Virus record (IMG/VR): IMGVR_UViG_2563366881_000003
Reading direction: 5' to 3' (one strand)
Length of the DNA stretch: 43,633 nucleotides
From: a virus
Taxonomy: Duplodnaviria; Heunggongvirae; Uroviricota; Caudoviricetes
In this document: positions 1 to 43,633 of the stretch, piece by piece
Position numbering within the stretch: the stretch's first letter is position 1
How the letters are laid out: each line of letters opens with the position of its first letter
The notes under the pieces: generated by a model
What the model was told of the DNA's origin: nothing
The model's database searches: none
What the model saw: only the letters and a program-made list of their open reading frames with translations
Translations under genes and position numbers: made by a program

Positions 1-1284
1 CTACTTCTTCGCCTCTGCAACCACTTTGCTACCCACGCCGCGGTTATTGTATTCCCACATGCGGTTGTAGTTAGTGTCATTCAGATTGCGCTGTACTTCG
101 TCGTTATCATCAACGCTGCCGGTGTTACCCGCAAACGGACGATTAGAGATCACCGCATCAGCCCACGGTTTGGCTGTGTTAAAACCTTCGTTGATGGCGC
201 TATCACGGATCACTACCTGACCGTTGGTATTGGCATCAACATCCAGCGAGCGGCCCAGTTGCGCCACGCCATCACCGGAAGCATTGAAACGGCTGTTTAC
301 GGCGAGGAAACCGTAGTAAATGTTGGACAGCGTAGCCGGTGCAAACACATACGCTTCTTGCTGGGTACGGGAGTTCACCACGCGGAATTCGGTGTTATCG
401 AACACCACTGCGCCGCGACCAGAAACGATATCCACATCCCCTTCAATATAGCTGTTGGTCACCAGCGTACGCGGCTGGCGATTCGTTTCCAGACGGTTCT
501 GCACACCGCTGTTGGTGACAAAGAAGGTGTTCTGACGACCGAGAATGTTGACGTTATTGATCTGCACTTTGTCGCCATCAGTACGCAGTGCCACCGCCGG
601 ATGGTTACCCGCATCTACGCTATCGCCCAGCGTGTTTTCGATGGTCAGGTTTTGCAGTTGCAGGCCATTGTTTTGTGACCAGAAGACCGCAGAGCAGAGA
701 ACACCGATACTGTCGCTGCGTTTACTCTGGCAGCTATCGTACATATACCACGCCGGTTTACCTGGCATATATTTGCCGCGCGGGTTGACGTCGTGACGCC
801 AGTCGGCAGGGCTCATGCCACCATCAAGGGAAAGCCCAATCTTCACATCAATCGGTTTTTCACCTGTACCGTACAGAGTAATTCCACCCGGAGCGGCAGG
901 GACATACACCGTTCCCTGATACTCACCAGGCATCACGGCAATATACTGGCGCTTGTTGGTACGCTTGATAATTGCCGCATCTACCGCCGCCTGAATCGTG
1001 GTATGCGTTACACCTTGAGTACCCGCCGGGCCGACAACAAAGTCAGGTTGCGCAGGCAGGGTAATCGGGGAAGGATTCCACGCTGCCGCACCTGGTGTCA
1101 GGGATGCAAAATAGTGTTGAGCATCGAAATTCTGCGCTTCTTTTGCCGACAGAATCGGGCGCGAAGAGGTACCAGGCGCGGTTTGATCAGAAGGACGTTG
1201 ATCGGGCGGTGTTGAGCTACAGGCGGTCAGCGTCACGCCAAAAGCCAATGCCAGCGCCAGACGGGAAACTGAAAATGTGTTCAC
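1..1284 (-). CDS. ybhC: YbhC, putative acyl-CoA thioesterase / pectinesterase-like outer-membrane lipoprotein (host gene left of lambda attB)
   Basis: Full 427-aa ORF with stop at window start; N-terminal signal/lipobox (LTACSS); recalled as the E. coli gene bordering lambda attB. Confidence 0.85.
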   Translation of the reverse strand: MNTFSVSRLALALAFGVTLTACSSTPPDQRPSDQTAPGTSSRPILSAKEAQNFDAQHYFASLTPGAAAWNPSPITLPAQPDFVVGPAGTQGVTHTTIQAAVDAAIIKRTNKRQYIAVMPGEYQGTVYVPAAPGGITLYGTGEKPIDVKIGLSLDGGMSPADWRHDVNPRGKYMPGKPAWYMYDSCQSKRSDSIGVLCSAVFWSQNNGLQLQNLTIENTLGDSVDAGNHPAVALRTDGDKVQINNVNILGRQNTFFVTNSGVQNRLETNRQPRTLVTNSYIEGDVDIVSGRGAVVFDNTEFRVVNSRTQQEAYVFAPATLSNIYYGFLAVNSRFNASGDGVAQLGRSLDVDANTNGQVVIRDSAINEGFNTAKPWADAVISNRPFAGNTGSVDDNDEVQRNLNDTNYNRMWEYNNRGVGSKVVAEAKK

Positions 1285-1330
1285 AGGTTGCTCCGGGCTA
1301 TGAAATAGAAAAATGAATCCGTTGAAGCCT

Positions 1331-1418
1331 GCTTTTTTATACTAAGTTGGCATTATAAAAAAGCATTGCTTATCAATTTGTTGCAACGAACAGGTCACTA
1401 TCAGTCAAAATAAAATCA
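1331..1418. other. attL: attL (core 1331-1345 plus lambda P-prime arm)
   Basis: Matches recalled lambda attP core and P-prime arm (GTTGGCATTATAAAAAAGCATTGCTTATCAATTTGTTGCAACGAACAGGTCACTATCAGTCAAAATAAAATCATTATTTG). Confidence 0.9.
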
Positions 1419-2489
1419 TTATTTGATTTCAATTTTGTCCCACTCCCTGCCTCTGTCATCACGATACTGTGATGCCATGGTGTCCGACTTATGCCCGAGA
1501 AGATGTTGAGCAAACTTATCGCTTATCTGCTTCTCATAGAGTCTTGCAGACAAACTGCGCAACTCGTGAAAGGTAGGCGGATCCCCTTCGAAGGAAAGAC
1601 CTGATGCTTTTCGTGCGCGCATAAAATACCTTGATACTGTGCCGGATGAAAGCGGTTCGCGACGAGTAGATGCAATTATGGTTTCTCCGCCAAGAATCTC
1701 TTTGCATTTATCAAGTGTTTCCTTCATTGATATTCCGAGAGCATCAACATGCAATGCTGTTGGGATGGCAATTTTTACGCCTGTTTTGCTTTGCTCGACA
1801 TAAAGATATCCATCTACGATATCAGACCACTTCATTTCGCATAAATCACCAACTCGCTGCCCGGTAACAACAGCCAGTTCCATTGCAAGTCTAAGCCAAC
1901 ATGGTGATGATTCTGCTGCTTGATAAATTTTCAGGTATTCGTCAGCCGTAAGTCTTGATCTCCTTACCTCTGATTTTGCTGCGCGAGTGGCAGCGACAGG
2001 GTTTGTTGTTATATGGCCTTCAGCTATTGCCTCTCGGAATGCATCGCTCAGTGTTGATCTGATTAACTTGGCTGACGCCGCCTTGCCCTTGTCTATGTAT
2101 CCATTGAGCATTGCCGCAATTTCTTTGGTGGTGATGTCTTCAAGTGGAGCATCAGGCAGACCCCTCCTTATTGCTTTAATTTTGCTCATGTAATTTATGA
2201 GTGTCTTCTGCTTGATTCCTCTGCTGGCGAGGATTTTTTCGTAGCGATCAAGCCATGAATGTAACGTAACAGAATTATCACTGTTGATTCTTGCTGTCAG
2301 AGGCTTGTGTGTGTGTCCTGAGAATAACTCAATGTTGGCCTGTATAGCTTCAGTGATTGCTATCCTCCTGTCTCGGCCTAATCCAAACTCTTTACCCGTC
2401 CTTGGGTCCCTGTAGCAGTAATATCCATTGTTTCTTATATAAAGATTAGGGGGTAAATCCCGGCGCTCATGACTTCGCCTTCTTCCCAT
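1419..2489 (-). CDS. int: Integrase, tyrosine recombinase (lambda Int)
   Basis: 356-aa ORF matching recalled lambda Int (MGRRRSHERRDLPPNLYIRNNGYYCYRDPRTGKEF...); adjacent to att. Confidence 0.95.
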   Translation of the reverse strand: MGRRRSHERRDLPPNLYIRNNGYYCYRDPRTGKEFGLGRDRRIAITEAIQANIELFSGHTHKPLTARINSDNSVTLHSWLDRYEKILASRGIKQKTLINYMSKIKAIRRGLPDAPLEDITTKEIAAMLNGYIDKGKAASAKLIRSTLSDAFREAIAEGHITTNPVAATRAAKSEVRRSRLTADEYLKIYQAAESSPCWLRLAMELAVVTGQRVGDLCEMKWSDIVDGYLYVEQSKTGVKIAIPTALHVDALGISMKETLDKCKEILGGETIIASTRREPLSSGTVSRYFMRARKASGLSFEGDPPTFHELRSLSARLYEKQISDKFAQHLLGHKSDTMASQYRDDRGREWDKIEIK

Positions 2490-2685
2490 TTCTGATCCTC
2501 TTCAAAAGGCTACCTGTTACTGGTCGATTTAAGTCAACCTTTACCGCTGATTCGTGGAACAGATATTCTCTTCCGTCCTTAACCGGTGGTGGAAATATCC
2601 TGCACTCGCGTACCCATCGACGAACTGTTTCAAGGCTTCTTGGGCGTAGCTGGCGAGCGTTCCACTCCTGAAGTGTCAAGTACAT
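2467..2685 (-). CDS. xis: Excisionase (lambda Xis)
   Basis: Internal Met MYLTLQEWNARQ... gives 72 aa matching recalled lambda Xis; overlaps int start as in lambda. Confidence 0.9.
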   Translation of the reverse strand: MYLTLQEWNARQLRPRSLETVRRWVRECRIFPPPVKDGREYLFHESAVKVDLNRPVTGSLLKRIRNGKKAKS

Positions 2686-2712
2686 CGCAAAGTCTCCGCA
2701 ATTACACGCAAT

Positions 2713-2733
2713 AAAAAACCGCATTGATGCGGC
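2713..2733 (-). terminator. Rho-independent terminator upstream of xis (minus strand)
   Basis: Hairpin CCGCA-tcaa-TGCGG followed by T6 on the minus strand. Confidence 0.5.
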
Positions 2734-2791
2734 GATGGTAGGTCTGGATATCTTGAGAAATGAACAGGCCTCATCGAGTGTGAGGCTGTGG

Positions 2792-3136
2792 TTAGTCCTT
2801 GCGTAACTCGCTAATTCTTCTGTAAGTCTCTGGTGCTTTGTTTCCGTGTATCTTCATTTCAGACTTCAACAGAGCAACGAGGGAATCCCATTCGTTGAGG
2901 ATGCCTTTGAATGCCGGAACGCGCTTTGCAACCTTGTCGAATGAATCTCTGATTTCTGGGATCTGCTCAACAAGTGCAACGCATCGCCGGAAGTCTGCTG
3001 CGTCATGTGGAGCGCCGAAGTGATGACCATAGATATTCTTTTTCAGTCCACATGCGATTGAGGCAAGAGTTGCGCTACTGATGCCGACATCGCCAGTCGA
3101 TTGCCATTTCAAAACCTTCATAGCCAAATCTGACAT
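2792..3136 (-). CDS. Hypothetical early-left (ea/b-region) protein, 114 aa
   Basis: ORF in the leftward operon distal to the recombination genes; no family recognised. Confidence 0.5.
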   Translation of the reverse strand: MSDLAMKVLKWQSTGDVGISSATLASIACGLKKNIYGHHFGAPHDAADFRRCVALVEQIPEIRDSFDKVAKRVPAFKGILNEWDSLVALLKSEMKIHGNKAPETYRRISELRKD

Positions 3137-3208
3137 TTCTTGTCTCCATAAAACAAAACCCGCCGTAGCGAGTTCAGATAAAAGAAATCCCCGCGAGTGC
3201 GAGGATTG

Positions 3209-3493
3209 TTATTCATTGCCGATATTCACCTTTATCGCGTACACCTTTACCGGTTTATCGCCGAAGTGAGGATGTGTGATTGTCTTGATTTCATATCCGT
3301 CATACGGGACGTCAATTCTGCGGCTGGAATCGTCGCGCTTCGGATATCCCTTTGTGATAATCAGGCGGTCATACTCCCGGAACATAATTCGCTTATTCCA
3401 GTAGTCATTACACAGGCGATACTCTTCCGTTTTCTCTCCGCGAATCATGGCATCGAAGTATTCACCTTTGACAGCAAGCTGTAGGTTAGCCAC
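3209..3493 (-). CDS. Hypothetical protein, ASCH/DUF3850-like fold suspected; start uncertain (GTG 3493 or ATG 3430)
   Basis: Motif EYFDAMIRGEKTEEYR...REYDRLIITKGY resembles small ASCH-like phage proteins; a GTG lies 7 nt after the upstream stop. Confidence 0.4.
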   Translation of the reverse strand: MANLQLAVKGEYFDAMIRGEKTEEYRLCNDYWNKRIMFREYDRLIITKGYPKRDDSSRRIDVPYDGYEIKTITHPHFGDKPVKVYAIKVNIGNE

Positions 3494-3500
3494 GGTTAAC

Positions 3501-4070
3501 CTACAGTTGTGGTGCTGCCTCAAGAGCAGCCCTGTAACCAGCAGCATGACCGCGAAAGTTAGCAATCTCTGATAGCCACGCTTTAATCATGGCCTGAGTT
3601 GGTTCCTTCGGCACCATAACCCAACCATCCGGAGTTACCGGATAGTTGCCAGCCAGCTCGTTCAACTTGTAAGTCTGGCTTACAGGTTCGGCACCATGAA
3701 GCATGGCGGCACGGCAGGCATTCCAACCATCAACATAATCAAACGTATTGCCATCGTCTGGCTCGATTTCATCCGGCACTACCGGCGCTGGTTGGGCGGT
3801 GACGTTGGAAAAGGCAGCACGCAACCCTGTCTTAATTTCCTCTACCTCATCAGCGCCTGGCGATGAATCTGACAGTGCGTGATGGAATGCGTAAGCCATG
3901 TCGTCGTTGATTTCTACAGGCACACTATCAGCTTTGCGACGCTCCTGTAGCTCGCGCAGAGCCGCTGCAACATAATGACTATTGTGCTGGTCAGCCCACA
4001 GAATGAGCCGAATCAACGTTGCATTTGAAACGTATTCGTCTGTTAGTTTGCTATTGGTAAAAATGGTCAT
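3501..4070 (-). CDS. Hypothetical phage protein, 189 aa
   Basis: ORF coupled to neighbours in the leftward operon; no family recognised. Confidence 0.5.
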   Translation of the reverse strand: MTIFTNSKLTDEYVSNATLIRLILWADQHNSHYVAAALRELQERRKADSVPVEINDDMAYAFHHALSDSSPGADEVEEIKTGLRAAFSNVTAQPAPVVPDEIEPDDGNTFDYVDGWNACRAAMLHGAEPVSQTYKLNELAGNYPVTPDGWVMVPKEPTQAMIKAWLSEIANFRGHAAGYRAALEAAPQL

Positions 4071-4582
4071 GCCGCGTTTCCTTCTTTCTTATTAACAATT
4101 ACACCGTCATATATTTCATTAAGGTGCCCTCTCAACTCCATGCGCCTTAATGCAGATAACATGTAATCGCATTCAACCTGCTTATTTCCAGTAAATGGCT
4201 TATCGTCAGGATTACCCCAACAGCAATTACCCTTGGGCCACCCATGTACTTTCCGTACTCTTCCGTTAACAACGTGAAGTAATCCCCAGCCAGGTGGTAA
4301 ATCCTCAATTGAAATAATTCCCGGCTCACTAATAAAGAATCGCCAGTCGCCCATTCCAAGAGACGGATTTTTACGAAAACGCTTTTTTCTATCTGCCAAC
4401 AAGTCAGCACGAGAACATTTCGCCTCTATCAGGCATGATGCTGAATTTCTGAATCCCATAGCATCTGGCTGTTCTCCGGTACTGGTTACAGCTATAAAGC
4501 GGTCATGAAAACAAACCTTGAACCCGTTGCGCTTAAGGAACTTGTACGCAATCTGACAGAGTTCGCGGTGTGTTAGCGCCAT
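4067..4582 (-). CDS. Putative PD-(D/E)XK-fold nuclease-like protein, 171 aa
   Basis: Candidate catalytic motif D (PDAMGF) ... E-x-K (LIEAKCSR) plus a Cys cluster; inferred by eye. Confidence 0.4.
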   Translation of the reverse strand: MALTHRELCQIAYKFLKRNGFKVCFHDRFIAVTSTGEQPDAMGFRNSASCLIEAKCSRADLLADRKKRFRKNPSLGMGDWRFFISEPGIISIEDLPPGWGLLHVVNGRVRKVHGWPKGNCCWGNPDDKPFTGNKQVECDYMLSALRRMELRGHLNEIYDGVIVNKKEGNAA

Positions 4583-4583
4583 A

Positions 4584-5282
4584 TCACTCTCCTTTGATGC
4601 CAGTGTTTAGAACCTGACAAGCCTCTTTGAGCACCCAGTCAACAGCGTCTTTCCATGCTCCGGTTTCGACTGGCGGATTCTCACGCTTTACCTGTTCATA
4701 GAAACGCACCGCTTTAATCAGTCCTTCAGGTACTACTGGCGATGGCTGTTTAGCTTCTAAATCAGCAATTCTGTCAACTACGGCATCTACTGCATCTGAA
4801 AAACCGAACCAGTTACTCCACTCAGGCCTATCCCCGGTTGCTGCAAAATACATATCAGCTAAAGCAGACTCAGCATGGTCACGCTCGTTAATGAGTTGCT
4901 CTTCGCTTTTCTCCAGTTCAGCAATACGCTTACTTCCATCCGAGATAACACCTTCGTAATACTCGCGCTGCTCGTTGAGTTTTGATTTTGCCAACTCCAG
5001 TTGTTTTGTTAGTTCCGCAATACGGCAAACATCGTTGATACGCGTTTCCTCTAATGCGTTGATCTCATCCAGTAGTGCCAGCACGGTTTCTGGTCCGGCC
5101 AGAAATTTGAAGGCGTTGAGGGCATCAATATCAACACCGCTATCTTTAAGTTCCTGTTCGCTTATCAGATCATCATCAACTGGCAACATTAACAGGCGTT
5201 CCATTGCCGGAATTGCACGCTCTGCCGCCTCACGCAGTGCCTGATAGTCAATCTTGCTCATTGGTTGCCTCCTTTGCGCCAC
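4584..5282 (-). CDS. Ead/Ea22-like protein
   Basis: 232 aa with central coiled-coil region; resembles the Ea22-like family common at this position in lambdoid phages. Confidence 0.55.
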
Positions 5283-5458
5283 GTCGCATTCAGATATCTG
5301 TTGTCGTTAACAGAACCGAAACTCTTTCTCTTAAGCAATTCCTCTCTCGATGGCATTGGCTTTACGCGTTGGCGAATAATCATTTCTGCCGGAAGAATGC
5401 CGGGATTGTATGCAAGTCCTCTCATGGTAAATTCCTCAGTCATTACTGATAGCGCCAT
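5258..5458 (-). CDS. Small hypothetical protein (66 aa; start uncertain)
   Basis: ORF in operon context only. Confidence 0.3.
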
Positions 5459-5732
5459 AGCGTGAGCGGTAATTACGCAGGCGCGGGTCGATATATTCAG
5501 GGAAGTTGGTATATGTGGCTTTGCGGAATGGTCTCATTGCTGTTTCGTTTGTTCGGTCCTTCTCCTGTTTTAGCGCGAGTTGTATATCGCGTCTAAAATT
5601 GCGCTCCGCTTTTGTTTCTGGTGTCAGAGCAAGAAACGCGTCGAAATTGTTTTTGATATTTTCCAGCACCTCCGCCTTGGAGCTACCGGAGCAGTTGCGC
5701 GGGTCATCCGCACCATACAGAGGCGCTGGCAT
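5436..5732 (-). CDS. Hypothetical phage protein, 98 aa
   Basis: ORF in operon context only. Confidence 0.4.
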
Positions 5733-5755
5733 AATGGGAGCCTTATTTTCAGTAA

Positions 5756-6343
5756 TCAGAAAGGAGGGTAATCGTTCTGGCTGTAACCATAATCATCTGC
5801 ATGATTCTGGCTTACGTTTTTAGAGCGATTGTCTTTATCTTTGAGGCTGGCAACCATGTTGGCGATAGTTTCTGGTTGCTTGCCTTCTGCCTTTTCTTTA
5901 AGGGTTTGACCTGTTTGTGCAATAAACGGGATGCGTATTTCCATCTGGTAGCTGTCTGCGCCAGTCTTTTTGTTTGTGGTTAATACTTTCTGGAGCACTA
6001 ACCCGATTTTCTTTCCATGAAATTCAGGTGCAACAAATTTACTGGCGGAAACCATATGTTGTGTTAATTGTCCAATCCCGGCACACCCCATCATGGCGTG
6101 AACGACATTTGCGCCAAATTTGTTTTCCGTGCCGTCATTTTTCTGAACACAAACGCTAAGATACTGGATTTTACGTCCGTCGTCGGATTCTCCAGAAAAC
6201 TCAATAAATTTGGCTCCTTTTTCTGATTGCTTTAGTTCTGCTTCAGTAATGGTAATGATATGAGCGCCAGTTTCGTTAATAAAACCACCTTGCCCTGCGG
6301 TCAGTGCTGCTTCTTCGTTATAAGTAAAAATCACGTTGCTCAT
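5756..6343 (-). CDS. DUF669-type phage ssDNA-binding protein (Sak4-associated)
   Basis: 195 aa, immediately downstream of and overlapping the Sak4-like ATPase gene; a typical pairing. Confidence 0.6.
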   Translation of the reverse strand: MSNVIFTYNEEAALTAGQGGFINETGAHIITITEAELKQSEKGAKFIEFSGESDDGRKIQYLSVCVQKNDGTENKFGANVVHAMMGCAGIGQLTQHMVSASKFVAPEFHGKKIGLVLQKVLTTNKKTGADSYQMEIRIPFIAQTGQTLKEKAEGKQPETIANMVASLKDKDNRSKNVSQNHADDYGYSQNDYPPF

Positions 6344-7020
6344 GCGGCGTTTTCCTTAATTTGATGAACATTATTGATGCCGTAGTAATCACAAACAGTG
6401 GCATCGACGAAAGAGAGATCGTTATCAATCTCATTGGAATCAAACATTCCCATTGGGGATTTAACTGTGTCTGCACCGTTGTTTTTTGTGGTGAAAAAGA
6501 ACTGGTCATCACGGGTAAGGGTGCGAAGAACTATAGTAAACATGCCTTCGACAGTGATTTTCTCGTCCAGCATTTTGCCGATAGTTTTCATTTTCACGCG
6601 CCCAATAGGGGTTTCTTCGGTGTGCGCAAGAAAATAGACTCTCAGGTCATCAGGTGCATCCTGTGCAGCCTTAATCACCTCCCATGCGTGGCGTCCTATC
6701 TCAGTAAATTTATCAAATGATTTCTCTTCTGAGCGGCGCATAAACTCATTGCTCATCACATACTGGAAGTCATCAACAATAACGATTCTTTTCCCGTATT
6801 CGTGAGCACGCTTAATTACGGCAACTATTACGTCCCATTTGTCAGTGGTAACTACGGTTCCTTTTTTTGCTCTGGCATCCCATGCAAGCCAGTCTTTTGA
6901 TTTAAATGGTAGCGGCTTGCCTATTGGTTTTATAAGTATTGCTTCCTCTGGATTGATATTTCTCATGCTGGTTGATTTTCCGGTGCCAGACTCACCGAGT
7001 ATTAATGTCGCAGTTCCCAT
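6340..7020 (-). CDS. Sak4-like RecA-fold ATPase (phage recombination)
   Basis: Walker A GESGTGKS at the N-terminus, Walker B-like IVIVDD; 226 aa. Confidence 0.7.
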   Translation of the reverse strand: MGTATLILGESGTGKSTSMRNINPEEAILIKPIGKPLPFKSKDWLAWDARAKKGTVVTTDKWDVIVAVIKRAHEYGKRIVIVDDFQYVMSNEFMRRSEEKSFDKFTEIGRHAWEVIKAAQDAPDDLRVYFLAHTEETPIGRVKMKTIGKMLDEKITVEGMFTIVLRTLTRDDQFFFTTKNNGADTVKSPMGMFDSNEIDNDLSFVDATVCDYYGINNVHQIKENAA

Positions 7021-7028
7021 AATTCACC

Positions 7029-7229
7029 TCAGAATGGTAATTCGGATGGGGAGGAAAGAAACTCTCGCTCATTCATGCGCTCTCTTTGCGCCTGCCATAA
7101 ACAAAGTTGTTTCTTTGATTTATCTCCCGCTTTACGCCAGTAACGAGCCTCAGCAATGTGATATTCTCTTTTTAATCGACTTAACTCTGGAGTTTTCGCT
7201 AGTTCTACCGGAATCATTTTGACCTCCAT
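7029..7229 (-). CDS. Small hypothetical protein, 66 aa
   Basis: ORF only. Confidence 0.35.
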   Translation of the reverse strand: MEVKMIPVELAKTPELSRLKREYHIAEARYWRKAGDKSKKQLCLWQAQRERMNEREFLSSPSELPF

Positions 7230-7453
7230 TTTCGGTAGGCTTCTACGGCTTCACGAAACATCTTTTCATCGCCAATAAAAGTGGCGATAGTGAATTTAGT
7301 CTGGATAGCCATAAGTGTTTTATCCATTTTGGGGAACTCCTGGCTGATTAAGTACGTCGATGAGTCGTTTCCATCCGTCACGTAATTTACGTGTGATTCG
7401 CTCAAGTAAAGATTCGGAAGGGCAGCCAGCAACAGGCCACCCTGCAATGGCAT
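7214..7453 (-). CDS. Small hypothetical protein (79 aa, or 37 aa from internal ATG at 7327)
   Basis: ORF; internal ATG has a GGAG 9 nt upstream. Confidence 0.3.
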   Translation of the reverse strand: MPLQGGLLLAALPNLYLSESHVNYVTDGNDSSTYLISQEFPKMDKTLMAIQTKFTIATFIGDEKMFREAVEAYRKWRSK

Positions 7454-7541
7454 ATTGCATGGTGTGCTCCTTATTCATTTACACTTGAAATTGCTCCGTG
7501 TATTCACTCGTTGGAATGAATACACAGTGCTTATTCGCAGC

Positions 7542-7868
7542 CTACATAATCATTCCGGTTATTATTACCATTTCAATATCACTATCTTTCATAATGATTG
7601 GAGTTGAGTTATCAACTTTACTTTTACTCCATTTTCCTGCATCAGTTTTTACCGTTCCACAATAAGAAAGCCAATCATCATCACAATGTTCTGGATCGCT
7701 AATTCTAACAAGAACACGTGATAGTGCTTTTTCGATACTTTCATCACAATCAGCATTTATGTAATTGCCGTGAGACAATTTCAAATCGTTAACCTCATCT
7801 TCATTGGCATCAAAAATATAGATTTCAGTCGACTCTGGAACATTTTCATAAACCATTAAAATTTTCAT
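7542..7868 (-). CDS. Acidic hypothetical protein, 108 aa
   Basis: ORF with GGGG upstream of ATG; about 24 Asp/Glu against about 11 Lys/Arg. Confidence 0.5.
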   Translation of the reverse strand: MKILMVYENVPESTEIYIFDANEDEVNDLKLSHGNYINADCDESIEKALSRVLVRISDPEHCDDDWLSYCGTVKTDAGKWSKSKVDNSTPIIMKDSDIEMVIITGMIM

Positions 7869-7887
7869 TTTACCCCATATTGTTTAT

Positions 7888-7912
7888 GCCAAAAATAAAG
7901 GCCGACTATGCG
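7888..7912 (-). terminator. Rho-independent terminator after the membrane-protein gene (minus strand)
   Basis: Hairpin AGGCCG-catagt-CGGCCT followed by TTATTTTTGG on the minus strand. Confidence 0.55.
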
Positions 7913-7920
7913 GCCTGAAA

Positions 7921-8370
7921 TTACTTAACCAATGATGCTGCATATTCGATAAGGTAAAGCTTTGGAGCCAGCCAAATTTTTAACCAAGTCATATTGGTTA
8001 CTGCATCAATAATAAAAATCCCCCACAGAGTCAAAACTCCAACCAATGGCATGATAAGAAGATTAATATCACCTTTGCTATCCCAAACCATTGTCGGCCT
8101 GTATTTGGGATTTCCTTTCTCCCATGAATATCCTTCATCACCGATTTTACCTATCTCAACTCTCTGGCACTGCTTCTTCATAAACCAGAAAACCAGTGGG
8201 ATTGTTAGAATGGCTATTAATGTTTTAATCATACTGTCAACCATATTCCATAGCAGCAACTGATGAACAACATCAGGAATCTGTGCCTGGCTAAATGAAA
8301 CAGCCGCGTCTATTCCATTGCTGGCTTTTTGCAGTAGTTCTACGAGAATCTTGTTTGCTTGTTCTTCCAT
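7921..8370 (-). CDS. Membrane protein with two predicted TM helices, 149 aa
   Basis: Hydrophobic stretches LIAILTIPLVFWF and LLIMPLVGVLTLWGIFII; own terminator; divergent promoter region shared with the SieB-like gene. Confidence 0.55.
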   Translation of the reverse strand: MEEQANKILVELLQKASNGIDAAVSFSQAQIPDVVHQLLLWNMVDSMIKTLIAILTIPLVFWFMKKQCQRVEIGKIGDEGYSWEKGNPKYRPTMVWDSKGDINLLIMPLVGVLTLWGIFIIDAVTNMTWLKIWLAPKLYLIEYAASLVK

Positions 8371-8513
8371 ATATCACCTTAAATAGTGGATTGCGGTTGT
8401 AAAGATTGTGCCTGTCTTTTAACCACATCAGGCTCGGTGGTTCTCGTGTACCCCTACAGCGAGAAATCGGATAAACTCTATTCACCCCTACAGAGAGCAA
8501 AAGAGAAACGCCG

Positions 8514-9095
8514 ATGAACAACTCATGGTGGCAGGAACTAATGCATTTTTTCCTGCAAGGAATGACACTTAAACAGTTGATTCATATGCTAATCATCCTG
8601 ATCATATTGATTATTGTTATGCCGGTAAGCGTAAAAGAATGGATAAACCTGCATAATCCAGAAATCCTTCCTCATTACTGGATGTATTACATCCTGTTGT
8701 TTTGCGTTAGCTATGTGCTTAACGGCGTTGTTAATTCCGCTTATTACGCTGTGACTGAAAGAATTGAGGTATTCGCTGCTCAGAAGCGCAAATCTAAAGA
8801 AGAGAAATACGTGCAAGATTTGTTTGATTCGTTAACTCTTGGAGAAAGAGCGTATTTGGCACTCGCTGTAGTCGCTAATAACCAGCTACAAACGGAAAAG
8901 GGAAGCCCTGAAGCAATCTCATTGCTCGAAAAAGGGCTTCTTATTCGGATACCTTCTGCTACTGGATATCCTGAAATCGACCGTTTTGTTATCCCAGAAC
9001 GCTATAGAAATGAGTGCTACATTAGGTTTGCTGGGAAGAAAGACAGTCTTATGGATGAACTTATCGCTCAGGATAAGCACGGCAAAAACAAGTAA
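8514..9095 (+). CDS. SieB-like superinfection-exclusion membrane protein (candidate)
   Basis: 193 aa, two N-terminal TM helices plus soluble C-terminal domain; size, architecture and early-left location resemble SieB of lambda/P22; transcribed opposite to the leftward operon. Confidence 0.45.
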   Translation: MNNSWWQELMHFFLQGMTLKQLIHMLIILIILIIVMPVSVKEWINLHNPEILPHYWMYYILLFCVSYVLNGVVNSAYYAVTERIEVFAAQKRKSKEEKYVQDLFDSLTLGERAYLALAVVANNQLQTEKGSPEAISLLEKGLLIRIPSATGYPEIDRFVIPERYRNECYIRFAGKKDSLMDELIAQDKHGKNK

Positions 9096-9241
9096 TTAGC
9101 AAATTAATTTATCATCTCGCCGTCAGTTGTTTTGATTTCCGGTAGCCTGCCGCGTAAATGGCTACGTTTGGCAGGCACACAGCACCACCTTCAACTTCCT
9201 TCTAACGCGTTCCTGCAAGCGAAATGGCTCTTGAAACACGT

Positions 9242-9775
9242 TTACTGGCTCCGTCCATGATTTTCATGAAAGCCATATAGTGCATTGGCTTCTTTCCTTG
9301 CTTGTTTGGCATCATCTAAAAGTTTGAATGAGCCTAGGTATTTTCGTTTTCCATCCACAGTTATCGATGCAACATAAAACCCATGCTCTTTTCTTTCTTC
9401 AACACCTGTAACTCCAGTTGATGAAGATGATTTTAAAGGCATGTTTTTCATATTCTCTTTGAAAGAAACGCTTCTTAAATTGGAGATTCTGTTGTCATCC
9501 TTAACGCCGTTTATGTGATCAATCACATCAGGCCAGTAGCCATGCACGTAAAGCCATGCAAGTCTGTGAGACTTAAATTTTTTACCTCCAATATTTATTC
9601 TCAGATAACCCTTGTTGTCAGGTGAGCCAGCCTTTTTACCTGGATACTTCTTGTTCCACGTCAAGGCAGCTCTGTTATCCGCAAACAAATGCTTTGCTCT
9701 CGGCTTCCAATAAAAGTCACCACTCACAGGATTGTAATGAAGAATCTCCCTTACAGACACTTGAGTAAGATCCAC
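9242..9775 (-). CDS. HNH endonuclease with AP2-like DNA-binding domain (paralog 1)
   Basis: Motif HRLAWLYVHG...IDHINGVKDDNRISNLR, C-terminal GV(T/S)... AP2-like segment; paralogous to three other ORFs in the window. Confidence 0.8.
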   Translation of the reverse strand: MDLTQVSVREILHYNPVSGDFYWKPRAKHLFADNRAALTWNKKYPGKKAGSPDNKGYLRINIGGKKFKSHRLAWLYVHGYWPDVIDHINGVKDDNRISNLRSVSFKENMKNMPLKSSSSTGVTGVEERKEHGFYVASITVDGKRKYLGSFKLLDDAKQARKEANALYGFHENHGRSQ

Positions 9776-10017
9776 TTAAACCTCCTAACAAAAACACTTC
9801 AATAACCCTCCGGTTATGGAAATGTTCTTTTGTAGTGAGCAGCATTGCCGTTCATCCTGAACCCGCCGCGCTCCCGACGCATGGTTTAAAGACGCGCCGT
9901 TCGTCTATGGGCTTATGATGTACTTAAAGTTCATTAATGTAAAGTACAAATAGTACATTTTATGGGTATAAAAAGCTCACTACATCATAAGTTAGTGAAC
10001 TTTAAGGAAATTTATTT

Positions 10018-10725
10018 TTATCCGAATCGCTTGTAATCGATTGACTGCCTAATGAGGACTTTGGCTAGAATGTGAAGTTGCTCTTCTTCACCTTCTTCTA
10101 TGTACCATCGATCATAAGCGGCATTGTCAGAGATGACGGCAAGCCTGTTCTTTTGCATTTGCAGGCGCTTAACGTGCATTGTTTTCCCGTATACAAACAC
10201 ATAAATGCCATCGCCATCAAAATAGGTTATGGATACATCAACAAAGATCTCATCTCCCGGATTGATGGTTCCCTCCATGCTGTCACCGCGAACCGTGATG
10301 ACTTTTACGCTTTCCTGTGGCCTTCCATTAAATAAAATTCTTGCCTGCTCGGGCGTATATTCAATTGCTCTTATCTTTTCTATAAATTCATTGGAAACCA
10401 TGGTTCCTGGCCCGGCGCTCGCCTGAACATCCAATACATCAACACGATAAGAATCATTTGATCTTGATAGATGATTTACCGTGATACCGTCATAATCAGC
10501 ATAGCCATGCAGATATGCAGCAGTAGTTCCCAGCACCGAAGCCAGAGATTCCATCTTGTCTTTTCTTGGTATTGACTCCCCGTTGAACCATTTACTAATG
10601 GCTTTTGGTGTGACCTTAAGCCTGACAGCTAAATCAGCCTGCCTACCATGCAAAGGTAATCCCGCTTTATCACAGGCCAGCGCAAGCCTCTGCGAGAAAG
10701 TTTCACGCTCTTTCTGTTGAACCAT
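10018..10725 (-). CDS. cI: CI-type prophage repressor (HTH plus S24 LexA-like peptidase domain)
   Basis: C-terminal GDSMEGTINPGDEIFVD ... HVKRL (Ser/Lys dyad); start at MVQQKE (ATG 10725) lies inside an operator palindrome with no SD, consistent with a leaderless transcript. Confidence 0.8.
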   Translation of the reverse strand: MVQQKERETFSQRLALACDKAGLPLHGRQADLAVRLKVTPKAISKWFNGESIPRKDKMESLASVLGTTAAYLHGYADYDGITVNHLSRSNDSYRVDVLDVQASAGPGTMVSNEFIEKIRAIEYTPEQARILFNGRPQESVKVITVRGDSMEGTINPGDEIFVDVSITYFDGDGIYVFVYGKTMHVKRLQMQKNRLAVISDNAAYDRWYIEEGEEEQLHILAKVLIRQSIDYKRFG

Positions 10726-10733
10726 AAGTTCAA
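10717..10733. promoter_or_regulatory. Operator (OR3/OR2-like) palindrome TTGAACcataaGTTCAA overlapping the cI start codon
   Basis: 17-bp site with perfect 6-bp inverted half-sites; a second copy occurs 57 bp away. Confidence 0.6.
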
Positions 10734-10745
10734 CTATATTAGGTA

Positions 10746-10790
10746 TTGACTGTACTATCAGTTCCGTCATAATATGAACCATAAGTTCAC
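10746..10790 (+). promoter_or_regulatory. pR-like promoter (TTGACT-16/17-CATAAT) with OR1-like operator TGAACcataaGTTCA at 10775-10789
   Basis: Consensus-like sigma70 hexamers upstream of cro; operator palindrome overlaps the transcription start region. Confidence 0.6.
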
Positions 10791-10804
10791 CACAGGAGAG
10801 AAGC

Positions 10805-11035
10805 ATGAACGAAGTTACGTTTGGAGAAGTTATCAAATCCGTTCGAGTTTCTGTTGTGGCTGATGTTTGTGGACTTACGCCAAAAGCCATCTATAAGTGG
10901 CTTGAGCGTGGTTCTCTGCCGCGTACCGAGTTCACTGGTGAAACCGAATATGCGGATAAGATCGCCAAGGCATCAGGCGGCAAGTACTCAGCAGCACAGA
11001 TTCGCCGTATCGGTAAACAGCAGTTTGTTATGTAA
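10805..11035 (+). CDS. cro: Cro-like repressor
   Basis: 76-aa HTH-like protein divergent from cI, SD AGGAGAG upstream. Confidence 0.7.
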   Translation: MNEVTFGEVIKSVRVSVVADVCGLTPKAIYKWLERGSLPRTEFTGETEYADKIAKASGGKYSAAQIRRIGKQQFVM

Positions 11036-11156
11036 TAAAAATGTACTTTTAGTACCGAACGGCCCGGTATACGGTCGGGTGCCCGGCGTGGTCAAGGATG
11101 ACTGTCAATGGTGCACGATAAAAACCCAAATTATTTACCTATGGAGATAGTAAGAA

Positions 11157-11453
11157 ATGACACAAGCAAGTTACAGCAAGCCAACACAGCGAGAAATTGA
11201 TCGCGCTGAAACTGATTTACTCATCAACCTGTCAACGCTTACCCAGCGCGGTCTGGCAAAGATGATTGGCTGTCATGAATCGAAGATAAGCAGAACGGAC
11301 TGGAGATTTATTGCTTCGGTCTTGTGTGCTTTCGGAATGGCATCAGACATCAGTCCGATTAGCAGGGCTTTTAAGTATGCGCTTGATGAAATCACAAAGA
11401 AAAAATCCCCGGTGGCCGCCGGGGACTCTAAGCAAATTGATATGCAATTCTGA
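11157..11453 (+). CDS. cII: CII-like transcriptional activator
   Basis: C-terminus KKKSPVAAGDSKQIDMQF resembles recalled lambda CII C-terminus (KKRPAATERSEQIQMEF); HTH GLAKMIGCHESKISR. Confidence 0.8.
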   Translation: MTQASYSKPTQREIDRAETDLLINLSTLTQRGLAKMIGCHESKISRTDWRFIASVLCAFGMASDISPISRAFKYALDEITKKKSPVAAGDSKQIDMQF

Positions 11454-11478
11454 GGGAATTACTGGATCAATCCACAGG
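11398..11478 (-). ncRNA. oop-like antisense RNA (candidate)
   Basis: Minus-strand hairpin TCCCCGGcggccaCCGGGGA followed by T6 inside the 3-prime end of cII, with a CATAAT-like -10 about 77 nt upstream; mirrors lambda oop. Confidence 0.4.
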
Positions 11479-11485
11479 AGTCATT

Positions 11486-11647
11486 ATGACAAAACGTCGT
11501 AAGAAATACCAGGAAAAAGAAGAGATTCGACACCCTGATTCACCTGAGGGATTAGTGGTAGCCGCAGCAAATAACAGGGCGTTCGCAGAGCGCCTTGTTG
11601 GTGTTTACAGACTAGCCAAAGCAGGAGTGAAACATGGGCGTCGTTAA
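11486..11647 (+). CDS. Small basic protein, 53 aa, at the cII-O junction
   Basis: ATG with GGAG 7 nt upstream; translated by hand; absent from the 60-aa-minimum ORF track. Confidence 0.4.
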   Translation: MTKRRKKYQEKEEIRHPDSPEGLVVAAANNRAFAERLVGVYRLAKAGVKHGRR

Positions 11648-12464
11648 GTTAGCTGATTACAGGCCTCAACTGGAGGTCGTGGAGCATCGCGTGGCAGAAC
11701 TCGAAGATGGCTACACTCGGACTGCAAACACACTGTTAGAAGCCGCCATGCTTTCTGGACTTACTCTACATCAGTTACTGATTGTTATGGCTGTGTGGCG
11801 CAAGACATACGGTTACAACAAAAAAATAGATTGGATCGGAAACGAACAGTTCGCTGAACTCACTGGCATGGCACCAACCAAATGCTCTACCGCCAAAAAC
11901 GAGCTTATCAGAATGGGAGTTCTCATTCAGGTGGGGCGTCAAGTTGGTATGAATACAAACATTTCCGAGTGGAAAACGAAAGTTAACGGATTCGGTAAAA
12001 CATTTACTAATTCAGTAAAACAAACCTTCACTAAATCGGTAAAAAGCAATTTACCGAATCAGTCAAACACAAAAGACAATATACAAAAGACAATAAATAC
12101 AAATACCCCCTTACCCCCTAACGGGGGCGGCGATGGGAAGGTTAAACCTGAACGTCGCAAGGCAGAACGCATCGACTACGAATCCTTCCTGAACGCCTAC
12201 AACACCGAAGTCGGTGACAGACTGCCACACGCTGTTGCGGTCAACGAGAAACGCAAACGCCGCCTGAAGAAAATCATCCCGCAACTGAAAACGCCAAACG
12301 TGGACGGTTTCAGAGCGTATGTCAGGGCGTTTGTGCATCAGGCCAAGCCGTTTTACTTCGGAGACAACGACACGGGCTGGACGGCCGATTTTGATTACCT
12401 GTTGAGGGAAGATTCGTTAACGGGAGTACGGGAAGGGAAGTTTGCAGACAGGGGGATTGCATGA
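11634..12464 (+). CDS. Replication initiator, lambda O / P22 gp18-like
   Basis: N-terminal region resembles recalled lambda O (…[15 protein letters not shown]…WRKTYGYNK…); internal iteron/AT-rich origin. Confidence 0.8.
11995..12120 (+). repeat. Replication origin: iterons TC(G/A)GTAAAA at 12001, 12021 and 12045 plus AT-rich tract, inside the O-like gene
   Basis: Three direct repeats and one inverted partial copy followed by an A/T-rich stretch, as in ori-lambda. Confidence 0.6.
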
Positions 12465-13837
12465 GACAGGATATCGAAGCTAGCGTTATCGGTGGCCTGC
12501 TGATTGGTGGATTAACACCAACCGCCAGCGACGTTCTGGCAACGCTGGAGCCGGAAGCGTTTTCAATTCCGCTCTACCGGAAAGCCTTCGAGGTTATCCG
12601 CAAGCAGGCGCGAAACAGAAACCTAATCGACGCGCTGATGGTTGCCGAGGCGTGCGGAGAGGAGCATTTCACGTCAATCCTGATGACCAGCAAAAACTGC
12701 CCGAGTGCCGCAAACCTGAAGGGATATGCCGGAATGGTCGCGGATAACTATCACCGCCGTCTGGTGCTGGAAATCATGGATGAAATGCGTGAACCAATTC
12801 AGAGCGGAACCATCGACGCATCGAGTCAAGCGATGGATGAGCTTGTAAAGCGTCTCTCAGCCATCAGAAAGCCCCGTGGCGAGGTTAAACCTGTACGGTT
12901 AGGTGAAATCATCACTGACTACACTGACACGCTTGACAGGCGTCTGAGGAACGGAGAAGAGTCAGATACCCTGAAGACCGGAATCGAAGAACTTGATGCC
13001 ATCACCGGAGGGATGAACGCGGAAGACCTGGTGATAATCGCTGCTCGTCCTGGTATGGGGAAAACCGAGCTGGCGCTGAAGATTGCCGAAGGCGTGGCAA
13101 GTCGTGTTATTCCTGGTTCTGACGTCCGGCGCGGAGTATTGATTTTCTCGATGGAAATGAGCGCATTGCAGATTGCAGAGCGAAGCATTGCCAACGCCGG
13201 GAGGATGTCGGTTAGCGTGCTGCGAAATCCTGCATCGATGGATGACGAAGGCTGGGCACGTGTTGCTAACGGCATGAGTCAGCTTGCAGATTTGGATGTA
13301 TGGGTAGTCGATGCCTCGCGGTTATCGGTCGAAGAAATTCGCTCAATCGCAGAACGGCACAAACAGGAAAATCCAAACCTGTCACTCATCATGGCGGATT
13401 ATCTTGGCCTGATTGAGAAGCCGAAAGCAGATCGCAACGACCTCGCAATTGCTCACATCTCCGGAAGCCTGAAGGCGATGGCGAAAGACCTGAAAACACC
13501 GGTTATCTCCCTGAGTCAGCTTTCGCGCGATGTTGAGAAGCGACCAAATAAACGCCCGACAAACGCAGATTTGCGTGATTCAGGAAGCATTGAGCAGGAC
13601 GCAGACTCAATCATCATGCTCTATCGGGAAGCGGTATATGACGAGAACAGTAGCGCCGCGCCATTTGCTGAAATCATTGTGACGAAAAACCGTTTTGGCT
13701 CACTTGGTACGGTTTACCAGCGATTCTGTAACGGACACTTTGTTGCATGTGACCAGGATGAAGCCAGACAGATTTGCATAGCATCAAATGCACCTGCTTC
13801 GCGTGGCAGACGATATGCACAAGGGGCTGACGTATGA
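12461..13837 (+). CDS. Replicative DNA helicase, DnaB family (P22 gp12-like)
   Basis: 458 aa with Walker [13 protein letters not shown] and DnaB C-terminal motifs. Confidence 0.9.
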
Positions 13838-13909
13838 CCATCTACATCACTGAGCTTGTAACAGGCCTGCTGGTAATCGCAGGCCTTTTTATTTGGGGGA
13901 GGGTAAATC

Positions 13910-14116
13910 GTGGCTGAGTTAATTTTCTCTGCATTGAGGCTTCTCGGTGCTATGTGGATGGTGGCGACGTTCATTGTGGTTGTCGGAAGTTTTGTCCGGT
14001 TGGTAGGCGAAGGTAAAGACCTGGTGGGTGTGCTGTTCGGTAGCATTCTCCTGTGGGTGATTATCGGTGTTATGCCTGTCGCTGTAGCAAAAATGGCGTG
14101 GCGTTTTGTGAGTTGA
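13910..14116 (+). CDS. Small membrane protein (68 aa, GTG start)
   Basis: Two hydrophobic helices; ORF only. Confidence 0.4.
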   Translation: MAELIFSALRLLGAMWMVATFIVVVGSFVRLVGEGKDLVGVLFGSILLWVIIGVMPVAVAKMAWRFVS

Positions 14117-14133
14117 ACTGAGGGTAAGTATCG

Positions 14134-14415
14134 ATGGACGAATCAAGAAAGCAGTTTGAAAGCGTAATAGGCGGAAAATGCTGGTCTGTTCAGAGAACCG
14201 ATAGCGGGGATTATGTGCATGAAAGAGTTCATTTGATGTGGATGGCGTGGAGAGAGTCTCGCTCAGCTATCGAGATTGAATTGCCAGCAAAAAATGATAT
14301 CTCCAGCGATGACTACCCCATTCATGACCTGGTTGATTGGGATGATGGAAGAAACGCTGGAATTCAGGAATGTGCAGAAGCCATCCGCGCTGCTGGAATC
14401 AAAGTGAAGGAGTGA
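14134..14415 (+). CDS. Hypothetical nin-region protein, 93 aa
   Basis: ORF only. Confidence 0.45.
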   Translation: MDESRKQFESVIGGKCWSVQRTDSGDYVHERVHLMWMAWRESRSAIEIELPAKNDISSDDYPIHDLVDWDDGRNAGIQECAEAIRAAGIKVKE

Positions 14416-14417
14416 GC

Positions 14418-14603
14418 ATGAGTCGACGAAGTAGCTTTTTGGGGTTTGTAATATTCCTGTCCTGTACTGGTTACATCGTAATCTGGTCAATTTCGAACAT
14501 TGACCGTGGCGGGGAATATCTCATTGTAATGTTCTTTCCTTTGTTTCTTGGGTGGTACGCCGCAAGGTTGCTGGAAGAATGGGTTTACAGGCATAAAAAA
14601 TAA
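14418..14603 (+). CDS. Small membrane protein, 61 aa
   Basis: Internal Met MSRRSSFLGFVIFLSCTGYIVIW of ORF 14370..14603. Confidence 0.4.
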   Translation: MSRRSSFLGFVIFLSCTGYIVIWSISNIDRGGEYLIVMFFPLFLGWYAARLLEEWVYRHKK

Positions 14604-14614
14604 AGGAGTATTCA

Positions 14615-15025
14615 GTGAAGCAAACAATCTTCCTCAGAACTAAGCAACAACAGTAAGCCGCAATCAACGCCATCCTCGCAACACCACTCGATAAAGACAA
14701 GCCAGTCACCATCCGCATTACTGACTACAAGCGCAACCTTGACCAGAACGCAAAATTTCACGCGATGGTCGCAGATATCGCCAGGCAAGTTCAGTGGCGC
14801 GATAAATGGTTAAAACCAGAACAATGGAAGGTTTTGTTGATAAGCGGTCATGCAGTGGCAACAAAGCAGGAAGCTGATGTTTTGCCCGGGCTTGAAGGCG
14901 AATACGTCAACATTCGCGAAAGCAGCGCGCAGATGAGTGTGAAGCGTATGGCAAGTCTGATTGAGTACACGACAGCATGGGCTATTGGTCAGGGTGTCAG
15001 ATTTACCGACAGGAGGTACGAATGA
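14615..15025 (+). pseudogene. ninB: ninB (recombination protein NinB/Orf) interrupted by an in-frame TAA at 14654-14656
   Basis: GTG 14615 with AGGAG upstream encodes MKQTIFLRTKQQQ, then TAA, then the same frame continues AAINAILATPLDKDK...NLDQNAKFHAMVADIARQVQWRDKWL matching recalled lambda NinB across the stop; codons checked by hand. Confidence 0.7.
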
Positions 15026-15198
15026 GACGACAGCGACGAAGTTTCACCGACATCATCTGCGAAAACTGCAAATACCTTCCAACGAAACGCTCCAGAAATA
15101 AACGCAAGCCAATCCCAAAAGAATCTGACGTAAAAACCTTCAACTACACGGCTCACCTGTGGGATATCCGGTGGCTAAGACATCGTGCGAGGAAATGA
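15022..15198 (+). CDS. NinD/NinE-like small basic protein
   Basis: 58 aa [22 protein letters not shown]...; start overlaps ninB stop (ATGA). Confidence 0.55.
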
Positions 15199-15575
15199 CA
15201 ATGGATTATTCACAGTTAAGTGATTTTGAAATTAACTTAAAAGTCGCGCATATCGTGCTAGGAAAAAACAATTACGACTGGGATCCAGAAAAGAAAGAAG
15301 TTTACTTGGCTGGAATTGATGGTGGTGAGTTTTTGCCTTGCGGATATTTTGACCCATGTAATATGGCCGCTGACGCATATCCGATCATCACTGAAAACAA
15401 AATTAGCACCATGTGGATGACAGCGGAAAAAGAATGGTGCGCATGGTCAGGAGGTGATTTAGAGGAAGGTTGTTGGGAATGGGAAAATATTCCTGACTAC
15501 TGCTTCTGCGGTGAATCGCCTCTCCGCGCCGCCATGATTGTATTTCTCATGATGCAGGACGCCAATAATGCTTAG
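15195..15575 (+). CDS. Hypothetical nin-region protein, 126 aa
   Basis: Internal Met MTMDYSQ; start overlaps upstream stop (ATGA). Confidence 0.5.
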
Positions 15576-15744
15576 CCCATCCCAATCCCTTCAATACCAG
15601 AAAGAAAGCGTCGAGCGAGCTTTAACGTGCGCTAACTGCGGTCAGAAGCTGCATGTGCTGGAAGTTCACGTGTGCTCCGATTGCTGCGCAGAACTGATGA
15701 GCGATCCGAATAGCTCAATGTACGAGGAAGAAGACGATGAATGA
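15568..15744 (+). CDS. ninF: NinF-like protein
   Basis: 58 aa [30 protein letters not shown]... matches recalled lambda NinF; hand-translated. Confidence 0.65.
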   Translation: MLSPSQSLQYQKESVERALTCANCGQKLHVLEVHVCSDCCAELMSDPNSSMYEEEDDE

Positions 15745-16459
15745 GTTAATAAATGGCAATGCCATCAAAATGACAAGCATTGAAATCGCTGAGTTGGTTG
15801 GTAAGCGTCATGACAATGTGAAACGTACCATCGAAACGCTGGCTAAAAATGGTGTTATCCGGCTTCCTCAAATTGAGGTTTCCGAAAGAATCAATAACTT
15901 AGGGTTCAATGTTCAGTACGAGTATTACGTCTTCGAAGGCGAACAAGGAAAGCGAGACAGTATTGTCGTTGTAGCCCAGTTGTCGCCGGAATTCACCGCT
16001 CGTCTTGTTGACCGTTGGCGAGAGCTTGAAGAAGCTGCGGTTAATATCCCCAAAACGCTACCAGAAGCGTTGCGCCTTGCTGCTGATCTTGCTGAGCAGA
16101 AAATGCAACTGGAAAACCAGCTCGCAATTGCCGCACCTAAAGTTGAGTTTGCCGATCGCGTTGGCGAGGCCAGCGGAATTTTGATTGGAAACTTTGCAAA
16201 GGTTGTTGGAATTGGTCCAAACAAACTGTTTGCGTGGATGCGCGATCACAAAATCCTTATTGCTTCAGGTTCCCGGCGCAATGTGCCAATGCAGGAATAT
16301 ATGGATCGCGGCTATTTCACAGTGAAAGAAACAGCGGTCAACACAAATCACGGGATACAGATATCGTTCACCACAAAAATCACCGGGCGTGGTCAACAGT
16401 GGCTGACCAGAAAGCTGCTCGATAACGGAATGCTGAAAGTAACAGGGGAGGCTGCTTAA
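15737..16459 (+). CDS. Rha-family phage regulatory protein / antirepressor-like (KilAC-type C-terminal domain)
   Basis: N-terminal motif SIEIAELVGKRHDNVKRTIETL typical of Rha; 240 aa. Confidence 0.65.
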   Translation: MNELINGNAIKMTSIEIAELVGKRHDNVKRTIETLAKNGVIRLPQIEVSERINNLGFNVQYEYYVFEGEQGKRDSIVVVAQLSPEFTARLVDRWRELEEAAVNIPKTLPEALRLAADLAEQKMQLENQLAIAAPKVEFADRVGEASGILIGNFAKVVGIGPNKLFAWMRDHKILIASGSRRNVPMQEYMDRGYFTVKETAVNTNHGIQISFTTKITGRGQQWLTRKLLDNGMLKVTGEAA

Positions 16460-16749
16460 TGGCTAATCTACGCAAAGAAGCACGCGGCAGAGAATGCCAG
16501 GTACGTATTTACGGCGTATGCAATGGCAATCCTGAAACTACAGTTCTGGCACATTACCGGATGGCTGGAATTTGCGGAACGGGAATGAAGCCTGACGACC
16601 TGATCGGCGCATGGGCTTGTAGCGCGTGTCACGATGAAATCGACCGACGCACCTATAATCTCGACAACAAAGACGCCAGACTTTACCACCTCGAAGGCGT
16701 GATCAGGACGCAGGCGATACTGCTGAAGGAGGGGAAGATTAAGTCATGA
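16459..16749 (+). CDS. DUF1364 / YbcO-like putative zinc-binding nuclease
   Basis: 96 aa, motif ARGRECQVRIYGVCNGNPETTVLAH...CSACHDEIDRR recalled from DLP12 YbcO. Confidence 0.6.
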   Translation: MANLRKEARGRECQVRIYGVCNGNPETTVLAHYRMAGICGTGMKPDDLIGAWACSACHDEIDRRTYNLDNKDARLYHLEGVIRTQAILLKEGKIKS

Positions 16750-17270
16750 ACGGTAAAAGATATCCAACACAAAAAGAAATCAATGAATTGTATGAATATA
16801 ATAGCGAAACAGGTTTGTTTATATACAAGAGAAGAGAAAGTGTAAGAGAGTGCTGGAATTCAACATATGCCGGTAAGATTGCTGGTTCTATAGATGAAAA
16901 AGGATACGTTCGTATATCTGTAAATAAAAAAGTTTGTCGAGCTCATAGAATCGCATGGATATCCTTTTATGGAAGTGAACCTGATGGGGAAATTGACCAC
17001 ATAAATGGAGTTAAAAGCGATAACAGAATATGCAATTTGCGCGTTGTAGATGATAAACAGAACTCAAGGAACAGAAAAAAGCCTATTAATAATCGCTCTG
17101 GAGTAATGGGGGTTGCCTACTATAAGAAGAATAAAAAGTGGGGCGCATATATAAACAGTGATAATAAAAAGATATTTCTTGGATTATACGATGACATATC
17201 TCTAGCCGTTAATGCCAGAAAATTGGCGGAATCACGATTGGGGTATCACCATAATCATGGGAGAGGATAA
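16746..17270 (+). CDS. HNH endonuclease with AP2-like domain (paralog 2)
   Basis: HRIAWISFYG...IDHINGVKSDNRICNLR; inserted between the ybcO-like gene and rusA. Confidence 0.8.
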   Translation: MNGKRYPTQKEINELYEYNSETGLFIYKRRESVRECWNSTYAGKIAGSIDEKGYVRISVNKKVCRAHRIAWISFYGSEPDGEIDHINGVKSDNRICNLRVVDDKQNSRNRKKPINNRSGVMGVAYYKKNKKWGAYINSDNKKIFLGLYDDISLAVNARKLAESRLGYHHNHGRG

Positions 17271-17633
17271 ATGGCAGAATACAGATTCACACTTCCGTAC
17301 CCACCGTCGCTGAACACCTACTGGCGAAGACGGGGAAGCCAATACTACATCAGCGATAAAGGCCAGAAATACCGAAAAGACGTTCAGCAAATCATCCGCC
17401 AACTCAAGTTAGACATTTTCACCAAATCACGACTACGAATCAAAGTCATCGCAGACGTTCCAGACTCCCGCCGCCGCGACCTCGACAACATTCTTAAAGG
17501 TTTACTCGACCCCCTTATCCACGCCGGATTTGCGGAAGACGACGAGCAATTCGATGACATTCGCGTAATTCGTGGCGTGAAAGTACCAGGCGGAAGGCCT
17601 GGAATAAAAATCACCGAACTGGAGAACGTATGA
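17271..17633 (+). CDS. rusA: Holliday junction resolvase RusA
   Basis: 120 aa MAEYRFTLPYPPSLNTYWRRRG... with DLDN motif. Confidence 0.85.
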   Translation: MAEYRFTLPYPPSLNTYWRRRGSQYYISDKGQKYRKDVQQIIRQLKLDIFTKSRLRIKVIADVPDSRRRDLDNILKGLLDPLIHAGFAEDDEQFDDIRVIRGVKVPGGRPGIKITELENV

Positions 17634-17818
17634 ACGCCACAATTCAAACGATACCAGAGCTTCTTATCCAGACACGAGGCAATCAGACCGAAGTGGCGAG
17701 GATGCTTTCCTGCGCAAGAGGAACAGTGCTCAAGTACAACCGAGACAGCAAAGGTGAGCGTCACGTAATAGTTAACGGCGTCCTGATGGTCAAACAGGGC
17801 AAGAGGGGAAGACGATGA
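17630..17818 (+). CDS. ninH: NinH-like protein
   Basis: YGNQTEVARMLSCARGTVLKY matches recalled lambda NinH (YGNQTEVARRLKCSRGTVRKY). Confidence 0.75.
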   Translation: MNATIQTIPELLIQTRGNQTEVARMLSCARGTVLKYNRDSKGERHVIVNGVLMVKQGKRGRR

Positions 17819-27557: not shown

Positions 27558-28829
27558 ATGCCTAACAATCTCGATAGTAACGTCAGTCAAATCGTTCTGA
27601 AAAAATTCCTTCCGGGTTTTATGTCAGATTTAGTTCTGGCGAAAACCGTAGACCGTCAGTTGCTGGCAGGTGAAATCAACTCCAGCACTGGCGATAGCGT
27701 TAGCTTTAAACGTCCGCATCAATTCTCATCCCTCCGTACTCCCACTGGTGATATTTCAGGGCAAAATAAAAACAACCTGATATCAGGTAAAGCTACGGGG
27801 CGTGTAGGTAACTACATCACTGTTGCTGTTGAATATCAGCAACTGGAGGAAGCGATCAAGCTTAACCAACTGGAAGAAATTCTCGCGCCTGTTCGCCAGC
27901 GAATCGTTACCGACCTTGAAACAGAGCTTGCTCACTTCATGATGAATAACGGTGCGTTGTCACTTGGTAGCCCAAATACTCCAATCACCAAATGGTCTGA
28001 TGTTGCGCAGACGGCATCTTTCCTGAAAGACCTCGGCGTTAATGAAGGTGAAAACTATGCTGTAATGGATCCATGGTCTGCACAGCGACTTGCTGATGCG
28101 CAGACTGGTTTGCACGCTTCAGATCAATTGGTTCGTACTGCATGGGAGAATGCGCAGATCCCAACCAATTTTGGCGGCATTCGCGCACTGATGTCTAATG
28201 GGCTTGCCTCTCGTACGCAGGGGGCATTTGGCGGAACACTGACAGTCAAAACACAGCCAACTGTTACCTATAACGCAGTTAAAGACTCATACCAGTTCAC
28301 TGTAACATTGACCGGAGCGACAACCAGCGTTACAGGTTTCCTGAAAGCTGGTGATCAGGTTAAATTCACCAATACCTACTGGCTGCAACAGCAGACCAAA
28401 CAGGCGTTGTATAACGGAGCCACACCAATTAGCTTCACTGCAACGGTTACTGCTGATGCTGATTCAGACAGCAGTGGCGATGTGACGGTTACGCTTTCTG
28501 GTGTTCCGATTTATGACACTACAAACCCGCAGTACAACTCTGTAAGTCGTCAGGTAGCGGCAGGCGATGCCGTATCTGTAGTAGGCACTGCTAGCCAGAC
28601 AATGAAGCCAAACCTGTTCTATAACAAGTTCTTCTGTGGACTTGGCTCTATCCCACTGCCGAAACTGCACAGTATTGATTCTGCTGTTGCAACATATGAA
28701 GGTTTCTCCATCCGCGTACATAAATACGCAGATGGCGATGCCAACGTGCAAAAAATGCGCTTCGACTTACTGCCTGCATATGTGTGCTTTAACCCTCACA
28801 TGGGCGGTCAGTTCTTCGGTCAACCTTAG
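27558..28829 (+). CDS. Major capsid (coat) protein
   Basis: 423 aa at the coat position of a P22-like head module. Confidence 0.65.
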   Translation: MPNNLDSNVSQIVLKKFLPGFMSDLVLAKTVDRQLLAGEINSSTGDSVSFKRPHQFSSLRTPTGDISGQNKNNLISGKATGRVGNYITVAVEYQQLEEAIKLNQLEEILAPVRQRIVTDLETELAHFMMNNGALSLGSPNTPITKWSDVAQTASFLKDLGVNEGENYAVMDPWSAQRLADAQTGLHASDQLVRTAWENAQIPTNFGGIRALMSNGLASRTQGAFGGTLTVKTQPTVTYNAVKDSYQFTVTLTGATTSVTGFLKAGDQVKFTNTYWLQQQTKQALYNGATPISFTATVTADADSDSSGDVTVTLSGVPIYDTTNPQYNSVSRQVAAGDAVSVVGTASQTMKPNLFYNKFFCGLGSIPLPKLHSIDSAVATYEGFSIRVHKYADGDANVQKMRFDLLPAYVCFNPHMGGQFFGQP

Positions 28830-28836
28830 TGGAATG

Positions 28837-28858
28837 GCGGGGGTTACCCCGCCTTTTT
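28837..28858. terminator. Bidirectional hairpin terminator between coat gene and the minus-strand HNH gene
   Basis: GGCGGGGG-ttac-CCCCGCC followed by T5. Confidence 0.6.
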
Positions 28859-29350
28859 CTTGATTATTTCGCAGCAAGCATCGAATTTGTTATCGAAATA
28901 TCCCAGATGGATTGCTTTTCCGTTAGCAAATGATTTGGCGCGCCATTTGTACACGTTTTTGACCTTCACATAGTAAAGGCCAGCAATGCCGTATTTGTTA
29001 TTTTTATAAATCGAGGTTCCTTTAACTCGGTTAAGTTGATTTTGGCGACTGCTAACGATTCGCAGATTAGAGATCCTGTTATCAAGTGGGTTTCCGTTGA
29101 TGTGGTCGATTATCCCCTCAGGGTGCTCTCGATAGAAAAGCAGCCAAGCGATTCTGTGCGCCTGGTAATGCACCTTCTTGTACTGAACTTTCAGTCGGGT
29201 GTAATTGTTGCCTGCCTTGTGTTCGAAGGTGGCTACCTTACCTTTTGTCAGGTGCCTGACAGATGCGTTTATCTTGTACTTTATCTCTCCCGTGTCTGGA
29301 GAGTATTCAAACATTTCATCAGCTTGCTCAAAGGTAATCATGTTATTCAC
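28844..29350 (-). CDS. HNH endonuclease with AP2-like domain (paralog 4), antisense within the head operon
   Basis: HRIAWLLFYR...IDHINGNPLDNRISNLR. Confidence 0.8.
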   Translation of the reverse strand: MNNMITFEQADEMFEYSPDTGEIKYKINASVRHLTKGKVATFEHKAGNNYTRLKVQYKKVHYQAHRIAWLLFYREHPEGIIDHINGNPLDNRISNLRIVSSRQNQLNRVKGTSIYKNNKYGIAGLYYVKVKNVYKWRAKSFANGKAIHLGYFDNKFDACCEIIKKKAG

Positions 29351-29395
29351 CGAATGACAAAGGAACCTCCCTCATTATATATCAATGGTGATTTT

Positions 29396-29587
29396 ATGTC
29401 AGATAACAGAATGAGTATTTTCCTTGCCGCAGATAACGAATCCGGGCATGTACAGGCCGTTATCACAGAAAAAGACTTCCAGTTTTTCGAAAAGTTGGGC
29501 TTTGTTGCCTCAGTTGATGAATTGAAACCGACCAGTAAGCGAGGTCGTAAGGCGGCAGACAATGGCAACAGTACTGACAAAGGGTGA
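29396..29587 (+). CDS. Small hypothetical protein, 63 aa
   Basis: Internal Met of ORF 29036..29587 downstream of the HNH gene start. Confidence 0.35.
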   Translation: MSDNRMSIFLAADNESGHVQAVITEKDFQFFEKLGFVASVDELKPTSKRGRKAADNGNSTDKG

Positions 29588-30044
29588 GATCGTCCTTTTT
29601 GCGCTTCGTAAGTTTGCTATTGCTTCTAACGCATCGCTGACTGATGTTGAGCCGCAATCAATTGAAGATGGTGTAAATGATCTGGAAGATATGATGTCCG
29701 AGTGGATGATTAACCCCGGCGACATTGGTTACGCTTTCGCAACTGGAGATGATCAGCCATTACCAGATGATGAGTCAGGTCTTCCAAGAAAATACAAACA
29801 CGCAGTAGGCTATCAGTTATTGCTGAGAATGCTATCTGATTACAGCCTTGAACCAACTCAGCAAGTTCTCAGTAACGCCCAACGCTCATATGATGCCTTG
29901 ATGACCGACACTCTGGTTGTTCCTTCAATACGACGACGTGGAGATTTTCCTGTAGGACAGGGTAATAAATATGACGTGTTCACATCTGACCGATATTATC
30001 CAGGCGATCTCCCTCTGATTGATGGCGATATCCCAAACGCATAG
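29562..30044 (+). CDS. Head completion / tail accessory protein, P22 gp4-like
   Basis: TKGEIVLFALRKFAIASNASLTDVEPQSIEDGVNDLEDMMSEW matches recalled P22 gp4 N-terminus. Confidence 0.8.
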   Translation: MATVLTKGEIVLFALRKFAIASNASLTDVEPQSIEDGVNDLEDMMSEWMINPGDIGYAFATGDDQPLPDDESGLPRKYKHAVGYQLLLRMLSDYSLEPTQQVLSNAQRSYDALMTDTLVVPSIRRRGDFPVGQGNKYDVFTSDRYYPGDLPLIDGDIPNA

Positions 30045-30052
30045 GTGAATAA

Positions 30053-31471
30053 ATGCCTATTCAGCAACTTCCGCTTATGAAAGGTGTCGGCAAAGACTTT
30101 CGAAACGCCGACTATATCGACTATCTGCCAGTGAATATGCTGGCTACACCCAAAGAAATACTCAACAGCAGCGGATATCTTCGCTCATTCCCGGGCATTG
30201 CCAAACGTTCTGATGTGAATGGTGTATCGCGCGGTGTCGAGTACAACATGGCGCAGAATGCTGTTTATCGCGTTTGCGGTGGCAAGTTGTATAAGGGCGA
30301 AAGCGAGGTCGGTGATGTTGCCGGAAGTGGTCGCGTATCAATGGCGCATGGTCGAACATCTCAGGCGGTAGGCGTTAATGGTCAACTGGTCGAATACCGC
30401 TATGATGGCACGGTTAAAACCGTCTCAAACTGGCCTACAGACAGCGGATTCACGCAGTATGAGTTAGGTTCGGTTCGCGACATTACGCGCTTGCGTGGGC
30501 GTTATGCGTGGTCAAAAGACGGCACTGATTCATGGTTTATCACTGATCTTGAAGACGAATCGCATCCTGACCGTTACAGTGCACAATATCGCGCAGAATC
30601 GCAGCCGGACGGCATCATCGGCATCGGAACATGGCGAGATTTCATCGTCTGCTTTGGTTCATCGACGATTGAATACTTTTCCCTGACTGGGGCAACCACC
30701 GTTGGTGCCGCGTTGTATGTCGCACAGCCATCGCTGATGGTGCAGAAAGGCATTGCCGGAACCTACTGTAAAACGCCGTTTGCTGATTCTTATGCGTTTA
30801 TCAGCAATCCGGCAACAGGTGCTCCGTCTGTATACATCATCGGCTCCGGTCAGGTGTCACCAATCGCCAGCGCGAGCATTGAGAAAATCCTCCGCTCCTA
30901 CACTGCTGATGAACTGGCTGATGGTGTGATGGAATCGCTGCGATTTGATGCTCATGAGTTGCTGATTATCCACCTTCCGCGCCATGTTCTCGTGTACGAC
31001 GCATCTTCAAGCGCCAATGGTCCGCAATGGTGTGTGCTGAAAACAGGACTGTATGATGATGTGTACCGCGCTATCGACTTCATTTACGAAGGCAATCAGA
31101 TAACGTGCGGAGATAAGCTGGAATCGGTTATCGGCAAATTGCAGTTCGATATCAGCAGCCAGTACGACAAACAACAGGAACACCTACTGTTTACTCCGTT
31201 GTTCAAAGCGGATAACGCCAGATGCTTCGATCTGGAGGTGGAATCATCCACTGGCGTAGCTCAATACGCCGACCGCCTGTTCCTCTCTGCAACCACTGAC
31301 GGCATAAATTACGGTCGTGAACAGATGATTGAGCAGAATGAACCGTTCGTTTACGACAAACGCGTTTTGTGGAAGCGAGTTGGGCGCATCAGGAAAAATG
31401 TCGGCTTCAAATTGCGCGTTATCACGAAGTCACCTGTAACTCTGTCTGGCTGCCAGATAAGGATTGAGTAA
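30053..31471 (+). CDS. Head-to-tail / DNA stabilisation protein, P22 gp10-like
   Basis: 472 aa at the conserved position after gp4. Confidence 0.7.
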
Positions 31472-32424
31472 TGGCTGATTCGAATCTCAATGAGCCAGTA
31501 ATCATCCAGGCTACGCGGCTCGATACATCAGTCCTTCCACGCAATATCTTCTCTCAGTCGTATCTGCTTTACGTTATTGCACAGGGTACTGATGTTGGTA
31601 ATGTGGCTAACAAGGCCAACGAAGCAGGGAAGGGGGCTTATGATGCACAGGTGAAGAATGATGAGCAGGATGTCACCCTTGCAGACCATGAATCCAGAAT
31701 TGAAACTGCTGAAGCAACTCTCATCAATCATGAACATAGAATCTCAGCAGCGGAAAGCACTCTTGCAGATCATGAAACAAGGATTACGGCTGCCGAAACA
31801 GAGCTGGCTGATCACGAGACGCGAATTGCTGCCAATGAATCTGAGTTAGCAAACCATGATGCGCGAATAACTCAGAATACAACCGATATCGACGCACTTG
31901 ATACCAGGCTCACAGCGGCAGAGGGAAGTATTTCGACGCTACAAAGCACAGTTGGTGACCACTCAACAAGAATATCTGCGCTTGAGTATGCCACCACGCG
32001 CAAGAAATCAGAGGTTGTTTACTCAGGGGTATCGGTAACAATTCCGACAGCGCCTACCAACCTTGTTAGTCTGCTGAAAACGCTCACGCCGTCATCCGGC
32101 ACGTTGGCACCATTCTTCGACACCGTTAACAACAAGATGGTTGTGTTCAACGAGAACAAAACCTTGTTCTTCAAGCTGTCGATCGTCGGGACGTGGCCCA
32201 GCGGAACCGCCAACAGGTCAATGCAGCTAACCTTTTCCGGCTCTGTTCCTGACACACTGGTTAGCAGTCGTAATGCGGCGACAACAACCGACAACATCCT
32301 GTTAGCTACGTTCTTCAGCGTGGATAAAGACGGCTTTCTTGCCACAAATGGCAGTACGTTAACCATTCAGTCAAATGGTGCGGCGTTTACTGCCACAACC
32401 ATCAAAATCATTGCGGAGCAGTGA
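31471..32424 (+). CDS. Tail needle, P22 gp26-like, with extended C-terminal domain
   Basis: N-terminus [43 protein letters not shown] matches recalled gp26; ADHETRI heptad repeats. Confidence 0.85.
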
Positions 32425-32903
32425 TGGAAATAAAGCTCATCGATAATCCGGTGAAGCTTGCAGAATTCCTCAACAACCAGGCAAACACGGGAAATATCGT
32501 AGACAGTGGAGATAAATACTACATCAAGCCTGATGCGGTATACCTCGGCATCTACGAAGGATTAGTGCTGGCTGGCGTTCATGAAGTGCGTAACTTCTGG
32601 CATAGCGTTGTTGAATGCCATGCGGTGTACGACCCCGGATTCCGTGGTGAATATGCACTGCAAGGGCATCGATTATTCTGCAAATGGCTTCTCGAAAACT
32701 CACCATTCCTTAACAGCATCACTATGGTTCCTGACACAACGAAATACGGACGGGCAATTATCCGTTTGCTTGGCGCTACCCGTGTTGGTCACCTTGATGA
32801 TGCTTATACCAGCAATGGAAAGCCTGTAGGCATCACGATTTATCAGTTACCGCGCTCAAAATACGAGGAGCTAAAGAATGTTAATTTTCCAGATTGCCAA
32901 TAA
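32421..32903 (+). CDS. P22 gp14-like protein
   Basis: Position between needle and ejection proteins. Confidence 0.5.
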
Positions 32904-33534
32904 GCACATCAGCAAAGCTGTTTACTGCAAAGGCGGCAGTGATGGCGGTTCAAAAGCCCAGGCACGCGCAACTGAAAAGGGTATCGAATTGCAGCGTGAA
33001 ATGTGGCAAACGAACATGCAAAACCTTGCACCGTTCACGCCACTCGCTCAACAGTACGTATCAGAGTTGCAGAATCTTTCCTCTCTTCAGGGGCAAGGTC
33101 AGGCGCTTAACCAGTATTACAACTCCCAGCAGTACAAAGACCTTGCTGGTCAGGCGCGTTACCAGAGTCTGGCAGCAGCAGAGGCAACGGGTGGATTAGG
33201 CTCTACAGCAACAGGAAACCAGTTAGCATCAATCGCACCTACACTCGGCCAAAACTGGCTGTCAGGTCAGATGAACAACTACAACAATCTGGCAAATATC
33301 GGCCTTGGTGCACTTACAGGTCAGGCAAATGCCGGACAGACCTATGCAAACAATGCCAGTCAGTTGTATCAACAGCAGGCAGCAGCAGTCGCAGCAAATG
33401 CCAACCGACCATCTACAGGTCAGAAATTGATTGGTGGAATAGGTTCTGGTGCTGCTATTGGTGGCAGTGTTGGTGGTCCATGGGGAGCAGCAATTGGTGC
33501 AGGTGTAGGTGCTCTCGGCTCTCTTCTTTACTGA
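32878..33534 (+). CDS. Ejection (DNA transfer) protein, P22 gp7-like
   Basis: Gln/Gly-rich 218-aa protein at the gp7 position. Confidence 0.6.
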   Translation: MLIFQIANKHISKAVYCKGGSDGGSKAQARATEKGIELQREMWQTNMQNLAPFTPLAQQYVSELQNLSSLQGQGQALNQYYNSQQYKDLAGQARYQSLAAAEATGGLGSTATGNQLASIAPTLGQNWLSGQMNNYNNLANIGLGALTGQANAGQTYANNASQLYQQQAAAVAANANRPSTGQKLIGGIGSGAAIGGSVGGPWGAAIGAGVGALGSLLY

Positions 33535-33546
33535 TGGAGGTGAACA

Positions 33547-34929
33547 GTGGCAACTTGGCAACAGAGCATCAACTCCGGTGGTTTTCTGGCTGGAATTGGT
33601 GCGCAAAATGAGAATGCGCCAAAGGCGAGTGATGTAAATGAGACACTGGCTTACATTCGTCAGAATAATGAGGATGCCAGGCTTGGTCGCAACAATATCG
33701 GTCTGCAGGCTCTGCAGGGAATAACAAGCACAATGCAAGGATTGCAGCAATATGATCAGCAGAAGCAAGAGGCAGCATTCAGAAAGGATTATGCTTCTGC
33801 TATTCAATCAGGTGATCGACAGCAGGTTCGAGATCTGATGACCAAATATCCTCGTCAATTAGAGAAGATTCAGTCTGGTATGAAGTGGGCAGACGAAGAC
33901 CAGCGCAATTCTATCGGCACCTTAGCGGCTGGCGCACGCCTTGCGTCATCGTCTCCAGAAGCAATGCAATCATGGCTGCAAAACAACGCCAAGGAACTGA
34001 CTCGCGTCGGTGTTGACCCTAATAACGTTGCTCAGATGTATCAGCAGAACCCTTCAGGATTTGGTGAGTTTGTTGATCACCTTGGGATGGCTGCTCTTGG
34101 TCCGATTGATTACTTCAATGTTCAGGACAAGATGGTTGGTCGTGAAATTGACCGAGGCGGGCTGGCAGAGACAATCCGCAGCAATCAGGCTGGCGAGGCA
34201 CTTCAGGCGAGAGGGCAAAACCTTTCCTATCAGTCAGCAATGACTGGACACGGACTTGCAGCAGAAAGACTGGCACTTGATAAGCAGAAATTCGGTTTTG
34301 AAGTACAACAGGCACAAAAGAAGGCCGATGAACTTATTAATGCTGCGCCAAAACTATCCGTGAACATGGAAAAGGCTATAGAAAAATCAGCAGGTGATGC
34401 GGCAGCTAGTCGTAATGCTGCCGATTCAATGACAACGCTTGCTGACACGCTTGAGAAGGAGAAGCCAACTCCTGGTTTGTTCGGTAACGCTGAAAATATG
34501 TTCACTAAGCTTACGGGGCAAGATAACTACCTCCGAGATATGCGGATTAGATTCAACCAACTAGCCAATGCGCAGGCAACAAAGCTTCTCCCTCCCGGCC
34601 CTGCATCAGATAAGGATATTGAGTTTGCAAGGAAAGGCATTCCAAGCGAAACGGATAATCCAATGGTCATGGCTCGATGGTTAAGGGGTATGGCAAAAAT
34701 GGAAAGTAATAACGCGAAGTTCAACGAGTTTAGGTCAGAGTGGATGAGTGCAAATGGCAGCCCAGGACAATCTGATCGCAACCGAAACATCATGGGGATG
34801 GATGTTAAGAAGGGTGAATCATTGAACTCTGCGGCAAAACGTTTTCTTTCCTCAAGTTATGGCGATAGCCAACCTCAACAGCAATTGTCCGATGACGAAT
34901 TAATTAGCAAATATCTCGGAGGGCAGTAA
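33547..34929 (+). CDS. Ejection protein, P22 gp20-like
   Basis: 460 aa at the gp20 position. Confidence 0.65.
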
Positions 34930-37043
34930 TGGCCTATAGTCGTGAACAGTTGATGACGGCGTTAAGGAATGCTGATGCTGCCGGCGATACTGAGGGAGCA
35001 CGTCGCATTGCTCAGATGCTGTCTTCTGGTGATCAATCCACTCAAAACCAATCGCAGCCAGAAGAACAATCTCTGGTGGGAAAAGCTACTGACTGGCTCA
35101 CTGGTGGTCAAAGTGCAGGGCAAATTGCAGAACAGGCTGGTCGTGGTCTGGTAAACATACCATTTGACGTATTGCAGGGTGGCGCAAGTCTGATTAATGC
35201 AATCAGTCAGGGGCTTGGTGGCCCCAAGGTTTTGGATGATGTTTATCGCCCTGTCGATCGACCGACAGACCCTTACGCGCAAGCCGGTGAAACAATTGGT
35301 GGGTATCTCCTGCCAATTGGCACAGCGGCAAAAGCTGCTGGAGCGCCAGCAAAGCTCGCTGAAGATATCGGTTCCGCAGGAAACATGATTGCAGGTTCTC
35401 TTGCTGATTCTGCAAATCAGGAGGGCGACTTTGCACAAAATGCTGCCATTAACGGTGGTATCAATATTGGTGCTCAAGGCGTTCTTTCAGGTGTCGGGCG
35501 CGTTATTGCGCCAAGGGTTTCACAGGCTCTTGGTGGTGCAGCACTGAATTCTGCTAATGATGTTTCCAGGATGGCAAAGTCAGGTTCTGGGCGTCAGTCA
35601 ATTGCCAGTCAGGCCGCTAATGTGTCAGAAGATGTAGCAAAAGCGGCTGAGTCTGCTGGAATTGATATAAACGCATTAACACCAGGAATGCGATCTGGAA
35701 GTCGTGGAATTGCACAAGCCGAAGGCGCATTGGCATCAACACCAGGAATTGTTCAGGACGCCCATCAGGCAGCATTTAACGAAATATCATCAAAGTTAAG
35801 TCGAAACCTTGATGAATTTGGGGCCGCATCTGGAACGGCATCAGAAAAAAGTGCGGCTATAAAACAAAGGATTCTTCAAAATCTTGATCAGATGAAGGAT
35901 GCCGAGCGCGCGGCATGGGATGACGTGCGGTCAACAATGCCAAATCAAAAAGCAAGAATGCTAAATGGTAATGCCGTTATTCAGGCAGAGCGATCTGCTG
36001 GCATACCGCTTACTCCTGAAATGAAACAGTTTGTTCAGGCAAACAATCAAGGTGGAGTAACATTTGATGGCATGAAAGCATGGAGAGCGAAATTTGCTGA
36101 TGCGGAGCAAAAATATAAGCGTAGCGGAGAGGCAAATGCGGCAAGGAGAGCAGGGGAAATACGCCGGGCAATTACTGATGATATGCGCACAATGGCGGAA
36201 AACGGCGGATTTCTTGATGACTGGCAAAAAGCTAATGATCTGTCTAAAGCGAGGTTATCAGCACAAGAGAATGCAGAGTCTGTTTTCGGGCGTGATTTGG
36301 CAACAGATGCACTGATTACGAATGGAGTAAAATCCCTTCAATCATCGTCAGCTAAAGGTCTTAATGGTCCTGCTGGATTCCATTCTATGATCCGCGCGCT
36401 GCCAGAATCAGAGCGTGTTCCTGCTATATCATCAATGTTGCAGGATGCTATCTCGCATGGTGTACGTGGTGGCAAATCTGATGCAGCAGGAATTAACCAT
36501 ATCGCAGAGATACTCACGCCACAAAATGTAAAAGCCATTAGCCGATATTCCTCAGAGCTTGGAAGAATTGCTGATGCATATGGCACTCTTGCAAGAGCAG
36601 CAGTGAAACCTCAGCAGCATATTGAAAGAACAGGGCGAACTGCCAATGTACTACGTGATCTGGATGCTGGTTTATCCAACGTTACATCAACAGTGTTAAA
36701 TGCAATTGCCAATTCAACATCAGGTGCCATTGTTGGTGGAGCAGGAGGAGGGGGCGTTGCTGGCGCTGCCGCTGGCGCTTTAGTTGGCGCAGGGTTAAAA
36801 GGCGCTGTATCTAAAATTGCCACCACACGTAGTGGTCGGTATGCGATAGAGAAAGCAGTTCAGGAAGCCACTAAAGCAGTAAGAACCGGCGGAAGCAAAG
36901 AAGCATTAGCTGCGGCGGAACGCAGATTTATGGCAAATAAGGCCGCTGTAAAAGCGATACGTGATACAGTCGGAAACGAAGAGTTTCAGCGATTAGCGAG
37001 AGCTGGGATTGTGGCATCGCTAAGCGGAATGGCACAGGAGTAA
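34929..37043 (+). CDS. Ejection protein, P22 gp16-like
   Basis: 704 aa at the gp16 position, Gly/Ala-rich C-terminal region. Confidence 0.65.
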
Positions 37044-37138
37044 TTAGTCGTCCACGGATGGATTGATCTTATCTCGTGCTTCACATTTGGTTGTTTTGTC
37101 ATTAGGATGTTTCCGGTTTTTTAAATATGGAAATTGAT

Positions 37139-37429
37139 ATGAAGAGGCTCATTGCGGTTGCTTGTTTTAATGTCTTTCTTTTATCTGGTTGTGCAACATC
37201 TTCTAAAACATACGCCCCTGATGGTAGAGAAGCATACACTATTGATTGCTCAGGTCTGGGGGGATCATGGGGGATGTGCCTAACTAAGGCTGGCGATTTG
37301 TGTGGAAGCAAAGGATATGATGTACTGACATCAGCTGGAGATAAAGGATTTATAGCATCAGCAAACCCCGAAATGGCGTTTGCAGGCAATACCATCTCAA
37401 GGAATTTACTCATCGCTTGTAAAAAGTGA
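37139..37429 (+). CDS. Moron lipoprotein, 96 aa
   Basis: Signal peptide with lipobox LLSGC; Cys-rich mature region. Confidence 0.55.
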   Translation: MKRLIAVACFNVFLLSGCATSSKTYAPDGREAYTIDCSGLGGSWGMCLTKAGDLCGSKGYDVLTSAGDKGFIASANPEMAFAGNTISRNLLIACKK

Positions 37430-37446
37430 ACTAGCGCCATGGATGG

Positions 37447-37824
37447 CTATCTTATTGATTTACCATAATTATACATCTCAACATGAGCGCTGGCATACGC
37501 TCTCGCTGAATGATCATCAATTAAAGCTTTCTTTGCAGCTTTATAGTTATATTCCCATAATAAATTTGTATCATATGACTGATTTTCAATTCCTTTTTCA
37601 CAAGTAAATATCAATCCGTTTATTGTTGATATTTCAACCGGGCTAATTTTCCCATCGGTTCCACTGCGCAATCCTGAGAGGATAAGGTCTCTATCACCTG
37701 TAAGTAACTTGCGATAATAAACATCTGCTGCCTTTGCAGAGCATTCTGCACTAGATGCAAAAGATGCATTAGATATTATCAAAAGCATACCAATAAGAAT
37801 TAACTTTAGGGCGCTAACCTTCAT
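37447..37824 (-). CDS. Secreted (signal-peptide) protein, mnt-linked, about 125 aa
   Basis: N-terminal signal peptide MKVSALKLILIGMLLIISNASFASS; start overlaps mnt stop. Confidence 0.5.
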   Translation of the reverse strand: MKVSALKLILIGMLLIISNASFASSAECSAKAADVYYRKLLTGDRDLILSGLRSGTDGKISPVEISTINGLIFTCEKGIENQSYDTNLLWEYNYKAAKKALIDDHSARAYASAHVEMYNYGKSIR

Positions 37825-38071
37825 TGTTCTTGCCATAAATTCTTTTCAGTGTATCGAATACCATTTTTTTTACAATTTCAGACTGCTCATCAGCAATTTT
37901 CTCAGCTTCGTTGCGATAACCAACTACAGGAGATGGTTTTGATAGAGCGTCTTGGACGATTTGCAACAGCTCGGAGTTCATAGATCTCCCATTCGCCTCT
38001 GCTCTGAATTTCAATTTTTCTCTCACTTCCAAAGGCATGCGGAAGTTAAAGTGCGGATCATCTCTAGCCAT
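37814..38071 (-). CDS. mnt: Mnt repressor (P22 immI)
   Basis: MARDDPHFNFRMPLEVREKLKFRAEANGRSMNSELLQIVQDALSKPSP... matches recalled P22 Mnt. Confidence 0.9.
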   Translation of the reverse strand: MARDDPHFNFRMPLEVREKLKFRAEANGRSMNSELLQIVQDALSKPSPVVGYRNEAEKIADEQSEIVKKMVFDTLKRIYGKNNEG

Positions 38072-38093
38072 GCCGTTACTCCAAGTCAGTGTA

Positions 38094-38145
38094 TTGACAT
38101 GATAGAAGCAGTCTACTATATTCTCAATAGGTCCACCGTGGACCT
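38094..38145. promoter_or_regulatory. Pant/Pmnt control region: Pant TTGACA-17-TATATT, Oarc at 38099-38119, Omnt palindrome AGGTCCACCGTGGACCT at 38129-38145
   Basis: Oarc and Omnt match recalled P22 operators (one central change in each). Confidence 0.8.
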
Positions 38146-38161
38146 ATATTGTGAGGTGAAT

Positions 38162-38323
38162 ATGAAAGGAATGAGCAAGATGCCGCAGTTCAATTTGCGG
38201 TGGCCTAAAGAGGTATTGGATTTGGTACGCAAGGTGGCGGAAGAGAATGGTCGGTCTGTTAACTCTGAGATTTATCAGAGAGTAATGGAAAGCTTTAAGA
38301 AGGAAGGGCGCATTGGCGCGTAA
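38162..38323 (+). CDS. arc: Arc repressor (P22 immI)
   Basis: [53 protein letters not shown], 53 aa, matches recalled P22 Arc. Confidence 0.95.
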
Positions 38324-38324
38324 A

Positions 38325-38400
38325 GTTGAAGCCCCAACTGCGGGAACAGTCAGGGCTTCTGTTGTCAGTAAATCCGTGGAGAAAAACCAACATGAATAGT
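38325..38400 (-). ncRNA. sar-like antisense RNA covering the ant ribosome-binding region (candidate)
   Basis: Arc-ant intercistronic hairpin GAAGCCC...GGGCTTC at 38330-38361; P22 has sar here. Confidence 0.35.

Positions 38401-43633: not shown

What the first reader, a model, noticed from the sequence alone, without database searches (positions are those of the whole stretch)
4067..4582. PD-(D/E)XK-like nuclease candidate in the ea region
The 171-aa protein has a plausible D...E-x-K arrangement (PDAMGF...LIEAKCSR) and a CCWGNP cysteine cluster. Its start overlaps the stop of the next gene (ATGA), indicating translational coupling within the early operon.
Basis: inference. Interest (0 to 1): 0.4.

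Follow-up and report, generated by a model that had tools for sequence, protein, structure and literature searches.

The report
Unannotated MmcB/Hjc-like phage nuclease gene
The 171-residue early gene of this HK620/P22-like prophage almost certainly encodes a DNA-cutting enzyme of the well-known PD-(D/E)XK type, a distant relative of the bacterial repair protein MmcB. Databases list it only as "hypothetical", although it is very common in phages and plasmids.

Summary
The ORF is real: 4067..4582, minus strand, 171 aa, with a strong Shine-Dalgarno.

Pfam, NCBIfam and PADLOC do not recognise the window protein. PHROGs lists it as unknown function.

Two details in the finding are wrong:
- The CCWGNP cysteines are not conserved.
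- The ATGA overlap joins this gene's stop to the downstream gene's start.

The family is large (3265 50%-identity clusters) and occurs in 17% of complete E. coli genomes. It sits in three kinds of place:
- phage early operons;
- directly upstream of the DNA primase gene in two virulent phage lineages;
- just after psiA in the leading region of some IncF and IncI plasmids.

Likely role: a stand-alone, metal-dependent nuclease acting on branched or damaged DNA during replication or establishment of the mobile element. The substrate is inferred. This is a new member of a known kind, of moderate interest.

The parts
4067..4582 (-). Gene for the 171-aa PD-(D/E)XK nuclease-like protein of the MmcB-like/Hjc clade
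4373..4474 (-). Codons for residues 37-70, the conserved active-site block GE37-x-PD40 ... E53-x-K55-x-S57-R58-x-D60-F-x-x-D64-x-x-K67-x-x-R70
   Evidence: E37 99%, D40 100%, E53 99%, K55 99%, S57 92%, R58 92%, D60 100%, D64 99%, K67 99%, R70 99% in 120 distant representatives. The same block aligns with IECKSSRADFQADAK of 3dnx.
4280..4357 (-). Codons for residues 76-101 (GMGDWRF ... LPPGWGL), strands 4 and 5 of the core
   Evidence: G78 and R81 100%, W99 98%, G100 97%, L101 99%. These residues correspond to CDRFFW...LLP..TGL of MmcB-like proteins.
4208..4225 (-). Codons for CCWGNP (residues 120-125), a variable low-confidence loop and not a conserved cysteine cluster
   Evidence: C120 is Cys in 12% and C121 in 2% of representatives. 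pLDDT in blocks 111-130 is 76 and 58. Indels occur here in alignments A1 and A3.
4130..4183 (-). Codons for the C-terminal helix (residues 134-150), which carries conserved E137, R146 and R147
   Evidence: Helix H134-150 in the model. E137 98%, R146 88%, R147 89%.
4589..4594 (-). Shine-Dalgarno AAGGAG, 6 nt upstream of the ATG and inside the end of the upstream gene
   Evidence: Read directly from the sequence.
4067..4070 (-). ATGA overlap: stop codon of the nuclease gene overlapping the start codon of the downstream gene
   Evidence: Sequence and ORF table. 4-nt overlaps on either side are the commonest spacing in 64 related viral loci.
4584..5282 (-). Upstream neighbour, an Ead/Ea22-like protein in the same operon
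   Evidence: Pfam PF13935, E 3.1e-23.
3501..4070 (-). Downstream neighbour, 189 aa, unknown function (phrog_12449); translationally coupled
   Evidence: No Pfam hit.

Best explanation
The gene encodes an active, divalent-metal-dependent DNA endonuclease of the PD-(D/E)XK superfamily. It belongs to a large, unannotated family carried by mobile elements. That family is a sister of the bacterial MmcB-like repair proteins (PF06319, structure 3dnx) and a more distant relative of the archaeal Holliday-junction resolvase Hjc.

Shown here:
- the fold;
- homology to MmcB-like proteins;
- near-absolute conservation of D40, E53 and K55, plus a family-specific set of charged residues (E37, D60, D64, K67, R70, R81, E137);
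- a position inside the leftward early operon, downstream of Sak4, SSB, Abc2 and an Ead-like gene, with a strong ribosome-binding site and with start and stop coupled to its neighbours.

Inferred:
- It works alone, since it has no conserved partner gene.
- It is a structure- or lesion-specific nuclease rather than a sequence-specific one.
- It cuts branched, gapped or damaged DNA intermediates that arise when the element's DNA starts to replicate or recombine in the cell. This would happen after induction, infection or conjugative entry.
- E37 may supply the third acidic metal ligand that other family members place on helix 1.
For: - Fold: AF2 model with pLDDT 82 and the order H5-18, E23-26, E41-45, E48-54, H58-65, E80-85, E99-105, E108-113, H134-150.
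- 3dnx is the structure of PF06319/DUF1052 (PMC3424549).
- Sequence link: a family profile finds 3dnx in PDB sequences at E 1e-4 and Hjc next.
- Profile-profile link: hhalign of the family against 61 Rhodobacterales SPO1766 orthologues gives probability 98.1%, E 1.1e-13, over 98 columns. One of these orthologues scores 161.6 bits on PF06319.
- A homologue 41% identical to the window protein passes the PF06319 cutoff.
- The family consensus passes the Hjc cutoff marginally.
- Catalytic residues are 99-100% conserved.
- BFVD structural hits include phage proteins named MmcB-like or MmcB family DNA repair protein.
- Operon: there is no strong terminator-like site on the minus strand between 7899 and 3207.
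- Context linking it to DNA replication or processing:
  - It lies directly upstream of the DNA primase gene in Mardecavirus, and in Ackermannviridae and phage Bakedbeans. The Mardecavirus and Ackermannviridae primases show no detectable sequence similarity to each other.
  - It lies after ssb-psiB-psiA in IncF and IncI plasmid leading regions.
- MmcB is reported to be a PD-(D/E)XK endonuclease that protects Caulobacter against mitomycin C and cisplatin (PMC9578287).
Against: - No biochemical or genetic data exist for any member of this subfamily (searches found none).
- The window protein itself is below threshold for every Pfam, NCBIfam and PADLOC model.
- Foldseek against the PDB gave no significant hit and did not list 3dnx, although most of its weak top hits are PD-(D/E)XK nucleases.
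- Gene neighbourhoods are very variable, with no partner in more than 20 of 64 viral loci. The substrate therefore cannot be read from context.
- The plasmid contexts are equally typical of anti-defence islands.
- The phage already carries a RusA-like resolvase, so a need for a branched-DNA nuclease is not obvious.
Confidence: 0.55

Rival explanations
1. It is an anti-defence or establishment effector. On this reading the nuclease is made first when mobile DNA enters a cell. It destroys a host defence component or a nucleic-acid signal, or degrades host or competitor DNA. It does not process the element's own DNA.
For: - On plasmids, homologues sit in leading-region or anti-defence-island contexts:
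  - ssb-psiB-psiA-[gene]-hok-ardA in IncF and IncI-gamma/K1 plasmids;
  - next to an antirestriction protein in Cupriavidus;
  - after an ArdC-like zincin protein in P. syringae;
  - among orphan methyltransferases on a Pseudomonas megaplasmid;
  - near the relaxase in IncI2 and V. cholerae plasmids.
- In the window the gene lies three genes downstream of the anti-RecBCD gene abc2.
Against: - No PADLOC hit, and no known anti-defence nuclease family was matched.
- Two virulent phage lineages, whose primases show no sequence similarity, place the gene against the primase gene inside replication modules. That points to DNA replication rather than counter-defence.
- Its closest characterised relative, MmcB, is a repair factor.
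Confidence: 0.2
2. It is a dedicated Holliday-junction resolvase. On this reading it is a homodimeric Hjc-type enzyme that resolves four-way junctions before packaging.
For: - The family consensus matches Pfam Hjc at E 2.1e-4, 21.6 bits against a cutoff of 21.1.
- 11 of 59 diverse members give weak Hjc hits.
- D40, E53 and K55 align with the Hjc PD...ExK residues.
Against: - The same prophage encodes a RusA-like resolvase at 17271..17633.
- The helix-1 glutamate typical of Hjc is poorly conserved here: position 7 is Glu in 43%.
- Only about 202 of the more than 5000 psiB-psiA plasmids carry the gene, which is unlike a core resolvase.
Confidence: 0.1
3. It is an orphan restriction-type or toxic nuclease, a selfish cassette or part of a restriction-modification or toxin-antitoxin pair.
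For: - Some loci have a DNA methyltransferase nearby.
- hok/sok or HicAB lie next to it on some plasmids.
Against: - No methyltransferase or antitoxin is consistently adjacent. The methyltransferase cluster occurs in only 3 of 64 viral loci and there is none in the window operon.
- The protein is small and single-domain, with no recognisable DNA-recognition domain.
- It is carried at high frequency in prophages (17% of complete E. coli genomes) without a cognate partner.
Confidence: 0.05
4. It is a catalytically dead nuclease fold used only for DNA binding or as a regulator.
For: - PD-(D/E)XK folds are sometimes inactivated.
- One family representative (P0152) has D-H-V in place of D-E-K.
Against: 119 of 120 distant representatives keep D, E and K exactly. 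That is the pattern expected for an active enzyme.
Confidence: 0.05

Closest known systems
MmcB-like DNA repair proteins (Pfam PF06319, formerly DUF1052, COG5321). Examples: Caulobacter MmcB, and SPO1766 of Ruegeria pomeroyi (PDB 3dnx).
   Same: - Profile-profile probability 98.1%, E 1.1e-13.
- Shared motifs: D...ExK-SRxDF-xxD-xK, (C/G)D(W)RFF, LP..GL and a C-terminal A-RR-L helix.
   Different: - The window protein does not reach the PF06319 threshold.
- It has a family-specific invariant glutamate (E37, three residues before D40) where MmcB has Leu or Arg.
- It has an extra segment, KKxFRxxPxxGMG, between helix 2 and strand 4.
- It is carried by phages and plasmids of gamma- and beta-proteobacteria. 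MmcB is an SOS-regulated chromosomal gene found mostly in alpha-proteobacteria (PMC3424549; PMC9578287).
Archaeal Holliday junction resolvase Hjc (Pfam PF01870; PDB 1hh1, 4tkd, 2eo0)
   Same: - PD-(D/E)XK core with aligned PD...ExK residues.
- The family consensus is marginally above the Hjc cutoff.
   Different: - The helix-1 glutamate is poorly conserved.
- The C-terminal half differs.
- No evidence of junction specificity.
RusA-like resolvase of the same prophage (17271..17633)
   Same: A phage-encoded nuclease for branched DNA, and a possible functional analogue.
   Different: Unrelated fold and family. It sits in the nin region of the rightward operon, not in the early-left accessory region.
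Small phage AHJR-like nucleases such as the gp51 family (Pfam06190), described in PMC1189080
   Same: Small stand-alone phage PD-(D/E)XK proteins related to archaeal resolvases and often next to primase or helicase genes. The same linkage to primase is seen here in virulent phages.
   Different: A different family: no Pfam hit to it was obtained. The gp51 proteins are about 100 aa and lack the SRxDF-xxD-xK block.

Membership tests
PD-(D/E)XK nuclease superfamily | Core fold alpha-beta-beta-beta-alpha-beta (a four-stranded mixed sheet flanked by helices) | tested here: met
   [not shown]
PD-(D/E)XK nuclease superfamily | Asp at the start of strand 2 and (D/E)-x-K at the end of strand 3, conserved among homologues | tested here: met
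   D40 100%, E53 99%, K55 99% in 120 representatives of 50%-identity clusters. Their positions relative to E41-45 and E48-54 are as expected.
PD-(D/E)XK nuclease superfamily | Divalent-metal-dependent phosphodiester cleavage | not testable with these tools
   Needs purified protein and Mg2+/Mn2+ nuclease assays.
MmcB-like (Pfam PF06319) | Score at or above the Pfam gathering threshold (22 bits) | tested here: not met
   No hit for the window protein at E <= 0.1, nor for the family consensus. 6 of 59 diverse members give weak hits. One homologue, P0254 (41% identical), scores 23.1 bits.
MmcB-like (Pfam PF06319) | Demonstrable homology to bona fide members by profile-profile comparison | tested here: met
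   hhalign probability 98.1%, E 1.1e-13, 98 columns, against 61 SPO1766 orthologues. One of them scores 161.6 bits on PF06319.
MmcB-like (Pfam PF06319) | Structural similarity to the family's solved structure, 3dnx | tested here: met
   [not shown]
MmcB-like (Pfam PF06319) | Role in resistance to mitomycin C or cross-linkers; SOS-regulated chromosomal gene | not testable with these tools
   Known for Caulobacter MmcB (PMC9578287). Here the gene is in a phage early operon, and no phenotype data exist.
Hjc archaeal Holliday junction resolvase (Pfam PF01870) | Score at or above the Pfam gathering threshold (21.1 bits) | tested here: inconclusive
   The window protein gives no hit. The family consensus scores 21.6 bits, E 2.1e-4, over the N-terminal 46 residues only.
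Hjc archaeal Holliday junction resolvase (Pfam PF01870) | Conserved helix-1 glutamate that completes the E...D...ExK tetrad | tested here: inconclusive
   Position 7 is E in 43% and D in 22% of representatives, whereas E37 is 99% conserved. The 3D proximity of these residues could not be inspected.
Hjc archaeal Holliday junction resolvase (Pfam PF01870) | Homodimer that cleaves four-way junctions | not testable with these tools
   Needs biochemistry or a multimer prediction.
   None of the seven cysteines is conserved in more than 23% of representatives. C120 is 12% and C121 is 2%.
Type II restriction-modification system | Adjacent cognate DNA methyltransferase | tested here: not met
   None in the window operon. 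A methyltransferase cluster occurs in 3 of 64 related viral loci.
Known anti-phage defence proteins (PADLOC-DB) | Match to a defence-system model | tested here: not met
   No hit at E <= 0.1.

The most novel reading that the evidence does not exclude
The family is a previously unrecognised 'establishment nuclease' shared by phages and conjugative plasmids. It would be made among the first proteins when mobile DNA enters or is induced. It would be functionally tied to priming or complementary-strand synthesis and to SSB. This reading rests on two contexts: primase linkage in two virulent phage lineages, and a position right after ssb-psiB-psiA in plasmid leading regions. Candidate activities are trimming or cleaving ssDNA/dsDNA junctions, stalled forks or host recombination intermediates. 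The protein would then be a new functional class of leading-region or early-operon factor, not just another repair nuclease.
Probability: 0.15. Interest if true: 0.65.

Novelty: new member of a known kind. Interest (0 to 1): 0.35.

Why it matters
- **Scale of the annotation gap.** The exact protein is labelled "hypothetical" on at least 1000 contigs. It is present in 928 of 5426 complete E. coli genomes, including Stx-converting phages, P1/P7-like phage-plasmids, and IncF, IncI and IncI2 resistance plasmids. A family-level annotation as an MmcB/Hjc-like PD-(D/E)XK nuclease would fill this gap.
- **Misannotation.** It would also correct a propagated label, "adenylosuccinate synthase".
- **Biology.** The family gives an experimentally tractable E. 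coli handle on the MmcB clade. No biochemical characterisation of that clade was found in the papers searched.
- **Candidate role.** It is a candidate early or establishment factor of mobile elements.
- **Limits.** It is not a surprising kind of protein to find in a phage accessory region.

Tried and rejected
- **Direct family searches.** Searching the window protein against Pfam, NCBIfam and PADLOC gave nothing. PHROGs gave only 'unknown function' families.
- **PDB sequence search.** A single-sequence search of PDB sequences gave only noise.
- **Word-index searches.** Both word-index homologue searches returned only close, unnamed relatives. Neither helped link the protein to a named family.
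- **Structure libraries.** The afdb50 library was unavailable. Foldseek against the PDB had no hit at E <= 0.001.
- **Neighbour analysis.** Clustering of neighbours in 64 IMG/VR loci found no obligatory partner. Apparent fusions to Ead/Ea22, DUF551, dATP/dGTP pyrophosphohydrolase and TniB look like read-through of neighbouring genes, not real architectures.
- **Literature.** Searches on MmcB, DUF1052, the exo-xis region and the plasmid leading region found no study of this subfamily.
- **Readings rejected.**
  - A zinc or iron-sulfur cysteine cluster.
  - A restriction-modification pairing.
  - The 'adenylosuccinate synthase' label.
- **Record not found.** The F plasmid record AP001918 was not in the collection. 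Absence of the gene from classical F is therefore only suggested.

Full report
**1. Observation**

The ORF listing shows an ATG-initiated ORF of 171 aa at 4067..4582 on the minus strand. Its translation contains PDAMGF (residues 39-44), LIEAKCSR (51-58) and CCWGNP (120-125).

The minus-strand sequence shows AAGGAG at 4594..4589, six bases before the ATG at 4582..4580. The upstream gene (4584..5282) ends with TGA at 4586..4584, giving TGAtATG.

It is this gene's TGA overlapping the ATG of the downstream gene (3501..4070).

The motif by itself carries no weight. D-x(8,25)-[DE]-x-K occurs in 34 of 69 ORFs of at least 100 aa in the window, and the PD form in 4 of 69.

**2. The element**

The window is an HK620/P22-like prophage. 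The gene lies in the leftward early operon. The order is:
- Sak4-like annealase (6340..7020);
- SSB (5756..6343);
- Abc2 anti-RecBCD (5436..5732);
- Ead/Ea22-like protein (4584..5282);
- this gene;
- three small genes of unknown function;
- Xis, then integrase.

No strong terminator-like hairpin lies on the minus strand between 7899 and 3207.

**3. What the protein is**

Direct searches failed:
- no Pfam, NCBIfam or PADLOC hit;
- PHROGs 9263 and 631, both 'unknown function';
- no PDB sequence hit.

The family is nevertheless large. An exhaustive HMMER search with a profile of 35 relatives found 3265 50%-identity clusters at E <= 1e-3, of which 2457 were at E <= 1e-10.

Conservation in 120 distant representatives:

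| Residue(s) | Conservation |
|---|---|
| D40, D60, G78, R81 | 100% |
| E37, E53, K55, D64, K67, R70 | 99% |
| E137 | 98% |

The CC pair is not conserved (C120 12%, C121 2%). No cysteine in the protein is conserved in more than 23% of representatives.

An AlphaFold2 model built on the alignment has mean pLDDT 82 and pTM 0.77. It has the canonical order helix, three strands, helix, strand. D40 opens strand 2, and E53/K55 close strand 3.

Sequence evidence supports the same link:
- Family profiles find 3dnx in PDB sequences at E 1e-4 to 2e-4. The alignment pairs PD...IECKvSRsDFlaDkk with VD...IECKSSRADFQADAK. Hjc comes next, at E 0.1-0.3.
- 80 Rhodobacterales SPO1766 orthologue loci were fetched and their ORFs extracted. 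One of them scores 161.6 bits on PF06319.
- hhalign of the family alignment against 61 of these proteins gives probability 98.1%, E 1.1e-13, over 98 columns. The aligned region is window residues 8-117.
- A homologue 41% identical to the window protein (P0254) just passes the PF06319 cutoff.
- The family consensus just passes the Hjc cutoff.
- BFVD hits include phage proteins named MmcB-like.

One negative result stands against this. Foldseek against the PDB was not significant, although most of its weak hits are PD-(D/E)XK nucleases.

Conclusion: this is a divergent, unannotated sister family of MmcB-like proteins within the Hjc-like clade of PD-(D/E)XK nucleases. Its active site is intact, and it has a family-specific invariant glutamate (E37).

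**4. Distribution and context**

- The exact sequence is on at least 1000 contigs, always as 'hypothetical protein'.
- The gene is in 928 of 5426 complete E. coli genomes. Of 1297 copies, 248 are on plasmids.
- tblastn finds it in 641 phage records. These include P7 (Upf89.0), Stx-converting phages and Shigella phage Ss-VASD at 99-100% identity. More distant copies occur in Vibrio phages and Ackermannviridae.
- In 64 IMG/VR loci the neighbours are highly variable. A DUF551-like mosaic protein occurs in 20 loci and an Ead-like protein in 12. Nothing is universal. Four-base overlaps on either side are the commonest spacing.

Two contexts stand out.

(a) *Next to primase in virulent phages.* The homologue lies immediately upstream of the DNA primase gene.
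- In Vibrio Mardecavirus the order is polymerase, two helicases, the gene, then primase.
- In Ackermannviridae and phage Bakedbeans it also precedes primase, once with a homing endonuclease inserted between them.
- The Mardecavirus and Ackermannviridae primases show no detectable sequence similarity.

(b) *In plasmid leading regions.*
- A tblastn of the family consensus finds 891 plasmids, 418 of them conjugative.
- In IncF pO26_2 and an IncI-gamma/K1 plasmid, a 67%-identical homologue sits directly after ssb, DUF905, a ParB-like gene, psiB and psiA. It lies before hok and ardA.
- Only about 202 of more than 5000 psiB-psiA plasmids carry it.
- Other plasmids place it near the relaxase, near ArdC-like or antirestriction genes, or among orphan methyltransferases.

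**5. Mechanism**

Shown: the fold, the homology, the conserved catalytic triad, and early-operon placement.

Inferred: a stand-alone metal-dependent endonuclease acting on branched, gapped or damaged DNA that arises when the element's DNA starts to replicate or recombine. The inference rests on three things:
- MmcB is reported as a PD-(D/E)XK endonuclease protecting against mitomycin C and cisplatin (PMC9578287);
- the primase linkage;
- the Sak4/SSB and ssb/psi neighbourhoods.

Rivals:
- An anti-defence or establishment effector. The plasmid contexts fit anti-defence islands (PMC11541004). However, there is no PADLOC hit, and the primase linkage argues otherwise.
- A dedicated Holliday-junction resolvase. 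The phage already has RusA at 17271..17633, and similarity to Hjc is much weaker than to MmcB.
- An orphan restriction enzyme or toxin. There is no consistent methyltransferase or antitoxin.
- An inactive fold. 119 of 120 representatives keep D-E-K.

**6. Comparison and novelty**

The protein works like, and is homologous to, MmcB-like proteins. It fails the Pfam membership threshold and differs in four respects:
- the invariant E37;
- an inserted KKxFR...GMG segment;
- its carriers, which are mobile elements;
- its hosts, which are gamma- and beta-proteobacteria rather than alpha-proteobacteria.

No publication on this subfamily was found.

This is a new member of a known kind. The cysteine cluster and the start/stop detail are not. 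Interest is moderate to low (0.35): an ordinary type of protein, but a very common and wholly unannotated one, with suggestive links to replication and establishment.

Noticed in passing
L084:7977-8495 (pO26_2, NC_013362.1) and L091:4977-5495 (CP056557.1): A 67%-identical homologue sits in the leading region of IncF and IncI-gamma/K1 conjugative plasmids. It lies directly after ssb-DUF905-ParB-psiB-psiA, with its start abutting the psiA stop, and before hok/ardA. Only about 202 of more than 5000 psiB-psiA plasmids carry it.
   Followed up: partly
L175:4863-5480, L176:3980-4597, L178:4001-4684, L002:2980-3591: In virulent phages (Vibrio Mardecavirus, Ackermannviridae, Vibrio phage Bakedbeans) the homologue lies immediately upstream of the DNA primase gene. 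The Mardecavirus and Ackermannviridae primases show no detectable sequence similarity, so the linkage looks independent.
   Followed up: partly
L086:7001-7657, L090:6001-6684, L092:1427-2077, L094:5965-6747; also Shigella phage ChubbyThor: Longer homologues (216-260 aa) are annotated 'adenylosuccinate synthase' in RefSeq and GenBank. Pfam finds no such domain in them, so this is a propagated misannotation.
   Followed up: yes
window 16746..17270 and 18528..19040 (+): Two paralogous HNH endonuclease genes (both phrog_99) flank the RusA-like resolvase (17271..17633) and the Q-like antiterminator (17815..18333). They are possibly homing endonucleases. A further HNH-family ORF lies at 16459..16749.
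   Followed up: no
window 4584..5282 and 3501..4070 (-): Both genes flanking the nuclease gene encode the short motif QP(S/A)PVVP(E/D) ([10 protein letters not shown] and AQPAPVVPDE). The same motif recurs in the DUF551-like neighbour cluster of related loci. It looks like a linker or junction at which these mosaic 'ea' proteins are shuffled.
   Followed up: no
window 3207..3186 and 3175..3156 (-): Two consecutive terminator-like hairpins with T tracts lie just downstream of the ORF 3209..3565. They could be a tL-type terminator inside the early-left operon, read through under antitermination.
   Followed up: no
P0152 (representative): One family member has D-H-V in place of the D-E-K catalytic residues and lacks the KKxFR segment. 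It may be an inactivated derivative.
   Followed up: no
L001:4313-6811 (phage P7) and L085:7418-9584 (Salmonella P1-like phage-plasmid): The cassette Ead/Ea22-like, nuclease, DUF551-like (then an ASCH protein in the Salmonella phage-plasmid L085) is shared between lambdoid prophages and P1/P7-like phage-plasmids. In P7 it lies downstream of a C1-controlled operator, Op(hea).
   Followed up: partly

Follow-up and report, generated by a model that had tools for sequence, protein, structure and literature searches.

An HK620-type Sak4–SSB–Abc2 module, probably serving homologous recombination, in a mosaic P22-like phage of Escherichia coli

The window (the whole 43,633-nucleotide stretch of DNA analyzed here, IMG/VR virus record IMGVR_UViG_2563366881_000003) carries what is, with a probability that we put at roughly 0.93, a homologous-recombination module of the HK620 type, consisting of a Sak4 annealase, an SSB and Abc2, and probably expressed from pL; the phage that carries it is a mosaic P22-like/lambdoid one of E. 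coli. Judging by its 99% identity, the sak4-ssb pair at the center of this module is already known, being the published HK620 Sak4/SSB system tested in 2018; the recombineering assay of the cloned pair that the preliminary description had proposed has thus already been carried out with a pair of almost the same sequence (PMC5928155). The features on which the following argument draws are:

9833..10017, minus strand: HK022-type OL/pL/putL region, the likely promoter and RNA antiterminator of the leftward operon
7415..7473, minus strand: lambda cIII thermoregulator RNA at the 5' end of cIII, in the same leftward operon (Rfam RF01804, 88.5 bits against a gathering score of 50)
7214..7327, minus strand: kil (lambda type), upstream neighbor in the same operon (Pfam Lambda_Kil, 5.8e-21)
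7029..7217, minus strand: hkaM, a 62-aa protein at the "arf" position, C-terminal end ...PSELPF
6340..7020, minus strand: sak4 (hkaL-type), a 226-aa core-only RecA/Rad51-like ATPase, by homology an ATP-dependent single-strand annealing protein
6340..6343, minus strand: 4-nt ATGA shared by the stop of sak4 and the start of ssb, suggestive of translational coupling; sequence ...GCCGCATGAGC...
5756..6343, minus strand: ssb (hkaK-type, "SSB-2"), a 195-aa predicted OB-fold-like protein, by homology an ssDNA-binding one, ending in NDYPPF and probably the cognate partner of Sak4
5436..5732, minus strand: abc2, encoding a P22-type anti-RecBCD protein, downstream of ssb

Within the leftward early operon, these genes follow one another as kil - hkaM - sak4 - ssb - abc2. 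A Walker-A ATPase (GESGTGKS) overlapping the gene for a 195-aa protein had been described earlier without a strand, and the two ORFs are indeed found at exactly those coordinates, both on the minus strand and sharing the four-nucleotide ATGA; the span then given, 5756-7020, covers both genes, i.e., a pair of 1265 bp. The 226-aa ORF, which contains GESGTGKS, starts with MGTATLILGESGTGKS. The hkaM start overlaps the kil stop (again ATGA), only 8 nt separate the hkaM stop from the sak4 ATG, in front of which stands GAGGTGA, the ssb ATG has AAGGA 11 nt upstream of it, and abc2 begins 23 nt downstream of ssb; the genes around sak4 are therefore closely packed, and their translation is probably coupled. 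Chance cannot explain the two ORFs, given their PHROG E-values (1.3e-107 and 1.8e-66) and the large numbers of homologues found for them at E<=1e-3 (7979 and 147, respectively).

The evidence that carries the functional reading is the near identity to proteins that have been purified and assayed. The window Sak4 is identical to HK620 HkaL at 224 of 226 residues (direct comparison with the HK620 record AF335538), the SSB to HkaK at 194 of 195, with the NDYPPF tail intact (99.5% by tblastn against phage genomes), and HkaM to its HK620 counterpart at 61 of 62; for Abc2 the figure is only 64 of 98. The differences from the tested proteins fall at three positions (D43/E and I139/M in Sak4, E153/V in the SSB), all of which vary among homologues. 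Both the binding of ssDNA and the annealing of complementary strands by HK620 Sak4 depend on ATP (PMC5928155), and by the 224/226 identity the window protein would be an ATP-dependent ssDNA-binding annealase as well. Relative to background, recombineering was 15-fold higher when sak4 was supplied alone and 210-fold higher when ssb accompanied it, neither abc2 nor hkaM adding to it, and removal of the last six SSB residues made it 10-fold lower, turned the in vitro stimulation of annealing into inhibition and specifically abolished Sak4 loading (PMC5928155). The same source characterizes SSB-HK620 as a genuine SSB that elutes as an apparent tetramer of ~95 kDa, gives two shifted complexes and binds ssDNA ~4-fold more weakly than E. 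coli SSB (PMC5928155), and describes the recombination by Sak4 and SSB as only low-level in vivo, with no strand exchange in vitro. The HK620 arrangement hkaM-hkaL(sak4)-hkaK(ssb)-hkaJ(abc2) shares with the window its gene order, the 4-nt overlap and the position between kil and the ea genes. The two differ in the surrounding operon, where HK620 has N and nutL, whereas the window has an HK022-type immunity/pL/putL region, no N and an HNH endonuclease at the nun/N position.

The preliminary description had called the 195-aa protein a DUF669 SSB-like one, of which the SSB-like part stands and the DUF669 part holds only as a remote relationship. The protein is matched by PHROG 743, "single strand DNA binding protein" (E 1.8e-66), and its predicted model (pLDDT 78.7, with a disordered tail at 177-195) is a beta-barrel with an inserted helix, for which Foldseek returned PrgE as the best fold match (probability 1.00) and B. 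subtilis SsbA at 0.90; these predictions favor an OB-fold-like protein, which may or may not be kin to canonical SSB. The SSB families of Pfam and NCBIfam, PF00436 included, do not match it, nor does any other Pfam or NCBIfam family even at E<=10, and PDB sequence searches with the SSB, alone or as a profile, gave no informative match. Its C-terminal end, ...DDYGYSQNDYPPF, has the acidic/aromatic NDYPPF tip, and the acidic tail is kept in homologues, with F195 invariant and a consensus of DDxxxPF; DUF669 members end in DDDLPF. The Pfam DUF669 model (PF05037, gathering threshold 21 bits) found no match in the window SSB at E<=10, only sub-threshold ones in 6 of 26 close homologues (best E 0.019) and none at E<=0.01 in 50 diverse homologues (27-50% identity, drawn from an exhaustive profile search in which the SSB profile matched 670 50%-identity cluster representatives); the positive control, ORF30 of Lactobacillus phage Lc-Nu, scored 44 bits against the cut-off of 21. 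When a profile of those 50 sequences was set against a DUF669 profile of 29 sequences (built from homologues of Lc-Nu ORF30), hhalign gave a probability of 95.7% (E 8.7e-9, 124 columns, DUF669 positions 2-131), compared to only 16.7% with a shallow SSB profile. The lack of a Pfam match together with this profile-profile result therefore makes the protein a remote relative of DUF669 and not a member of it by the Pfam criterion. "DUF669 domain-containing" is, nevertheless, the name given by NCBI/UniRef to SSB-type proteins, and HkaK was equated with DUF669 by Hutinet et al. 2018 (PMC5928155); the current Pfam DUF669 model overlooks the enterobacterial branch.

Beyond the enterobacteria, a comparable arrangement is seen in Lactobacillus phage Lc-Nu, where the AAA_24 gene ORF29 (134.6 bits, compared to 30 for the window Sak4) adjoins the DUF669 gene ORF30, so that the adjacency is kept, while pairwise similarity of the window proteins to such Gram-positive Sak4 and DUF669 pairs (Lc-Nu ORF29/ORF30; the staphylococcal Sak4, PDB 8rc5) is essentially undetectable; pairwise and profile-to-single-sequence comparisons of HK620-type proteins with Lc-Nu ORF29/ORF30 were too weak to inform. 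PrgE of plasmid pCF10 (PDB 8s4s/8s4t), the best fold match, was not found by PDB searches with either the SSB or the DUF669 profile, and it differs in that it forms filaments via its N-terminal tail and has both dsDNA and ssDNA as substrates for binding (PMC11137577), whereas SSB-HK620 behaves as a tetramer similar to E. coli SSB (PMC5928155). SSB-2, DUF669 and PrgE may all the same belong to one superfamily of mobile-element OB-fold proteins, which, if true, would settle the disagreement in the literature on whether HkaK is an SSB homologue.

The distribution of these genes bears on how exclusive the partnership is. Among phage records, 395 contain the 1265-bp pair, with numerous Stx1a/Stx2a-converting phages among them, and 303 of 5426 complete E. 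coli genomes have a match to it, with at least 80% of the pair covered in 179 of the 5426 (~3%). The 4-nt overlap of sak4 and ssb is also present in HK620 and in three distant enterobacterial loci (L005, L007 and L009), whose Sak4 and SSB are 52-82% and 62-68% identical, respectively, to those of the window. An SSB allele of 86-87% identity, however, follows a GamL - RecT - YqaJ-type exonuclease arrangement in two loci that lack Sak4, L002 (Stx phage P13374, 1567-4088) and L004 (an E. coli contig, 1579-4088), and such a RecT-paired allele was found in 62 phage records, so the SSB is not an exclusive cofactor of Sak4. It could be argued from this that the 195-aa protein is a general phage SSB for replication and ssDNA protection, swappable between cassettes, with Sak4 just one partner among several, and the varied tips of Sak4-paired homologues (YPPF, FEQF, DIDF, NQDF) are what would be expected of a generic acidic/aromatic hub. 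We regard this as unlikely: in the loci examined the gene always sits inside a recombination module, translationally coupled to an SSAP or exonuclease gene and away from the replication genes O/P, and the loss of Sak4 loading upon tail deletion is specific (PMC5928155). The RecT-paired SSBs end in SDSF or YDQF, as opposed to the YPPF of the window; the idea that the tip co-varies with the recombinase (PF with Sak4, non-PF with RecT) was rejected, as the Sak4-paired tips include FEQF, DIDF and NQDF. A second replacement is seen in 14 IMG/VR loci (L017, L046 and L041 among them; locus coordinates ~2698-4400), in which a 235-aa Rad52-like SSAP, the last 30 residues of which resemble the C-terminus of P22 Erf, and a canonical SSB (tip DDDIPF) take the place of Sak4 and SSB-2. 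HNH or 3'-5' exonuclease-like genes are inserted in some of these Rad52-like SSAP loci. With alternative cassettes found between the same flanks, hkaM and abc2, the recombinase and SSB thus act as a swappable unit, which fits the catalogue of lambdoid Rec-module types (PMC12315714).

The assignment of the 226-aa protein to Sak4, for which the preliminary description had proposed HMM searches, came through them well. PHROG 2872, "Sak4-like ssDNA annealing protein", matches it over its full length (1-220 of 219, E 1.3e-107), Pfam AAA_24 (PF13479) does so at 30.2 bits, just over the curated cut-off of 27, and the Walker A (G9-E-S-G-T-G-K15-S) and Walker B (I-V-I-V-D83-D84) motifs are present, with G9, S11, G12, G14, K15, D83 and D84 invariant across 25 diverse homologues down to 54% identity. 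The protein has the RecA/Rad51 core fold with neither N- nor C-terminal DNA-binding domains, and its top structural match is a solved Sak4, with 180 residues aligned; PDB sequence searches with the single protein or a profile gave no informative match, and 8rc5 was not retrieved by sequence. An SSB-like gene adjoins ~80% of sak4 genes (PMC5928155), as it does here, where the start of ssb and the stop of sak4 have 4 nt in common. After Sak4 itself, the nearest folds are RAD51 paralogues (RAD51D, RAD51C, XRCC3 and XRCC2) and RadB, a kinship that would suit a Sak4 acting in vivo mainly as a Rad51-paralogue-like mediator of the host RecA, i.e., as a helper of the presynaptic filament for which the SSB would be a hand-off platform, rather than as an annealase in its own right; in PMC5928155, SSB-HK620 is reported to stimulate RecA-mediated strand exchange and the analogy to the paralogues is discussed. 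This role is improbable for Sak4, the recombineering of which proceeds in recA cells and is no higher in RecA+ ones, and which did not stimulate RecA-mediated strand exchange in vitro (PMC5928155). That the protein is instead an unrelated P-loop NTPase (an AAA_22-type loader, kinase or packaging ATPase) with a superficial match to Sak4 is a reading of negligible probability, effectively already refuted by the identity of 99% to a purified HK620 protein with demonstrated annealase activity, with the PHROG 2872 match at 1e-107 and the 180 residues aligned to the solved Sak4 likewise speaking against it.

As for what the pair stands in for, it had been suggested that it replaces the lambda exo/bet/gam or P22 erf/abc genes, and this is only partly so. 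Searches of the window by tblastn with lambda exo/bet/gam and P22 arf/erf/abc1 found none of them, and other genes occupy the arf/erf/abc1 positions; neither were a GamL/RecT/YqaJ set, a Rad52-like SSAP or a canonical phage SSB found in the window by tblastn. The gene downstream of ssb (5436..5732), however, is a P22-type abc2 (Pfam Anti-RecBCD_p2, PF11043, 1.3e-38; PHROG 656, 4.7e-46; 64% identical to P22 Abc2 by tblastn), so the "abc" function is still in place. With P22 arf-erf-abc1-abc2 and lambda gam-bet-exo the window module shares its operon position after cIII/kil and the job of providing an SSAP and handling RecBCD, and with P22 also abc2 itself. It differs in that its SSAP is a RecA-fold ATPase needing ATP and a dedicated SSB, whereas P22 Erf and lambda Beta are of the Rad52 fold, and, unlike lambda gam-bet-exo, it has no exonuclease and no Gam.

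The surrounding operon, all on the minus strand save for sieB on the opposite one, runs from cI/OL/pL/putL through the HNH endonuclease at the nun/N position, sieB, two uncharacterized ORFs, cIII, kil, hkaM, sak4, ssb and abc2 to an ead/Ea22-like gene, more ea genes, xis and int. Positions 9833-10100 match HK022 and phage O276 at 99.3% identity, the annotation there naming cI, oL, a promoter and "putL: antiterminator RNA"; the window lacks an N-like ORF. The cIII product (ORF 7299-7478, minus strand) is 94% identical to lambda cIII and ends early, as annotated for HK620, with its thermoregulator RNA intact, and kil is 91% identical to lambda Kil over 7327-7226 (tblastn); the 79-aa "kil" of the ORF list is over-extended, the real start being 7327. 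A terminator-like hairpin (7916-7899, minus strand) lies between pL and the module. We infer that pL drives the sak4-ssb module, and a promoter scan agrees with the distant pL being the sole source of expression: sigma-70-like sites were less frequent than after shuffling of the sequence, and sak4 had none ahead of it. The structural half of the window resembles HK620 and Sf6 and the early half HK629, JEP4 and HK97, making it a mosaic P22-like phage or prophage. The HNH gene at the nun/N position (9242-9775, minus strand) shares 97.9% identity with its counterpart in Salmonella phage UPF_BP1 and is one of three paralogues (all PHROG 99, ~42% mutual identity), the others being at 16746-17270 and 18528-19040 (both plus strand); lying in the early-left, nin and Q-downstream regions, respectively, they resemble insertions of homing endonucleases and account in part for the window being longer than the 38-40 kb of related phages. 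A fourth small HNH-like ORF (PHROG 131) lies at 16459-16749.

Taken step by step, the mechanism that we propose for the HK620-type module would be as follows. Its core-only RecA/Rad51-like Sak4 would bind ssDNA and anneal complementary single strands with ATP, and the SSB, as a tetramer of probable OB fold, would coat ssDNA, its NDYPPF tip recruiting Sak4 to the covered ssDNA and boosting annealing, as shown for the 99%-identical proteins. Abc2 would reprogram the host RecBCD such that ends become recombinogenic 3' ssDNA instead of being destroyed, the SSB would cover the ssDNA made by RecBCD, and Sak4 would pair the coated ssDNA with complementary ssDNA, e.g., at replication forks or other resected ends; such annealing might aid concatemer formation/recombination-dependent replication, repair and the kind of mosaic exchange for which lambdoid phages are typical. 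Expression as an operon would probably proceed from the HK022-type pL with putL RNA antitermination through the hairpin mentioned above. As the Abc2 allele has only 64 of 98 residues in common with that of HK620, its interplay with the Sak4/SSB pair is assumed. Chi sites show no enrichment in the window, with one GCTGGTGG per 43.6 kb compared to 1.2 expected (cf. PMC12315714).

The remaining small gene of the module, hkaM, is matched by PHROG 1723 (2e-33), a family labeled "recombinase" without evident basis, and in a comparison with P22 Arf the latter proved unrelated to HkaM and had no SELPF-like tip. The ...PSELPF tip of HkaM resembles those of SSBs (DDDIPF in E. coli, NDYPPF in SSB-HK620, DDDLPF in DUF669); a Salmonella homologue of 68% identity has the same C-terminal ending, and a 31%-identical ORF at the hkaM position in the distant locus L005 ends in CPF. 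Near-identical HkaM was found in 80 IMG/VR loci, in a scan that yielded only copies of 97-100% identity, with Sak4, SSB and Abc2 in 63 of them and with a Rad52-like SSAP, a canonical SSB and Abc2 in 14. The likeness of the tips and the retention of HkaM beside either cassette are therefore what could make it an SSB-tail mimic, competing for or redirecting the SSB-tip pockets of the host RecO, ExoI or PriA, or those of the phage SSAP; the idea, which draws on sequence comparison, is speculative and rather unlikely, and, if true, would add a regulatory layer to a well-known module.

Some further observations concern other parts of the window. The recombination-mediator gene ninB/orf (14615-15025, plus strand) has an in-frame TAA at 14654-14656, after ~13 codons, which leaves an ATG-initiated ORF (14765-15025) covering the C-terminal 86 aa only; tblastn with P22 NinB aligns straight through this stop (36% identity over 14618-15010), and the gene is possibly a pseudogene. 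A RusA-like resolvase is encoded elsewhere in the phage. A P22-type sar antisense RNA (38324-38391, minus strand; RF00262, 92.3 bits) points to the presence of an immI (ant/arc/mnt-like) region in the late portion of the genome, and beyond int a 427-aa ORF (1-1284, minus strand), running to the left edge and matched end to end by PHROG 12036 (1019 bits), may be a lysogenic-conversion or moron gene.

As a discovery the pair matters little, because it is known, being the published HK620 system at 99% identity. It is useful, rather, for annotation, since many records still label the genes "ATP-binding protein", "hypothetical protein", "DUF669" or, in some cases, "recombinase". Pairs of Sak4 and SSB are also candidates for use in recombineering, and satellites and defense systems are known to target the recombinases and SSBs of phages (PMC11846896). 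With the module being common in E. coli genomes and in Stx phages, it probably contributes to the mosaicism of Shiga-toxin phages.

Follow-up and report, generated by a model that had tools for sequence, protein, structure and literature searches.

A 108-residue acidic protein of a P22-like prophage belongs to an uncharacterised phage family and is a candidate anti-defence factor

Few inhibitors of bacterial immunity are known relative to the number of defence systems. One proven source of such inhibitors is the slot between N and cIII in the early-left arm of lambdoid phages, which encodes the anti-restriction protein Ral. Two other products of this slot, Ea10 (DUF2528) and P22 gp17 (PF17420), resemble Ral and the protein described here in size, and the corresponding genes are exchanged as cassettes between lambdoid phages. 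A second set of comparators comprises Ocr (T7 gp0.3), ArdA and Arn, which are small, acidic, early phage or plasmid proteins that each derive from a single gene. Silas et al. used these three proteins as known counter-defence controls in a screen of phage accessory genes (bioRxiv 10.1101/2023.04.06.535777).

The closest described sequences are the phage proteins of PHROG 4658, examples of which include Citrobacter phage Margaery gp276, Klebsiella phage KP27_293, Klebsiella phage vB_KpnM_IME346 gp01, and the homologues from phages RB16 and RB43. Every source annotates these relatives as ‘hypothetical’ and assigns no function, and literature searches by PHROG identifier, by protein accession, and by keywords for counter-defence in lambdoid phages and phages of the RB16/RB43 type recovered no paper on the family. 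The exemplars are products of virulent myoviruses, whereas the gene that we describe is carried by a temperate lambdoid prophage within a stretch of 43,633 nucleotides (IMG/VR record IMGVR_UViG_2563366881_000003, hereafter called the window). This gene is a rare new allele of an existing uncharacterised phage family, and its product is a fair but unproven candidate for an anti-defence factor.

The gene and its operon

The window holds an E. coli lambdoid prophage of the P22/HK620/CUS-3-like type. Two RNA elements detected with Rfam models confirm that this is a P22-like lambdoid phage: the P22 immI antisense RNA sar (38324-38391, minus strand; 92 bits) and the lambda cIII thermoregulator (7415-7473, minus strand; 88.5 bits). 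Reading leftward from the repressor gene cI (10018-10890; Peptidase_S24 and HTH_3 domains), the prophage encodes an HNH/AP2-type homing endonuclease (9242-9775, minus strand) in place of the N-terminal part of N, a C-terminal remnant of N that is interrupted by a stop codon (9273-9115, minus strand), SieB (8514-9095, plus strand), and a 149-residue protein of PHROG 3054 with two transmembrane segments (7921-8370, minus strand). The gene of interest (7542-7868, minus strand) follows directly and precedes cIII (7320-7478), kil, a gene of PHROG 1723, and genes for a Sak4-like ATPase and an SSB-like protein. Further leftward are the gene for the anti-RecBCD protein Abc2 (5436-5732; PF11043), genes for a DUF2737 protein and an Ea22-like protein, xis and int. 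The prophage has no ral gene. The gene of interest therefore lies downstream of OL/pL, is co-oriented with pL, and resides in the hypervariable slot between N and cIII/kil, which is the position of a lambdoid early-left accessory gene. The order cI, N remnant, target gene, cIII, kil and int also bears out the placement in the pL operon that was proposed in the initial annotation.

The N gene of this prophage appears to be broken. About 50 C-terminal codons are left (9273-9115), an in-frame stop codon is present, and the arginine-rich N-terminal part is gone. The 100%-identical IMG/VR contig (L006) shows this same gene arrangement. The prophage in the window may be unable to antiterminate transcription from pL.

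The target gene extends from an ATG to a stop codon on the minus strand and encodes the 108-residue product MKILMVYENVPESTEIYIFDANEDEVNDLKLSHGNYINADCDESIEKALSRVLVRISDPEHCDDDWLSYCGTVKTDAGKWSKSKVDNSTPIIMKDSDIEMVIITGMIM. This protein contains 22 Asp and Glu residues (20%) and 10 Lys and Arg residues, giving a net charge of -12 and a pI of 4.30. The acidic excess reported earlier is thus present, although the counts of roughly 24 and 11 were slightly high, and the DDD run that was also reported corresponds to residues 63-65. The entire net charge of -12 is carried by residues 1-65. Unlike the rest of the protein, a segment spanning residues from about 57 to 90, which we call the insert because shorter relatives lack it, is charge-neutral to basic (K74, K79, K82 and K84).

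Several observations establish that this is a real gene under purifying selection rather than a chance ORF. A Shine-Dalgarno-like GGGG (7873-7876, minus strand) is located 4 nucleotides 5ʹ of the ATG and is kept in 23 related loci. The protein matches the PHROG 4658 profile over its full length (E 7.5e-39), with residues 1-108 aligned to profile positions 2-109 of 109, and numerous relative clusters exist (see below). Moreover, the ratio dN/dS is low: it is 0.07 when the gene is compared with an allele of 79% identity, and close alleles give values of 0.2-0.46. Short ORFs overlapping the gene on the plus strand have no support.

The gene is packaged as a self-contained cassette (about 7487-7916) that consists of a terminator hairpin, the Shine-Dalgarno sequence, the ORF and a 3ʹ stem-loop. 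The GC content of the cassette is 0.34, compared with 0.43-0.48 in its flanks. Its 5ʹ edge is formed by an intrinsic-terminator-like hairpin (7890-7916, minus strand; AGGCCG-CAUAGU-CGGCCU followed by a U-run), which was located by a terminator scan and by folding. This hairpin precedes the gene irrespective of which neighbour lies further upstream, with a variant stem where that neighbour is Ral, and it is also kept in the 79%-identical allele (locus L021). Several upstream genes, specifically ral and those of clusters c185 and c66, share the ending ‘...NKAA-stop’, which overlaps the left arm of the hairpin. On the basis of this shared sequence, the junction looks like a conserved module boundary or a linker for mosaic recombination.

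The 3ʹ edge of the cassette is marked by a second stem-loop located just past the stop codon (7487-7536, minus strand). Folding predicts a 14-base-pair perfect stem (7496-7527) and a free energy of -22.9 kcal/mol (z -5.7), and the structure is not followed by a U-run. Homology to other loci stops directly after GGAGCAAU. The L021 allele has a hairpin at the same place whose stem sequence is wholly different (-22.1 kcal/mol, z -4.4), and the flanks of the hairpin, GCGAAUAAGCAC and GAGCAAU, are conserved between the window and L021. The 3ʹ stem-loop could be an RNase III site, an element affecting mRNA stability, or a recombination linker.

A scan of the window found no promoter-like site upstream of the target gene on its own strand. 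The presence of an upstream terminator together with this lack of a dedicated promoter fits antitermination-dependent early expression, and production of the protein should therefore depend on read-through from pL. Given that only a remnant of N is left, the terminator may block expression in the prophage of the window, where expression is accordingly uncertain.

Relatives in temperate and virulent phages

The cassette is rare among E. coli genomes. When a 441-nucleotide query was used for megablast searches, matches with at least 80% coverage were obtained in 16 of 5,426 complete genomes, with homology extending from about 7487 to about 7916. We compared 24 lambdoid loci in total, comprising the window itself, three loci from E. 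coli chromosomes, and 20 from IMG/VR viral contigs, of which one is 100% identical. The target gene resides between N and cIII/kil in every locus, whereas its neighbours are variable. On the upstream side these include the protein with two transmembrane segments, Ral, Nmad5, a Nun-like protein, a Cys-rich protein of 210 residues, and several unknowns; on the downstream side they include cIII/kil, P22 gp17, a TolA-like protein and Ea10. Because the gene co-occurs with ral, and likewise with the genes for Ea10 and gp17, it cannot simply be an allele of any of the three. The possibility of a diverged Ea10 or gp17 was ruled out separately by hhalign, which gave probabilities below 1% for both (0.5% and 0.3%, respectively), and neither these two families nor Ral appeared in the Pfam scan of the target protein.

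Family members outside of E. coli occupy equivalent positions. The early-left arm is always its location, both in metagenomic lambdoid contigs and in lambdoid phages of E. coli, Serratia and Burkholderia, and the gene is usually placed directly after N or before cIII/kil. In the Serratia prophages and the metagenomic contigs it directly follows N or precedes Kil. A search of 72,556 plasmid records recovered the family in only one, from Burkholderia gladioli (NZ_CP104216.1, ‘plasmid unnamed1’, 41.6 kb), and its early-left arm carries a homologue with 33% identity to the target protein. This record also encodes NinB, YdaU, ERF and lambda exonuclease, and by its gene content it is a lambdoid phage or phage-plasmid despite being annotated as a plasmid. 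A locus search made with a narrow family alignment returned loci in viral contigs and none in genome contigs.

The full extent of the family becomes apparent only with sensitive methods. A word-indexed homologue search gave just five close relatives, whereas an exhaustive HMMER search of 1.84 billion representative proteins recovered 79 relative clusters with lengths of 33-148 residues. One reason that the family escaped the word-indexed search is that the 90%-identity cluster to which the target protein is assigned (264 members) has an unrelated 210-residue Cys-rich protein as its representative and is apparently chimeric. This Cys-rich protein is encoded directly upstream of the target gene in one of the compared loci (L023, 4323-4955). 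About half of the 79 clusters represent a long form of about 100-112 residues, to which the target protein belongs. The rest represent a short form of about 85 residues that keeps the N-terminal module and the C-terminal strand but is missing residues from about 57 to 90. All 25 of the short-form relatives that were compared with the PHROG collection match PHROG 4658 only.

Relatives in virulent phages share about 27-33% identity with the target protein. For the PHROG 4658 examples named above, this identity extends over the full length, and these proteins have the same size, acidity and motifs. Representatives are present in Jedunavirus-like phages of Klebsiella and in T4-like phages of Pseudotevenvirus and related genera (RB16, RB43, Margaery, KP27 and GAP161), and others were found in Klebsiella phages of ~140 kb, Aeromonas phages of ~115 kb, and large metagenomic phage contigs. 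Hosts of phages that carry the family include Klebsiella, Enterobacter, Cronobacter and E. coli. The gene for the Margaery protein gp276 is located near an Ndd-like early gene. No neighbour or partner gene recurs across phage types, lytic contexts included, and no phage record in INPHARED encodes a protein more than 60% identical to the target. The family is therefore phage-restricted, functionally uncharacterised, and common to temperate and virulent phages.

Predicted fold and conserved residues

AlphaFold2 produces a confident model of the target protein when supplied with an alignment of 38 family sequences (pLDDT 96.7, pTM 0.88), whereas the single sequence alone yields a pLDDT of 42. The predicted elements are a β-hairpin (residues 2-10 and 13-20), three helices (23-32, 43-56 and 64-70) and, at the C terminus, a further strand (98-107). 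The sequence shows no evident signal peptide or transmembrane segment, and the model is that of a compact, cytoplasmic, single-domain α/β protein.

A Foldseek comparison of this model with 350,542 PDB chains gave no match to a solved structure, the best hit having an E value of 0.57 and a TM-score of 0.22. The solved structures that the model does not resemble include those of Ocr, ArdA, Arn, Ugi, Gam, gp5.9 and the known nucleotide sponges. The same search against BFVD returned only uncharacterised phage proteins of the PHROG 4658 family, with TM-scores of 0.70-0.86. Sequence searches of Pfam, NCBIfam, PADLOC and the PDB gave no significant match for the target protein, none of the 38 family members matched a Pfam entry, and the profile search of the PDB produced nothing below an E value of 0.02. 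Sub-threshold matches to DpdF in PADLOC (E 0.027) and to DUF5105 in Pfam (E 0.06) were dismissed.

Positions conserved in the family are P11, E12, H33, G34, Y36, N38, G78, K79, W80, T104 and G105, and the corresponding motifs are IYExIPEST, HGxYIN, GKW and TGF. G105 alone is invariant, only P11 and N38 are conserved in at least 90% of members, and H33 reaches 87%. Most of the conserved residues are aromatic amino acids, glycine or proline, as is typical of a fold core. Acidity is also a family trait: net charges of -10 to -14 are observed for most members, and about 10 positions are acidic in at least 60% of sequences, although three members are neutral. Short forms additionally conserve Cys32-His33 and Cys49 (‘CHG ... 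AC’). These cysteines are absent from long forms, including the target protein, and their pattern could mark a site for metal binding or redox chemistry that only the short subfamily has.

Possible functions

Our preferred reading, which we hold tentatively and at slightly less than even confidence, is that the target protein is an early, stoichiometric binder or inhibitor of a host or defence protein conserved across Proteobacteria, and that it acts through its acidic core. Under this proposal, read-through of the upstream terminator would cause the protein to be made early in lytic development. The protein would then bind and inhibit its partner stoichiometrically, mainly by using the conserved acidic core formed by residues 1-65, and would probably do so alone, because no recurrent neighbour is found across phage types. 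We expect a binder rather than an enzyme, since the conserved residues are of the fold-core type, the sole invariant residue is a glycine, and no residue of a catalytic type is invariant. A function during lytic growth is favoured by the occurrence of relatives in strictly virulent phages. There are also considerations that limit the proposal. With three neutral members in the family, it may not be charge on which the activity depends. In addition, the conserved polar residues H33, Y36, N38 and T104 (and Cys32 and Cys49 in the short forms) could, from their sequence pattern, form a ligand or metal site.

It is possible, but in our judgement rather doubtful, that the protein is the founding member of a new family of counter-defence or host-takeover inhibitors, with an unseen small α/β fold, a hairpin-bounded cassette that lambdoid prophages exchange, and a mechanism unlike those of the known mimics. 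Such a family would be shared with virulent T4-like, Jedunavirus-like and large phages of Gamma- and Betaproteobacteria, and its members would neutralise a bacterial protein that is widely conserved. The anti-defence role suggested in the initial annotation gains partial support from the company that the gene keeps, because Ral, gp17, Nun-like, SieB, Nmad5 and Ea10 genes are among its neighbours. This association is weak with respect to counter-defence, since the slot also holds cIII, kil, SieB and Nun, which are not counter-defence genes. Proof of a defence inhibitor would add a fold, and perhaps a mechanism, to those already known, and would help to predict the host range of the Klebsiella and Enterobacter phages that carry the family; a protein with no measurable effect would be one more ordinary hypothetical early gene. 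The family is small, autonomous, confidently foldable and without a solved relative, which makes it a cheap candidate for anti-defence screens and for structural work, and it spans both temperate phages and virulent phages of the type used in therapy. We considered whether the family had already been screened by Silas et al. (bioRxiv 10.1101/2023.04.06.535777). The family motifs that were looked for do not occur in the context of this family among the 200 accessory genes, and the string ‘IPES’ occurs only in ArdA and an unrelated phage protein.

The more specific suggestion made at the outset was that of a DNA mimic. Such a protein, like Ocr, ArdA and Arn, would present an acidic surface resembling the DNA backbone and would thereby titrate a type I or III restriction-modification enzyme, BREX, or another DNA-binding defence enzyme. 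We regard this mechanism as unlikely. The pI of 4.3, the high proportion of Asp and Glu, and the net charge of -12 are close to the values for Arn, and acidity is retained in most of the family. However, when expressed per residue, the net charge of the target protein (-0.111) is near that of Arn (-0.098) but well below those of ArdA (-0.160) and Ocr (-0.239), such that Ocr has more than twice its charge density and its description as ‘strongly acidic’ was an overstatement. The target protein is no more acidic than P22 gp17 (-0.140) or Ea10 (-0.115), whereas Ral, whose anti-restriction activity is proven and which is encoded in the same slot, is basic (+0.045). The target protein ranks second in acidity among the 74 ORFs of at least 80 residues in the window, and is roughly the fourth most acidic of 47 small proteins that recur in such early regions. 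Its acidity is thus ordinary for the N-to-cIII slot and far below that of Ocr, and its composition, although it would suit a mimic, would suit other proteins as well.

Genomic context bears on DNA mimicry in both directions. The gene occupies the slot that in other phages holds ral, and the phage in the window lacks ral but carries Abc2. Furthermore, Ral adjoins the target gene in only four of the 24 loci, whereas in the complete E. coli genomes ral matches 976 places and the cIII allele of the window matches 1975; this baseline is crude and the loci are non-independent, but the difference hints at partial redundancy between the two genes. Conversely, the target gene does co-occur with ral in some phages. 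ArdA is found on plasmids, where generic anti-restriction mimics abound, but the family of the target protein is essentially absent from the 72,556 plasmid records. There is also no likeness in sequence, profile or fold to any solved mimic. Together with the ordinary acidity and the neutral members, these findings leave the mimic idea without support. Because mimicry depends on the surface of a protein and the known mimics all differ from one another in fold, the idea is unsupported rather than refuted.

It is in our opinion distinctly improbable that the protein acts, in a role like that of Tad1, Tad2 or Acb2, as a sponge for an immune nucleotide signal or another small molecule, or that it is a small protein dependent on a metal. 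The size of the protein, its single-gene autonomy, and its spread among temperate and virulent phages resemble those of known sponges, and the conserved residues H33, Y36, N38, W80 and T104, along with the Cys32-His33...Cys49 trio of the short forms, are candidates for ligand contacts. However, these candidate residues are never invariant, the Cys pair is missing from the long forms, the target protein included, and the model has no structural match to any solved sponge. The protein is also strongly negative, and K79 (61%) is the sole basic residue with moderate conservation, which makes for a poor fit to anionic nucleotides. NUDIX-domain genes, which might be seen as favouring such a function, reside within three genes of a family member in two unrelated large-phage contigs (L032, 4579-5028; L041, 5309-7486), and this proximity may be due to chance.

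Even less probable is a nucleic-acid regulator that acts through the long-form insert. A comparison of the family profile with PDB entry 3bs3, a ‘putative DNA-binding protein’ with an XRE-type helix-turn-helix, gives a near-threshold match (E 0.024) in which residues 42-88 align through the pattern W-x3-G-V-x5-G-K-W-x7-P, so that the insert weakly resembles helices 1-3 of that domain, and the neutral to basic character of the insert would suit such a function. No Pfam helix-turn-helix model matches the target protein or the 38 family members, and the model has no significant structural match to helix-turn-helix proteins.

Equally remote is a prophage-expressed moron that benefits the lysogen or excludes superinfecting phages as SieB does: the low GC content and hairpin-marked boundaries of the cassette and its proximity to sieB and to a membrane protein gene would be in keeping with this role, but the gene has no own-strand promoter-like site, lies directly downstream of a terminator, is co-oriented with pL, encodes no evident signal peptide or transmembrane segment, and has relatives in phages that are strictly virulent and so form no lysogen in need of protection. 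The adjacent membrane protein, encoded by the 149-codon gene of PHROG 3054, is homologous to UDP0047 (AEW47744.1; two predicted transmembrane segments) in the accessory-gene list of Silas et al. (bioRxiv 10.1101/2023.04.06.535777), and the accessible portion of that preprint does not mention UDP0047 with a phenotype. Both termini of this 149-residue protein are conserved, whereas its middle is variable.

Follow-up and report, generated by a model that had tools for sequence, protein, structure and literature searches.

A direct repeat in the sieB control region of an HK022-immunity phage and its possible role in matching the sas antisense RNA to the sieB mRNA

The sieB locus and its genomic setting

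The stretch of DNA analysed here, 43,633 nucleotides in full and referred to as the window, is from a temperate, P22-like lambdoid phage of the HK022-immunity type. Its immunity region comprises a cI repressor gene (10018-10890, minus strand) and cro (10805-11035, plus strand), and positions 9833-10030 are 99% identical to the oL/pL/putL region of HK022. Given the HK022-type oL/pL, the minus-strand cI and the plus-strand cro, the early-left operon reads the minus strand. Early-left antitermination relies on put RNA (HK022-type putL). N and nun genes are absent from the immunity-left region of the window, their position being filled by a gene for a 177-aa HNH (HNH_3) endonuclease (9242-9775). 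Besides the HNH endonuclease and SieB genes a kil gene is present, and Rfam models identify the lambda cIII thermoregulator (7415-7473, minus strand, 88 bits) and the sar RNA, which in P22-like phages is the antisense RNA of immI (38324-38391, minus strand, 92 bits).

A gap of 143 bp, as already given in a preliminary description of this DNA, separates sieB from a gene for a 149-aa membrane protein. The sieB gene (8514-9095, plus strand) encodes a 193-aa protein that belongs to phrog_1301 and matches the Pfam family SieB (PF14163; E=3.6e-23, 82.2 bits, cut-off 26). Within it, an in-frame ATG at 8586 (codon 25, M25) is the predicted start of esc; in the P22 record BK000583, esc begins 72 nt downstream of the sieB ATG. 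The sieB promoter PsieB (-35 box TGTACC at 8447-8452, -10 box TAAACT at 8472-8477, plus strand) is identical to the promoter annotated in BK000583 at 29690-29720. That record also holds a 'sieB RNA start site' at 29727, which is the first A of the second ACCCCTACAG and is equivalent to position 8484 of the window; this transcription start site (TSS) is thus assigned by homology to a third-party annotation of P22, and the supplements of PMC8175672 and PMC7067206 give no TSS for sieB.

The decamer ACCCCTACAG occurs twice on the plus strand of the gap, with the copies starting at 8450 and 8484, which bears out the earlier observation of two copies 34 bp apart. Copy 1 (8450-8459) covers positions -34 to -25 of PsieB. 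Since the annotated RNA start is the first A of copy 2 (8484-8493), copy 2 forms the first ten bases of the sieB mRNA. Beyond the ten exactly matching nucleotides, the repeat extends to 15 identical positions out of 17 (ACCCCTACAGCGAGAAA at 8450-8466 and ACCCCTACAGAGAGCAA at 8484-8500), and 0.23 such matches (14-mer, at most 2 mismatches) would be expected by chance in the whole window. Neither a third exact copy of the decamer nor its complement elsewhere, as a trans-acting RNA would carry, was found in the window.

Over 190 nt, the control region is 94% identical to that of P22. Phages Oslo, SPN9CC and VT1-Sakai have an unchanged stretch of roughly 105 bp ahead of sieB, although the gene on the far side differs. 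Judged by this similarity, the gap contains, on the plus strand, the promoter and leader of a P22-type sieB and, on the minus strand, the sas antisense RNA. Transcription of the plus strand would accordingly begin at 8484, from a weak constitutive promoter, with 30 nt of leader ahead of sieB/esc. The window agrees with P22 in gene order and orientation at sieB, in both promoter hexamers, in the base of the TSS and in the start of Esc, and the two phages differ in antitermination (gp24/N in P22, HK022-type putL here) and in the gene that follows sas (ral in P22, the 149-aa membrane-protein gene here). Lambda (J02459, 34358-34480) shares with the window an identical conserved block, hairpin 1 of the antisense RNA, the -10 box and both decamers; it differs in the SieB N-terminus and leader, with the ATG only 4 nt past copy 2, and in the gene on the far side, which is orf28/ral.

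The 149-aa membrane-protein gene

The open reading frame (ORF) of 149 aa (7921-8370, minus strand) contains two hydrophobic segments (residues 43-65 and 100-125), in agreement with its first description as a two-TM protein. It is preceded by the Shine-Dalgarno sequence AAGGTGA (8374-8380, minus strand; identified from the sequence and alignments), in a flank common to lambda orf28/ral and to the ORF on the ral side in P22. Lambda orf28 has the same Shine-Dalgarno sequence and begins with the same three codons (MEE), which points to gene replacement at the start codon. At the other end, a terminator-like hairpin begins 4 nt past the stop codon (stem 7916-7899, T-run 7898-7889, minus strand; AGGCCGCATAGTCGGCCT followed by TTATTTTT). 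The preliminary description had attributed to the gene a terminator of its own at 7888-7912, close to the 7916-7889 found here. The same hairpin and T-run follow every 149-aa homologue (loci L001, L002, L115 and L119), with a variant stem in Oslo, and the terminator travels together with the gene. Some 20 nt past this terminator starts the next gene of the operon (7542-7868, minus strand), which encodes a 108-aa acidic protein (phrog_4658).

The 149-aa protein belongs to phrog_3054. All its 516 homologues are annotated as 'hypothetical', and those with a source name are from Enterobacterales; Pfam, NCBIfam and PADLOC returned no match. The N-terminal helix, the loop and a C-terminal amphipathic motif are conserved in the family, and the two TM helices vary. 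The AlphaFold model is of low confidence (pLDDT 66), and a Foldseek search with it against viral structures gave nothing usable (best hit E 1.8e-3, TM 0.37).

Among about 120 loci, homologues of the 149-aa protein occur in five, in all five directly adjoining the sieB/sas-type module described below and in one of them (L119) beside a module without sieB. The slot that the gene occupies holds orf28/ral in lambda and many different genes in other loci. Because the pL operon reads the minus strand, the gene is co-directional with it, and a consensus scan found no sigma-70-like promoter on the minus strand between 8371 and 8600. The suggestion that the two genes are transcribed divergently from a shared control region is thus not upheld. 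The 149-aa gene resembles a moron in being a mobile single-gene cassette with its own terminator; it differs in that the consensus scan detected no promoter of its own. On the sieB side, the likeness to a moron lies in a promoter-leader-gene cassette with exchangeable cargo.

The 149-aa cassette would have been inserted in a variable 'ral slot' of the minus-strand pL operon and, having no divergent promoter, would be transcribed with that operon by a put-modified, terminator-resistant RNA polymerase. By analogy with the known mechanism of HK022, this polymerase should pass the 149-aa terminator during lytic growth. Most likely, its product is an accessory protein of the inner membrane that is made early.

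The sas antisense RNA and its structure

Ranade and Poteete reportedly described, in 1993, the P22 sieB/esc locus together with its sas antisense RNA. In P22, SieB is the exclusion factor and Esc is the SieB inhibitor, and sas blocks the translation of SieB while that of Esc continues, so that the phage escapes its own exclusion system (reviews including PMC12197685). Using the P22 sas sequence from the reads of a 2026 small-RNA study (PMC13397905), we located a homologue of the 127-nt form at 8393-8518 on the minus strand, which agrees with the P22A-sas reads in 122 of 127 positions. The review gives sas a length of 105 nt (PMC12197685), in which case the 3′ end in the window would lie near 8410-8414. 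The homologue overlaps the sieB mRNA at 8484-8518, which covers the leader, the ribosome-binding site and the start codon. Rfam 15 gave no match at the gathering score within 8371-8520 and only chance-level matches (E of at least 3.7), and sas is apparently missing from that collection.

A promoter for sas was not found in a sigma-70 scan of the gap and the first 90 nt of sieB, and no TAnnnT at a suitable distance was seen when the minus-strand sequence upstream of 8518 was inspected by eye. As the N-termini of the genes downstream of the module (hereafter cargo) have no common sequence, a conserved sas promoter within the cargo is unlikely. From the lack of a detected promoter it follows that sas is probably made by processing of pL transcripts.

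Three structural elements can be recognized on the minus strand. Hairpin 1 (8441-8465) consists of the 5′ arm UUCUCG-C-UGUA, the loop GGGG and the 3′ arm UACA CGAGAA; read on this strand, copy 1 of the repeat corresponds to the GGGG loop and the upper 5′ arm. Hairpin 2 (8476-8505) is predicted, with the anti-Shine-Dalgarno stretch pairing with GGGGUGAAUAGAG around a CUGUA loop. The third element, a conserved 3′ block (8410-8440), is invariant across Enterobacterales and may form an H-type pseudoknot from the stems S1 (GCCTG at 8410-8414 with CAGGC at 8429-8433) and S2 (CCAC at 8423-8426 with GTGG at 8437-8440; both in plus-strand coordinates). A covariance model (CM) matches the window at 8407-8470 on the minus strand with 69.5 bits.

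The structure is specific to one strand. Hairpin 1 has a mean dG of -9.0 kcal/mol on the minus strand and -6.0 kcal/mol on the plus strand, and its minus-strand fold is the better one in 68 of 74 variants; for the region of copy 2 and hairpin 2 this holds in 61 of 72. In repeat types B, D and E the hairpin 1 fold differs between the strands by 6-9 kcal/mol, because many G.U pairs of the minus strand are A.C on the plus strand. The arms of hairpin 1 co-vary among relatives (TTCTCG/CGAGAA, ATCCT/AGGAT, TTCTTA/TAAGAA and TTCTTG/CAAGAA, among others). Realignment with the covariance model yielded 102 matches (91 distinct), from sequences that are related to one another and were collected with search patterns that fixed parts of the block. 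In this alignment, which is biased towards the model, 92.6% of the cells are paired and 12 of the 16 pairs have changed on both sides, 10 of 11 in hairpin 1. The covariation score is 0.358, against 0.150 after shuffling (none of 500 shuffles reached the observed value) and at most 0.08 with a slid partner. The alignment contains 139 G.U cells when read as the minus strand and would contain 46 as the plus strand. Taken together, the advantage of the minus-strand fold, the covariation and the G.U asymmetry argue for a functional structure in the pL/sas transcript.

For the possible pseudoknot, 99.4% of the cells are paired and three pairs (nine cells) have changed on both sides, in a block that the search patterns largely fixed; formal covariation support is weak because most positions never vary. 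Compensatory variants of the block are nonetheless found: GCCCGG/CCGGGC (in Rac), GCCGGG/CCCGGC and TCAC/GTGA. The S1 pairing was taken from the CM alignment, automated extraction of the arms being noisy.

Repeat types and distribution among relatives

IMG/VR and one genome per GTDB species were scanned for the conserved block beside a repeat, and IMG/VR additionally for the type A hairpin, which together gave about 100 distinct elements. Their hosts are Escherichia, Salmonella, Klebsiella-like bacteria, Enterobacter, Citrobacter, Edwardsiella, Serratia, Pantoea, Proteus, Providencia, Morganella, Photorhabdus, Xenorhabdus and others. About 20 matches in unrelated taxa were set aside as contamination, being 100% identical to lambda on tiny contigs of low coverage. 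The assemblies concerned, most likely contaminated with lambda, are labeled Nocardioides, Vibrio, Paenibacillus, Bradyrhizobium and others (loci L141-L143, L146, L150-L152, L154, L158, L162, L163, L167, L169, L170, L172, L174-L177, L181 and L184).

The layout of the elements is constant and consists of the block, the hairpin, a TAnnnT box, a second copy 32-35 bp from the first and a start codon some 25-35 nt beyond that copy. The TAnnnT box lies 31-33 nt past GGTGG, the offset being constant for 69 of 71 distinct elements. The preliminary description had made its case depend on the repeat recurring in related prophages; it does so, at a distance of 32-35 bp, in 79 of 104 distinct elements, and in 76 of these 79 the first base of copy 2 falls within -2 to +1 of the predicted +1.

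The repeat falls into some seven or eight types, and the two copies change together. The sequences found in both copies include CCCCTACAG, TCCCCAACAACAA (type B), TTCCACAGTCAA, CCCCAATGCAA, CCCCAACATAA, CCCCCACAA and CTCCCCAGCAA. Single-base changes are mirrored in both copies as well, as in Trabulsiella and Photorhabdus. On average, the copies agree at 10.5 of 14 positions within an element and at 6.5 of 14 between elements, and none of 2000 permutations reached the observed within-element value. About a quarter of the distinct elements have no exact repeat of at least 8 nt, the Xenorhabdus variants show only weak similarity between the copies, and in the best fold of type C the complement of copy 1 lies in a different part of the hairpin. 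One locus in IMG/VR (L070, module at 13998-14061) is a natural hybrid with copy 1 of type A (ACCCCTACAG) and copy 2 of type E (ACCCCCACAA).

Type A occurs alike with lambda N, P22 gp24, 21-like N and HK022 put. Types A and E are found in one Morganella genome, and types A and C in Proteus. A host factor as the determinant of the repeat type was rejected on the grounds of the two types in the same Morganella genome.

The module precedes at least eight unrelated cargo genes, at a nearly constant distance from block to start codon. The cargo ORFs comprise three SieB subtypes, phrog_1244 (a coiled coil with CxxC pairs), short proline-rich peptides and the families phrog_5286, phrog_10348, phrog_8894, phrog_25023 and phrog_7681. 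Some prophages have two modules 0.5-0.8 kb apart that resemble stacked promoter-leader-cargo cassettes (L011 at 8907-8969 and 9401-9469; L069 at 672-740 and 1197-1259; also L027, L186, L061 and L157). One group of elements (IMG/VR loci L026, L032, L057, L065 and L119) retains the block and hairpin 1, has no downstream ORF and carries a G+C-rich hairpin (CACCCCCTTATTTTGTCAGGGGG) in place of copy 2 and cargo.

The Rac prophage of E. coli K-12 (L130; NC_000913.3, ~1,418,560-1,418,670) carries a diverged module ahead of sieB, with S1 arms GCCCGG/CCGGGC, copy 1 ATACCCCTACAG, the -10 box TAACAT and copy 2 ATACCCTTACAG; the predicted start of Rac sieB lies near 1,418,646. The KilS sRNA of Rac, annotated at 1,418,405-1,418,502 on the minus strand, was considered as the same element and rejected, as it lies about 55 nt beyond the block, has its own start and is a transcript separate from the module.

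Interpretation of the repeat

The reading we prefer, to which we assign a probability of about 0.6, is that two independent things meet at this locus: an accessory cassette of the pL operon, and a P22-type sieB/sas module in which the repeat serves RNA logic. Reading of the minus strand, probably from pL in this phage, would yield sas, which by analogy with P22 would switch translation from SieB to Esc and so prevent self-abortion. Copy 2, the 5′-terminal 10 nt of the sieB mRNA, would act as a handle, and the complement of copy 1, displayed by sas hairpin 1 in its GGGG loop and upper 5′ arm, as an anti-handle. Pairing with the mRNA may be nucleated at its 5′ end by the exposed loop of hairpin 1, and the handle and anti-handle would then constitute a specificity code that must match within one phage. 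Among explanations that call for no outside partner, such nucleation is the simplest. For duplexes of the hairpin region with the 5′-terminal 16 nt of the mRNA, calculated energies range from -18 to -25 kcal/mol for cognate pairs; those for non-cognate pairs of types are mostly -4 to -16 kcal/mol, with a few reaching -21. A protein partner is unlikely because type A spans the N, gp24 and put types of antitermination and because one Morganella genome has types A and E and Proteus species have A and C. Some features sit less easily with our reading, among them the elements that lack a clean repeat, the different fold of type C and the undetected sas promoter. Besides, an antisense RNA encoded opposite the leader is its full complement to begin with, which would seem to leave little for a second complementary element to do.

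Antisense RNA control that starts from a loop is known from CopA/CopT of plasmid R1, RNAI/RNAII of ColE1 and Sok/hok. The sas module resembles these systems in having a structured antisense RNA with an exposed loop complementary to its target, and in a specificity that is set by sequence and able to diversify. It differs in that the element in sas is a putative second copy, located outside the overlap and aimed at the 5′ end of the mRNA. Immunity based on RNA is likewise known, in the form of the P4 CI RNA with seqA/seqC and the c4 RNA of P1/P7, which are processed by RNase P. There, too, short repeats set the specificity type through their identity with an RNA regulator. These RNAs have no sequence or Rfam similarity to the sas module, and they control immunity or antirepressor genes, whereas sas controls an exclusion gene.

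Seen across the family, the co-varying handle and anti-handle, the structure confined to one strand, the portability of the module and its absence from Rfam suggest a wider scheme, which we put forward tentatively and at somewhat less than an even chance: a portable, self-silencing prophage cassette distributed across Enterobacterales, with at least seven specificity types of handle and anti-handle. In such a cassette, a constitutive promoter and leader would drive accessory genes antisense within the early-left operon, the cargo being variants of SieB along with seven or more families whose function is unknown. The anti-handle in the read-through RNA from pL would match the first 10-13 nt of the cargo mRNA. 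A lytic phage would thereby silence its own cargo and that of residents of the same type, and other types would be spared. If true, this would add an RNA lock-and-key layer to the conflict between prophages and phages.

Among the competing explanations, the one that fares best, while still unlikely, is that an RNA-binding protein or ribonuclease recognizes the GUAGGGG-type elements of the minus strand and acts in the processing or stability of sas. The location of the structure on the minus strand would fit, as would the discrete 127-nt species seen in P22 although no promoter is visible, and the conserved 3′ block with its possible pseudoknot could be a determinant for a protein or nuclease. 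A host enzyme, however, has no need of loops and arms that differ among the phages of one host genome, and it would be left unexplained why copy 2 coincides with the start of the mRNA.

Next in order, and hardly likely, is that the decamers are operators for a DNA-binding regulator of a divergent sieB/149-aa promoter pair. Their positions at -34 to -25 and +1 to +10 of PsieB are places where a repressor blocks polymerase, and concerted change of both copies is also expected when a protein and its operators co-evolve. Against this, the gap has no detected promoter on the strand of the 149-aa gene, the window shows neither a third site nor a candidate regulator, and the identity of the repeat begins at the mRNA 5′ end. 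The arms, moreover, change together in the manner of an RNA helix whose G.U pairs are confined to one strand, which a DNA site does not predict, and the repeat type is independent of cI/Cro, N, put, cargo and host. The preliminary description had taken the repeat for the binding site of a regulator. Its sense that the repeat is under functional constraint, and regulatory, is supported at the RNA level; the protein-bound DNA site is not, given the lack of a link between the type and cI, N, put or host and a constraint that fits a minus-strand RNA hairpin.

That the repeat is an old tandem duplication of the leader, functionless and kept similar by gene conversion, we consider improbable. The resemblance of unit 1 to unit 2 does continue past the decamer (CGAGAAATCGGATAAAC versus AGAGAAACGCCGATGAAC); the duplicated unit would comprise the handle, a Shine-Dalgarno-like stretch and GAT[A/G], and when the units are aligned the start-codon region of unit 2 falls opposite the -10 box of unit 1. 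Yet the identity is limited to 8-14 nt with diverging flanks, it has been kept in at least seven types and several families of Enterobacterales, and single-base changes are mirrored in both copies. Least probable is a single two-gene membrane system in which the 149-aa protein would work together with SieB, for example as a toxin and its partner or as exclusion and escape factors, since, for all their adjacency in the window, Oslo and SPN9CC-like phages and the predicted membrane location of both, most neighbours of sieB differ (orf28/ral, ea10 and many others), the homologue in L119 adjoins a module without sieB, and P22 SieB already has a partner in Esc, encoded within sieB. The self-contained island of two membrane-protein genes proposed at first is likewise contradicted by relatives, which exchange the two genes independently.

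Implications

The sieB/sas locus of the window is an already known element, and what had been described as a divergent control region is corrected here to the known sieB promoter, leader and sas RNA. The co-varying code between the mRNA 5′ end and the antisense RNA, together with the portability of the module, was not found in the accessible literature and may be new. If the code holds, it would define an RNA family that is absent from Rfam and provide a testable rule for how prophages spare their own lytic cycle from the abortive-infection and exclusion genes they carry. It would also predict which phages switch off which resident exclusion genes.

Follow-up and report, generated by a model that had tools for sequence, protein, structure and literature searches.

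The open reading frame (ORF) at positions 8514-9095 (+) of the window, the whole 43,633-nucleotide stretch of viral DNA analysed here, is sieB and, judged by its sequence, encodes a full-length orthologue of the superinfection exclusion protein SieB of Salmonella phage P22 (193 amino acids). We consider the gene to be the sieB of a P22-like Escherichia coli prophage with an HK022 immunity region, with a P22-type function that might be exerted by the membrane mechanism proposed below, and we give this explanation as a whole a probability of about 0.9. The ORF is an already known and routinely annotated gene, a textbook accessory gene and not a discovery. All the defining features of P22-type SieB that can be checked from sequence are present.

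The assignment is based on the ORF itself, two profile matches, and the identity to the P22 and coliphage proteins. Residues 24-164 matched the Pfam model SieB (PF14163) with 82.2 bits against a gathering score of 26, and PHROG 1301, 'superinfection exclusion', covered the entire protein (residues 1-193 of 193) with an E-value of 6.1e-122. In a tblastn search against 50,697 phage records, 91 records were matched, 88 of them with at least 80% query coverage. The protein shares 82.7% identity over 99% coverage with the sieB of every P22 record matched, where the feature is annotated as sieB, and 96-98% identity with the annotated SieB proteins of HK140, VT1-Sakai, and other lambda-like coliphages. 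The similarity to SieB, which the first-pass annotation had proposed from size, topology, and location but could not confirm, is therefore strong. The first-pass annotation had also likened the protein to 'SieB of lambda/P22', which holds for P22 but not for lambda as close kin. Close kinship to the reference lambda SieB is ruled out at 23% identity; the lambda protein is a remote homologue on a remote branch of the family, and the label should accordingly read 'SieB of P22'. The profile comparison that had been suggested for the SieB and Abi families was positive for the SieB profile, whereas the defence models of PADLOC-DB v2 gave no significant match and no SieB-named model was matched among them; two weak PDC-M02A matches (E = 0.04 and 0.18) lay over the hydrophobic N-terminus. 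NCBIfam returned no SieB match, and its 13.8-bit match to an ABC permease/CPBP model is meaningless.

The alignment with the SieB proteins of P22, HK140, and 2G7a contains no gaps within the protein, P22 SieB being one residue shorter at the C-terminus. Only two differences from P22 SieB are found in residues 1-75, and the DNA identity to P22 amounts to 92-100% over the 5′ 240 nt and to 67-90% in the C-terminal half. The C-terminal half is the part in which this E. coli variant of SieB has diverged from P22. A single difference, Y78H, separates the protein from WP_001066172.1, 'super-infection exclusion protein B' of E. coli GF4, and the same name is the one given by PGAP among the matches listed in E. 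coli genomes. Similar DNA occurs in 1,328 of the 5,426 complete E. coli genomes, and a gene carried by about a quarter of them is an ordinary one. In a large protein collection, 118 homologues were found at E ≤ 1e-3, in the genera Escherichia, Salmonella, Citrobacter, Leclercia, Obesumbacterium, Yersinia, and Arsenophonus. Given these protein homologues and the many E. coli genomes with similar DNA, the ORF is a conserved gene and not a product of chance.

The ORF listing gives a single 193-residue frame with an ATG start, which is intact, with neither a frameshift nor an internal stop codon. Because an in-frame stop codon lies 13 codons upstream, position 8514 is the first possible start codon. 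The orientation opposite to the flanking early genes, to which the first-pass annotation had drawn attention, is real, since the (-) strand carries all of the large neighbouring ORFs (7542-7868, 7921-8370, 9242-9775, and 10018-10725, the last being the repressor). A 19-residue Kyte-Doolittle scan revealed two hydrophobic segments, a very strong one at about residues 22-40 (peak 3.03) and another at about residues 56-79 (peak about 1.5), and residues 80-193 contain 19 K/R and 18 D/E residues (32% charged, net charge +1). The earlier description as a 193-residue protein with two N-terminal transmembrane helices and a charged C-terminal domain was borne out by these profiles. Residues 80-193 open with a basic cluster, KRKSK, after the second hydrophobic helix, which suggests a cytoplasmic C-terminus; two membrane spans would place the N-terminus on the same side. 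SieB is predicted to be located in the membrane, with two N-terminal helices followed by a cytoplasmic C-terminal domain.

The AlphaFold2 model contains helices at residues 19-35 and 56-105, the start of the latter corresponding to the second hydrophobic segment, and its N-terminal 60 residues are of low confidence (pLDDT 55-66). A winged-helix fold is predicted for the C-terminal domain. Foldseek matches of the winged-helix region were without significant E-values, and the significant Foldseek matches among viral models were P22 SieB and one related fragment only. Among the sequences of the PDB, the family profile retrieved nothing relevant, the best match being RAP80 (E = 0.28). In the alignment of the homologues, the membrane hairpin and the periplasmic loop (K41 E42 W43 N48 E50 W56-Y59) are invariant in the family, and the winged-helix region is its most variable part.

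The gene probably has its own promoter, as the first-pass annotation had implied from the orientation. A 31-nt string, TGTACCCCTACAGCGAGAAATCGGATAAACT, which is annotated as 'promoter; sieB RNA start site' in the P22virB-3 record (OQ031658), is found unchanged at 8447-8477 (+) of the window, and is also identical in lambda, HK140, and 2G7a. A generic sigma-70 scan did not call TGTACCCCTACAGCGAGAAATCGGATAAACT, and PsieB is hence a weak match to the consensus. The surrounding block at about 8400-8480 is identical or nearly so in P22, HK140, 2G7a, and lambda. By inspection of the sequence, we noticed a direct repeat, ACCCCTACAG, of which two exact 10-nt copies (8450-8459 and 8484-8493, +) are placed 34 nt apart, one inside the sieB promoter and the other in the 5′ leader. 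The Yersinia homologue and two metagenomic homologues, with 39-50% protein identity, retain both copies with no more than one change, and conservation at the nucleotide level in these loci extends over the promoter, the ACCCCTACAG duplicate, and codons 1-26.

The ORF seems to hold a second in-frame product, Esc, which was absent from the first-pass annotation, as was the antisense-RNA control known from P22. In P22, a 105-nt antisense RNA, sas, pairs with the sieB mRNA and switches its translation from SieB to Esc (PMC12197685; 10.1101/787010; PMC3224144), and Esc, encoded in-frame within sieB, inhibits SieB (PMC3224144). The Esc coding sequence in the P22virB-3 record ('protection of P22 against SieB self-exclusion') begins 72 nt, or 24 codons, inside sieB. 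The window has an ATG at codon 25 (8586), the same codon as the Esc start of P22, and the internal reading frame from Met25 (8586-9095, +) would be the counterpart of P22 Esc. Among 28 homologues, the conservation of Met25 exceeds 90%; no evident Shine-Dalgarno sequence was found upstream of its codon.

Codons 1-26 (8514-8591) are remarkable for their frozen synonymous sites. When the window, P22, Yersinia, and the two metagenomic loci were compared codon by codon, identical codons were used at 86% of the conserved degenerate residues in codons 1-26 versus 40% in codons 27-75 (Fisher p = 3e-21, for pairs that are not independent). The synonymous freeze points to selection acting on the RNA in addition to the protein, and the conservation of synonymous sites stops sharply at the Esc start. 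The frozen codons would fit the presumed target of the sas antisense RNA and the presumed SieB/Esc translational switch. No Rfam family covers the sieB leader or sas, the end points of sas are annotated in none of the phage records examined, and neither the sense leader nor the antisense strand was predicted by minimum free energy to fold better than shuffled sequences (z -1.0 to -1.3), for which reason we claim neither a structure nor end points of sas. With the N gene truncated and a gene for an HNH endonuclease placed between pL and sieB, the antisense transcription of sieB might not be the same as in P22.

The sieB gene is one of four systems expressed from the P22 prophage. When P22-like phages superinfect, SieB brings cellular macromolecular synthesis to a halt in the middle of their lytic cycle, whereas P22 itself is spared (PMC10883804). 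The arrest extends to the synthesis of RNA, DNA, and protein, and lambda is also among the phages affected (PMC7380047). The SieA and SieB systems are called 'less well-understood' (PMC10883804), and the literature that we found gives no molecular mechanism for SieB. We propose that the lysogen would express SieB from its own promoter, as described in the P22 literature, and that superinfection by a heteroimmune phage of the P22-like or lambdoid kind would abort, with the synthesis of RNA, DNA, and protein arrested in mid-cycle. SieB might be an inner-membrane two-helix hairpin with both the N- and C-termini in the cytoplasm. Its cytoplasmic winged-helix domain could sense a phage product in mid-infection, upon which the conserved hairpin might collapse the energisation of the membrane. 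Such de-energisation would explain why all macromolecular synthesis stops at the same time. The resident phage type would escape when sas makes the sieB mRNA yield Esc, the N-terminally truncated form, in place of SieB, and SieB would be inhibited by Esc. Esc, which lacks residues 1-24 and with them an amphipathic helix and the beginning of the first membrane helix, might co-assemble with SieB and act as a dominant negative, and its block on SieB could be likened to an antiholin blocking a holin.

A further proposal, which we put forward tentatively and which may well fail in one part or another, joins these elements together. The variable winged helix might recognise a product of the invader and set the specificity, the near-invariant hairpin with its KEW...NPE...WMYY loop might be the part that kills, and an RNA-level control element of about 150 nt, comprising the promoter, the ACCCCTACAG duplicate, and codons 1-26, might be conserved across genera of Enterobacterales. 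We found no description of a winged-helix sensor, a killing hairpin, or an RNA element of about 150 nt in the SieB literature.

The main rival for the mechanism is an action of SieB on nucleic acid via the winged helix. SieB would then be a membrane-tethered binder that sequesters or blocks the superinfecting genome or its transcripts, and the hairpin would be only an anchor. The pattern of conservation argues against this role, as the winged helix is the most variable part of the protein while the hairpin and the periplasmic loop are invariant, pointing to the membrane part as the effector. The arrest of host as well as phage synthesis (PMC10883804) would also be hard to explain by binding to phage DNA. 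Moreover, winged helices mediate protein contacts, too, and the Foldseek E-values for the winged helix are not significant in the first place. We therefore regard an action on nucleic acid as unlikely, and favour the membrane hairpin as the effector of SieB.

The window as a whole is a P22-like prophage or phage. It contains an integrase (1419-2489), Sak4-type and SSB recombination genes, kil, the cIII thermometer RNA, P22-type morphogenesis genes, an immI region with the sar RNA and Arc-like and Ant genes, and a tailspike. Two RNA elements in the window were detected by Rfam above the gathering score, namely the lambda cIII thermoregulator element at 7415-7473 (-) with 88 bits and the sar antisense RNA of the P22 immI region at 38324-38391 (-) with 92 bits, the latter being flanked by the Arc-like repressor and Ant genes. 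A transposase-like ORF (PHROG 506; 42503-43633, +) reaches the right end of the window, and a 427-residue ORF (PHROG 12036, of unknown function; 1-1284, -) beside the integrase reaches the left end; these two ORFs may mark the borders of the prophage or be cargo.

The immunity region is of the HK022 type, with cI, cro, and cII about 99% identical. The repressor (S24/HTH; 10018-10725, -) is accompanied by an HK022-type pL promoter at about 9915-9943 (-) and a putL antiterminator RNA at about 9837-9899 (-), both located by their identity to the O276/HK022 annotation. No Rfam family matched the put RNA. The identity to O276/HK022 runs to about position 9835 and breaks just after putL, where it gives way to an HNH endonuclease gene. 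The phage probably uses RNA-mediated, N-independent antitermination. In place of nun (HK022) or N/24 (lambda, P22), the first gene of the pL operon encodes an HNH endonuclease of 177 residues (9242-9775, -; Pfam HNH_3, PHROG 99). This endonuclease module is shared with Salmonella phage UPF_BP1, and the gene could be a homing-endonuclease insertion. Only a remnant of the N antiterminator gene is left, convergent with sieB at 9112-9180 (-). It consists of the last 22 codons and the stop codon, encoding VCLPNVAIYAAGYRKSKQLTAR, the C-terminus of the N protein of HK140/2G7a, and the frame is interrupted by a stop 8 codons ahead of this matching part. The DNA homology to HK140/2G7a reaches as far as near 9181, where a mosaic recombination joint is recognisable, about 85 nt beyond the end of sieB.

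The early-left position of sieB, antisense to the pL operon and convergent with an N-type gene, is an arrangement found also in P22, lambda, and HK140. In Yersinia and the two metagenomic loci, sieB and an N-like gene likewise face each other, a few genes to the left of an S24 repressor. The gene of the window is in its canonical place, but, as far as the alignments tell, as a mosaic cassette (about 8400-9180) with exchanged neighbours. Directly upstream of sieB and divergent from it, where P22 and HK140 have ral, we observed an ORF of 149 residues (7921-8370, -) with hydrophobic segments, a match to PHROG 3054 (unknown function), and no Pfam match. It is possibly a further accessory or membrane gene.

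With such neighbours, sieB might be intact but silent or inert cargo in a phage in which N is truncated, an HNH endonuclease gene is inserted, and put-type antitermination of HK022 has replaced N. The mosaic junction so close downstream, the 22 codons left of N, and the joining of the pL-putL module to the HNH endonuclease gene are what such a history would leave behind. The rearrangements, however, are all outside the sieB transcription unit, whose promoter, leader, and codons 1-26 are identical or nearly so to those of the functional P22 system, and the coding sequence is without frameshift or stop and just one residue away from a widespread E. coli allele. Inert cargo is accordingly very improbable compared with a sieB of P22-type function. 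An unrelated small membrane protein of a holin-like, lysis-timing kind, which would share with SieB its size and topology only and to which the two-helix membrane topology and a dual-start architecture as in lambda S105/S107 would be equally suited, is effectively refuted by the unambiguous SieB homology along the whole length and by the early-left location outside the lysis cassette, and the significant structural matches among viral models, which are confined to P22 SieB and its related fragment, speak against it as well.

With sieB, the prophage has a standard anti-phage module, and how susceptible its host strain is to phages may depend in part on it. The remaining value of the analysis is general to SieB, which 30 years after its genetics is still 'less well understood' (PMC10883804). 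Work on the mechanism of SieB could start from the predicted winged helix, the invariant hairpin in the membrane, and the strong constraint on the 5′ RNA region. The minor new points are family-wide rather than specific to the window: the predicted winged-helix C-terminal domain, the invariant inter-helix loop, the duplicated leader motif, and the sharp boundary of synonymous conservation at the Esc start.

Among the known systems, the closest are the coliphage SieB proteins (HK140, VT1-Sakai, the 2G7a/ev-series, and WP_001066172.1), which have 96-98% identity and the flanking DNA of about 8400-9180 in common with the window but differ in a few substitutions (Y78, L117, V120, Q126) and in the neighbouring modules. 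The SieB/Esc/sas system of Salmonella phage P22 was reportedly described by Ranade and Poteete in 1993 (J Bacteriol 175:4712; Genes Dev 7:1498); our statements on P22 genetics rest on secondary sources and the GenBank annotation of P22. The window shares with P22 the promoter string, the Esc start codon, and the orientation antisense to pL and convergent with an N-type gene. In contrast, the window protein is one residue longer and diverged in its C-terminal half, the host is E. coli, and the window has a 22-codon antiterminator remnant and an HK022-type immunity region with putL.

Lambda SieB (NC_001416, 34482-35036) belongs to the same Pfam family (103 bits) and has the same position and orientation between ral and N. 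However, it shares 23% identity in the profile alignment (hhalign probability 96.7%, E = 4e-10) and falls into PHROG 6399 instead of PHROG 1301. The comparison of positions 1411-1483 of the NC_001416 segment with positions 8408-8477 of the window demonstrates that the promoter block is identical down to GGATAAACT, after which the homology breaks abruptly where the lambda allele begins. The identical promoter block followed by abrupt divergence of the coding sequence suggests that one promoter drives two very different alleles of the SieB family, separated by a sharp mosaic boundary.

Another exclusion system of lambda, RexAB, is likewise expressed by the prophage, associated with the membrane, and encoded beside the immunity region; it aborts the superinfecting phage and shuts down cellular synthesis. 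RexAB is nevertheless an unrelated two-protein system, for which no similarity to the SieB of the window was found. The lambda S105/S107 proteins, a holin-antiholin pair, are membrane proteins made from dual starts. As with SieB and Esc, one gene gives two in-frame products, one of which inhibits the other, and the proteins are small and reside in the inner membrane; S′ of lambda is described as inhibiting S (PMC3224144). The two pairs have no sequence similarity. Unlike in S105/S107, the starts of SieB and Esc are 24 codons apart, the choice between them is set by an antisense RNA, and SieB has a cytoplasmic domain of roughly 110 residues. The relation of SieB/Esc to holin and antiholin might best be seen as an analogy of the working principle and not as membership in the same class.

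Follow-up and report, generated by a model that had tools for sequence, protein, structure and literature searches.

How a lambdoid phage transcribes its early operons when no N gene stands at the head of the left one is the question raised by this locus. In lambda, P22 and phi21, N or gp24 together with nut sites follows the same logic as the locus described here, with a determinant right after pL and right after cro that lets polymerase pass the terminators before cIII and the recombination genes on the left and before Q on the right. The window (the whole 43.6-kb stretch of DNA analyzed) has an HNH endonuclease gene in the slot held by N in lambda and by nun in HK022, and the first-pass annotation had offered two explanations, RNA-based antitermination like that of HK022 put or an early operon poor in terminators. 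Our analyses bear out the former: the leader of the pL transcript is HK022 putL and an identical putR follows cro. On this sequence evidence we put the probability that the phage uses HK022 put RNA in place of N at roughly 0.93.

Megablast of positions 9096-10017 against phage records divided the region into three pieces. The first, 9833-10017, is 98.9% identical to HK022, O276 and HK75, and the features annotated there in the matched records are the oL operators, the pL -35 and -10 elements and "putL: antiterminator RNA." The second, 9189-9911, is 97.9% identical to Salmonella phage UPF_BP1, covering an HNH endonuclease gene and its putL, and the third, 9096-9181, is 96-100% identical to the 3' ends of N genes from Stx and lambda-like phages. 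Over a longer span, 9833-11493 is 99.0% identical to O276 (a lambda-HK022 hybrid) and 9833-11218 is 99.5% identical to the HK022 record X16093. As judged by these alignments, the window contains a complete HK022 immunity region, comprising putL, pL/oL, cI, pRM/oR/pR, cro, putR and cII, with the following features:

9835-9908, minus strand: putL antiterminator RNA, nucleotide n lying at 9909-n (annotated in O276 and HK75; covariance model score 102.8 bits)
9915-9943, minus strand: pL promoter, with -35 TTTACA at 9938-9943, -10 CATCAT at 9915-9920 and start at 9908
9919-9957: oL operators, the "oL pot. repressor binding sites" of X16093
9972-10003, minus strand: hairpin and U run just after the cI stop (fold of −11.6 kcal/mol, z −2.77)
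10018-10725, minus strand: cI repressor of the HK022 type (Peptidase_S24 and HTH_3; maps onto O276/HK022 CI)
10746-10773, plus strand: pR promoter, TTGACT-16-CATAAT, from a promoter scan and coinciding with the O276 annotation of HK022 pR (-10 at 10768-10773)
10805-11035, plus strand: cro of the HK022 type (maps onto the annotated HK022 Cro)
11051-11118, plus strand: putR antiterminator RNA (annotated core 11060-11116), 100% identical to HK022/O276 putR

The oL operators differ from those of HK022 at one base. The O276 annotation and a separate promoter scan give the same site for pL, and its +1 (9908) was placed by matching the nucleotide numbering of the HK022 cryo-EM study (PMC9378689). The remainder of the genome is P22/HK620/CUS-3-like, not HK022-like, and a lambda-like early-left region is joined to a P22-like immI region.

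Nucleotides +1 to +73 of putL are 100% identical to HK022 putL, and the homology to HK022 stops exactly at nucleotide 74, which is C here and U in HK022. On the transcribed strand, the pL start leads directly into putL, and putR falls between cro and cII, about 270 nt past the pR start, in agreement with PMC9378689. In the cryo-EM structure put is a V-shaped two-stem RNA, with stem I formed by 3-7/15-19 and 10-14/30-34 and stem II by 36-72 (PMC9378689). Our numbering reproduces every landmark of that work: A3-G7/C15-U19, A9-G35, G12-U32, the C26-G29 bulge, the -10-like NANNAT at +23 to +28 that ends at U28, the unpaired U68 and the last paired base, C72 (position 9837). Pause suppression in HK022 was mapped 21 nt after stem II; this property may not carry over, as nucleotide 74 and the downstream context differ.

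The first-pass annotation had suggested folding the minus-strand leader, and had held that a leader without conserved structure would speak against put. Single-sequence folding gave no support, as neither putL (z −0.68) nor putR (z +0.10) folded better than shuffles and stem I, at minimum energy, is predicted in a form other than that seen by cryo-EM. Poor z scores are expected of a fold held together by a pseudoknotted stem I, a triplex and non-canonical pairs. Conservation of the structure is clear from relatives. A put-core pattern scan of IMG/VR yielded 119 stretches with 32 distinct putL and 32 distinct putR sequences, and many of these stretches carry a divergent putL/putR pair 1.2-2 kb apart. 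Checked against the cryo-EM structure, stem I pseudoknot included, 20 distinct putL variants pair in 96.5% of cells, and at seven pairs both partners have changed (such as A5-U17 to U-A, A37-U71 to U-A or C-G, G40-C67 to U-A or C-G, and U48-A58 to C-G). No shuffle out of 500 reached the observed values, and slid 3' partners pair in only 21-53%. A covariance model built from putL variants only and run on the 43.6-kb window with filters off scored putL at 102.8 bits, by construction, and putR, which was outside the training set, at 44.9 bits (E = 3e-8). It found no third put element in the window, the next match having an E value of 0.66; there are exactly two, at HK022's positions. The evidence that decides for put is homology and covariation, not thermodynamics.

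Rfam 15 returned no put-like family, either at the gathering threshold over the whole window or at E ≤ 1 over 9000-11300; since Rfam has no put model, this absence is uninformative. Above the gathering score it found the lambda cIII thermoregulator (7415-7473, minus strand, 88.5 bits) and the P22 sar antisense RNA (38324-38391, minus strand, 92.3 bits).

The inverted repeats reported earlier all exist. That at 9850-9862, GTTCATCCTGAAC, is putL stem II, its tip reading GUUCAGGAUGAAC on the minus strand (9862-9850), and the earlier-noted GTTCAtccTGAAC repeat corresponds to putL G47-C59, the tip of the same stem. TGTACTTAAAG at 9919-9929 and TAAAGTACA at 9940-9948 are oL operators flanking the pL -35. 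GCCTGCC-18 nt-GGCAGGC, first given as 9137-9169, in fact lies eight bases to the right, at 9145-9176, within the N remnant described below and over its codons for CLP...AAG. As a terminator it was rejected: its loop is 18 nt, neither strand has a U run, and it lies in coding sequence common to intact N genes.

Downstream of putL the leader contains another structure:

9790-9829, minus strand: long A/U-flanked hairpin between putL and the HNH ribosome-binding site (−19.8 kcal/mol, z −4.27)

None of 200 shuffles folds as well. Two put loci that lack the HNH gene (L072 and L107) retain this hairpin with a compensatory change of C-G to U-A (ATAACC/GGTTAT to ATAACT/AGTTAT), ruling it out as part of an HNH cassette; the hairpin thus belongs to this put leader type and not to the HNH gene, and may act as a weak terminator or an RNase III-type processing site. 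The terminator scan did not call it (too few G-C pairs), and Rfam gave only a sub-threshold, chance miRNA match at 9788-9829. The predicted hairpin and U run just after the cI stop would probably terminate the pRM/cI transcript and keep pRM RNA out of pL/putL.

The slot downstream of pL, and the DNA up to the convergent neighbor of the pL transcript, contain the following:

9242-9775, minus strand: HNH_3 endonuclease gene (Pfam HNH_3 and PHROG 99), in the slot of nun in HK022 and of N in lambda
9112-9240, minus strand: dead 3' remnant of an N/gp24-type gene, residues ~47-90, with TAG at 9202-9204 and the stop TGA at 9112-9114
8514-9095, plus strand: sieB, superinfection exclusion B (Pfam SieB, E = 3.6e-23), convergent with the pL transcript

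As first described, the HNH gene is the first ORF leftward after cI and pL. It starts with GTG, preceded by AGGAGG at 9781-9786, and has the HNH_3 catalytic domain (PF13392 at residues 70-109, E = 2.7e-15), with a match to PHROG 99 "HNH endonuclease" at E = 7e-66. Salmonella phage UPF_BP1 and E. coli prophages likewise carry copies of 97-100% identity downstream of putL. The gene is a passenger in the emptied N slot. With three other HNH_3 paralogs, which share 32-43% identity with the gene in the putL slot, the free-standing HNH genes number four in 43.6 kb:

16746-17270, plus strand: HNH_3 paralog in the nin region, before rusA
18528-19040, plus strand: HNH_3 paralog immediately after Q/pR'/tR'
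28844-29350, minus strand: HNH_3 paralog after the coat gene, on the opposite strand

The sieB layout is the same in VT1-Sakai and HK140. Between ORF 7921-8370 and sieB, the DNA at about 8386-8470 is conserved in 19 put-bearing loci; it holds a spurious ORF cluster with "RCRGTREPPSLMWLKDRH" and has no Rfam or PHROG match.

The earlier statement that an N-like antiterminator gene is missing stands for intact genes: across the whole window, tblastn, an arginine-rich scan and PHROGs turned up none of the N, gp24 or Nun type. Queries for tblastn were the N proteins of VT1-Sakai, HK140 and lambda, HK022 Nun and a fragment of the gp24 type taken from UPF_BP1. The sole significant match in the window was at 9240-9115 (E about 1e-13) and covered only N residues 47-90, and the best Nun match had an E value of 0.56 and lay elsewhere in the window, not downstream of putL. 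The claim that the early-left operon has no arginine-rich ORF also held, as a six-frame scan for arginine-rich 12-mers found in its leftward ORFs only the N terminus of Int (2495-2460). The plus-strand match at 15001-15036 belongs to a small nin-region ORF, presumably NinE and not N. PHROGs placed no other early-left ORF in an antiterminator family; their assignments were Sak4-like annealing protein, SSB, Abc2, recombinase-associated protein or unknown families.

What had been overlooked is the remnant. Directly past the HNH stop, the minus strand encodes RVSRAISLAGTR, a stop, KEVEGGAVCLPNVAIYAAGYRKSKQLTAR and a second stop, and this translation aligns with residues 47-90 of phi21/HK140-type N. 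With the internal stop read as Q, the remnant matches profile positions 113-157 of 176 in PHROG 271 "anti-termination protein N-like" (E = 2.7e-14). Its 3' part, 9096-9177, is 100% identical to the 3' end of intact VT1-Sakai N, and the PGAP annotation of E. coli GPEC1446 records the remnant as a pseudogene, an incomplete "transcriptional antitermination N peptide." A neighboring N- or gp24-like ORF had been named as evidence that would count against put; the only one found is truncated, interrupted by a stop and devoid of the arginine-rich RNA-binding end, and therefore does not refute the put reading. No complete N ORF with an N-terminal arginine-rich motif serves as an early pL gene, only residues ~47-90 being present. 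Neither the pL nor the pR leader has a boxA (YGCTCTT(T)A), as a nut system would; the only two occurrences of the consensus in the window are one inside cI, on the plus strand at 10366, and one on the minus strand at 19111. In annotation, the ORF stump at 9112-9240 should be named an N pseudogene.

Such stumps are common. Many IMG/VR put loci, with or without HNH, retain the C-terminal part of an N gene downstream of putL, and several N types are represented; HK022 itself has such a stump between putL and nun, and in locus L003 one lies 52-153 nt after putL. Most copies of the window's own N type carry the TAG, and across put loci a few stumps are intact small ORFs; the stumps of the window's type look like decaying remnants or recombination scars. 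One locus (L042) has a complete N-like ORF of 92 aa, basic near its N terminus, 626-904 nt downstream of putL; this may be a phage with both put and N.

In HK022, put RNA on the β' zinc-binding domain of RNA polymerase makes the enzyme resist pausing and terminators, intrinsic as well as Rho-dependent, over at least 10 kb without a phage protein, and rpoC mutations in that domain block put (PMC9378689). Given an E. coli host and put RNAs identical in sequence to those of HK022, we infer polymerase binding and terminator read-through by the same mechanism in this phage. Transcription from pL would start at 9908 and its first 73 nt, putL, would fold as the V-shaped two-stem RNA, while the pR transcript would yield the related putR about 270 nt downstream, after cro. 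Each nascent put RNA would bind the β' zinc-binding domain of its own RNA polymerase and stay bound, and the polymerase, held in a non-swiveled, pause-resistant state, would pass intrinsic and Rho-dependent terminators for many kilobases without the help of a phage protein. The HNH protein would be the product of the first cistron, and the first protein made, from the put-modified pL transcript. Because put acts without a phage protein, such a phage needs no N.

Candidate intrinsic terminators were found in both early operons:

7899-7916, minus strand: predicted intrinsic terminator of the early-left operon, AGGCCG...CGGCCU followed by UUUAUUUUU (−9.7 kcal/mol), upstream of cIII/kil and the recombination genes
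13863-13886, plus strand: predicted strong intrinsic terminator of the early-right operon, with an 8-bp GC-rich stem followed by UUUUUAUUU (−15.7 kcal/mol), after the replication genes and before nin/Q

These two predictions, each a GC stem with a U run, run counter to the second explanation offered earlier, by which the phage, having few terminators in its early operons, could do without antitermination and the put sequences would play no part. A consensus scan does show few minus-strand terminator-like sites in 5300-9800, and Rho-dependent sites fall outside the reach of such predictions. However, the put elements are perfectly intact on both sides of the immunity region, and we consider a terminator-poor phage very improbable. 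We likewise regard it as highly unlikely that an N-like protein acts after all, whether encoded elsewhere or made as a short peptide from the N 3' remnant that aids the put-modified polymerase. The remnant has a candidate start (GTG 9180, with AAGGTGG upstream), and C-terminal N remnants have been kept after putL in many put loci with or without HNH, a few as intact ORFs. Yet this remnant lacks the arginine-rich and NusA-binding parts and is interrupted by an in-frame TAG here and in most close relatives, the leaders have no boxA, the window has no other N or Nun match, and put works without phage proteins (PMC9378689).

The position of the HNH gene, first after pL in the place of N or nun, and the fact that HNH genes are the commonest occupants of this slot could suggest that the HNH protein is not a selfish nuclease but has taken over regulation at pL, by antitermination or Nun-like exclusion. 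The protein, however, is an ordinary HNH_3 family member with three paralogs at unrelated positions in the same genome, the slot HNH genes come from several deep lineages, as expected of mobile nucleases, and put phages without any HNH exist (HK022, L072 and L107). A regulatory role for HNH is extremely unlikely. Put RNA in place of N remains our preferred reading.

To describe what occupies the slot in other phages, we surveyed 95 putL-bearing stretches with enough downstream sequence, a redundant set that includes HK022, O276 and HK75. The first gene after putL belongs to the HNH family in 23 of the 95 loci, making it the commonest occupant, with 27-100% identity to the window copy; other loci have a 77-aa zinc-finger-like protein (16 loci), a 157-aa protein (15 loci), a Nun-family protein (10 loci) or other genes. 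Among 5,426 complete E. coli genomes, 37 carry putL, and the HNH arrangement described here is found, at ≥80% coverage, in six of the 37; putL was found in 13 of 50,697 phage records. The putL-HNH arrangement is thus uncommon but not unique. In a neighbor-joining tree (no bootstrap), the slot HNH genes of other loci are not monophyletic relative to the window paralogs, and the slot therefore seems to have been colonized several times, as expected of selfish nucleases.

A more specific idea is that the slot after putL is a homing site for free-standing HNH genes, whose nucleases would attack co-infecting lambdoid phages at put alleles without an HNH gene or at alleles of the N type, with the N stump and putL serving as homology arms. 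At least three deep HNH lineages (27-60% mutual identity) are found in the slot across the 23 of 95 put-bearing loci, usually beside an N 3' stump, and the four HNH paralogs in the window, the several deep slot lineages and the HNH-less alleles L072 and L107 are circumstantial evidence for homing. We nonetheless consider it unlikely. Loci L072 and L107 do not provide a simple "empty site," as they have no HNH but their N stump is also shorter, so that no clean insertion is seen. If homing did occur, the put-HNH module would spread with it, and phages now dependent on N would come to rely on RNA alone for antitermination.

The closest known system is HK022 putL/putR itself (cryo-EM, Hwang et al. 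2022, PMC9378689), with which the window shares the RNAs, promoters, operators, cI, cro, cII and put positions. From nucleotide 74 on the two part: HK022 has the nun promoter, nun and IS903, whereas the window has the conserved hairpin, HNH and the N stump. The order putL, hairpin, HNH, N/gp24 stump is shared, at 97.9-99.8% identity, with UPF_BP1 and the E. coli prophages GPEC1446, S1-CAM-01-C and CUVET21-PYO5, although UPF_BP1 has a different repressor/operator set and its stump, which belongs to another N type, is an uninterrupted ORF of 58 codons. Nun, which takes the slot downstream of putL in HK022, O276, HK75 and about 10 IMG/VR loci, is missing here. Compared with lambda N, P22 gp24 and phi21 N, the window has neither an N protein nor boxA, and by analogy with HK022 the RNA would act alone. 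Another cis-acting processive antiterminator RNA is Bacillus EAR, where nascent RNA makes RNA polymerase terminator-resistant; it is unrelated to put in sequence.

The HK022 putL and putR RNAs reportedly go back to King et al. in 1996 and later work. The put mechanism is already known and is present here in sequence-identical form; it explains why this lambdoid prophage has no N, through the protein-free mechanism of HK022, which is rare. A literature search on put together with HNH found nothing relevant beyond PMC9378689. What is modestly new is ecological only, namely the replacement of nun by HNH, the multi-lineage HNH genes that are commonest in the put slot and the persistent N stumps. 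Both putL and putR should be marked in annotation, as they are easily missed with no Rfam model. Unannotated putL elements of 95.6-97.1% identity were also found outside E. coli phages, in FQ482085 (Erwinia phage phiEt88), OZ035745 (Wanchaivirus PDP110P2) and KX776161 (Salmonella UPF_BP1).

Follow-up and report, generated by a model that had tools for sequence, protein, structure and literature searches.

Two palindromes between cI and cro of a tailed-phage sequence are the HK022 operators OR3 and OR1

Introduction

Why does the repressor gene of a tailed phage begin inside a palindrome that recurs, almost letter for letter, on the far side of a promoter? Are the two palindromes operators, does the cI message begin at its start codon, and could the pair mark an immunity specificity of its own? 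These questions arise at positions 10711-10800 of the IMG/VR record IMGVR_UViG_2563366881_000003 (Caudoviricetes), a stretch of 43,633 nt that was analysed as a whole and is called the window here. An earlier note, made from the sequence alone, had described two near-identical 17-bp palindromes at 10717-10733 and 10774-10790 as repressor operators flanking a consensus pR, with the cI ATG (10725-10723, minus strand) lying in the first palindrome and preceded by no Shine-Dalgarno sequence. It read this as a leaderless pRM transcript as in lambda, took the operator sequence to be unlike those of lambda, 434 and P22, suggested that the immunity specificity may be distinct, and proposed a comparison with known lambdoid operators.

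Materials and Methods

Window positions 9780-11160 were compared by megablast with a phage collection and base by base with the HK022 record X16093, whose coordinates are carried over to the window with an offset of +7718 and whose operator features are labeled 'potential' binding sites. Palindromes were read directly in 9600-11400. Related loci were collected by scanning IMG/VR with CI, which yielded 57 loci; 29 distinct OR sequences were aligned and 49 distinct loci were used for site positions, both sets with CI identities of 45-100%. Figures for lambda follow the annotation of NC_001416 (OR3 37951-37967, OR2 37974-37990, OR1 37998-38014, cI ATG 37940).

Results

The interval matches the immunity region of HK022

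Window 9833-11160 is 99.5% identical to HK022 (X16093, AF069308/NC_002166); the same search returned O276, a hybrid of HK022 and lambda, at 99.5%, and HK75, another phage, at 95%. Base by base, 6 of 1328 bp differ from X16093, none of them within 10495-11160, and the segment OR3-pR-OR2-OR1-cro is 100% identical to HK022. The GenBank operator and promoter features of X16093 map exactly onto sites in the window (Table 1). The two palindromes are already known: they are OR3 and OR1 of HK022, annotated as oR sites in GenBank. Their reading as repressor operators on either side of pR is upheld by this coincidence and by the conservation of their half-sites in relatives, and the consensus pR between them is present as described. 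The record HM173637 likewise already annotates the operators.

What identifies an immHK022 right operator was found throughout: the sequence identity, three annotated sites together with pR, the type of CI, and the companions OL1, OL2, OFR and put. The interval is very probably the OR region of an HK022-type immunity module, set in a mosaic lambdoid E. coli prophage. The suggested immunity specificity is indeed a distinct one but is not new; at 99.5% identity, and with its operators already annotated, it is the classical immunity of HK022. Set against the known lambdoid operators, the sequence is an exact match to HK022 and, as the earlier note has it, differs from the annotated OR sites of lambda.

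The pair of palindromes is an incomplete account of the operator architecture. Two sites had been found and a third, OR2, was missed. The earlier reading also passed over OL1, OL2 and OFR.

Table 1. Operators, promoters and genes of the immunity region, in window coordinates.
Feature	Position	Strand	Sequence or elements	Annotation and support
OL1	9919-9933		TGTACTTAAAGTTCA	X16093 oL site 2201-2215; HK75 homologue is oL1; operator-pattern match; conserved in relatives
OL2	9943-9957		AGTACAAATAGTACA	X16093 oL site 2225-2239; HK75 homologue is oL2; operator-pattern match; conserved in relatives
pL	-10 9915-9920, -35 9938-9943	-		mapped from X16093
cI	10018-10725	-	235 aa	start and stop as annotated in X16093 and by PGAP
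OR3	10718-10732		TGAACCATAAGTTCA	X16093 'oR pot. repressor binding site' 3000-3014; HK75 homologue is oR3
pRM (predicted)	-35 10761-10756, -10 10738-10733	-	CTGATA, 17-bp spacer, TATAGT	promoter scan 9/12
pR	-35 10746-10751, -10 10768-10773	+	TTGACT, 16-bp spacer, CATAAT	promoter scan 10/12
OR2	10751-10765		TGTACTATCAGTTCC	X16093 oR site 3033-3047; matches TGWAC-N5-GTWC; HK75 homologue is oR2
OR1	10775-10789		TGAACCATAAGTTCA	X16093 oR site 3057-3071; HK75 homologue is oR1
cro	10805-11035	+	76 aa; RBS AGGAG 10794-10798	identical to HK022 cro, zero mismatches in the interval
OFR ('far right' operator)	11042-11056		TGTACTTTTAGTACC	HK75 homologue annotated OFR; pattern match; conserved in relatives
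pE (CII-dependent)	11147-11175			mapped from X16093 annotation

The sites interlock closely with the promoters. OR1 begins 2 bp past the pR -10 and extends over the point (~10780-10781) at which pR transcription is predicted to start, and OR2 sits in the pR spacer, overlapping the final base of the pR -35, with the candidate pRM -35 held in its centre. Read on the minus strand, the CAT in the middle of OR3 (10723-10725) is the start codon of cI, and the right half of this operator overlaps the predicted pRM start point. Both hexamers of pR are annotated in X16093, HK75 and O276, and the promoter is conserved in relatives. On the left, OL1 overlaps the pL -10 (CATCAT, 9920-9915, minus strand) and OL2 adjoins the pL -35 (TTTACA, 9943-9938, minus strand). 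On the right, OFR lies directly past the stop codon of cro, and its centre is 267 bp from that of OR1. The 'oL3' annotated in HK75 maps to ~9965-9979 (GGTATAAAAAGCTCA) and is unconvincing as an operator; 9996-10010 is a better candidate for OL3.

putL and putR are annotated in O276 and HK75, inside the stretch that is 99.5% identical to the window. An Rfam scan of 9700-11300 returned only a spurious sub-threshold miRNA match, Rfam holding no putL/putR family. Homology to HK022 ends at 9833. Left of putL, an HNH endonuclease gene (9242-9775, minus) and sieB (8514-9095, plus) take the place of HK022 nun, and a large part of the first 25 kb is similar to podoviruses of the P22 and HK620 kinds, as well as to HK97 and HK629. 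Of 5426 complete E. coli genomes, 10 carry the same immunity region, most closely NZ_CP145718 (99.9%).

The 235-residue CI carries an HTH_3 domain and a self-cleaving Peptidase_S24 domain (Pfam) and is identical to HK022 CI at 231 of 235 positions. Since its four substitutions (residues 78, 92, 125 and 168) all follow the HTH_3 match (residues 28-72), its specificity should be that of HK022. The OR of HK022 has been sequenced, annotated and biochemically studied since 1989-1993. The HK022 repressor binds cooperatively to adjacent operators and supports OL-OR looping in vivo (PMC8053113, citing Carlson & Little 1993), with a cooperativity factor of ~2000 (PMC7498355, citing Carlson & Little 1993), and a CI operator ~300 bp downstream (right) of OR is involved in HK022 immunity (PMC8053113).

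Operator layout is kept among related loci

How far does this layout extend beyond HK022? The 29 distinct OR sequences align gap-free between the cro RBS and codon 5 of cI. Six sites (OL1, OL2, OR3, OR2, OR1 and OFR) keep their positions across the 49 distinct loci, with OR3 present in 49/49 and both OR2 and OR1 in 48/49. Within the 29 OR sequences, OR1, OR2 and OR3 all keep their half-sites. The centre of OR1 is free to vary (CATAA, TACAA, TCCAA, TCTAA and others), that of OR2 is conserved, and in OR3 the CAT is invariant while the two bases directly upstream of the ATG vary. OR1 is identical to OR3 in the HK022 lineage only. Fixed half-sites around free centres are what an operator for a dimeric helix-turn-helix protein predicts.

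The cI message probably begins at or next to its start codon

The ATG in the OR3 centre opens a frame of 235 codons that runs down to 10018, and the same start is annotated in HK022 (X16093) and by PGAP in E. coli NZ_CP145718. The sequence before it, ...CCTAATATAGTTGAACTT-ATG, contains no purine-rich or GGAG-like Shine-Dalgarno sequence, which is likewise absent at this position from the 29 OR sequences compared. The earlier description of a start codon within the first palindrome and lacking a Shine-Dalgarno sequence is thus accurate.

Where would the transcript begin? In the promoter scan, no minus-strand site upstream of cI other than CTGATA-17-TATAGT resembles a promoter. Past TATAGT, the seventh base is a T and the eighth is the A that opens the cI ATG. 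Transcription is therefore predicted to start at 10725 or 10726, which corresponds to a leader of 0-1 nt; one nucleotide of leader and none at all are equally likely. The hexamer itself varies among relatives (TATAGT, TACAGT, TATGCT, TATATT, TATGAT, TATTAT), and T1, A2 and T6, the key positions of a -10 hexamer, are kept in nearly all 29. The distance of 7 nt from TAnnnT to the ATG and that of 17 bp to CTGAnA are kept in the 29 relatives save one contig (L050), for which the pRM register has to be moved by 1 nt, to 8 nt from the ATG. These sequences are best read as giving pRM a transcript with no leader or almost none, a well supported reading in which we infer the 5' end from the position of the -10 hexamer. 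A 'PM -10' is marked within 20 nt upstream of the HK022 cI ATG (PMC8053113 supplement). Among the papers accessible to full-text search, none was found that reports a mapped 5' end for HK022 pRM.

Could the message carry a short but real leader instead? An alternative -10, TAATAT (10741-10736, minus), would then set the start of transcription 4-6 nt before the ATG, and translation would rely on the A/U-rich upstream sequence and not on an AUG at the 5' end. This hexamer overlaps TATAGT and agrees with the -10 consensus at 5/6 positions, and the region before the ATG is A/U-rich. Its register is not conserved, however: relatives show GGATAC, AGATAT and GTCTAT at these positions, whereas the TATAGT register retains its key bases, and TAATAT is not the hexamer that the promoter scan reports. 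We rejected TAATAT as the pRM -10 because its register is not kept in relatives, and we consider a leader of this kind improbable.

A start farther upstream is more improbable still. Here cI would be translated on a leadered transcript from an in-frame ATG at 10782, 10770 or 10890 (minus), and the ATG in the palindrome would be internal. The mechanical open reading frame does continue without a stop from 10890 to 10018 (290 aa), and the OR1 centre supplies the in-frame ATG at 10782. That ATG, however, occurs only in the HK022 lineage, the OR1 centres of most relatives (TACAA, TCCAA, TCTAA) having none, whereas all 29 relatives keep ATG-GTT-CA at 10725. The extension would be read, on the opposite strand, across the pR promoter and the start of cro, no Shine-Dalgarno sequence stands before any of the upstream ATGs, and both GenBank and PGAP begin cI at 10725. 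As conservation in relatives favours 10725, we rejected the ATGs at 10782, 10770 and 10890 as cI starts.

With the start at 10725, the N-terminus among the relatives is Met-Val-(Gln/His/Leu). Met-Val-Gln is near-universal because cI codons 2-3 (GTT CAA, Val-Gln) are read from the complement of TGAAC, the left arm of OR3. A second cI transcript presumably arises from pE, with a long leader and still without a Shine-Dalgarno sequence, so that cI would not be leaderless on every transcript.

The operator unit

What, then, is the unit that the repressor would recognise? Position 10717-10733 reads TTGAACCATAAGTTCAA and 10774-10790 reads ATGAACCATAAGTTCAC; the first is a perfect palindrome with arms of 6+5+6 bases (TTGAACcataaGTTCAA) and the second a palindrome of 5+5+5 bases (aTGAACcataaGTTCAc). 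Every sequence detail given for the near-identical pair is present, and the two have an exact 15-mer in common, whose copies (OR3 and OR1 of Table 1) start 57 bp apart. A search with this 15-mer, allowing 3 mismatches, added OL1 and two weak sites (9056-9070 and 15894-15908), giving 5 matches against 1.56 expected. As this is only marginally over chance, the half-site pattern TGWAC-N5-GTWC was used in its place. In the 43.6-kb window it matches 7 places, or 10 when each strand is counted, where 0.78 would be expected; 0/100 shuffles gave as many as 10, and 6 of the 7 places cluster in 1.14 kb around cI and cro. Tolerating one mismatch gave 37 matches against 24 expected, which is near background, and single-mismatch sites were therefore left uninterpreted.

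Judged from the sequences, the operator unit is 15 bp long, of the form TG(A/T)AC-N5-GT(T/A)C(A/C), and not 17 bp. The palindromes exist as described, but the outer A at 10733 owes its conservation to the promoter, as the final base of the pRM -10 hexamer. Might the repeats have arisen by chance, or form a hairpin in RNA or DNA that has no connection with repressor binding? Apart from the commonness of short palindromes nothing speaks for this, and its probability is negligible: the comparative evidence already excludes it, since an exact 15-mer occurs twice at such short distance, the degenerate pattern is enriched more than 10-fold and concentrated around cI and cro, conserved half-sites with variable centres are the signature of a dimeric helix-turn-helix operator and not of a hairpin, and the sequence is identical to annotated HK022 operators.

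Proposed working of the switch

The map suggests how these operators may work. With OR1 over the pR start and OR2 filling the pR spacer, cooperative binding of CI to the pair would shut off pR and cro. OR3, 33 bp from OR2, would span about -6 to +9 of pRM, its right half covering -6 to -1/+1; when occupied at high CI, or by Cro, it would block cI transcription and thereby provide negative autoregulation. The cI message would start at the AUG or 1 nt before it. Further targets of the same repressor would be OL1 and OL2 at pL and, beyond cro, OFR. The position of pRM, the leaderless 5' end and autorepression through OR3 are elements of this scheme that we infer.

Discussion

By operator sequence and repressor, the immunity type of this prophage is immHK022, and homoimmunity with HK022, HK75 and O276 should follow. 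How does such a module compare with the switch of lambda? The two have in common divergent cI and cro genes with three operators between them, a cI gene that lacks a Shine-Dalgarno sequence and has a -10 hexamer just upstream of its ATG, and a repressor of the LexA-like HTH plus S24 kind. OR1 and OR2 are 24 bp apart in both. Beyond this the geometry diverges. The lambda cI ATG lies 10 nt outside OR3, whereas here it forms the OR3 centre; counted from the ATG, the centres of OR3, OR2 and OR1 stand at -19/-42/-66 in lambda and at about 0/-33/-57 in the window, and OR2 and OR3 are separated by 23 bp in the former and 33 bp in the latter. Lambda operators are 17 bp long and of the TATCACCGC type, in contrast to the 15-bp TGAAC-N5-GTTCA of the window. 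The -35 hexamers of pR and pRM interleave in the window and the predicted start points are ~55 bp apart, as against ~83 bp for lambda pR and pRM.

Of the traits of a lambda-type pRM, the window thus has the missing Shine-Dalgarno sequence and a -10 that places the start at the AUG. It does not have the activation geometry of lambda, in which OR2 lies near -42 abutting the -35 and OR3 lies over the pRM -10 and -35. The likening to lambda is therefore apt for the missing leader, which TATAGT 7 nt upstream of the ATG makes plausible, but not for the operators around it.

One consequence concerns the control of pRM. The candidate pRM -35 lies wholly inside OR2 (~-33), a predicted placement not easily squared with activation of the lambda kind, by CI bound at OR2. 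Might the HK022-like layout imply control of pRM by other means? CI could act by removing RNA polymerase from pR, or polymerase and CI could share OR2 from opposite faces of the helix. With the pRM -35 at the OR2 centre and the -35 hexamers of the two promoters interleaved, OR2-bound CI could not, on a reading of this kind, activate from -42. We regard such non-lambda control as a doubtful, rather unlikely proposal. How pRM is controlled while OR2 is occupied is the only point with residual novelty, and papers of the 1990s may already settle it.

The layout itself is shared widely. HK022-like modules, including Salmonella phage S9-5 and a series of IMG/VR contigs (L019-L061), have the same six sites and spacings, the start codon in OR3 and the pRM hexamers, down to CI identities of ~45-52%, and they differ in the centres of OR1, OL1 and OFR. 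That the start codon in OR3 and the pRM hexamers are conserved across this broad enterobacterial prophage family lends fair, if indirect, support to a cI message without a leader in phages other than lambda. In S9-5, whose CI is 80% identical and whose DNA is ~79% identical over the region, 10713-10739 (OR3 and the pRM -10) and 10746-10779 (pR -35, OR2 and pR -10) are base for base those of the window, and the changes fall in 10740-10745, a non-functional stretch, and in the centres of OR1, OL1 and OFR. HK022 itself is closer still: apart from the four CI substitutions outside the HTH_3 match and a single base at the OL2 centre (A at 9948 in the window, C in HK022), it has the same coordinates for operators, promoters, cI, cro, OFR, putL and putR as the window.

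Promoters and the probable cI terminator

The promoter of cro, pR, and the inferred maintenance promoter of cI, pRM, are interleaved. The -35 hexamer of pRM (10761-10756) lies inside the pR spacer, and the pR -35 (10746-10751) in turn lies inside the pRM spacer. The divergent pR (10746-10773) and inferred pRM (10733-10761) therefore overlap, and RNA polymerase can probably occupy just one of them at once. The putative pRM -35 additionally falls on the centre of the CI operator OR2. At pE, the CII-dependent promoter, GCAA at 11166-11169 and 11176-11179 gives the minus strand a TTGC-N6-TTGC motif, the recognition repeat of lambda-type CII, within the start of cII. At its other end, cI is followed by a hairpin with a free energy of -11.6 kcal/mol (z = -3.55), whose arms (AAGTTCA/TGAACTT) are kept in relatives and whose loop is variable. 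The hairpin is probably the cI terminator.

Features in and beside the immunity region (window positions).
Feature	Position	Strand	Remarks
sieB	8514-9095	plus	
HNH endonuclease gene	9242-9775	minus	Pfam HNH_3
putL	9837-9899	minus	annotated in O276 and HK75
Hairpin	9972-10003	minus	directly past cI stop codon; followed by UUUUUAU in the RNA
OFR	11042-11056		sixth operator, TGTACTTTTAGTACC; directly past cro stop codon, shortly before putR
putR	11060-11116	plus	annotated in O276 and HK75
pE	11147-11179	minus	CII-dependent promoter; mapped from X16093 annotation

Repressor and operators

Compared with the reference CI of coliphage HK022, the product of the cI gene (10018-10725) carries four amino-acid differences, D78Y, Y92S, T125P and C168Y, which affect the linker and the S24 domain at the C-terminus. 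The record of O276, an HK022/lambda hybrid, contains the cIts12 allele. Among the operators, OL2 differs at its centre, where position 9948 is A in the window versus C in HK022 and most relatives (AGTACAAATAGTACA versus AGTACCAATAGTACA). The change falls outside the OL2 half-sites, and an A at this position occurs in only one of 49 distinct related loci.

Is there an OL3? The HK75 record places an 'oL3' at about 9965-9979. A better candidate is TGAACTTTAAGGAAA (9996-10010), the cI-proximal arm of the hairpin 3' of cI, which is positioned 53 bp from OL2, centre to centre, and is similar to an inverted OL1 (the pair detected as repeat I4). OFR is kept in relatives and reportedly makes it harder for virulent mutants to arise (Carlson & Little 1993, cited in PMC8053113). 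Outside the immunity region, the sole exact match to the operator pattern in the window is TGTACTTTCCGTAC (4245-4258), within a minus-strand ORF (4067-4582). Since 0.78 matches are expected, it is probably a chance occurrence.

put sites and the left edge of HK022 homology

The put sites are RNA elements that give HK022 transcription terminator resistance without an N protein. Both putL and putR are contained in the stretch that is 99.5% identical to HK022, and they resemble each other, being detected as inverted repeats I1 and I3. No Rfam family covers putL or putR.

Homology to HK022 stops at 9833, immediately beyond putL, and Salmonella phage UPF_BP1 matches positions 9780-9911 at 96%. The mosaic junction is located exactly at the put site. 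HK022 has nun, whereas the prophage in the window has the HNH endonuclease gene and sieB in its place (8514-9832).

Follow-up and report, generated by a model that had tools for sequence, protein, structure and literature searches.

A predicted oop antisense RNA and the small basic gene gp53 at the cII–O junction of a lambdoid phage

Introduction

The short interval between cII and the O-like replication gene in the viral record IMGVR_UViG_2563366881_000003 raises the question of what is encoded there on either strand, namely whether the minus strand specifies an antisense RNA of the oop kind and whether a 53-codon open reading frame on the plus strand is a gene. The initial annotation of this DNA, made from the letters of the sequence, had proposed both. 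The two elements are not new as such: the oop RNA of lambdoid phages and the gp53 family of phage HK97 are already known (phrog_1331; Hayes et al., 2012, PMC3349717), and the layout cII-oop-orf-O-P has been described in 23 lambdoid phages (Hayes et al., 2012, PMC3349717).

In phage lambda, oop pairs with the 3′ end of cII, RNase III cleaves the duplex, and CII drops, according to work of Krinke & Wulff (1987, 1990) as cited in PMC3349717 and PMC7067206. The last 17 residues of CII are needless for its activity and are required for oop control (PMC3349717), and firing of the oop promoter pO dampens convergent transcription from pR and affects replication (PMC3985674). The phenotype of lambda oop is modest. 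In P22 an oop RNA of 63 nt with the 5′ sequence GAUUGAUCCAGU has been recovered by small-RNA sequencing (PMC13397905), and the P22-like prophage BTP1 has an OOP RNA, OOP-BTP1, that was annotated on the basis of transcriptome data (PMC7067206).

The analysis presented here favors, with a probability of roughly 85%, the reading of this region as a cII-oop-gp53-O junction that combines a pO-driven oop RNA of ∼77 nt with a real small basic gene, gp53.

Results

Gene order around the junction

The window, which is the whole stretch of 43,633 nt that was analyzed, is a mosaic lambdoid E. coli phage or prophage of the type represented by P22, HK620, and CUS-3. Its closest phages are Kapi1, JEP4, CUS-3, HK629, and HK620, at 94–97% identity with ∼38% of the first 25 kb covered; over positions 11129–11710, comprising cII, gp53, and the start of O, the DNA is ∼96% identical to that of HK97. 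The genes that frame the junction are as follows.

Upstream of cro, minus strand: cI-like repressor gene, with HTH and Peptidase_S24 domains
10805–11035: cro
11157–11453, plus strand: cII (Pfam Phage_CII, E = 3.8e-32; phrog_191)
11486–11647, plus strand: ORF53, a gene of the HK97 gp53 family (53 codons; phrog_1331)
11634–12464, plus strand: O-like replication initiator gene (Pfam Phage_rep_O, E = 4.2e-36; phrog_345), with its Shine-Dalgarno (SD) sequence GGAG at 11624–11627, inside ORF53
12461–13837: DnaB-like helicase gene

The repressor ORF called by the program (10018–10890, minus strand, 290 aa) extends back across the start of cro. Its HTH and Peptidase_S24 domains agree with a shorter product of about 238 aa or less, beginning at 10734, and the true start of the repressor is therefore probably internal. 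Adjoining the repressor gene is an ORF of 177 aa (9242–9775, minus strand) that encodes an HNH_3 endonuclease domain (Pfam, E = 2.7e-15); this ORF may have entered the immunity region as an insertion of the homing-endonuclease type. Farther away, two elements matched Rfam models over their full length: sar RNA at 38324–38391 (minus strand, 92 bits, E = 1.6e-18), a sign that the phage has an immI (ant) region of the P22 type, and the lambda cIII thermoregulator (RF01804) at 7415–7473 (minus strand, 88.5 bits).

The minus strand carries a homolog of lambda oop

The elements proposed for the antisense transcript, and the conserved block in which it begins, are located as follows.

11475 to ∼11399, minus strand: predicted oop antisense RNA of ∼77 nt, its 5′ end placed by alignment with lambda
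11429 to 11402, minus strand: tO, the hairpin that terminates oop (stem of 11 bp, loop of 6 nt), with a U-tract after it at 11401–11396
11488 to 11483, minus strand: −10 hexamer CATAAT of pO, with TG at 11491–11490 (TGTCATAAT, an extended −10)
11461–11493, no strand assigned: conserved mosaic boundary sequence (bsq5, or "sequence 5", of phage Sf6, from the Sf6 annotation and the text to Fig. S1 of PMC3349717)

The minus strand was aligned with lambda positions 38599–38720, and on the evidence of this alignment the interval from 11475 to ∼11399 is the ortholog of lambda oop (pO/tO, 77 nt, lambda 38675–38599). The initial annotation had described a minus-strand intrinsic terminator inside the 3′ end of cII and a CATAAT-like element ∼77 nt upstream. 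Both are present: the terminator has 11 pairs and a T-run, and the start aligned with lambda, G11475, yields an RNA of 77 nt. The description as oop-like is borne out beyond the mirrored arrangement, since homology to lambda oop exists at the level of sequence and the −10 element, start context, fold, and terminator are all conserved. The 5′ end of the P22 RNA as mapped by RNA-seq would correspond to position 11472 here.

The predicted RNA is identical to lambda oop at 58 of 79 positions (73%), with 24/28 in the 5′ part and 19/28 in the terminator, and to the HK97 and HK022 versions at 74 of 80 positions (93%); it is the HK97/HK022 allele and not the lambda allele. Like its lambda counterpart, it has two hairpins, an intrinsic terminator, and a start in the spacer before the next gene, and 55 nt of it are complementary to cII, which ends at 11453, the cII stop codon included; the overlap of lambda oop with the end of cII is likewise 55 nt (PMC3349717). 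The predicted fold consists of a 5′ hairpin and the terminator (−31.2 kcal/mol, z = −4.6), comparable with the two hairpins of lambda oop (−28.5 kcal/mol, z = −4.3). Apart from the −35 region, which is unrelated to that of lambda, the differences lie in the 3′ arm of the 5′ hairpin, which is in another register (ATCAAT/ATTGAT here versus CTGGAT/ATCCAG in lambda), and in the terminator stem, which differs at 5 of 11 pairs, all of them compensated or wobble.

The terminator stem-loop, AGAGTCCCCGG-CGGCCA-CCGGGGATTTT followed by TTCTTT, has 6 G-C pairs among its 11 and falls within the final 55 nt of cII. Under a strict criterion (at least 9 pairs, at least 5 of them G-C, and at least 6 T in 8), only two sites were found on both strands of the 43.6-kb window, one of which is tO, as compared with 0.17 expected per shuffled window. 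The other site, at 3186–3207 on the minus strand, reads AATCCTCGC-ACTC-GCGGGGATT followed by TCTTTTATCT. Twenty distinct variants of the lambda and HK97 types were gathered from phage records and IMG/VR; standard pairs fill all 220 of their terminator pair cells, with compensatory double changes between classes at two pairs (CG to or from UA, and GC to or from CG). Substitutions private to the window relative to HK97 also preserve pairing, changing AU to GU twice and UG to CG once. An Rfam scan gave no oop match in the window; lambda's own oop is unmatched too, there being no Rfam oop model, and the silence of Rfam on the window is therefore uninformative.

A pO-oop-tO element is present in every cII/c1 class examined. 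In phages of the c1 type (Sf6, ES18, and phages of Erwinia, Cronobacter, and Enterobacter) the RNA is shorter and the terminator stems are very different, in the same position. In 13 of 15 distant enterobacterial prophages, from Edwardsiella to Brenneria, a minus-strand hairpin with a U-tract lies 58–73 nt downstream of a −10-like hexamer, which overlaps the start codon of a small ORF. Both RNAs known from experiment, P22 oop (63 nt, with the same 5′ sequence) and OOP-BTP1, are shorter than the RNA predicted here. Their 5′ hairpin is minimal and their terminator stem unrelated, since the activator gene of these phages is another allele, c1.

The promoter retains the lambda −10 block with a different −35 region

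A 20-nt block containing the −10 element and the start, TTTGTCATAATGACTCCTGT (11474–11493), is identical to that of lambda pO, as are the upstream TG and the spacing, in which CATAAT precedes the start by seven nt. Homology to lambda ends directly upstream of ATGACAAA, so that the lambda −35 hexamer TTGAGT is replaced by a poor one. The candidates at 11512–11506, within codons 7–9 of gp53, are weak (TGGTAT at 17 nt and CTGGTA at 18 nt), and because of this poor −35 the consensus promoter scan of the window did not call pO. The replacement of the lambda −35 and the miss by a generic scan suggest that pO may be weaker here than in lambda. A lambda/P22 hybrid with the lambda −10 and a foreign −35 is on record (PMC3349717).

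Among 20 divergent gp53 loci, most retain a −10-like hexamer, often with a −35-like hexamer at constant spacing. Distant loci of the gp53 type have good −35 hexamers (TTGAAT, TTGAGT, TTGAAA) 16–17 nt from TATAAT-like −10 elements, which argues that the promoter is maintained in the gp53 context. The heptamer CCTGGTA (11506–11512, minus strand) occurs at a fixed 18 nt upstream of the pO −10 here, in HK022, and in 12 other loci. It covers the codons for Y-Q-E/D both in gp53 and in the otherwise unrelated orf48 of P22 and HK022, and its distance to the −10 stays constant in loci whose −10 is displaced by 3 nt; it may be a −35-region element of pO in phages with gp53 or orf48. Lambda pO has a LexA box; no convincing CTGT-N8-ACAG sequence was seen in the window.

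One boundary sequence joins three kinds of right-hand module

The 33-nt block at 11461–11493 holds the 5′ end of oop, the pO −10 element, an SD sequence, and the first codons ATG ACA AA. The CAT of the pO −10 hexamer is, on the opposite strand, the ATG of ORF53, and the ORF53 SD with its first codons (GGAGTCATTATGACAAA) is the same SD/ATG that starts gene O of lambda. This "boundary sequence 5" has been used for aligning 23 lambdoid phages (Hayes et al., PMC3349717).

The block was examined in 120 IMG/VR loci, of which 115 had a readable ORF, together with six phage loci and the window, giving 122 sites. The ORF beginning at the block ATG is of the gp53 type at 45 of these sites, lambda O at 44, of the HK022/P22 orf48 type at 25, and an ORF with a T5orf172 domain at 3. 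All nine combinations of three cII/oop classes with three right modules (lambda O, gp53, and orf48) occur in the IMG/VR loci, which fits a recombination joint. The T5orf172/MUG113-domain ORF (214 aa, Pfam E ∼1e-15; for example in IMG/VR loci L052 and L115) takes the place of gp53 or orf48, opening at the conserved ATG of the pO −10 block and preceding an O-like gene.

Each small ORF goes with its own O gene start. In 41 of 41 IMG/VR loci of the gp53 type, gp53 leads with a 14-nt overlap into an O gene that begins MGVVK... and diverges afterwards, and orf48 leads, always with an 8-nt overlap, into an O gene that begins MSN. P22/HK022 orf48 (hkaW in HK620) shares with gp53 the slot between oop and an O-like gene, the SD with ATG ACA AA, the small size, and the overlap with O. 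Homology between the two proteins was considered and rejected: hhalign gave a probability of 0.7% over residues 1–12 only, and orf48 is absent from the matches of the gp53 HMM. The first 12 residues of both proteins are encoded by DNA of the pO core promoter, and the N-terminal residues that they share (MTK..YQ[ED]K) appear better explained by the promoter and the boundary sequence.

ORF53 is a conserved protein-coding gene

The initial annotation had placed a basic 53-aa ORF with a good GGAG at 11486–11647, running across the junction and overlapping the start of O by 14 nt, and all of these particulars agree with the sequence. The SD (GGAG, 11477–11480, plus strand) stands 5 nt before the ATG, the last 14 nt overlap O, and the product has a pI of 10.7 with 14 K + R and 6 D + E residues. 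The ORF was absent from the ORF track available to the initial annotation and was in that respect correctly called unannotated, but it is annotated elsewhere, in HK97 (gp53), Sf6 (gene 42), HK629, and Stx phages. The protein matches phrog_1331, a family of unknown function, over its entire length (E = 1.4e-37, residues 1–53 on profile positions 1–53), and it is 100% identical to HK97 gp53 and to the product of Sf6 gene 42. These genes and ES18 gp58, also members of PHROG 1331, occupy the same slot between cII or c1 and O with the same 14-nt overlap. The ORF53 DNA is identical to the HK97 copy, of which it is a plain counterpart with no notable difference. The identical protein is found in 61 phage records, including HK629, mEp and HK phages, and many Stx phages, and the exact sequence occurs on at least 1000 contigs under the labels "hypothetical" or "prophage protein".

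Conservation at the protein level, a check named in the initial annotation, is evident from diverged copies. Comparison with those of Cronobacter ENT47670, Erwinia EhrS_49, and Enterobacter ENT1 (75–79% protein identity) gives dN/dS values of 0.07–0.15 at dS of 1–2. In an alignment of 20 sequences from 13 genera the variable sites at codon positions 1, 2, and 3 number 33, 29, and 52 of 52, every third position thus being variable, and pN/pS is 0.26 in codons 5–28, a region without known overlapping signal. These substitution patterns identify ORF53 as a real protein-coding gene under purifying selection.

A profile of the family, searched against 1.84 billion representatives, picked out 24 proteins, all of 84 aa or less and without a link to any known domain, and gp53 itself had no match in Pfam, NCBIfam, or the PDB sequences; gp53 is a narrow enterobacterial orphan family. 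The AF2 model (pLDDT 68) has a disordered charged N-terminus rich in K, R, and E and an amphipathic helix at residues 20–46, and a Foldseek search of the model against viral structures found no meaningful neighbor (best E = 4.8). No functional study of HK97 gp53 or P22 orf48 was found in the literature; the "orf48 = gnarl1" of PMC12373910 refers to a library number of that screen. The best guess at present is that gp53 serves the replication module as an accessory factor and is not essential.

A hairpin within the gp53 message

11577–11595, plus strand: mRNA hairpin in ORF53, codons R31–L37, with a core of 8 bp, extended to 13 bp at 11572–11600 in the window

This hairpin is the only consensus structure found by RNAalifold at the gp53-O junction, where no conserved structure sequestering the O ribosome-binding site was seen in the gp53 family; the probability that the O SD is unpaired is 0.27–0.42. 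The hairpin is paired in 155 of 160 pair cells (96.9%) when 20 distinct sequences, drawn from 13 genera, are compared, and two pairs covary (GC/CG/GU/UG and GC/GU/AU). When synonymous codons were resampled the number of paired cells was 122.7 ± 3.5, and none of 5000 resamplings reached the observed pairing; the resampling null ignores shared ancestry, and selection on the hairpin is therefore suggested rather than proven. The many G·U pairs mean that the structure can work only as plus-strand RNA. No earlier description of a hairpin inside gp53 was found in the literature.

The ORFs of the orf48 type (HK022, positions 697–871 of locus L003; IMG/VR L015 and L023) contain another 8-bp hairpin, CAGCCUGG-N6-CCGGGCUG, ∼40 nt before the O start. 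For these loci RNAfold, the only program applied, predicts a long-range pairing that buries the SD and AUG of O.

Discussion

Expression and function of the proposed elements

Expression of oop in this phage, and its effect, can be projected by analogy with lambda. Host RNA polymerase would start at pO, across the start codon of ORF53 on the minus strand, produce an RNA of ∼77 nt, and stop at the intrinsic terminator in the dispensable C-terminal tail of cII. The RNA would then pair with the final 55 nt of the cII mRNA and with the intergenic spacer, RNase III would cut the duplex, and the resulting drop in CII synthesis would favor lytic growth. Firing of pO against pR may in addition adjust how much rightward transcription reaches the replication genes. 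As for the plus strand, its pR transcript would be translated from the SD and ATG that lambda uses for O, which here open gp53, a gene of 53 codons inserted between the boundary sequence and O. The stop codon of ORF53 is reached 14 nt into O and the SD of O lies within ORF53, from which we infer translational coupling, such that ribosomes finishing gp53 probably feed the translation of O. The RNAalifold result for the junction, in which no conserved structure hides the O ribosome-binding site, lends this coupling no support.

A further, decidedly improbable proposal is that gp53 is a K/R-rich RNA-binding protein that recognizes the hairpin of its own message at 11577–11595 and thereby autoregulates the translation or stability of gp53-O. 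As such it would bear a loose likeness to the arginine-rich peptides of N proteins.

Alternative explanations

The antisense transcript might be doubted on the grounds that the minus-strand hairpin and the CATAAT hexamer are by-products of coding in the cII tail and the start of ORF53 and that no antisense RNA is made here. The poor −35 and the missing consensus promoter call would be expected in that case, but P22 also lacks the lambda −35 and yet makes oop (PMC13397905), and the −10 block is identical to that of the proven lambda promoter. Chance is a poor source of such a terminator, as the count in shuffled windows indicates. Nor does coding readily account for it, since the hairpin and U-tract are kept with compensatory changes across cII classes whose tail sequences differ, and the CII tail itself, without which CII stays active, is needed for oop control (PMC3349717). 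An origin of these signals as by-products is accordingly considered very improbable, and the reading with a pO-driven oop RNA is retained.

ORF53, on the other hand, might be a translated spacer or leader, in which the transit of ribosomes matters, whether for coupling to O, for protection from Rho or RNase, or for unfolding of the hairpin, and the peptide has no function. Several observations are compatible with this: lambda does without gp53 and starts O at the same ATG; HK022 and P22 have an unrelated 48-codon ORF in the same place with its 8-nt overlap with O; an mRNA hairpin is conserved in gp53 and a different one occurs in orf48 at a similar distance from the O start; and gp53 showed no domain or structural homology in the searches made. 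A functionless peptide would, however, not be expected to keep its amino acids over the full length while synonymous sites approach saturation, as the dN/dS values of diverged copies and the pN/pS of codons 5–28 indicate. Even in the loop of the hairpin, at codon A34, the GC at positions 1 and 2 is kept and position 3 is free, which is a coding signature. Because of this amino-acid conservation a mere translated spacer is unlikely. The overlap also invites the question of whether ORF53 and O are one protein, joined by a programmed frameshift within the shared 14 nt, given that O is in the +1 frame relative to ORF53. Such a fusion was rejected on sequence grounds and its probability is negligible: the GGAG and ATG that belong to O itself are conserved in all relatives; the segment GTG AAA CAT GGG CGT CGT TAA contains no slippery heptamer, and a +1 or −2 shift would be needed; and lambda-type O proteins of similar length carry no such N-terminal extension. 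Taken as two adjoining elements, the oop RNA and the gp53 gene give the preferred account of the junction.

Implications for lambdoid phages

In the main these results confirm textbook lambdoid biology, and they allow oop/pO and gp53 to be annotated here with confidence; novelty is limited to the role of gp53 and to its internal hairpin. A single block of 33 nt serves as the 5′ end of oop, the −10 element of pO, a ribosome-binding site, a start codon, and a recombination joint, and as a consequence of these multiple roles three unrelated right modules (lambda O, gp53 with O, and orf48 with O) share their first codons. The gene gp53 is very widespread, with at least 1000 contigs, Shiga-toxin phages included, and it is under selection in a region that controls replication. 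If gp53 did recognize its own message, phages of the HK97, Sf6, and Stx types would gain a layer of control over replication initiation that is absent from lambda. In a weaker version, the hairpin alone, which appears from its pairing pattern to be selected, would be a new cis-regulatory element for the expression of O.

Follow-up and report, generated by a model that had tools for sequence, protein, structure and literature searches.

Introduction

Orf (NinB) is an accessory mediator that helps to load recombinase onto SSB-coated ssDNA (PMC4118853). As recounted in PMC4118853, which cites Sawitzke and Stahl (1992, 1997) and Poteete (2004), Orf was found as a substitute for recF, recO and recR; the binding of ssDNA and SSB and the substitution for RecFOR in vivo are known for both lambda Orf and YbcN (PMC4118853). 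In the lambda protein, β1-α1-β2 units paired across the dimer form the RAGNYA DNA-binding sheet as well as part of the dimer interface (PMC4118853; PMC2034487). The α2 residues R41, Q45, N46, K48 and W50 line the central channel and are the most conserved, and the substitutions W50A and K48A lower ssDNA binding (PMC4118853). YbcN is encoded by the cryptic prophage DLP12, and its gene is unexpressed without an upstream promoter (PMC4118853).

Here, we describe a ninB gene in a 43,633-nucleotide viral DNA record (IMG/VR IMGVR_UViG_2563366881_000003), the whole of which we refer to as the window. As with ybcN, this is an Orf-family gene located in the nin region of a silent prophage, but the two present opposite states: in ybcN the ORF is intact and the surrounding prophage heavily decayed, whereas the window holds a broken ORF in an apparently intact prophage. 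Compared to lambda orf, with which it shares homology over residues 2–133, the conserved channel residues and the same ninR location, the window copy is a nonsense allele. Its product would represent a divergent subfamily, set apart by a 4–5 residue indel and by the greater length of lambda Orf (146 aa), which has a longer C-terminal helix. The 136-aa NinB proteins of HK620, HK630, phiv205-1 and CUS-3 (WP_000814617.1, QGF19942.1, AFH20806.1) are encoded by genes with the same start and the same length of 411 nt, which are 94–98% identical in DNA sequence to the window ninB and likewise lie after the replication genes and before ninE. These genes have CAA at codon 14; the window has TAA, leaving only a 13-residue peptide. 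We conclude that the window ninB very probably carries a genuine, heritable ochre null allele of an accessory gene that is undergoing ordinary, near-neutral decay. Events of this kind are familiar, the gene itself is well known, and no new mechanism is indicated.

Results

A ninB reading frame with an ochre stop at codon 14

The two ends of the window are the E. coli genes ybhC and ybhB, which flank the lambda attachment site (attB), and the DNA between them is a P22-like (Lederbergvirus-type) prophage with a lambda-type integrase. Its immunity region encodes CII and a cI with an S24 peptidase, and its replication genes are O and a DnaB-type P (12461–13837). From P onward the order is ninB (14615–15025), ninE, NinX, NinF, YbcO, RusA, NinH and Q (17815–18333), in agreement with the gene order that characterizes the NinB family. 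The nin region also contains a Rha/KilAC antirepressor and an HNH ORF, and the late genes comprise those for lysis, terminase, portal, coat, gp4/gp10/gp26, ejection proteins and tailspike.

The original prediction of a GTG start with AGGAG upstream, followed by an in-frame TAA, describes the sequence exactly (Table 1). The start codon occupies 14615–14617, and its anti-Shine-Dalgarno duplex of −8.2 kcal/mol ranks in approximately the top 2% of window positions. From 14615 the window reads GTG AAG CAA ACA ATC TTC CTC AGA ACT AAG CAA CAA CAG TAA, in which codons 2–13 correspond to KQTIFLRTKQQQ. In its unmutated form, the gene has a run of four Gln codons at positions 11–14, each a single C-to-T step away from a stop. 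Beyond the TAA, the frame remains open for 122 sense codons up to a TGA at 15023–15025. Frameshifting was considered and ruled out, as the identical frame runs on across the stop. According to the mechanical ORF list, the first in-frame ATG, GTG or TTG past the TAA is the ATG at 14765, which is codon 51.

The ninE ATG overlaps the ninB TGA (ATGA). It is preceded by a Shine-Dalgarno sequence of its own, AGGAGG at 15011–15016, with a duplex of −11.6 kcal/mol, and ninE should therefore not depend on coupling to ninB translation.

Table 1. Features of the interrupted ninB locus in window coordinates, with lesions of other ninB copies that leave the same 86-aa ORF.
Feature	Position	Strand	Basis or source
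AGGAG Shine-Dalgarno of ninB	14604..14608	+	sequence; 6 nt before the GTG start
ninB codons 1–13, GTG start, MKQTIFLRTKQQQ	14615..14653	+	sole portion still translated from the authentic start
Synonymous C-to-A, CGA to AGA, Arg8	14636	+	window-lineage-specific; absent from the ERR12331472 TAA allele
Premature ochre stop TAA, ninB codon 14	14654..14656	+	CAA (Gln14) to TAA via C-to-T at 14654
Rest of ninB, codons 15–136 and TGA	14657..15025	+	sequence intact; untranslated from the authentic start
86-aa ORF from Met51	14765..15025	+	gene-caller annotation; Pfam NinB positions 51–131 only
ninE, 58 aa	15022..15198	+	Pfam NinE 1–58/58, E = 4e-43
Other copy: ochre CAA to TAA, codon 11	equivalent to 14645–14647		L133, Logan ERR4034897, ~120 nt upstream of locus position 2858
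Other copy: 8-bp deletion	just before Met51		L128, SRR32676547
Other copies: IS with 402-aa DDE_Tnp_1 transposase, IS10-like ends	near codon 39		L127/L130/L136
Other copies: second IS-like junction	near codon 35		L129/L137
Other copies: deletion/mosaic junction	near codon 32		L131/L132

Family assignment and ancestral sequence

With Gln14 restored, the 136-aa product covers the entire Pfam NinB profile (PF05772, 1–131/131; E = 4.6e-53, 178.9 bits against a cut-off of 23.8 bits) and matches lambda Orf (PDB 1PC6) with E = 7e-21 over residues 2–133, which bears out the proposed similarity to NinB before and after the stop. The TAA falls at profile position 14, so that the uninterrupted full-length ORF of the family is lacking in the window. 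The ORF starting at Met51 aligns with the remainder of the profile (E = 3.8e-32).

In the N-terminal half, residue i of the window protein corresponds to residue i+1 of lambda Orf, making Gln14 the equivalent of lambda Gln15. The α2 channel residues are all present in frame, with window R40, Q44, N45, K47 and H49 corresponding to lambda R41, Q45, N46, K48 and W50. Each of them is encoded downstream of the TAA and upstream of Met51, and they are consequently absent from both the 13-residue peptide and a product restarted at Met51.

Comparison with the ninB genes of close relatives established the derived state of the TAA. The annotated 411-nt ninB CDS begins at the position of the window's GTG in E. 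coli CP082824, phiv205-1 and HK630. This disposes of the notion that NinB normally starts at the downstream ATG, since the homologues begin at the upstream codon. A four-way DNA alignment shows CAG CAA in the relatives against CAG TAA in the window. We further collected IMG/VR alleles with a pattern in which only the first base of codon 14 was free. Leaving out the window's own, all 118 comparable complete alleles have C at 14654 and none has T, a count that applies to alleles matching the 34 fixed flanking bases, because the pattern is blind to alleles with other nearby changes such as a TAA at codon 11. These results agree with the single C-to-T change of a Gln codon put forward in the original prediction.

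The gene is otherwise undamaged. Over the 411 nt of ninB, T14654 alone is private to the window, and all differences from the six nearest relatives (L087, L063, L001, L049, L078 and L094) are synonymous, with the exception of Q14*. Fourteen of the sampled relatives encode a protein identical to the Gln-restored NinB. Judged from the alignments, the pattern carries the signature of one recent C-to-T transition at 14654 without subsequent decay.

Recovery of the allele in separate assemblies

A one-base difference from all relatives could also reflect an error of sequencing or assembly, with the true gene being intact. The IMG/VR and RefSeq data offer some grounds for this reading. The single IMG/VR contig with the TAA (L004, IMGVR_UViG_2531839253_000005) is 100% identical to window 14606–18423; it presumably represents the same genome, probably the same assembly, and is thus not independent. 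By 61-nt megablast of 5,426 RefSeq complete E. coli genomes, we found no copy of the TAA in a survey that the 28-nt word requirement restricted to 226 matching records. The exact TAA allele likewise gave 0 matches in genome_contigs and metagenome_contigs, although genome_contigs holds one genome per species and its zero is therefore uninformative with regard to E. coli diversity.

Against an error stand de novo Logan assemblies of raw reads. That of SRR647273 matches window 4765–20462 (15,698 bp) with 100% identity, the codon-8 AGA and the codon-14 TAA included, and this same contig was found in three samples. Since the window's own source is probably among these samples, fully independent confirmation comes mainly from ERR12331472, which belongs to a different project and shows the same TAA with one mismatch in 10,261 bp, namely the distinguishing SNP at 14636. 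The contigs in which the TAA recurs are L125/L138 and L135. With T reproduced in SRR647273 and ERR12331472, we regard a sequencing error at 14654 as very unlikely, to the point of giving it next to no weight, and we take the TAA to be a real feature of the gene.

Apart from the window lineage, the codon-14 ochre was observed in ERR12331472 only. Because ERR12331472 has the TAA without the A at 14636, the nonsense change is most simply placed before the 14636 SNP, and the aligned assemblies indicate that the TAA allele is inherited rather than newly arisen. This qualifies the earlier proposal of a fresh inactivating mutation in an otherwise intact prophage. The one private base, the lack of downstream damage and the open essential genes all speak for it, but "fresh" applies only in a relative sense, because the allele already occurs in at least two isolates, sequenced independently and distinguished by a single synonymous SNP close by.

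As a separate point on annotation, the provirus call of L004 begins 9 nt upstream of the ninB GTG; given its length of 32,816 bp, it would pass the right end of the window by ~3.8 kb. Its boundaries thus exclude the leftmost 13 kb of the prophage and take in host genes.

Possible restart and readthrough

It had been suggested that expression might rely on reinitiation at ATG 14765, and a functional C-terminal NinB fragment could in principle arise by reinitiation or internal initiation at this codon. It is the first in-frame start past the TAA, Met51 is an ATG in 116 of 121 close relatives, and the 86-aa ORF that it opens is annotated by gene callers and scores as NinB. The site itself offers little to a ribosome. 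ATG 14765 has no Shine-Dalgarno sequence (+0.2 kcal/mol, compared to −8.2 at the authentic GTG) and sits 108 nt past the TAA, unlike a restart site, in which a start with an RBS lies close to the upstream stop. Between the TAA and 14765 there is no in-frame ATG, GTG or TTG; the only near-cognates are ATC and ATT codons, all lacking a Shine-Dalgarno sequence. The promoter/terminator scan was negative, with no promoter-like site on the + strand, and the RNA at 14640–14780 folds no better than shuffled sequences (z = −0.01).

The comparison with lambda Orf points in the same direction. The Met51 position is a Cys in the lambda protein, so that an internal Met is not a feature of the family. Moreover, a Met51 product would have neither the β1-α1-β2 unit, which supplies one half of the RAGNYA sheet that the dimer builds together with part of the dimer interface, nor any of the conserved α2 channel residues. 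Judged by analogy with lambda Orf, the 86-aa protein would therefore lack the parts needed for dimerization and ssDNA binding. With no Shine-Dalgarno sequence, a gap of 108 nt and the DNA-binding and dimerization half of the fold missing, reinitiation at ATG 14765 is disfavored, and we consider a functional fragment from this site highly improbable.

Full-length NinB could alternatively be made by readthrough of the stop codon, whether as a programmed event or by means of an ochre suppressor in the host. The perfectly kept frame beyond the TAA would fit this reading, yet such preservation is expected anyway of a recent mutation, and the stop is conserved in none of 118 relatives. Recoding sites are marked by a conserved stop and by a stimulatory RNA or suppressor tRNA; within the window we found neither, as the tRNA scan returned no tRNA or suppressor gene and the Rfam scan no matching element. 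Of the three stop codons, UAA leaks the least in E. coli, and natural ochre-suppressor strains are rare. We thus see hardly any likelihood of readthrough, and favor termination at codon 14 as the fate of translation from the authentic start.

Expected consequences of the stop codon

Ribosomes initiating at the normal GTG would make the 13-residue peptide and then terminate. On this basis, no functional NinB would be made, and we infer a null allele. Loss of orf/ninB is tolerated in lambda, where the nin5 deletion removes the gene and viability is kept. During lytic growth in a RecFOR-proficient host, RecFOR could do the job of NinB, and in the lysogen the nin (pR) operon would be repressed. 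Substitution by RecFOR and silence of the operon in lysogens together suggest that the mutation is neutral or nearly so, and it would simply be carried along in the otherwise intact P22-like prophage between ybhC and ybhB.

In the ~80 nt that follow the stop (14657–14734; 78 nt), C is abundant (30) and G scarce (12). From its composition this stretch is rut-like, and a site of Rho entry might be uncovered by the premature stop; downstream genes could conceivably be subject to Rho-dependent polarity if transcription is not antiterminated.

For annotation, the locus should be labeled a ninB pseudogene (nonsense, codon 14) and not the 86-aa "NinB" of automatic gene callers. With one private base, no secondary damage and open essential phage genes, it offers a clean case of how the decay of a prophage gene begins. 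The TAA allele could also mark the lineage of the E. coli clone that carries the prophage, and the phage could serve recombination studies as a natural orf-null.

Other disrupted ninB copies

A look-up of the exact 86-aa product in a public gene-position index, by which the TAA allele was recovered, returned 23 contigs among 153 billion gene positions, all with the ORF called as a NinB gene. Further natural lesions with this ORF left in place came to light in the same way, namely an independent ochre at codon 11, an 8-bp deletion, an IS insertion, a second, IS-like junction and a deletion or mosaic junction (Table 1). Two apparent truncations were rejected as artifacts: the 86-aa "truncated NinB" of L126/L139 (ENA ERZ28666904) is due to a scaffold gap of Ns, and that of L134 (Logan SRR31437539) to a contig end with the Nextera adapter AGATGTGTATAAGAGACAG. 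Independently of the look-up, CP098187 (L124, NZ_CP098187.1 1655674–1699783) has a PGAP-annotated frameshifted ninB in another P22-like prophage at the same ybhC/ybhB site. In this prophage, the DnaB-type helicase gene is also split, into N- and C-terminal pseudogene pieces ~1 kb apart. Among the 118 IMG/VR ninB alleles, two are broken elsewhere in the gene, while ~98% of the sampled alleles are intact. The other disrupted E. coli prophage copies resemble the window in that an accessory recombination gene is broken and its neighbors are intact, and they differ from it in that each has a lesion other than the codon-14 ochre.

This array of lesions raises the question of whether ninB loss could be adaptive, with inactivation favored in lysogens and the Gln11–Gln14 run providing an easy one-step nonsense target. 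The independent codon-11 TAA, 8-bp deletion, IS insertions and deletion junctions that leave the same 86-aa ORF could be read in this way, as could the frameshifted gene at the same att site and the two broken IMG/VR alleles. If true, such convergent loss could limit prophage-prophage recombination or interference with host RecFOR/SSB. However, the 86-aa look-up selects for N-terminal truncations, and recurrence is expected when 23 contigs are drawn from 153 billion gene positions; the lesions found in this manner are therefore no evidence for selection. The predominance of intact alleles also argues against it, as does repression of the nin operon in lysogens, where NinB would have no obvious cost. 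We accordingly hold adaptive loss to be very improbable, and give equally little credence to its corollary that recurrently selected ninB inactivation in E. coli lysogens represents convergent loss of a phage recombination mediator. The lesions fit ordinary decay of a prophage gene that is dispensable, as we propose for the window allele.

State of the prophage and neighboring genes

Alignment with a related annotated prophage at the same site revealed no internal stops in integrase, excisionase, Q, holin, lysozyme, Rz, terminase, portal, gp10, needle, gp14, gp7, gp20, gp16 or tailspike, with several of the more divergent proteins (e.g., portal, gp7 and gp16) aligned over part of their length only. 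From these reading frames, the prophage is apparently intact apart from ninB.

The presumed recombination partners of NinB are a further point of difference from lambda. Lambda Orf partners Red-β/Exo, whereas the window prophage encodes an AAA_24 (Sak4-like) protein in its early-left region, and the presumed recombinase partner of NinB would here differ from lambda Beta. The early-left recombination module (5436–7020, − strand) is not of the Red or Erf/RecT type; it consists of the AAA_24/AAA_22 (Sak4-like) gene at 6340–7020 (−) and a 195-aa ORF without a Pfam match at 5756–6343 (−), with an Anti-RecBCD_p2 gene directly downstream.

Three ORFs encode HNH_3 endonuclease domains (9242–9775, − strand; 16746–17270, + strand; and 18528–19040, + strand), the last of which also has an AP2 domain. 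Located in the early and nin/Q regions, they look like free-standing insertions of the homing-endonuclease type. Just outside the right end of the prophage, an InsQ/TnpB RNA-guided endonuclease gene (42503–43633, + strand) adjoins ybhB, and an InsQ/TnpB gene is found at this position in related E. coli genomes as well.

Follow-up and report, generated by a model that had tools for sequence, protein, structure and literature searches.

A candidate Roi operator and a constrained IHF consensus lie within the recognition-helix segment of roi, a Rha/KilAC gene of a P22-like Escherichia coli prophage

Results

Identity and domain organisation of the Rha/KilAC gene

The gene examined here occupies positions 15737–16459 on the plus strand of the window, the term used throughout for the whole 43,633-nucleotide stretch that was analysed (IMG/VR record IMGVR_UViG_2563366881_000003), and encodes a protein of 240 amino acids between an ATG start and a TAA stop. 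The initial annotation had proposed a Rha/KilAC gene at this place, to be checked by profile search, and both domains were indeed recovered above their Pfam cut-offs in what is a real open reading frame. Phage_pRha (PF09669), a Rha-type winged-helix DNA-binding domain, matched residues 12–99 (15770–16033, plus strand) with 37.4 bits against a cut-off of 29.9, and ANT/KilAC (PF03374) matched residues 126–228 (16112–16420, plus strand) with 113.5 bits against a cut-off of 25.3, spanning 106 of the 108 profile positions. Under the stricter NCBIfam Rha model TIGR02681 the protein fell below the cut-off (17.9 versus 45.95 bits). The Pfam domains P22_AR_N and P22_AR_C were absent from it and present in the product of immI ant, located elsewhere in the window. 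PHROG 63, labelled "anti-repressor Ant", matched at 1.2e-99, and the RefSeq name of the family is the same. A search of solved structures by sequence found no relative of the protein.

Sequence comparison identifies this gene as roi, a named phage gene that is already known and common. Its product is 99% identical to Roi of HK620, 99% identical to gp032 of Kapi1 (Kapi1_032) and 89% identical to Roi of HK022, and the gene order around it is the same in these three phages (ninF–roi–ybcO–rusA). It is orthologous by sequence to the HK022-type roi and, like it, is located between the replication genes and Q. In a survey of complete E. coli genomes, roi was present in 1110 out of 5426 (~20%), with up to four copies per genome; 7243 database proteins match Roi at E ≤ 1e-5, and matches to the roi region at the DNA level were found in 429 phage records.

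roi is embedded in the nin operon of a mosaic prophage

The placement of the gene in the nin region, as initially annotated, was confirmed by its flanking elements. A tR2-like intrinsic terminator (13863–13886, plus strand), at the position of the annotated tR2 of HK620, lies 5′ of the nin operon and is followed by a truncated ninB, ninE, ninX, ninF, roi, a ybcO-type (DUF1364) gene, an HNH gene, rusA, ninH and the Q-type late antiterminator gene (17815–18333, plus strand), which stands 3′ of roi in the same operon; a pR′-like promoter is found at 18311–18340. The ATG of roi overlaps the stop of its upstream neighbour ninF (15568–15744, plus strand) by 8 nt, its TAA overlaps the ATG of the downstream ybcO-type gene (16459–16749, plus strand), and a search around roi for a sigma-70-like promoter or a LexA box found none nearby. 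Read from this arrangement, roi is a delayed-early gene that is transcribed from pR. Since it overlaps both neighbours, has no promoter or LexA box close to it and is preceded by the tR2-like terminator, it should be expressed only after the repressor has failed, and no expression control apart from the regulon of the main repressor, such as a functional antirepressor would have, was found for it.

Two features of the operon concern its other genes. The ninB gene (14765–15025, plus strand) is seemingly truncated at its 5′ end, with an 86-aa ORF that corresponds to positions 63–147 of the 161-position NinB profile. The HNH gene is one of three HNH_3 homing-endonuclease-type genes in the window, found at 9242–9775 (minus strand), 16746–17270 (plus strand) and 18528–19040 (plus strand). 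Compared with Kapi1 and HK620, the gene at 16746 is inserted between rusA and the ybcO-type gene. The gene at 18528, which has an additional AP2 domain, separates pR′ from the holin gene; in Kapi1 this interval is occupied by two tRNA genes, and no tRNA genes were found in the window.

As a whole, the window corresponds to a P22-like, mosaic prophage of E. coli with a lambda-type integrase, CI, cII, O, a DnaB-type helicase and Q, whose early half is covered to at most 40% by any known phage. The CI-type repressor gene (10018–10890, minus strand), the true start of which may be internal, encodes an HTH_3 and a Peptidase_S24 domain and is of the self-cleaving type. The immI region (37814–39294) is intact, is 87% identical in DNA to that of P22, and comprises mnt (37814–38071, minus strand; Arc and Repressor_Mnt domains), arc (38162–38323, plus strand) and ant (38392–39294, plus strand; P22_AR_N and P22_AR_C domains). 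The coexistence of a Rha-family gene with a P22-type mnt–arc–ant circuit, to which the initial annotation had drawn attention, is thus real; P22 itself has rha together with mnt–arc–ant, so the combination is not unusual. An ORF of 200 aa that directly follows the lysis genes (20946–21548, plus strand), at the position of rha in P22, was considered as a third Rha gene and rejected in view of its Tad2-like domain (Thoeris anti-defence 2; PF11195, 1.2e-21), and the PHROG that it matches best has no assigned function. A PBP-family (phosphatidylethanolamine-binding) gene lies beyond the tailspike gene (41918–42394, minus strand), followed by an IS605-type OrfB/TnpB gene that is cut off by the window end (42503–43633, plus strand), and these two genes probably mark the right edge of the prophage or a moron region.

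The variable segment of Roi coincides with the predicted recognition helix and wing

Comparison of Roi from the window with that of HK022 placed nearly all of their divergence in residues 22–64, and the last ~175 residues of the HK022 protein differ from the window at one position only (V77I). In the DNA, this variable cassette (15799–15924, plus strand; about codons 22–63) forms a block of ~130 bp that is ~55% identical to HK022 between near-identical flanks. At least nine alleles of the variable segment were found among the 120 closest proteins, and DNA was obtained for each of nine close alleles. A first scan of viral contigs with the Roi protein returned 80 loci that were all of one allele and uninformative on covariation; the wider sample of 69 peptide variants of the cassette came from viral contigs searched for the conserved motif FEGEQGKRD. 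By sequence comparison, the N-terminal winged helix is the sole strongly variable part of Roi.

An AF2 model built from 25 close homologues had a mean pLDDT of 45.6 and was usable in the N-domain only, where pLDDT values of 69–83 accompanied a strand (residues 11–13), two helices (14–21 and 25–37) and a beta-hairpin (45–52/58–67). Foldseek against the PDB gave no match at E ≤ 0.001, and only faint ones to winged-helix proteins (PadR, TFE). According to this model, residues 25–37 (HDNVKRTIETLAK; codons at 15809–15847, plus strand) and the hairpin are predicted to form the recognition helix and the wing of a winged-helix fold, and both are part of the variable cassette.

An allele-specific palindrome is maintained within the variable segment

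Codons 44–48 of roi contain a perfect 6-1-6 palindrome, CCTCAAaTTGAGG (15866–15878), which occurs as a single exact copy in the 43.6-kb window and which we regard as a candidate Roi operator. A perfect palindrome with a 1-nt centre is present at the same place, gene nt 136, in six of the nine close alleles, and two further alleles have one mismatch in it. Four independent palindrome types were distinguished at this position: CCTCAAaTTGAGG in the window, CCTGCAtTGCAGG, ACTCCGcCGGAGT and TCCCCCAaTGGGGGA. When synonymous codons were resampled with the protein held fixed, these four types gave P values of 0.019, 0.027, 0.008 and 0.0016, with a product of ~6e-9. Homologues from Citrobacter and Izhakiella, which are 43–45% identical and have the helix of the window, contain TCCTCAAaTTGAGGA and a 23-bp CTTTTCCTCAAtTTGAGGAAAAG at the same position.

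The wider sample extended this pattern. Across the 69 variants, the anchored centre had on average 5.38 of 6 complementary pairs, as compared with 1.53 at other centres, and all six pairs were complementary in 43 variants, a state reached by 0.02% of control centres. Among 44 distinct DNA variants, position ±2 of the palindrome is an A–T pair in 25 and a C–G pair in 19, with zero mismatches, and position ±4 shows four complementary pair types; six different perfect half-sites occur at the anchored centre across the 69 variants. The core of the palindrome also tracks the type of helix across differing wings and C-termini: KRTIETL pairs with CCTCAAaTTGAGG (including 23- and 29-bp versions), KRTIERL with CCTCCAaTGGAGG, K[IV]SI[ED]RL with CCTGCAtTGCAGG, KQSIERL with CCCCCAaTGGGGG and KRAIERI with a 25-bp CCACCAaTGGTGG version, and alleles of the NVRISIERL type have degenerate palindromes with 3–4 of 6 pairs. 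The palindrome of each phage is single-copy in its own locus and likewise in the complete sequences of HK022, HK620 and the window. The association between helix and palindrome could partly reflect linkage, with the two lying ~50 bp apart; the compensatory symmetry is the stronger argument for an operator in these sequences, and as a predicted binding site of Roi the palindrome is well supported by the comparison.

The pattern does not extend to the wider Rha family. P22 rha has no palindrome at the equivalent position, and among 50 wider Rha variants 12% were palindromic (arms of at least 5) versus 12.7% in controls, with no enrichment; the exceptions were a few variants whose helices are Roi-like and which share the CCTCAAA/TTTGAGG core. 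We therefore make the operator claim for the Roi clade and close relatives only.

A palindrome that owes nothing to protein binding, and that arose by chance, as an RNA hairpin or as a by-product of the amino acid sequence, is a highly improbable explanation of these data. It can draw on the shortness of 6-bp arms, on a probability of ~0.18 for one 6-1-6 palindrome somewhere in 723 nt, and on the presence of an unrelated second palindrome in the conserved 5′ part of roi, but chance fits poorly with one and the same codon position being palindromic in 43 of 69 variants through compensatory changes in both arms. A by-product is improbable given the resampling with proteins held fixed, and an RNA hairpin could not make use of symmetry that extends up to a 1-nt centre; the hairpin was rejected also for a predicted fold no better than that of shuffled sequence (z = −0.75).

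Several other palindromes were recorded. The second perfect 6-1-6 palindrome of roi, ATGGCAaTGCCAT (15753–15765, gene nt 17–29), is intact in four of nine alleles and has a single-base disruption in the remaining ones, shows no covariation and may be due to chance. A copy of the roi palindrome with one mismatch, CCTCAAcTGGAGG, found 30 nt into replication gene O (11664–11676), was considered as a second operator and is treated as chance, given an expectation of ~0.1 per window (~10%) and its absence from other phages with the same roi allele. The complete HK022 genome has six one-mismatch copies of its 11-bp palindrome versus 1.2 expected from simple shuffles, two of them identical (ATGCAATGCAG, at 31234 and 33662); the HK022 word is rich in common codons, and these copies may reflect codon-usage bias or weak secondary sites. 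Directly 5′ of one roi allele, a separate 142-aa Rha-only gene (L088, 1076–1504; also in L287, L239 and L281) has a 22-bp perfect palindrome, ATTCACTCAAATTTGAGTGAAT, just 3′ of its recognition-helix codons, and Rha genes related to it have CCTCAAATTTGAGG at the same place.

An IHF consensus beside the palindrome is constrained at the DNA level

An IHF consensus, AATCAATAACTTA (15889–15901, plus strand), starts 10 bp past the palindrome on the (R)-I-N-N-L codons, so that, as far as sequence can tell, roi contains both a candidate Roi site (15866–15878) and a candidate IHF site. The consensus is found 10 bp 3′ of the palindrome in most alleles. At the homologous position HK022 has AATCAATGATTTA, which is the sole exact IHF consensus match in 10.7 kb; the two HK022 GenBank records have no Roi or IHF site annotated. 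In all of 16 DNA haplotypes, Ile is encoded by ATC and Leu by TTA, the codons that the IHF consensus calls for, whereas the adjacent Gly codon, which is outside the consensus, uses all four synonymous codons, and the codons under the N positions of the consensus are variable. The fixation of the Ile and Leu codons next to a free Gly codon points to a constraint on the DNA and not only on the protein.

The identical 13-mer is present on the INNLG codons of P22 rha (39575–40180; gene nt 261), which places the IHF site in the same structural element of roi and rha, the two genes named for the IHF phenotype. Arm length in palindromic alleles has a median of 9 where the IHF site is absent and of 6 where it is present (in raw counts that ignore relatedness). 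The P1 record contains a predicted IHF site inside ant1 (48945–48957), near the start of ant2, and thus another antirepressor-type gene has an intragenic IHF site.

Relation of Roi to antirepressors and to AriS

The C-terminal half of Roi (residues 73–234; 15953–16438, plus strand), consisting of a helical linker and KilAC, matches the C-terminal half of P1 Ant1, a proven antirepressor, with 59% identity over 165 residues (E 2e-66), and no similarity to Ant1 was found for the residues before 73. According to the P1 record, Ant1 antagonises C1 within an Ant1/Ant2/C1 complex. Against the immI Ant of the window, Roi gave a single marginal match of 37 residues (E 6e-4, in one comparison). Roi being unrelated to immI Ant, the window has two distinct antirepressor-type genes, and the label "antirepressor-type" holds for roi as a statement of sequence homology. 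The initial claim of a second antirepressor-type gene is accordingly upheld as to homology with P1 Ant1 and distinctness from immI Ant, and left without support as to antirepressor function: no experiments on antirepressor activity of any Roi were found in the literature searched. In Stx-type contexts (L085 746–1426, L092 722–1426), an "Ant" gene with ORF6N and P22_AR_C domains was observed 75 bp upstream of roi, which makes two antirepressor-type genes adjacent in the nin region.

A further regulator with a characterised C-terminal domain is AriS of the Listeria phage phi10403S, whose KilAC domain inhibits the SOS response on overexpression (Azulay et al. 2022, PMC9043618). In that study, overexpression of KilAC alone, but not its native level, was enough to prevent lysis and the expression of SOS genes; the N-domain was found to act on genes of the phage itself, and pRha + KilAC was listed among the architectures of the AriS-like family (PMC9043618). 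Roi has this architecture of the AriS-like dual-function regulators. By inhibiting the SOS response, a KilAC domain of the AriS kind works against induction.

Discussion

Judged from its sequence and that of its alleles, roi is most likely a DNA-binding regulator of its own gene and not a second prophage-waking switch. The initial annotation had seen in it an independent route to derepression; this was not borne out for a gene that is embedded in an operon, has no promoter or LexA box of its own and encodes an N-domain apparently aimed at its own gene. In hosts defective in IHF, Rha of P22 and phi80 prevents phage growth, and IHF regulates rha. This phenotype, the operon position of roi and the finding on the AriS-type KilAC domain together make roi an improbable independent trigger of its own prophage; cross-talk through the Ant1-like domain, in either direction, is conceivable.

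The reading that we favour, and consider rather probable from the sequence comparisons, is that roi is a self-targeting, IHF-assisted autoregulator with an Ant1-like effector domain. A Roi dimer would bind the palindrome within its own gene, IHF would bend the DNA beside the palindrome as a helper, and the resulting Roi–IHF complex would, by negative feedback, reduce transcription across roi and perhaps read-through to Q as well. Such feedback would hold down a potentially harmful C-terminal effector of the Ant1/KilAC type, and in IHF-deficient hosts its failure would lead to the block of phage growth, the phenotype for which roi and rha are named. Both the direction and the purpose of this feedback are what we infer here. 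For HK022, a 1996 study reportedly found a Roi binding site within roi adjacent to an IHF site, with IHF stabilising the Roi–DNA complex. Such a result fits a model of palindrome plus IHF, and the palindrome may be the site that was mapped.

The Ant1-like half of Roi also invites other readings. Were Roi a true antirepressor, its C-terminal half would inactivate the prophage's own CI or a co-resident repressor, for example that of a P1-like plasmid prophage, and would thereby open a second route to derepression or cross-talk beside immI Ant; jointly, such inactivation and such a route appear quite unlikely to us. The identity of residues 73–234 to P1 Ant1 (59%, E 2e-66), the name "anti-repressor Ant" in PHROG 63 and RefSeq, and the presence of another Ant-type gene directly upstream of roi in Stx-type phages would favour it, but the repressor of the window is an HTH_3/Peptidase_S24 protein, which we take to be of a different kind from P1 C1, and the N-domain of Roi is indicative of a DNA-binding function. 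Natural Stx2a phages with an IS629-disrupted roi also speak against an antirepressor, and no supporting experiment for any Roi was found in the literature. On the whole unlikely, too, is a role for Roi as an AriS-like dual regulator, in which the N-domain would tune phage genes and KilAC would damp the host SOS response after induction, probably via RecA, so that induction of co-resident SOS-dependent prophages would be lowered, not raised. Here, the block of SOS gene expression and lysis by overexpressed KilAC alone, the place of pRha + KilAC among the family architectures and the action of the N-domain on the phage's own genes (PMC9043618) are joined by the self-cleaving S24 type of the window repressor, by virtue of which the SOS level matters to the prophage; against this, the evidence comes from Listeria proteins, in which native levels did not produce the SOS effect that overexpression did (PMC9043618). 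SOS damping is compatible with the autoregulator model and could be the function of the Roi C-domain.

The autoregulator model could be carried one step further. The recognition helix and the operator lie within ~50 bp of each other and would therefore travel together on recombination as one specificity cassette. It is possible, if doubtful, that the Roi alleles are self-addressed specificity cassettes, whose helix and wing codons contain their own operator and whose action between phages is allele-specific. At least six specificities would then have diversified by compensatory change, moving as a ~130-bp block in the manner of immunity regions, and Roi could act on other lambdoid phages with its cassette, whether co-resident or co-infecting, for example by restraining read-through to Q. 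With roi in ~20% of complete E. coli genomes and up to four copies in one genome, Roi could act between co-resident phages. If true, the self-addressed cassettes would amount to a form of kin recognition or interference, and would also explain the IHF phenotype of Rha and Roi, which to our knowledge is still unexplained.

For annotation, these findings mean that the database label "anti-repressor Ant" on roi should not be taken as a second induction switch. The finding of a second antirepressor-type gene is itself of limited weight, with roi already named and present in about one-fifth of complete E. coli genomes and with P22 pairing rha with immI. What is new here, in the sequences compared, is the allele-specific palindrome, its symmetry preserved by compensatory changes, in the recognition-helix and wing segment of roi. 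The phenotype of roi and rha has been known since the 1980s and 1990s, and no mechanism for it was found in the accessible literature. The present comparison yields operator predictions allele by allele together with a DNA-constrained IHF site; with exact predictions of this kind, the old question of the Roi target and of the role of IHF becomes directly testable. If the predictions are true, an operator within the regulator's own recognition codons would constitute an unusually compact linkage of regulator and target through mosaic recombination.

Among known systems, the other annotated antirepressor of the window, the P22-type immI Ant, shares little with Roi beyond that annotation: it has P22_AR_N/P22_AR_C in place of pRha/KilAC and is governed by a dedicated mnt/arc circuit, whereas roi has none. 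P1 Ant1 (and likewise P1 KilA) has a helical linker and KilAC half like that of Roi, with the 59% identity over 165 residues given above, but P1 ant is controlled by the C4 antisense RNA and a C1-controlled operator, whereas roi is without a control region of its own. AriS of phi10403S differs from Roi in its N-domain, which is of the AntA/B type. P22 Rha resembles Roi at the opposite end of the protein: its winged-helix domain is 38% identical to that of Roi over 52 residues, including the INNLG motif, no similarity was found between it and the KilAC half of Roi, and Rha of P22 and phi80 shares with Roi the named phenotype of a growth block in IHF-deficient hosts. P22 rha differs in lying after the lysis genes and not in the nin region, as well as in the palindrome that it lacks at the equivalent position. 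HK022, HK97 and HK620 have this very gene, likewise located between the replication genes and Q and flanked by the same genes. HK620 differs from the window in that its mnt and ant survive only as remnants, whereas the immI region of the window is intact. HK022 has an IHF consensus at the homologous intragenic position, as in the window, and differs in the allele of its helix and wing (residues 22–64) and, with it, in the palindrome, which reads CTGCAtTGCAG in HK022 and CCTCAAaTTGAGG in the window.

Follow-up and report, generated by a model that had tools for sequence, protein, structure and literature searches.

An antisense HNH_3 endonuclease gene at the coat-hkbT junction of a P22-like prophage: a probable self-promoted homing cassette

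Why should an HNH endonuclease gene be present on the minus strand inside the late structural operon of a P22-like phage, and by what process did it get there? The sequence analyzed is the IMG/VR virus record IMGVR_UViG_2563366881_000003, a stretch of 43,633 nucleotides that is here termed the window. It represents a P22-like (Lederbergvirus) genome with morphogenesis genes that are about 98–99% identical to those of HK620 and Sf6. The segment from coat to gp4 is 100% identical to that of a prophage in the E. coli draft assembly GCA_000351005.1. The genes at the locus are as follows.

27558..28829, plus strand: coat (major capsid) gene of the Sf6/HK620 type (Pfam P22_CoatProtein, 5.7e-142)
28844-29341, minus strand: HNH_3 endonuclease gene, 165 aa; N-terminal and HNH part similar to I-HmuI, putative AP2-like fold at the C-terminus
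29396-29587, plus strand: hkbT / Sf6 gp6 / P22 orf69-like open reading frame, 63 aa (PHROG 3251, 2.5e-41)
29562-30044, plus strand: gp4 head-completion / tail accessory gene (Pfam P22_Tail-4, 9.7e-74)

A preliminary description placed a minus-strand HNH gene between coat and gp4, antisense within the late structural operon. The open reading frame at 28844..29350 (minus strand, 168 aa in its full extent from a GTG) and its plus-strand neighbors agree with this. The gene, the fourth HNH_3 paralog of the window, is termed HNH4 below. It lies between coat and gp4 yet does not abut gp4, because the 63-aa hkbT-like open reading frame intervenes and overlaps the gp4 start by 26 nt. HNH4 is intergenic, i.e. 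it is found between the coat stop and the hkbT start, and the flanking open reading frames are intact. Translation probably begins at the ATG at 29341, for a product of 165 aa; gene callers in public data choose this start as well. The stop codon, TAA at 28844-28846, is located inside the loop of the coat terminator hairpin. A search of the locus for Rfam introns, other RNA families and tRNAs found none.

Public gene calls for the hkbT-like open reading frame differ, both on the plus strand: 29354-29587 (77 aa) and 29396-29587 (63 aa). The 77-aa call begins within the HNH4 promoter/leader region and has no Shine-Dalgarno sequence. The hkbT frame is open on the plus strand from 29036 on, through the antisense of HNH4.

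The HNH4 protein displays the Pfam HNH_3 domain (E = 8.5e-16; 57.8 bits against a curated cut-off of 24.8) and matches PHROG 99, annotated as HNH endonuclease (4.6e-47). A PDB sequence search gives a sole match, I-HmuI (1u3e, E 0.002), and the model of the protein resembles I-HmuI plus an AP2 domain, which is a fold similar to that of the solved member. I-HmuI, the intron-encoded HNH homing endonuclease of Bacillus phage SPO1 (PDB 1u3e), is among the closest known systems. No variation is seen among 44 homologs at D79, H80, N92, R94 and N104, which can be aligned with the core of I-HmuI, and the catalytic D-H...N...N residues are intact. The dN/dS ratio is 0.12–0.16 in homologs of 60–70% identity and about 0.1, calculated from few differences, among near-identical copies (0.09–0.16 overall). 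At these ratios the protein is maintained under purifying selection. HNH4 is likely to be an active endonuclease. By analogy with I-HmuI and T4 MobE it may nick rather than cut DNA; both of these HNH enzymes are nickases and still drive homing (PMC2790892).

HNH_3 + AP2 phage endonucleases (PHROG 99), e.g. Xanthomonas phage Xp10 17R and many Salmonella and Klebsiella siphovirus proteins annotated as HNH homing endonucleases, belong to the same broad family. They display 37–43% identity to HNH4 over about 90% of its length and have the same domain order. Unlike the wider family, the HNH4 subfamily (five clusters at 60–100% identity) has a shorter C-terminal helix that ends in K-K-[KR]-x-G. This end is encoded by the coat terminator, and members of the subfamily occur in association with the 3′ ends of P22-type coat genes. 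Members of the wider family are mostly co-oriented with their neighbors (51 of 71 loci in a crude strand survey); the same crude survey finds a gene antisense to both flanks at only 6 of the 71 loci, that of the window included.

The signals that bear on transcription of the locus are the following.

28836..28863, plus strand: intrinsic terminator of the coat transcript, a 7-bp GC stem with a 4-nt loop (28836-28853), then a T-run
29347..29351, minus strand: GGTGA Shine-Dalgarno sequence of HNH4, read from the sequence, 5 nt upstream of the ATG at 29341
29358..29371, minus strand: leader or initial-transcribed motif GGGAGGTTCCTTTG, family pattern G[CA]GG.A..TTCCTT
29402..29374, minus strand: sigma-70-type promoter of HNH4, -35 CTGACA (29402-29397), 17-nt spacer, -10 TATAAT (29379-29374)
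17815-18333: Q gene

It had been proposed that a gene so placed would probably need a promoter of its own, and the sequence agrees. The CTGACA-17-TATAAT site matches the sigma-70 consensus at 11 of 12 positions, and its location is kept in homologs of 60–70% identity, where the aligned -35 hexamers are TTGCAA, TTGCTG and TTGCAG and the -10 hexamers are TAGATT, TATATT, TATTAT and TATAGT. Three 11/12 sites are found on the two strands of the 43.6-kb window, compared with 0.8 expected. The other two are where pR' and Pant are expected, one at 18311-18340 right after Q, and one at 38094-38122 (plus strand) in the immI region. HNH4 appears to be self-promoted, and since the -35 element overlaps hkbT codons 1–3, its promoter would fire head-on into the late operon.

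The motif directly after the -10 element is present in five of five members of the HNH4 subfamily (the window, L020, L024, L026 and L261) and is unique within the window. Possible roles are those of a GC-rich discriminator, a conserved leader or an operator. A leader hairpin that would sequester the HNH4 start codon was considered and rejected, as the fold is no better than that of shuffled sequences (z = -0.29). A perfect inverted repeat of 11 nt also links the leader (29359-29369) with the coding region (29013-29023). RNA pairing within the HNH4 mRNA by means of this repeat was rejected: about 0.05 such repeats are expected by chance, but the repeat is conserved in no homolog and is probably a chance occurrence. 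Elsewhere in the window, Rfam detects sar RNA, the immI antisense RNA, at 38324-38391 (minus strand), near the Pant-like promoter, and the lambda cIII thermoregulator element at 7415-7473 (minus strand).

The hairpin at the coat end, GGCGGGG-GTTA-CCCCGCC, had been described as a bidirectional terminator that abuts HNH4, and this is not upheld. The same hairpin folds on either strand (about -17 kcal/mol), but only on the plus strand is it followed by a T-run, TTTTTCTTGATTATTT. The sequence after it on the minus strand is ATTCCACTAAGG, which has no U-run. By its sequence the hairpin is thus the terminator of the coat transcript, and it is not bidirectional. The minus-strand complement of this terminator encodes the HNH4 C-terminus, KKKAG, together with the stop codon. 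A terminator belonging to HNH4 itself was not found in the window, where the hairpin lacks a T-run in the HNH4 direction; two distant homologs have T-richer tails past the hairpin in that direction. Since no U-run is present after the hairpin on the minus strand, the HNH4 transcript may run on antisense into coat.

Comparison of the junction with those of P22, Sf6 and HK620 shows that HNH4 is part of an insertion that all three lack.

28821..29410: segment inserted or replaced relative to HK620/Sf6, about 590 bp in place of about 60 bp (from alignment)

The coat gene of the window is 99% identical to that of HK620/Sf6 as far as position 28820. The last three codons, CAA CCT TAG at 28821-28829, are associated with the cassette and change an N to Q. 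The ancestral piece of about 60 bp consists of AAT CCG TAA, a hairpin, a ribosome-binding site and then ATGGATCGC. At the other end, the ribosome-binding site and approximately the first five codons of hkbT come from the cassette, which gives MSDNRMSI compared with the ancestral MDRMSV. No terminal inverted repeats and no target duplications were found at the cassette boundaries, and a transposon-like insertion is rejected.

The insertion is rare. In addition to HK620, Sf6 and P22, nine other sequenced phages lack an HNH gene at this junction, as do all of the 242 prophages in complete E. coli genomes that have a coat-hkbT junction. In IMG/VR, 324 coat loci of the Sf6 type were found; 80 of these were retrieved, and none of the 80 has an HNH homolog directly downstream of coat. 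Only one HNH+ contig is present in IMG/VR. A scan of species-representative genomes gave no copy of the cassette. A subfamily profile search of JGI metagenomes and IMG/VR gave only copies of 99–100% identity and homologs of 58% identity or less (best aligned segment), with no further close full-length members of the subfamily. An empty site with flanks of the HNH+ type was also sought in IMG/VR, and none was found. As P22, Sf6 and HK620 are without HNH4, the gene is not a constant feature of this junction among the relatives.

The two allele types are distinct. All HNH+ alleles share CAACCTTAG, the different hairpin and ATGTCAGATAACAGAATGAGTATT, whereas AAYCCRTAA, GGGGCTTCGGCCCC and the hkbT start ATGGATCGCATGAG are common to all HNH-less alleles. 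The cassette has thus exchanged the ancestral hairpin for one of different sequence. This hkbT start is conserved at the nucleotide level in HNH-less relatives (L030-L109, L001, L002 and L028). The 52 distinct HNH-less junctions are conserved although their coding flanks vary at synonymous sites.

A stem-loop is annotated at the same place in the HNH-less phages HK620 (tGP5), Sf6 (t coat) and P22, and in the 52 distinct HNH-less junctions the coat terminator is a nearly invariant GGGGC-UUCG-GCCCC followed by a T-run. Since a terminator already stands in the HNH-less junctions, transcription from coat to gp4 already relied on read-through there, presumably by Q-modified polymerase. A terminator at this place is ancestral. 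The main effects of the insertion on the late transcript would be about 530 nt of extra non-coding sense RNA, the changed ribosome-binding site and N-terminus of hkbT, and the head-on promoter.

A block of about 615 bp of the window (approximately 28809-29425) recurs at 98–100% identity in two divergent prophage lineages (L003 and L005), whereas their flanking genes are only 65–85% identical to those of the window. Between the window and these divergent lineages, dS is 0.02–0.03 for HNH4, 1.5–1.6 for coat and 1.1 for scaffold, and it is saturated for gp4 and gp10. In another carrier (L004), a coat gene of the window type is joined across the cassette to hkbT and gp4 of the L003 type. At least 45 blocks of a public collection encode the identical 165-aa protein, always at the coat-hkbT junction, and the prophages that carry it differ in their needle, gp14 and gp7 alleles. 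NCBI annotates the protein as HNH endonuclease in both E. coli and Salmonella enterica. All known copies of the cassette are in bacterial assemblies, i.e. they are in prophages. These sequence comparisons show that the cassette has moved recently between lineages with saturated flanks, always at the same junction. Such an identity pattern is the classical mark of homing or, at the least, of targeted gene conversion that took place repeatedly.

An association with P22-type coat genes is also seen in more distant relatives. The next-closest protein clusters (P0002–P0005, 60–70% aa identity) were found on metagenomic contigs that belong to another type of phage, where the far neighbors are a 98-aa open reading frame and a Phage_gp49_66 gene and not hkbT and gp4. 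In four of four of these loci the HNH gene lies tail-to-tail directly behind a P22-type coat gene that ends in ...NPHM.GQFFG.., and in every case the HNH stop codon (TAA, TAG, TAA and TGA) is within the loop of the GC hairpin after coat. Here again, it is the complement of the coat terminator, T-run and stem, that codes for the conserved K-K-[KR]-x-G end of the protein.

The explanation that best fits these observations, and one we hold to be probable, is that HNH4 is a self-promoted, free-standing homing endonuclease cassette (HNH_3, I-HmuI-like, with a putative AP2-type DNA-binding tail). The enzyme would nick or cut the HNH-less allele within the junction of about 75 bp that is formed by the AAYCCRTAA coat end, the GGGGC-UUCG-GCCCC hairpin and the hkbT start. 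With an HNH+ copy in a co-resident prophage or a co-infecting phage as template, repair would then bring in the cassette and, along with it, a few donor bases from its flanks. The donor bases CAACCTTAG, the new hairpin and ATGTCAGATAACAGAATGAGTATT would render the HNH+ allele immune; as judged from the comparison of alleles only, immunity would follow because the conserved stretch of the junction has been replaced. Given a promoter of its own and an orientation opposed to the late operon, HNH4 is probably expressed while that operon is silent, i.e. in the prophage or early in infection. Late in infection, head-on Q-antiterminated transcription and pairing of sense and antisense RNAs would damp its expression.

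Several points temper the homing explanation. Ordinary homologous recombination could move the flanked cassette without any nuclease, since P22-like genomes are highly mosaic in any case. The rarity of the cassette, in less than 1% of relatives, seems unlike a strongly driving element at equilibrium and would fit a recent invasion. The antisense placement counts against the explanation, as this is a minority arrangement in the HNH_3 family (about 6 of 71 loci, crude survey).

Free-standing HNH homing and nicking enzymes, T4 MobE among others, provide the framework for this explanation (PMC2790892). Both T4 mobE and HNH4 are intergenic HNH genes beside a conserved essential gene, with presence/absence polymorphism and co-inherited flank polymorphisms. 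Both must fit the transcription program of the phage, and in both the transcript structure at a terminator is involved. T4 mobE, however, is promoterless and co-oriented, needs upstream transcription and has an internal terminator (PMC2790892), whereas HNH4 has its own near-consensus sigma-70 promoter, is antisense, shares the hairpin of its neighbor and has its stop codon in the loop. In addition, HNH4 resides in a temperate prophage and T4 mobE in a virulent phage.

The layout also recalls the morons of Juhala and Hendrix, which are promoter-gene-terminator units between the late genes of lambdoid prophages. Like these, HNH4 is an extra gene between genes of the late operon, with its own sigma-70 promoter and beside a terminator, and because of this moron-like arrangement it could be expressed from a repressed prophage. 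Unlike in morons, the cargo is a nuclease of the homing type and not a host-fitness factor, and the terminator belongs to coat and has no T-run in the HNH4 direction. Other P22-like phages have acquired homing genes: SEN22 has a homing endonuclease between terminase and portal (PMC5261728), and the epsilon34 gene 31 fusion is a second case (PMC2629481). Thus P22-like genomes, including their morphogenesis cluster, do acquire HNH/homing genes; however, these cases differ from HNH4 in junction, gene lineage and orientation.

A first alternative, compatible with homing, is that HNH4 is a weapon, produced constitutively by the prophage, that cuts and excludes HNH-less P22-like competitors, whether superinfecting or co-resident, with homing as a by-product. 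The promoter does not depend on the late operon and comes as close to consensus as the pR'-like and Pant-like ones, every known copy of the cassette is in a prophage, the junction that would be its target hardly varies among 52 distinct relatives, and four HNH paralogs are present in one prophage. A selfish homing gene would need the same architecture anyway, however, and the rarity of the cassette among relatives argues against a strong benefit. A role as a weapon is on balance unlikely.

The notion can be carried further, as a speculation to which we also assign a small likelihood. HNH4 would be specialized for P22-type coat genes, at their 3′ end and terminator, and a repressed prophage would express it from its own strong promoter to cut the HNH-less junctions of incoming or co-resident relatives, thereby excluding competitors and converting them to HNH+. 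Head-on late transcription and the shared hairpin would act as an off-switch, and the leader motif could be an autoregulatory operator. A precedent for autoregulation is I-TevI, which autoregulates at its own promoter.

Somewhat less likely still is that the cassette is a passive passenger, perhaps inactive as a site-specific enzyme, and spreads by ordinary recombination at the conserved coat end and hkbT start. Short conserved sequences do flank it, and the L004 prophage switches parentage at several points that are unrelated to the cassette. On the other hand, the identical block is very short (about 615 bp) and has sharp edges on both sides in independent lineages, and the dS of HNH4 is 50-fold below that of the flanks. 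Purifying selection and intact catalytic residues over 60–100% divergence also speak against a passenger, as does a position behind coat genes that is kept in an unrelated phage type.

The possibility raised in the preliminary description, that the insert is regulatory, now seems very improbable. On this view the coat-to-gp4 transcript ratio, or the translation of hkbT and gp4, would be set by its antisense transcript or by the convergent promoter. The promoter does oppose late transcription head-on and overlaps the start of hkbT, the cassette does alter the ribosome-binding site and N-terminus of hkbT, and the transcript may enter coat antisense for lack of a minus-strand T-run. However, more than 99% of relatives assemble virions without the insert, HNH-less phages already have a terminator at the junction, and purifying selection acts on the protein itself and not merely on the RNA.

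The presence of an HNH protein within the morphogenesis cluster also recalls packaging partners of the HK97 gp74 type that act with terminase, but such a role has a negligible likelihood and is rejected on position, orientation, family and distribution: HNH4 and the large terminase open reading frame (23107-24519) are some 4.3 kb apart, with HNH4 downstream and on the opposite strand, its family is of the HNH_3/I-HmuI type with a putative AP2 tail, and close relatives, nearly all of which are without the gene, package normally. P22-like phages package by headful from pac, and the pac site is annotated in P22.

No prior description of an HNH element at the coat-hkbT junction was found in the searchable literature. 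Homing endonuclease genes in phage structural modules are already well known, and no general principle is changed by this case. What is uncommon here is the antisense layout, the promoter of its own, the stop codon in the terminator loop of a neighbor and the tidy evolutionary footprint. If the enzyme is active, homing among temperate phages and prophages of E. coli and Salmonella could be studied at this locus in a simple natural setting; both carriers and empty sites (HK620 and Sf6) are at hand, and the candidate target is only about 75 bp. The locus is also relevant to annotation and phage engineering, as the insert alters both the ribosome-binding site and the start of the hkbT-like gene, which overlaps gp4 and is called at either 63 or 77 aa.

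The window contains four HNH_3 paralogs, all confirmed by Pfam, and this is unusual for a single P22-like prophage. The three others are 32–43% identical to HNH4 (tblastn) and are found at these positions.

9242-9775, minus strand: HNH_3 paralog (tblastn match 9326-9769)
16746-17270, plus strand: HNH_3 paralog (tblastn match 16767-17195), a clean insertion of about 525 bp between hkbD-like and rus genes relative to HK620
18528-19040, plus strand: HNH_3 paralog of the HNH_3 + AP2 type (tblastn match 18543-18980), just downstream of the pR'-like promoter and before the lysis genes

As these three are co-oriented with their operons, HNH4 is the only antisense gene among the four. Other HNH-type genes are present in prophages of the Sf6 type, between gp4 and gp10 and after gp10 (L082, 4607-5191, and L109, 5875-6261, both plus strand), and these are co-oriented with the late operon. 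In one HNH+ contig (L006, 3580-3780), gp4 is cut to 66 aa and is joined straight to a tailspike-like gene, with the HNH gene intact; this is apparently a deleted, decaying prophage.
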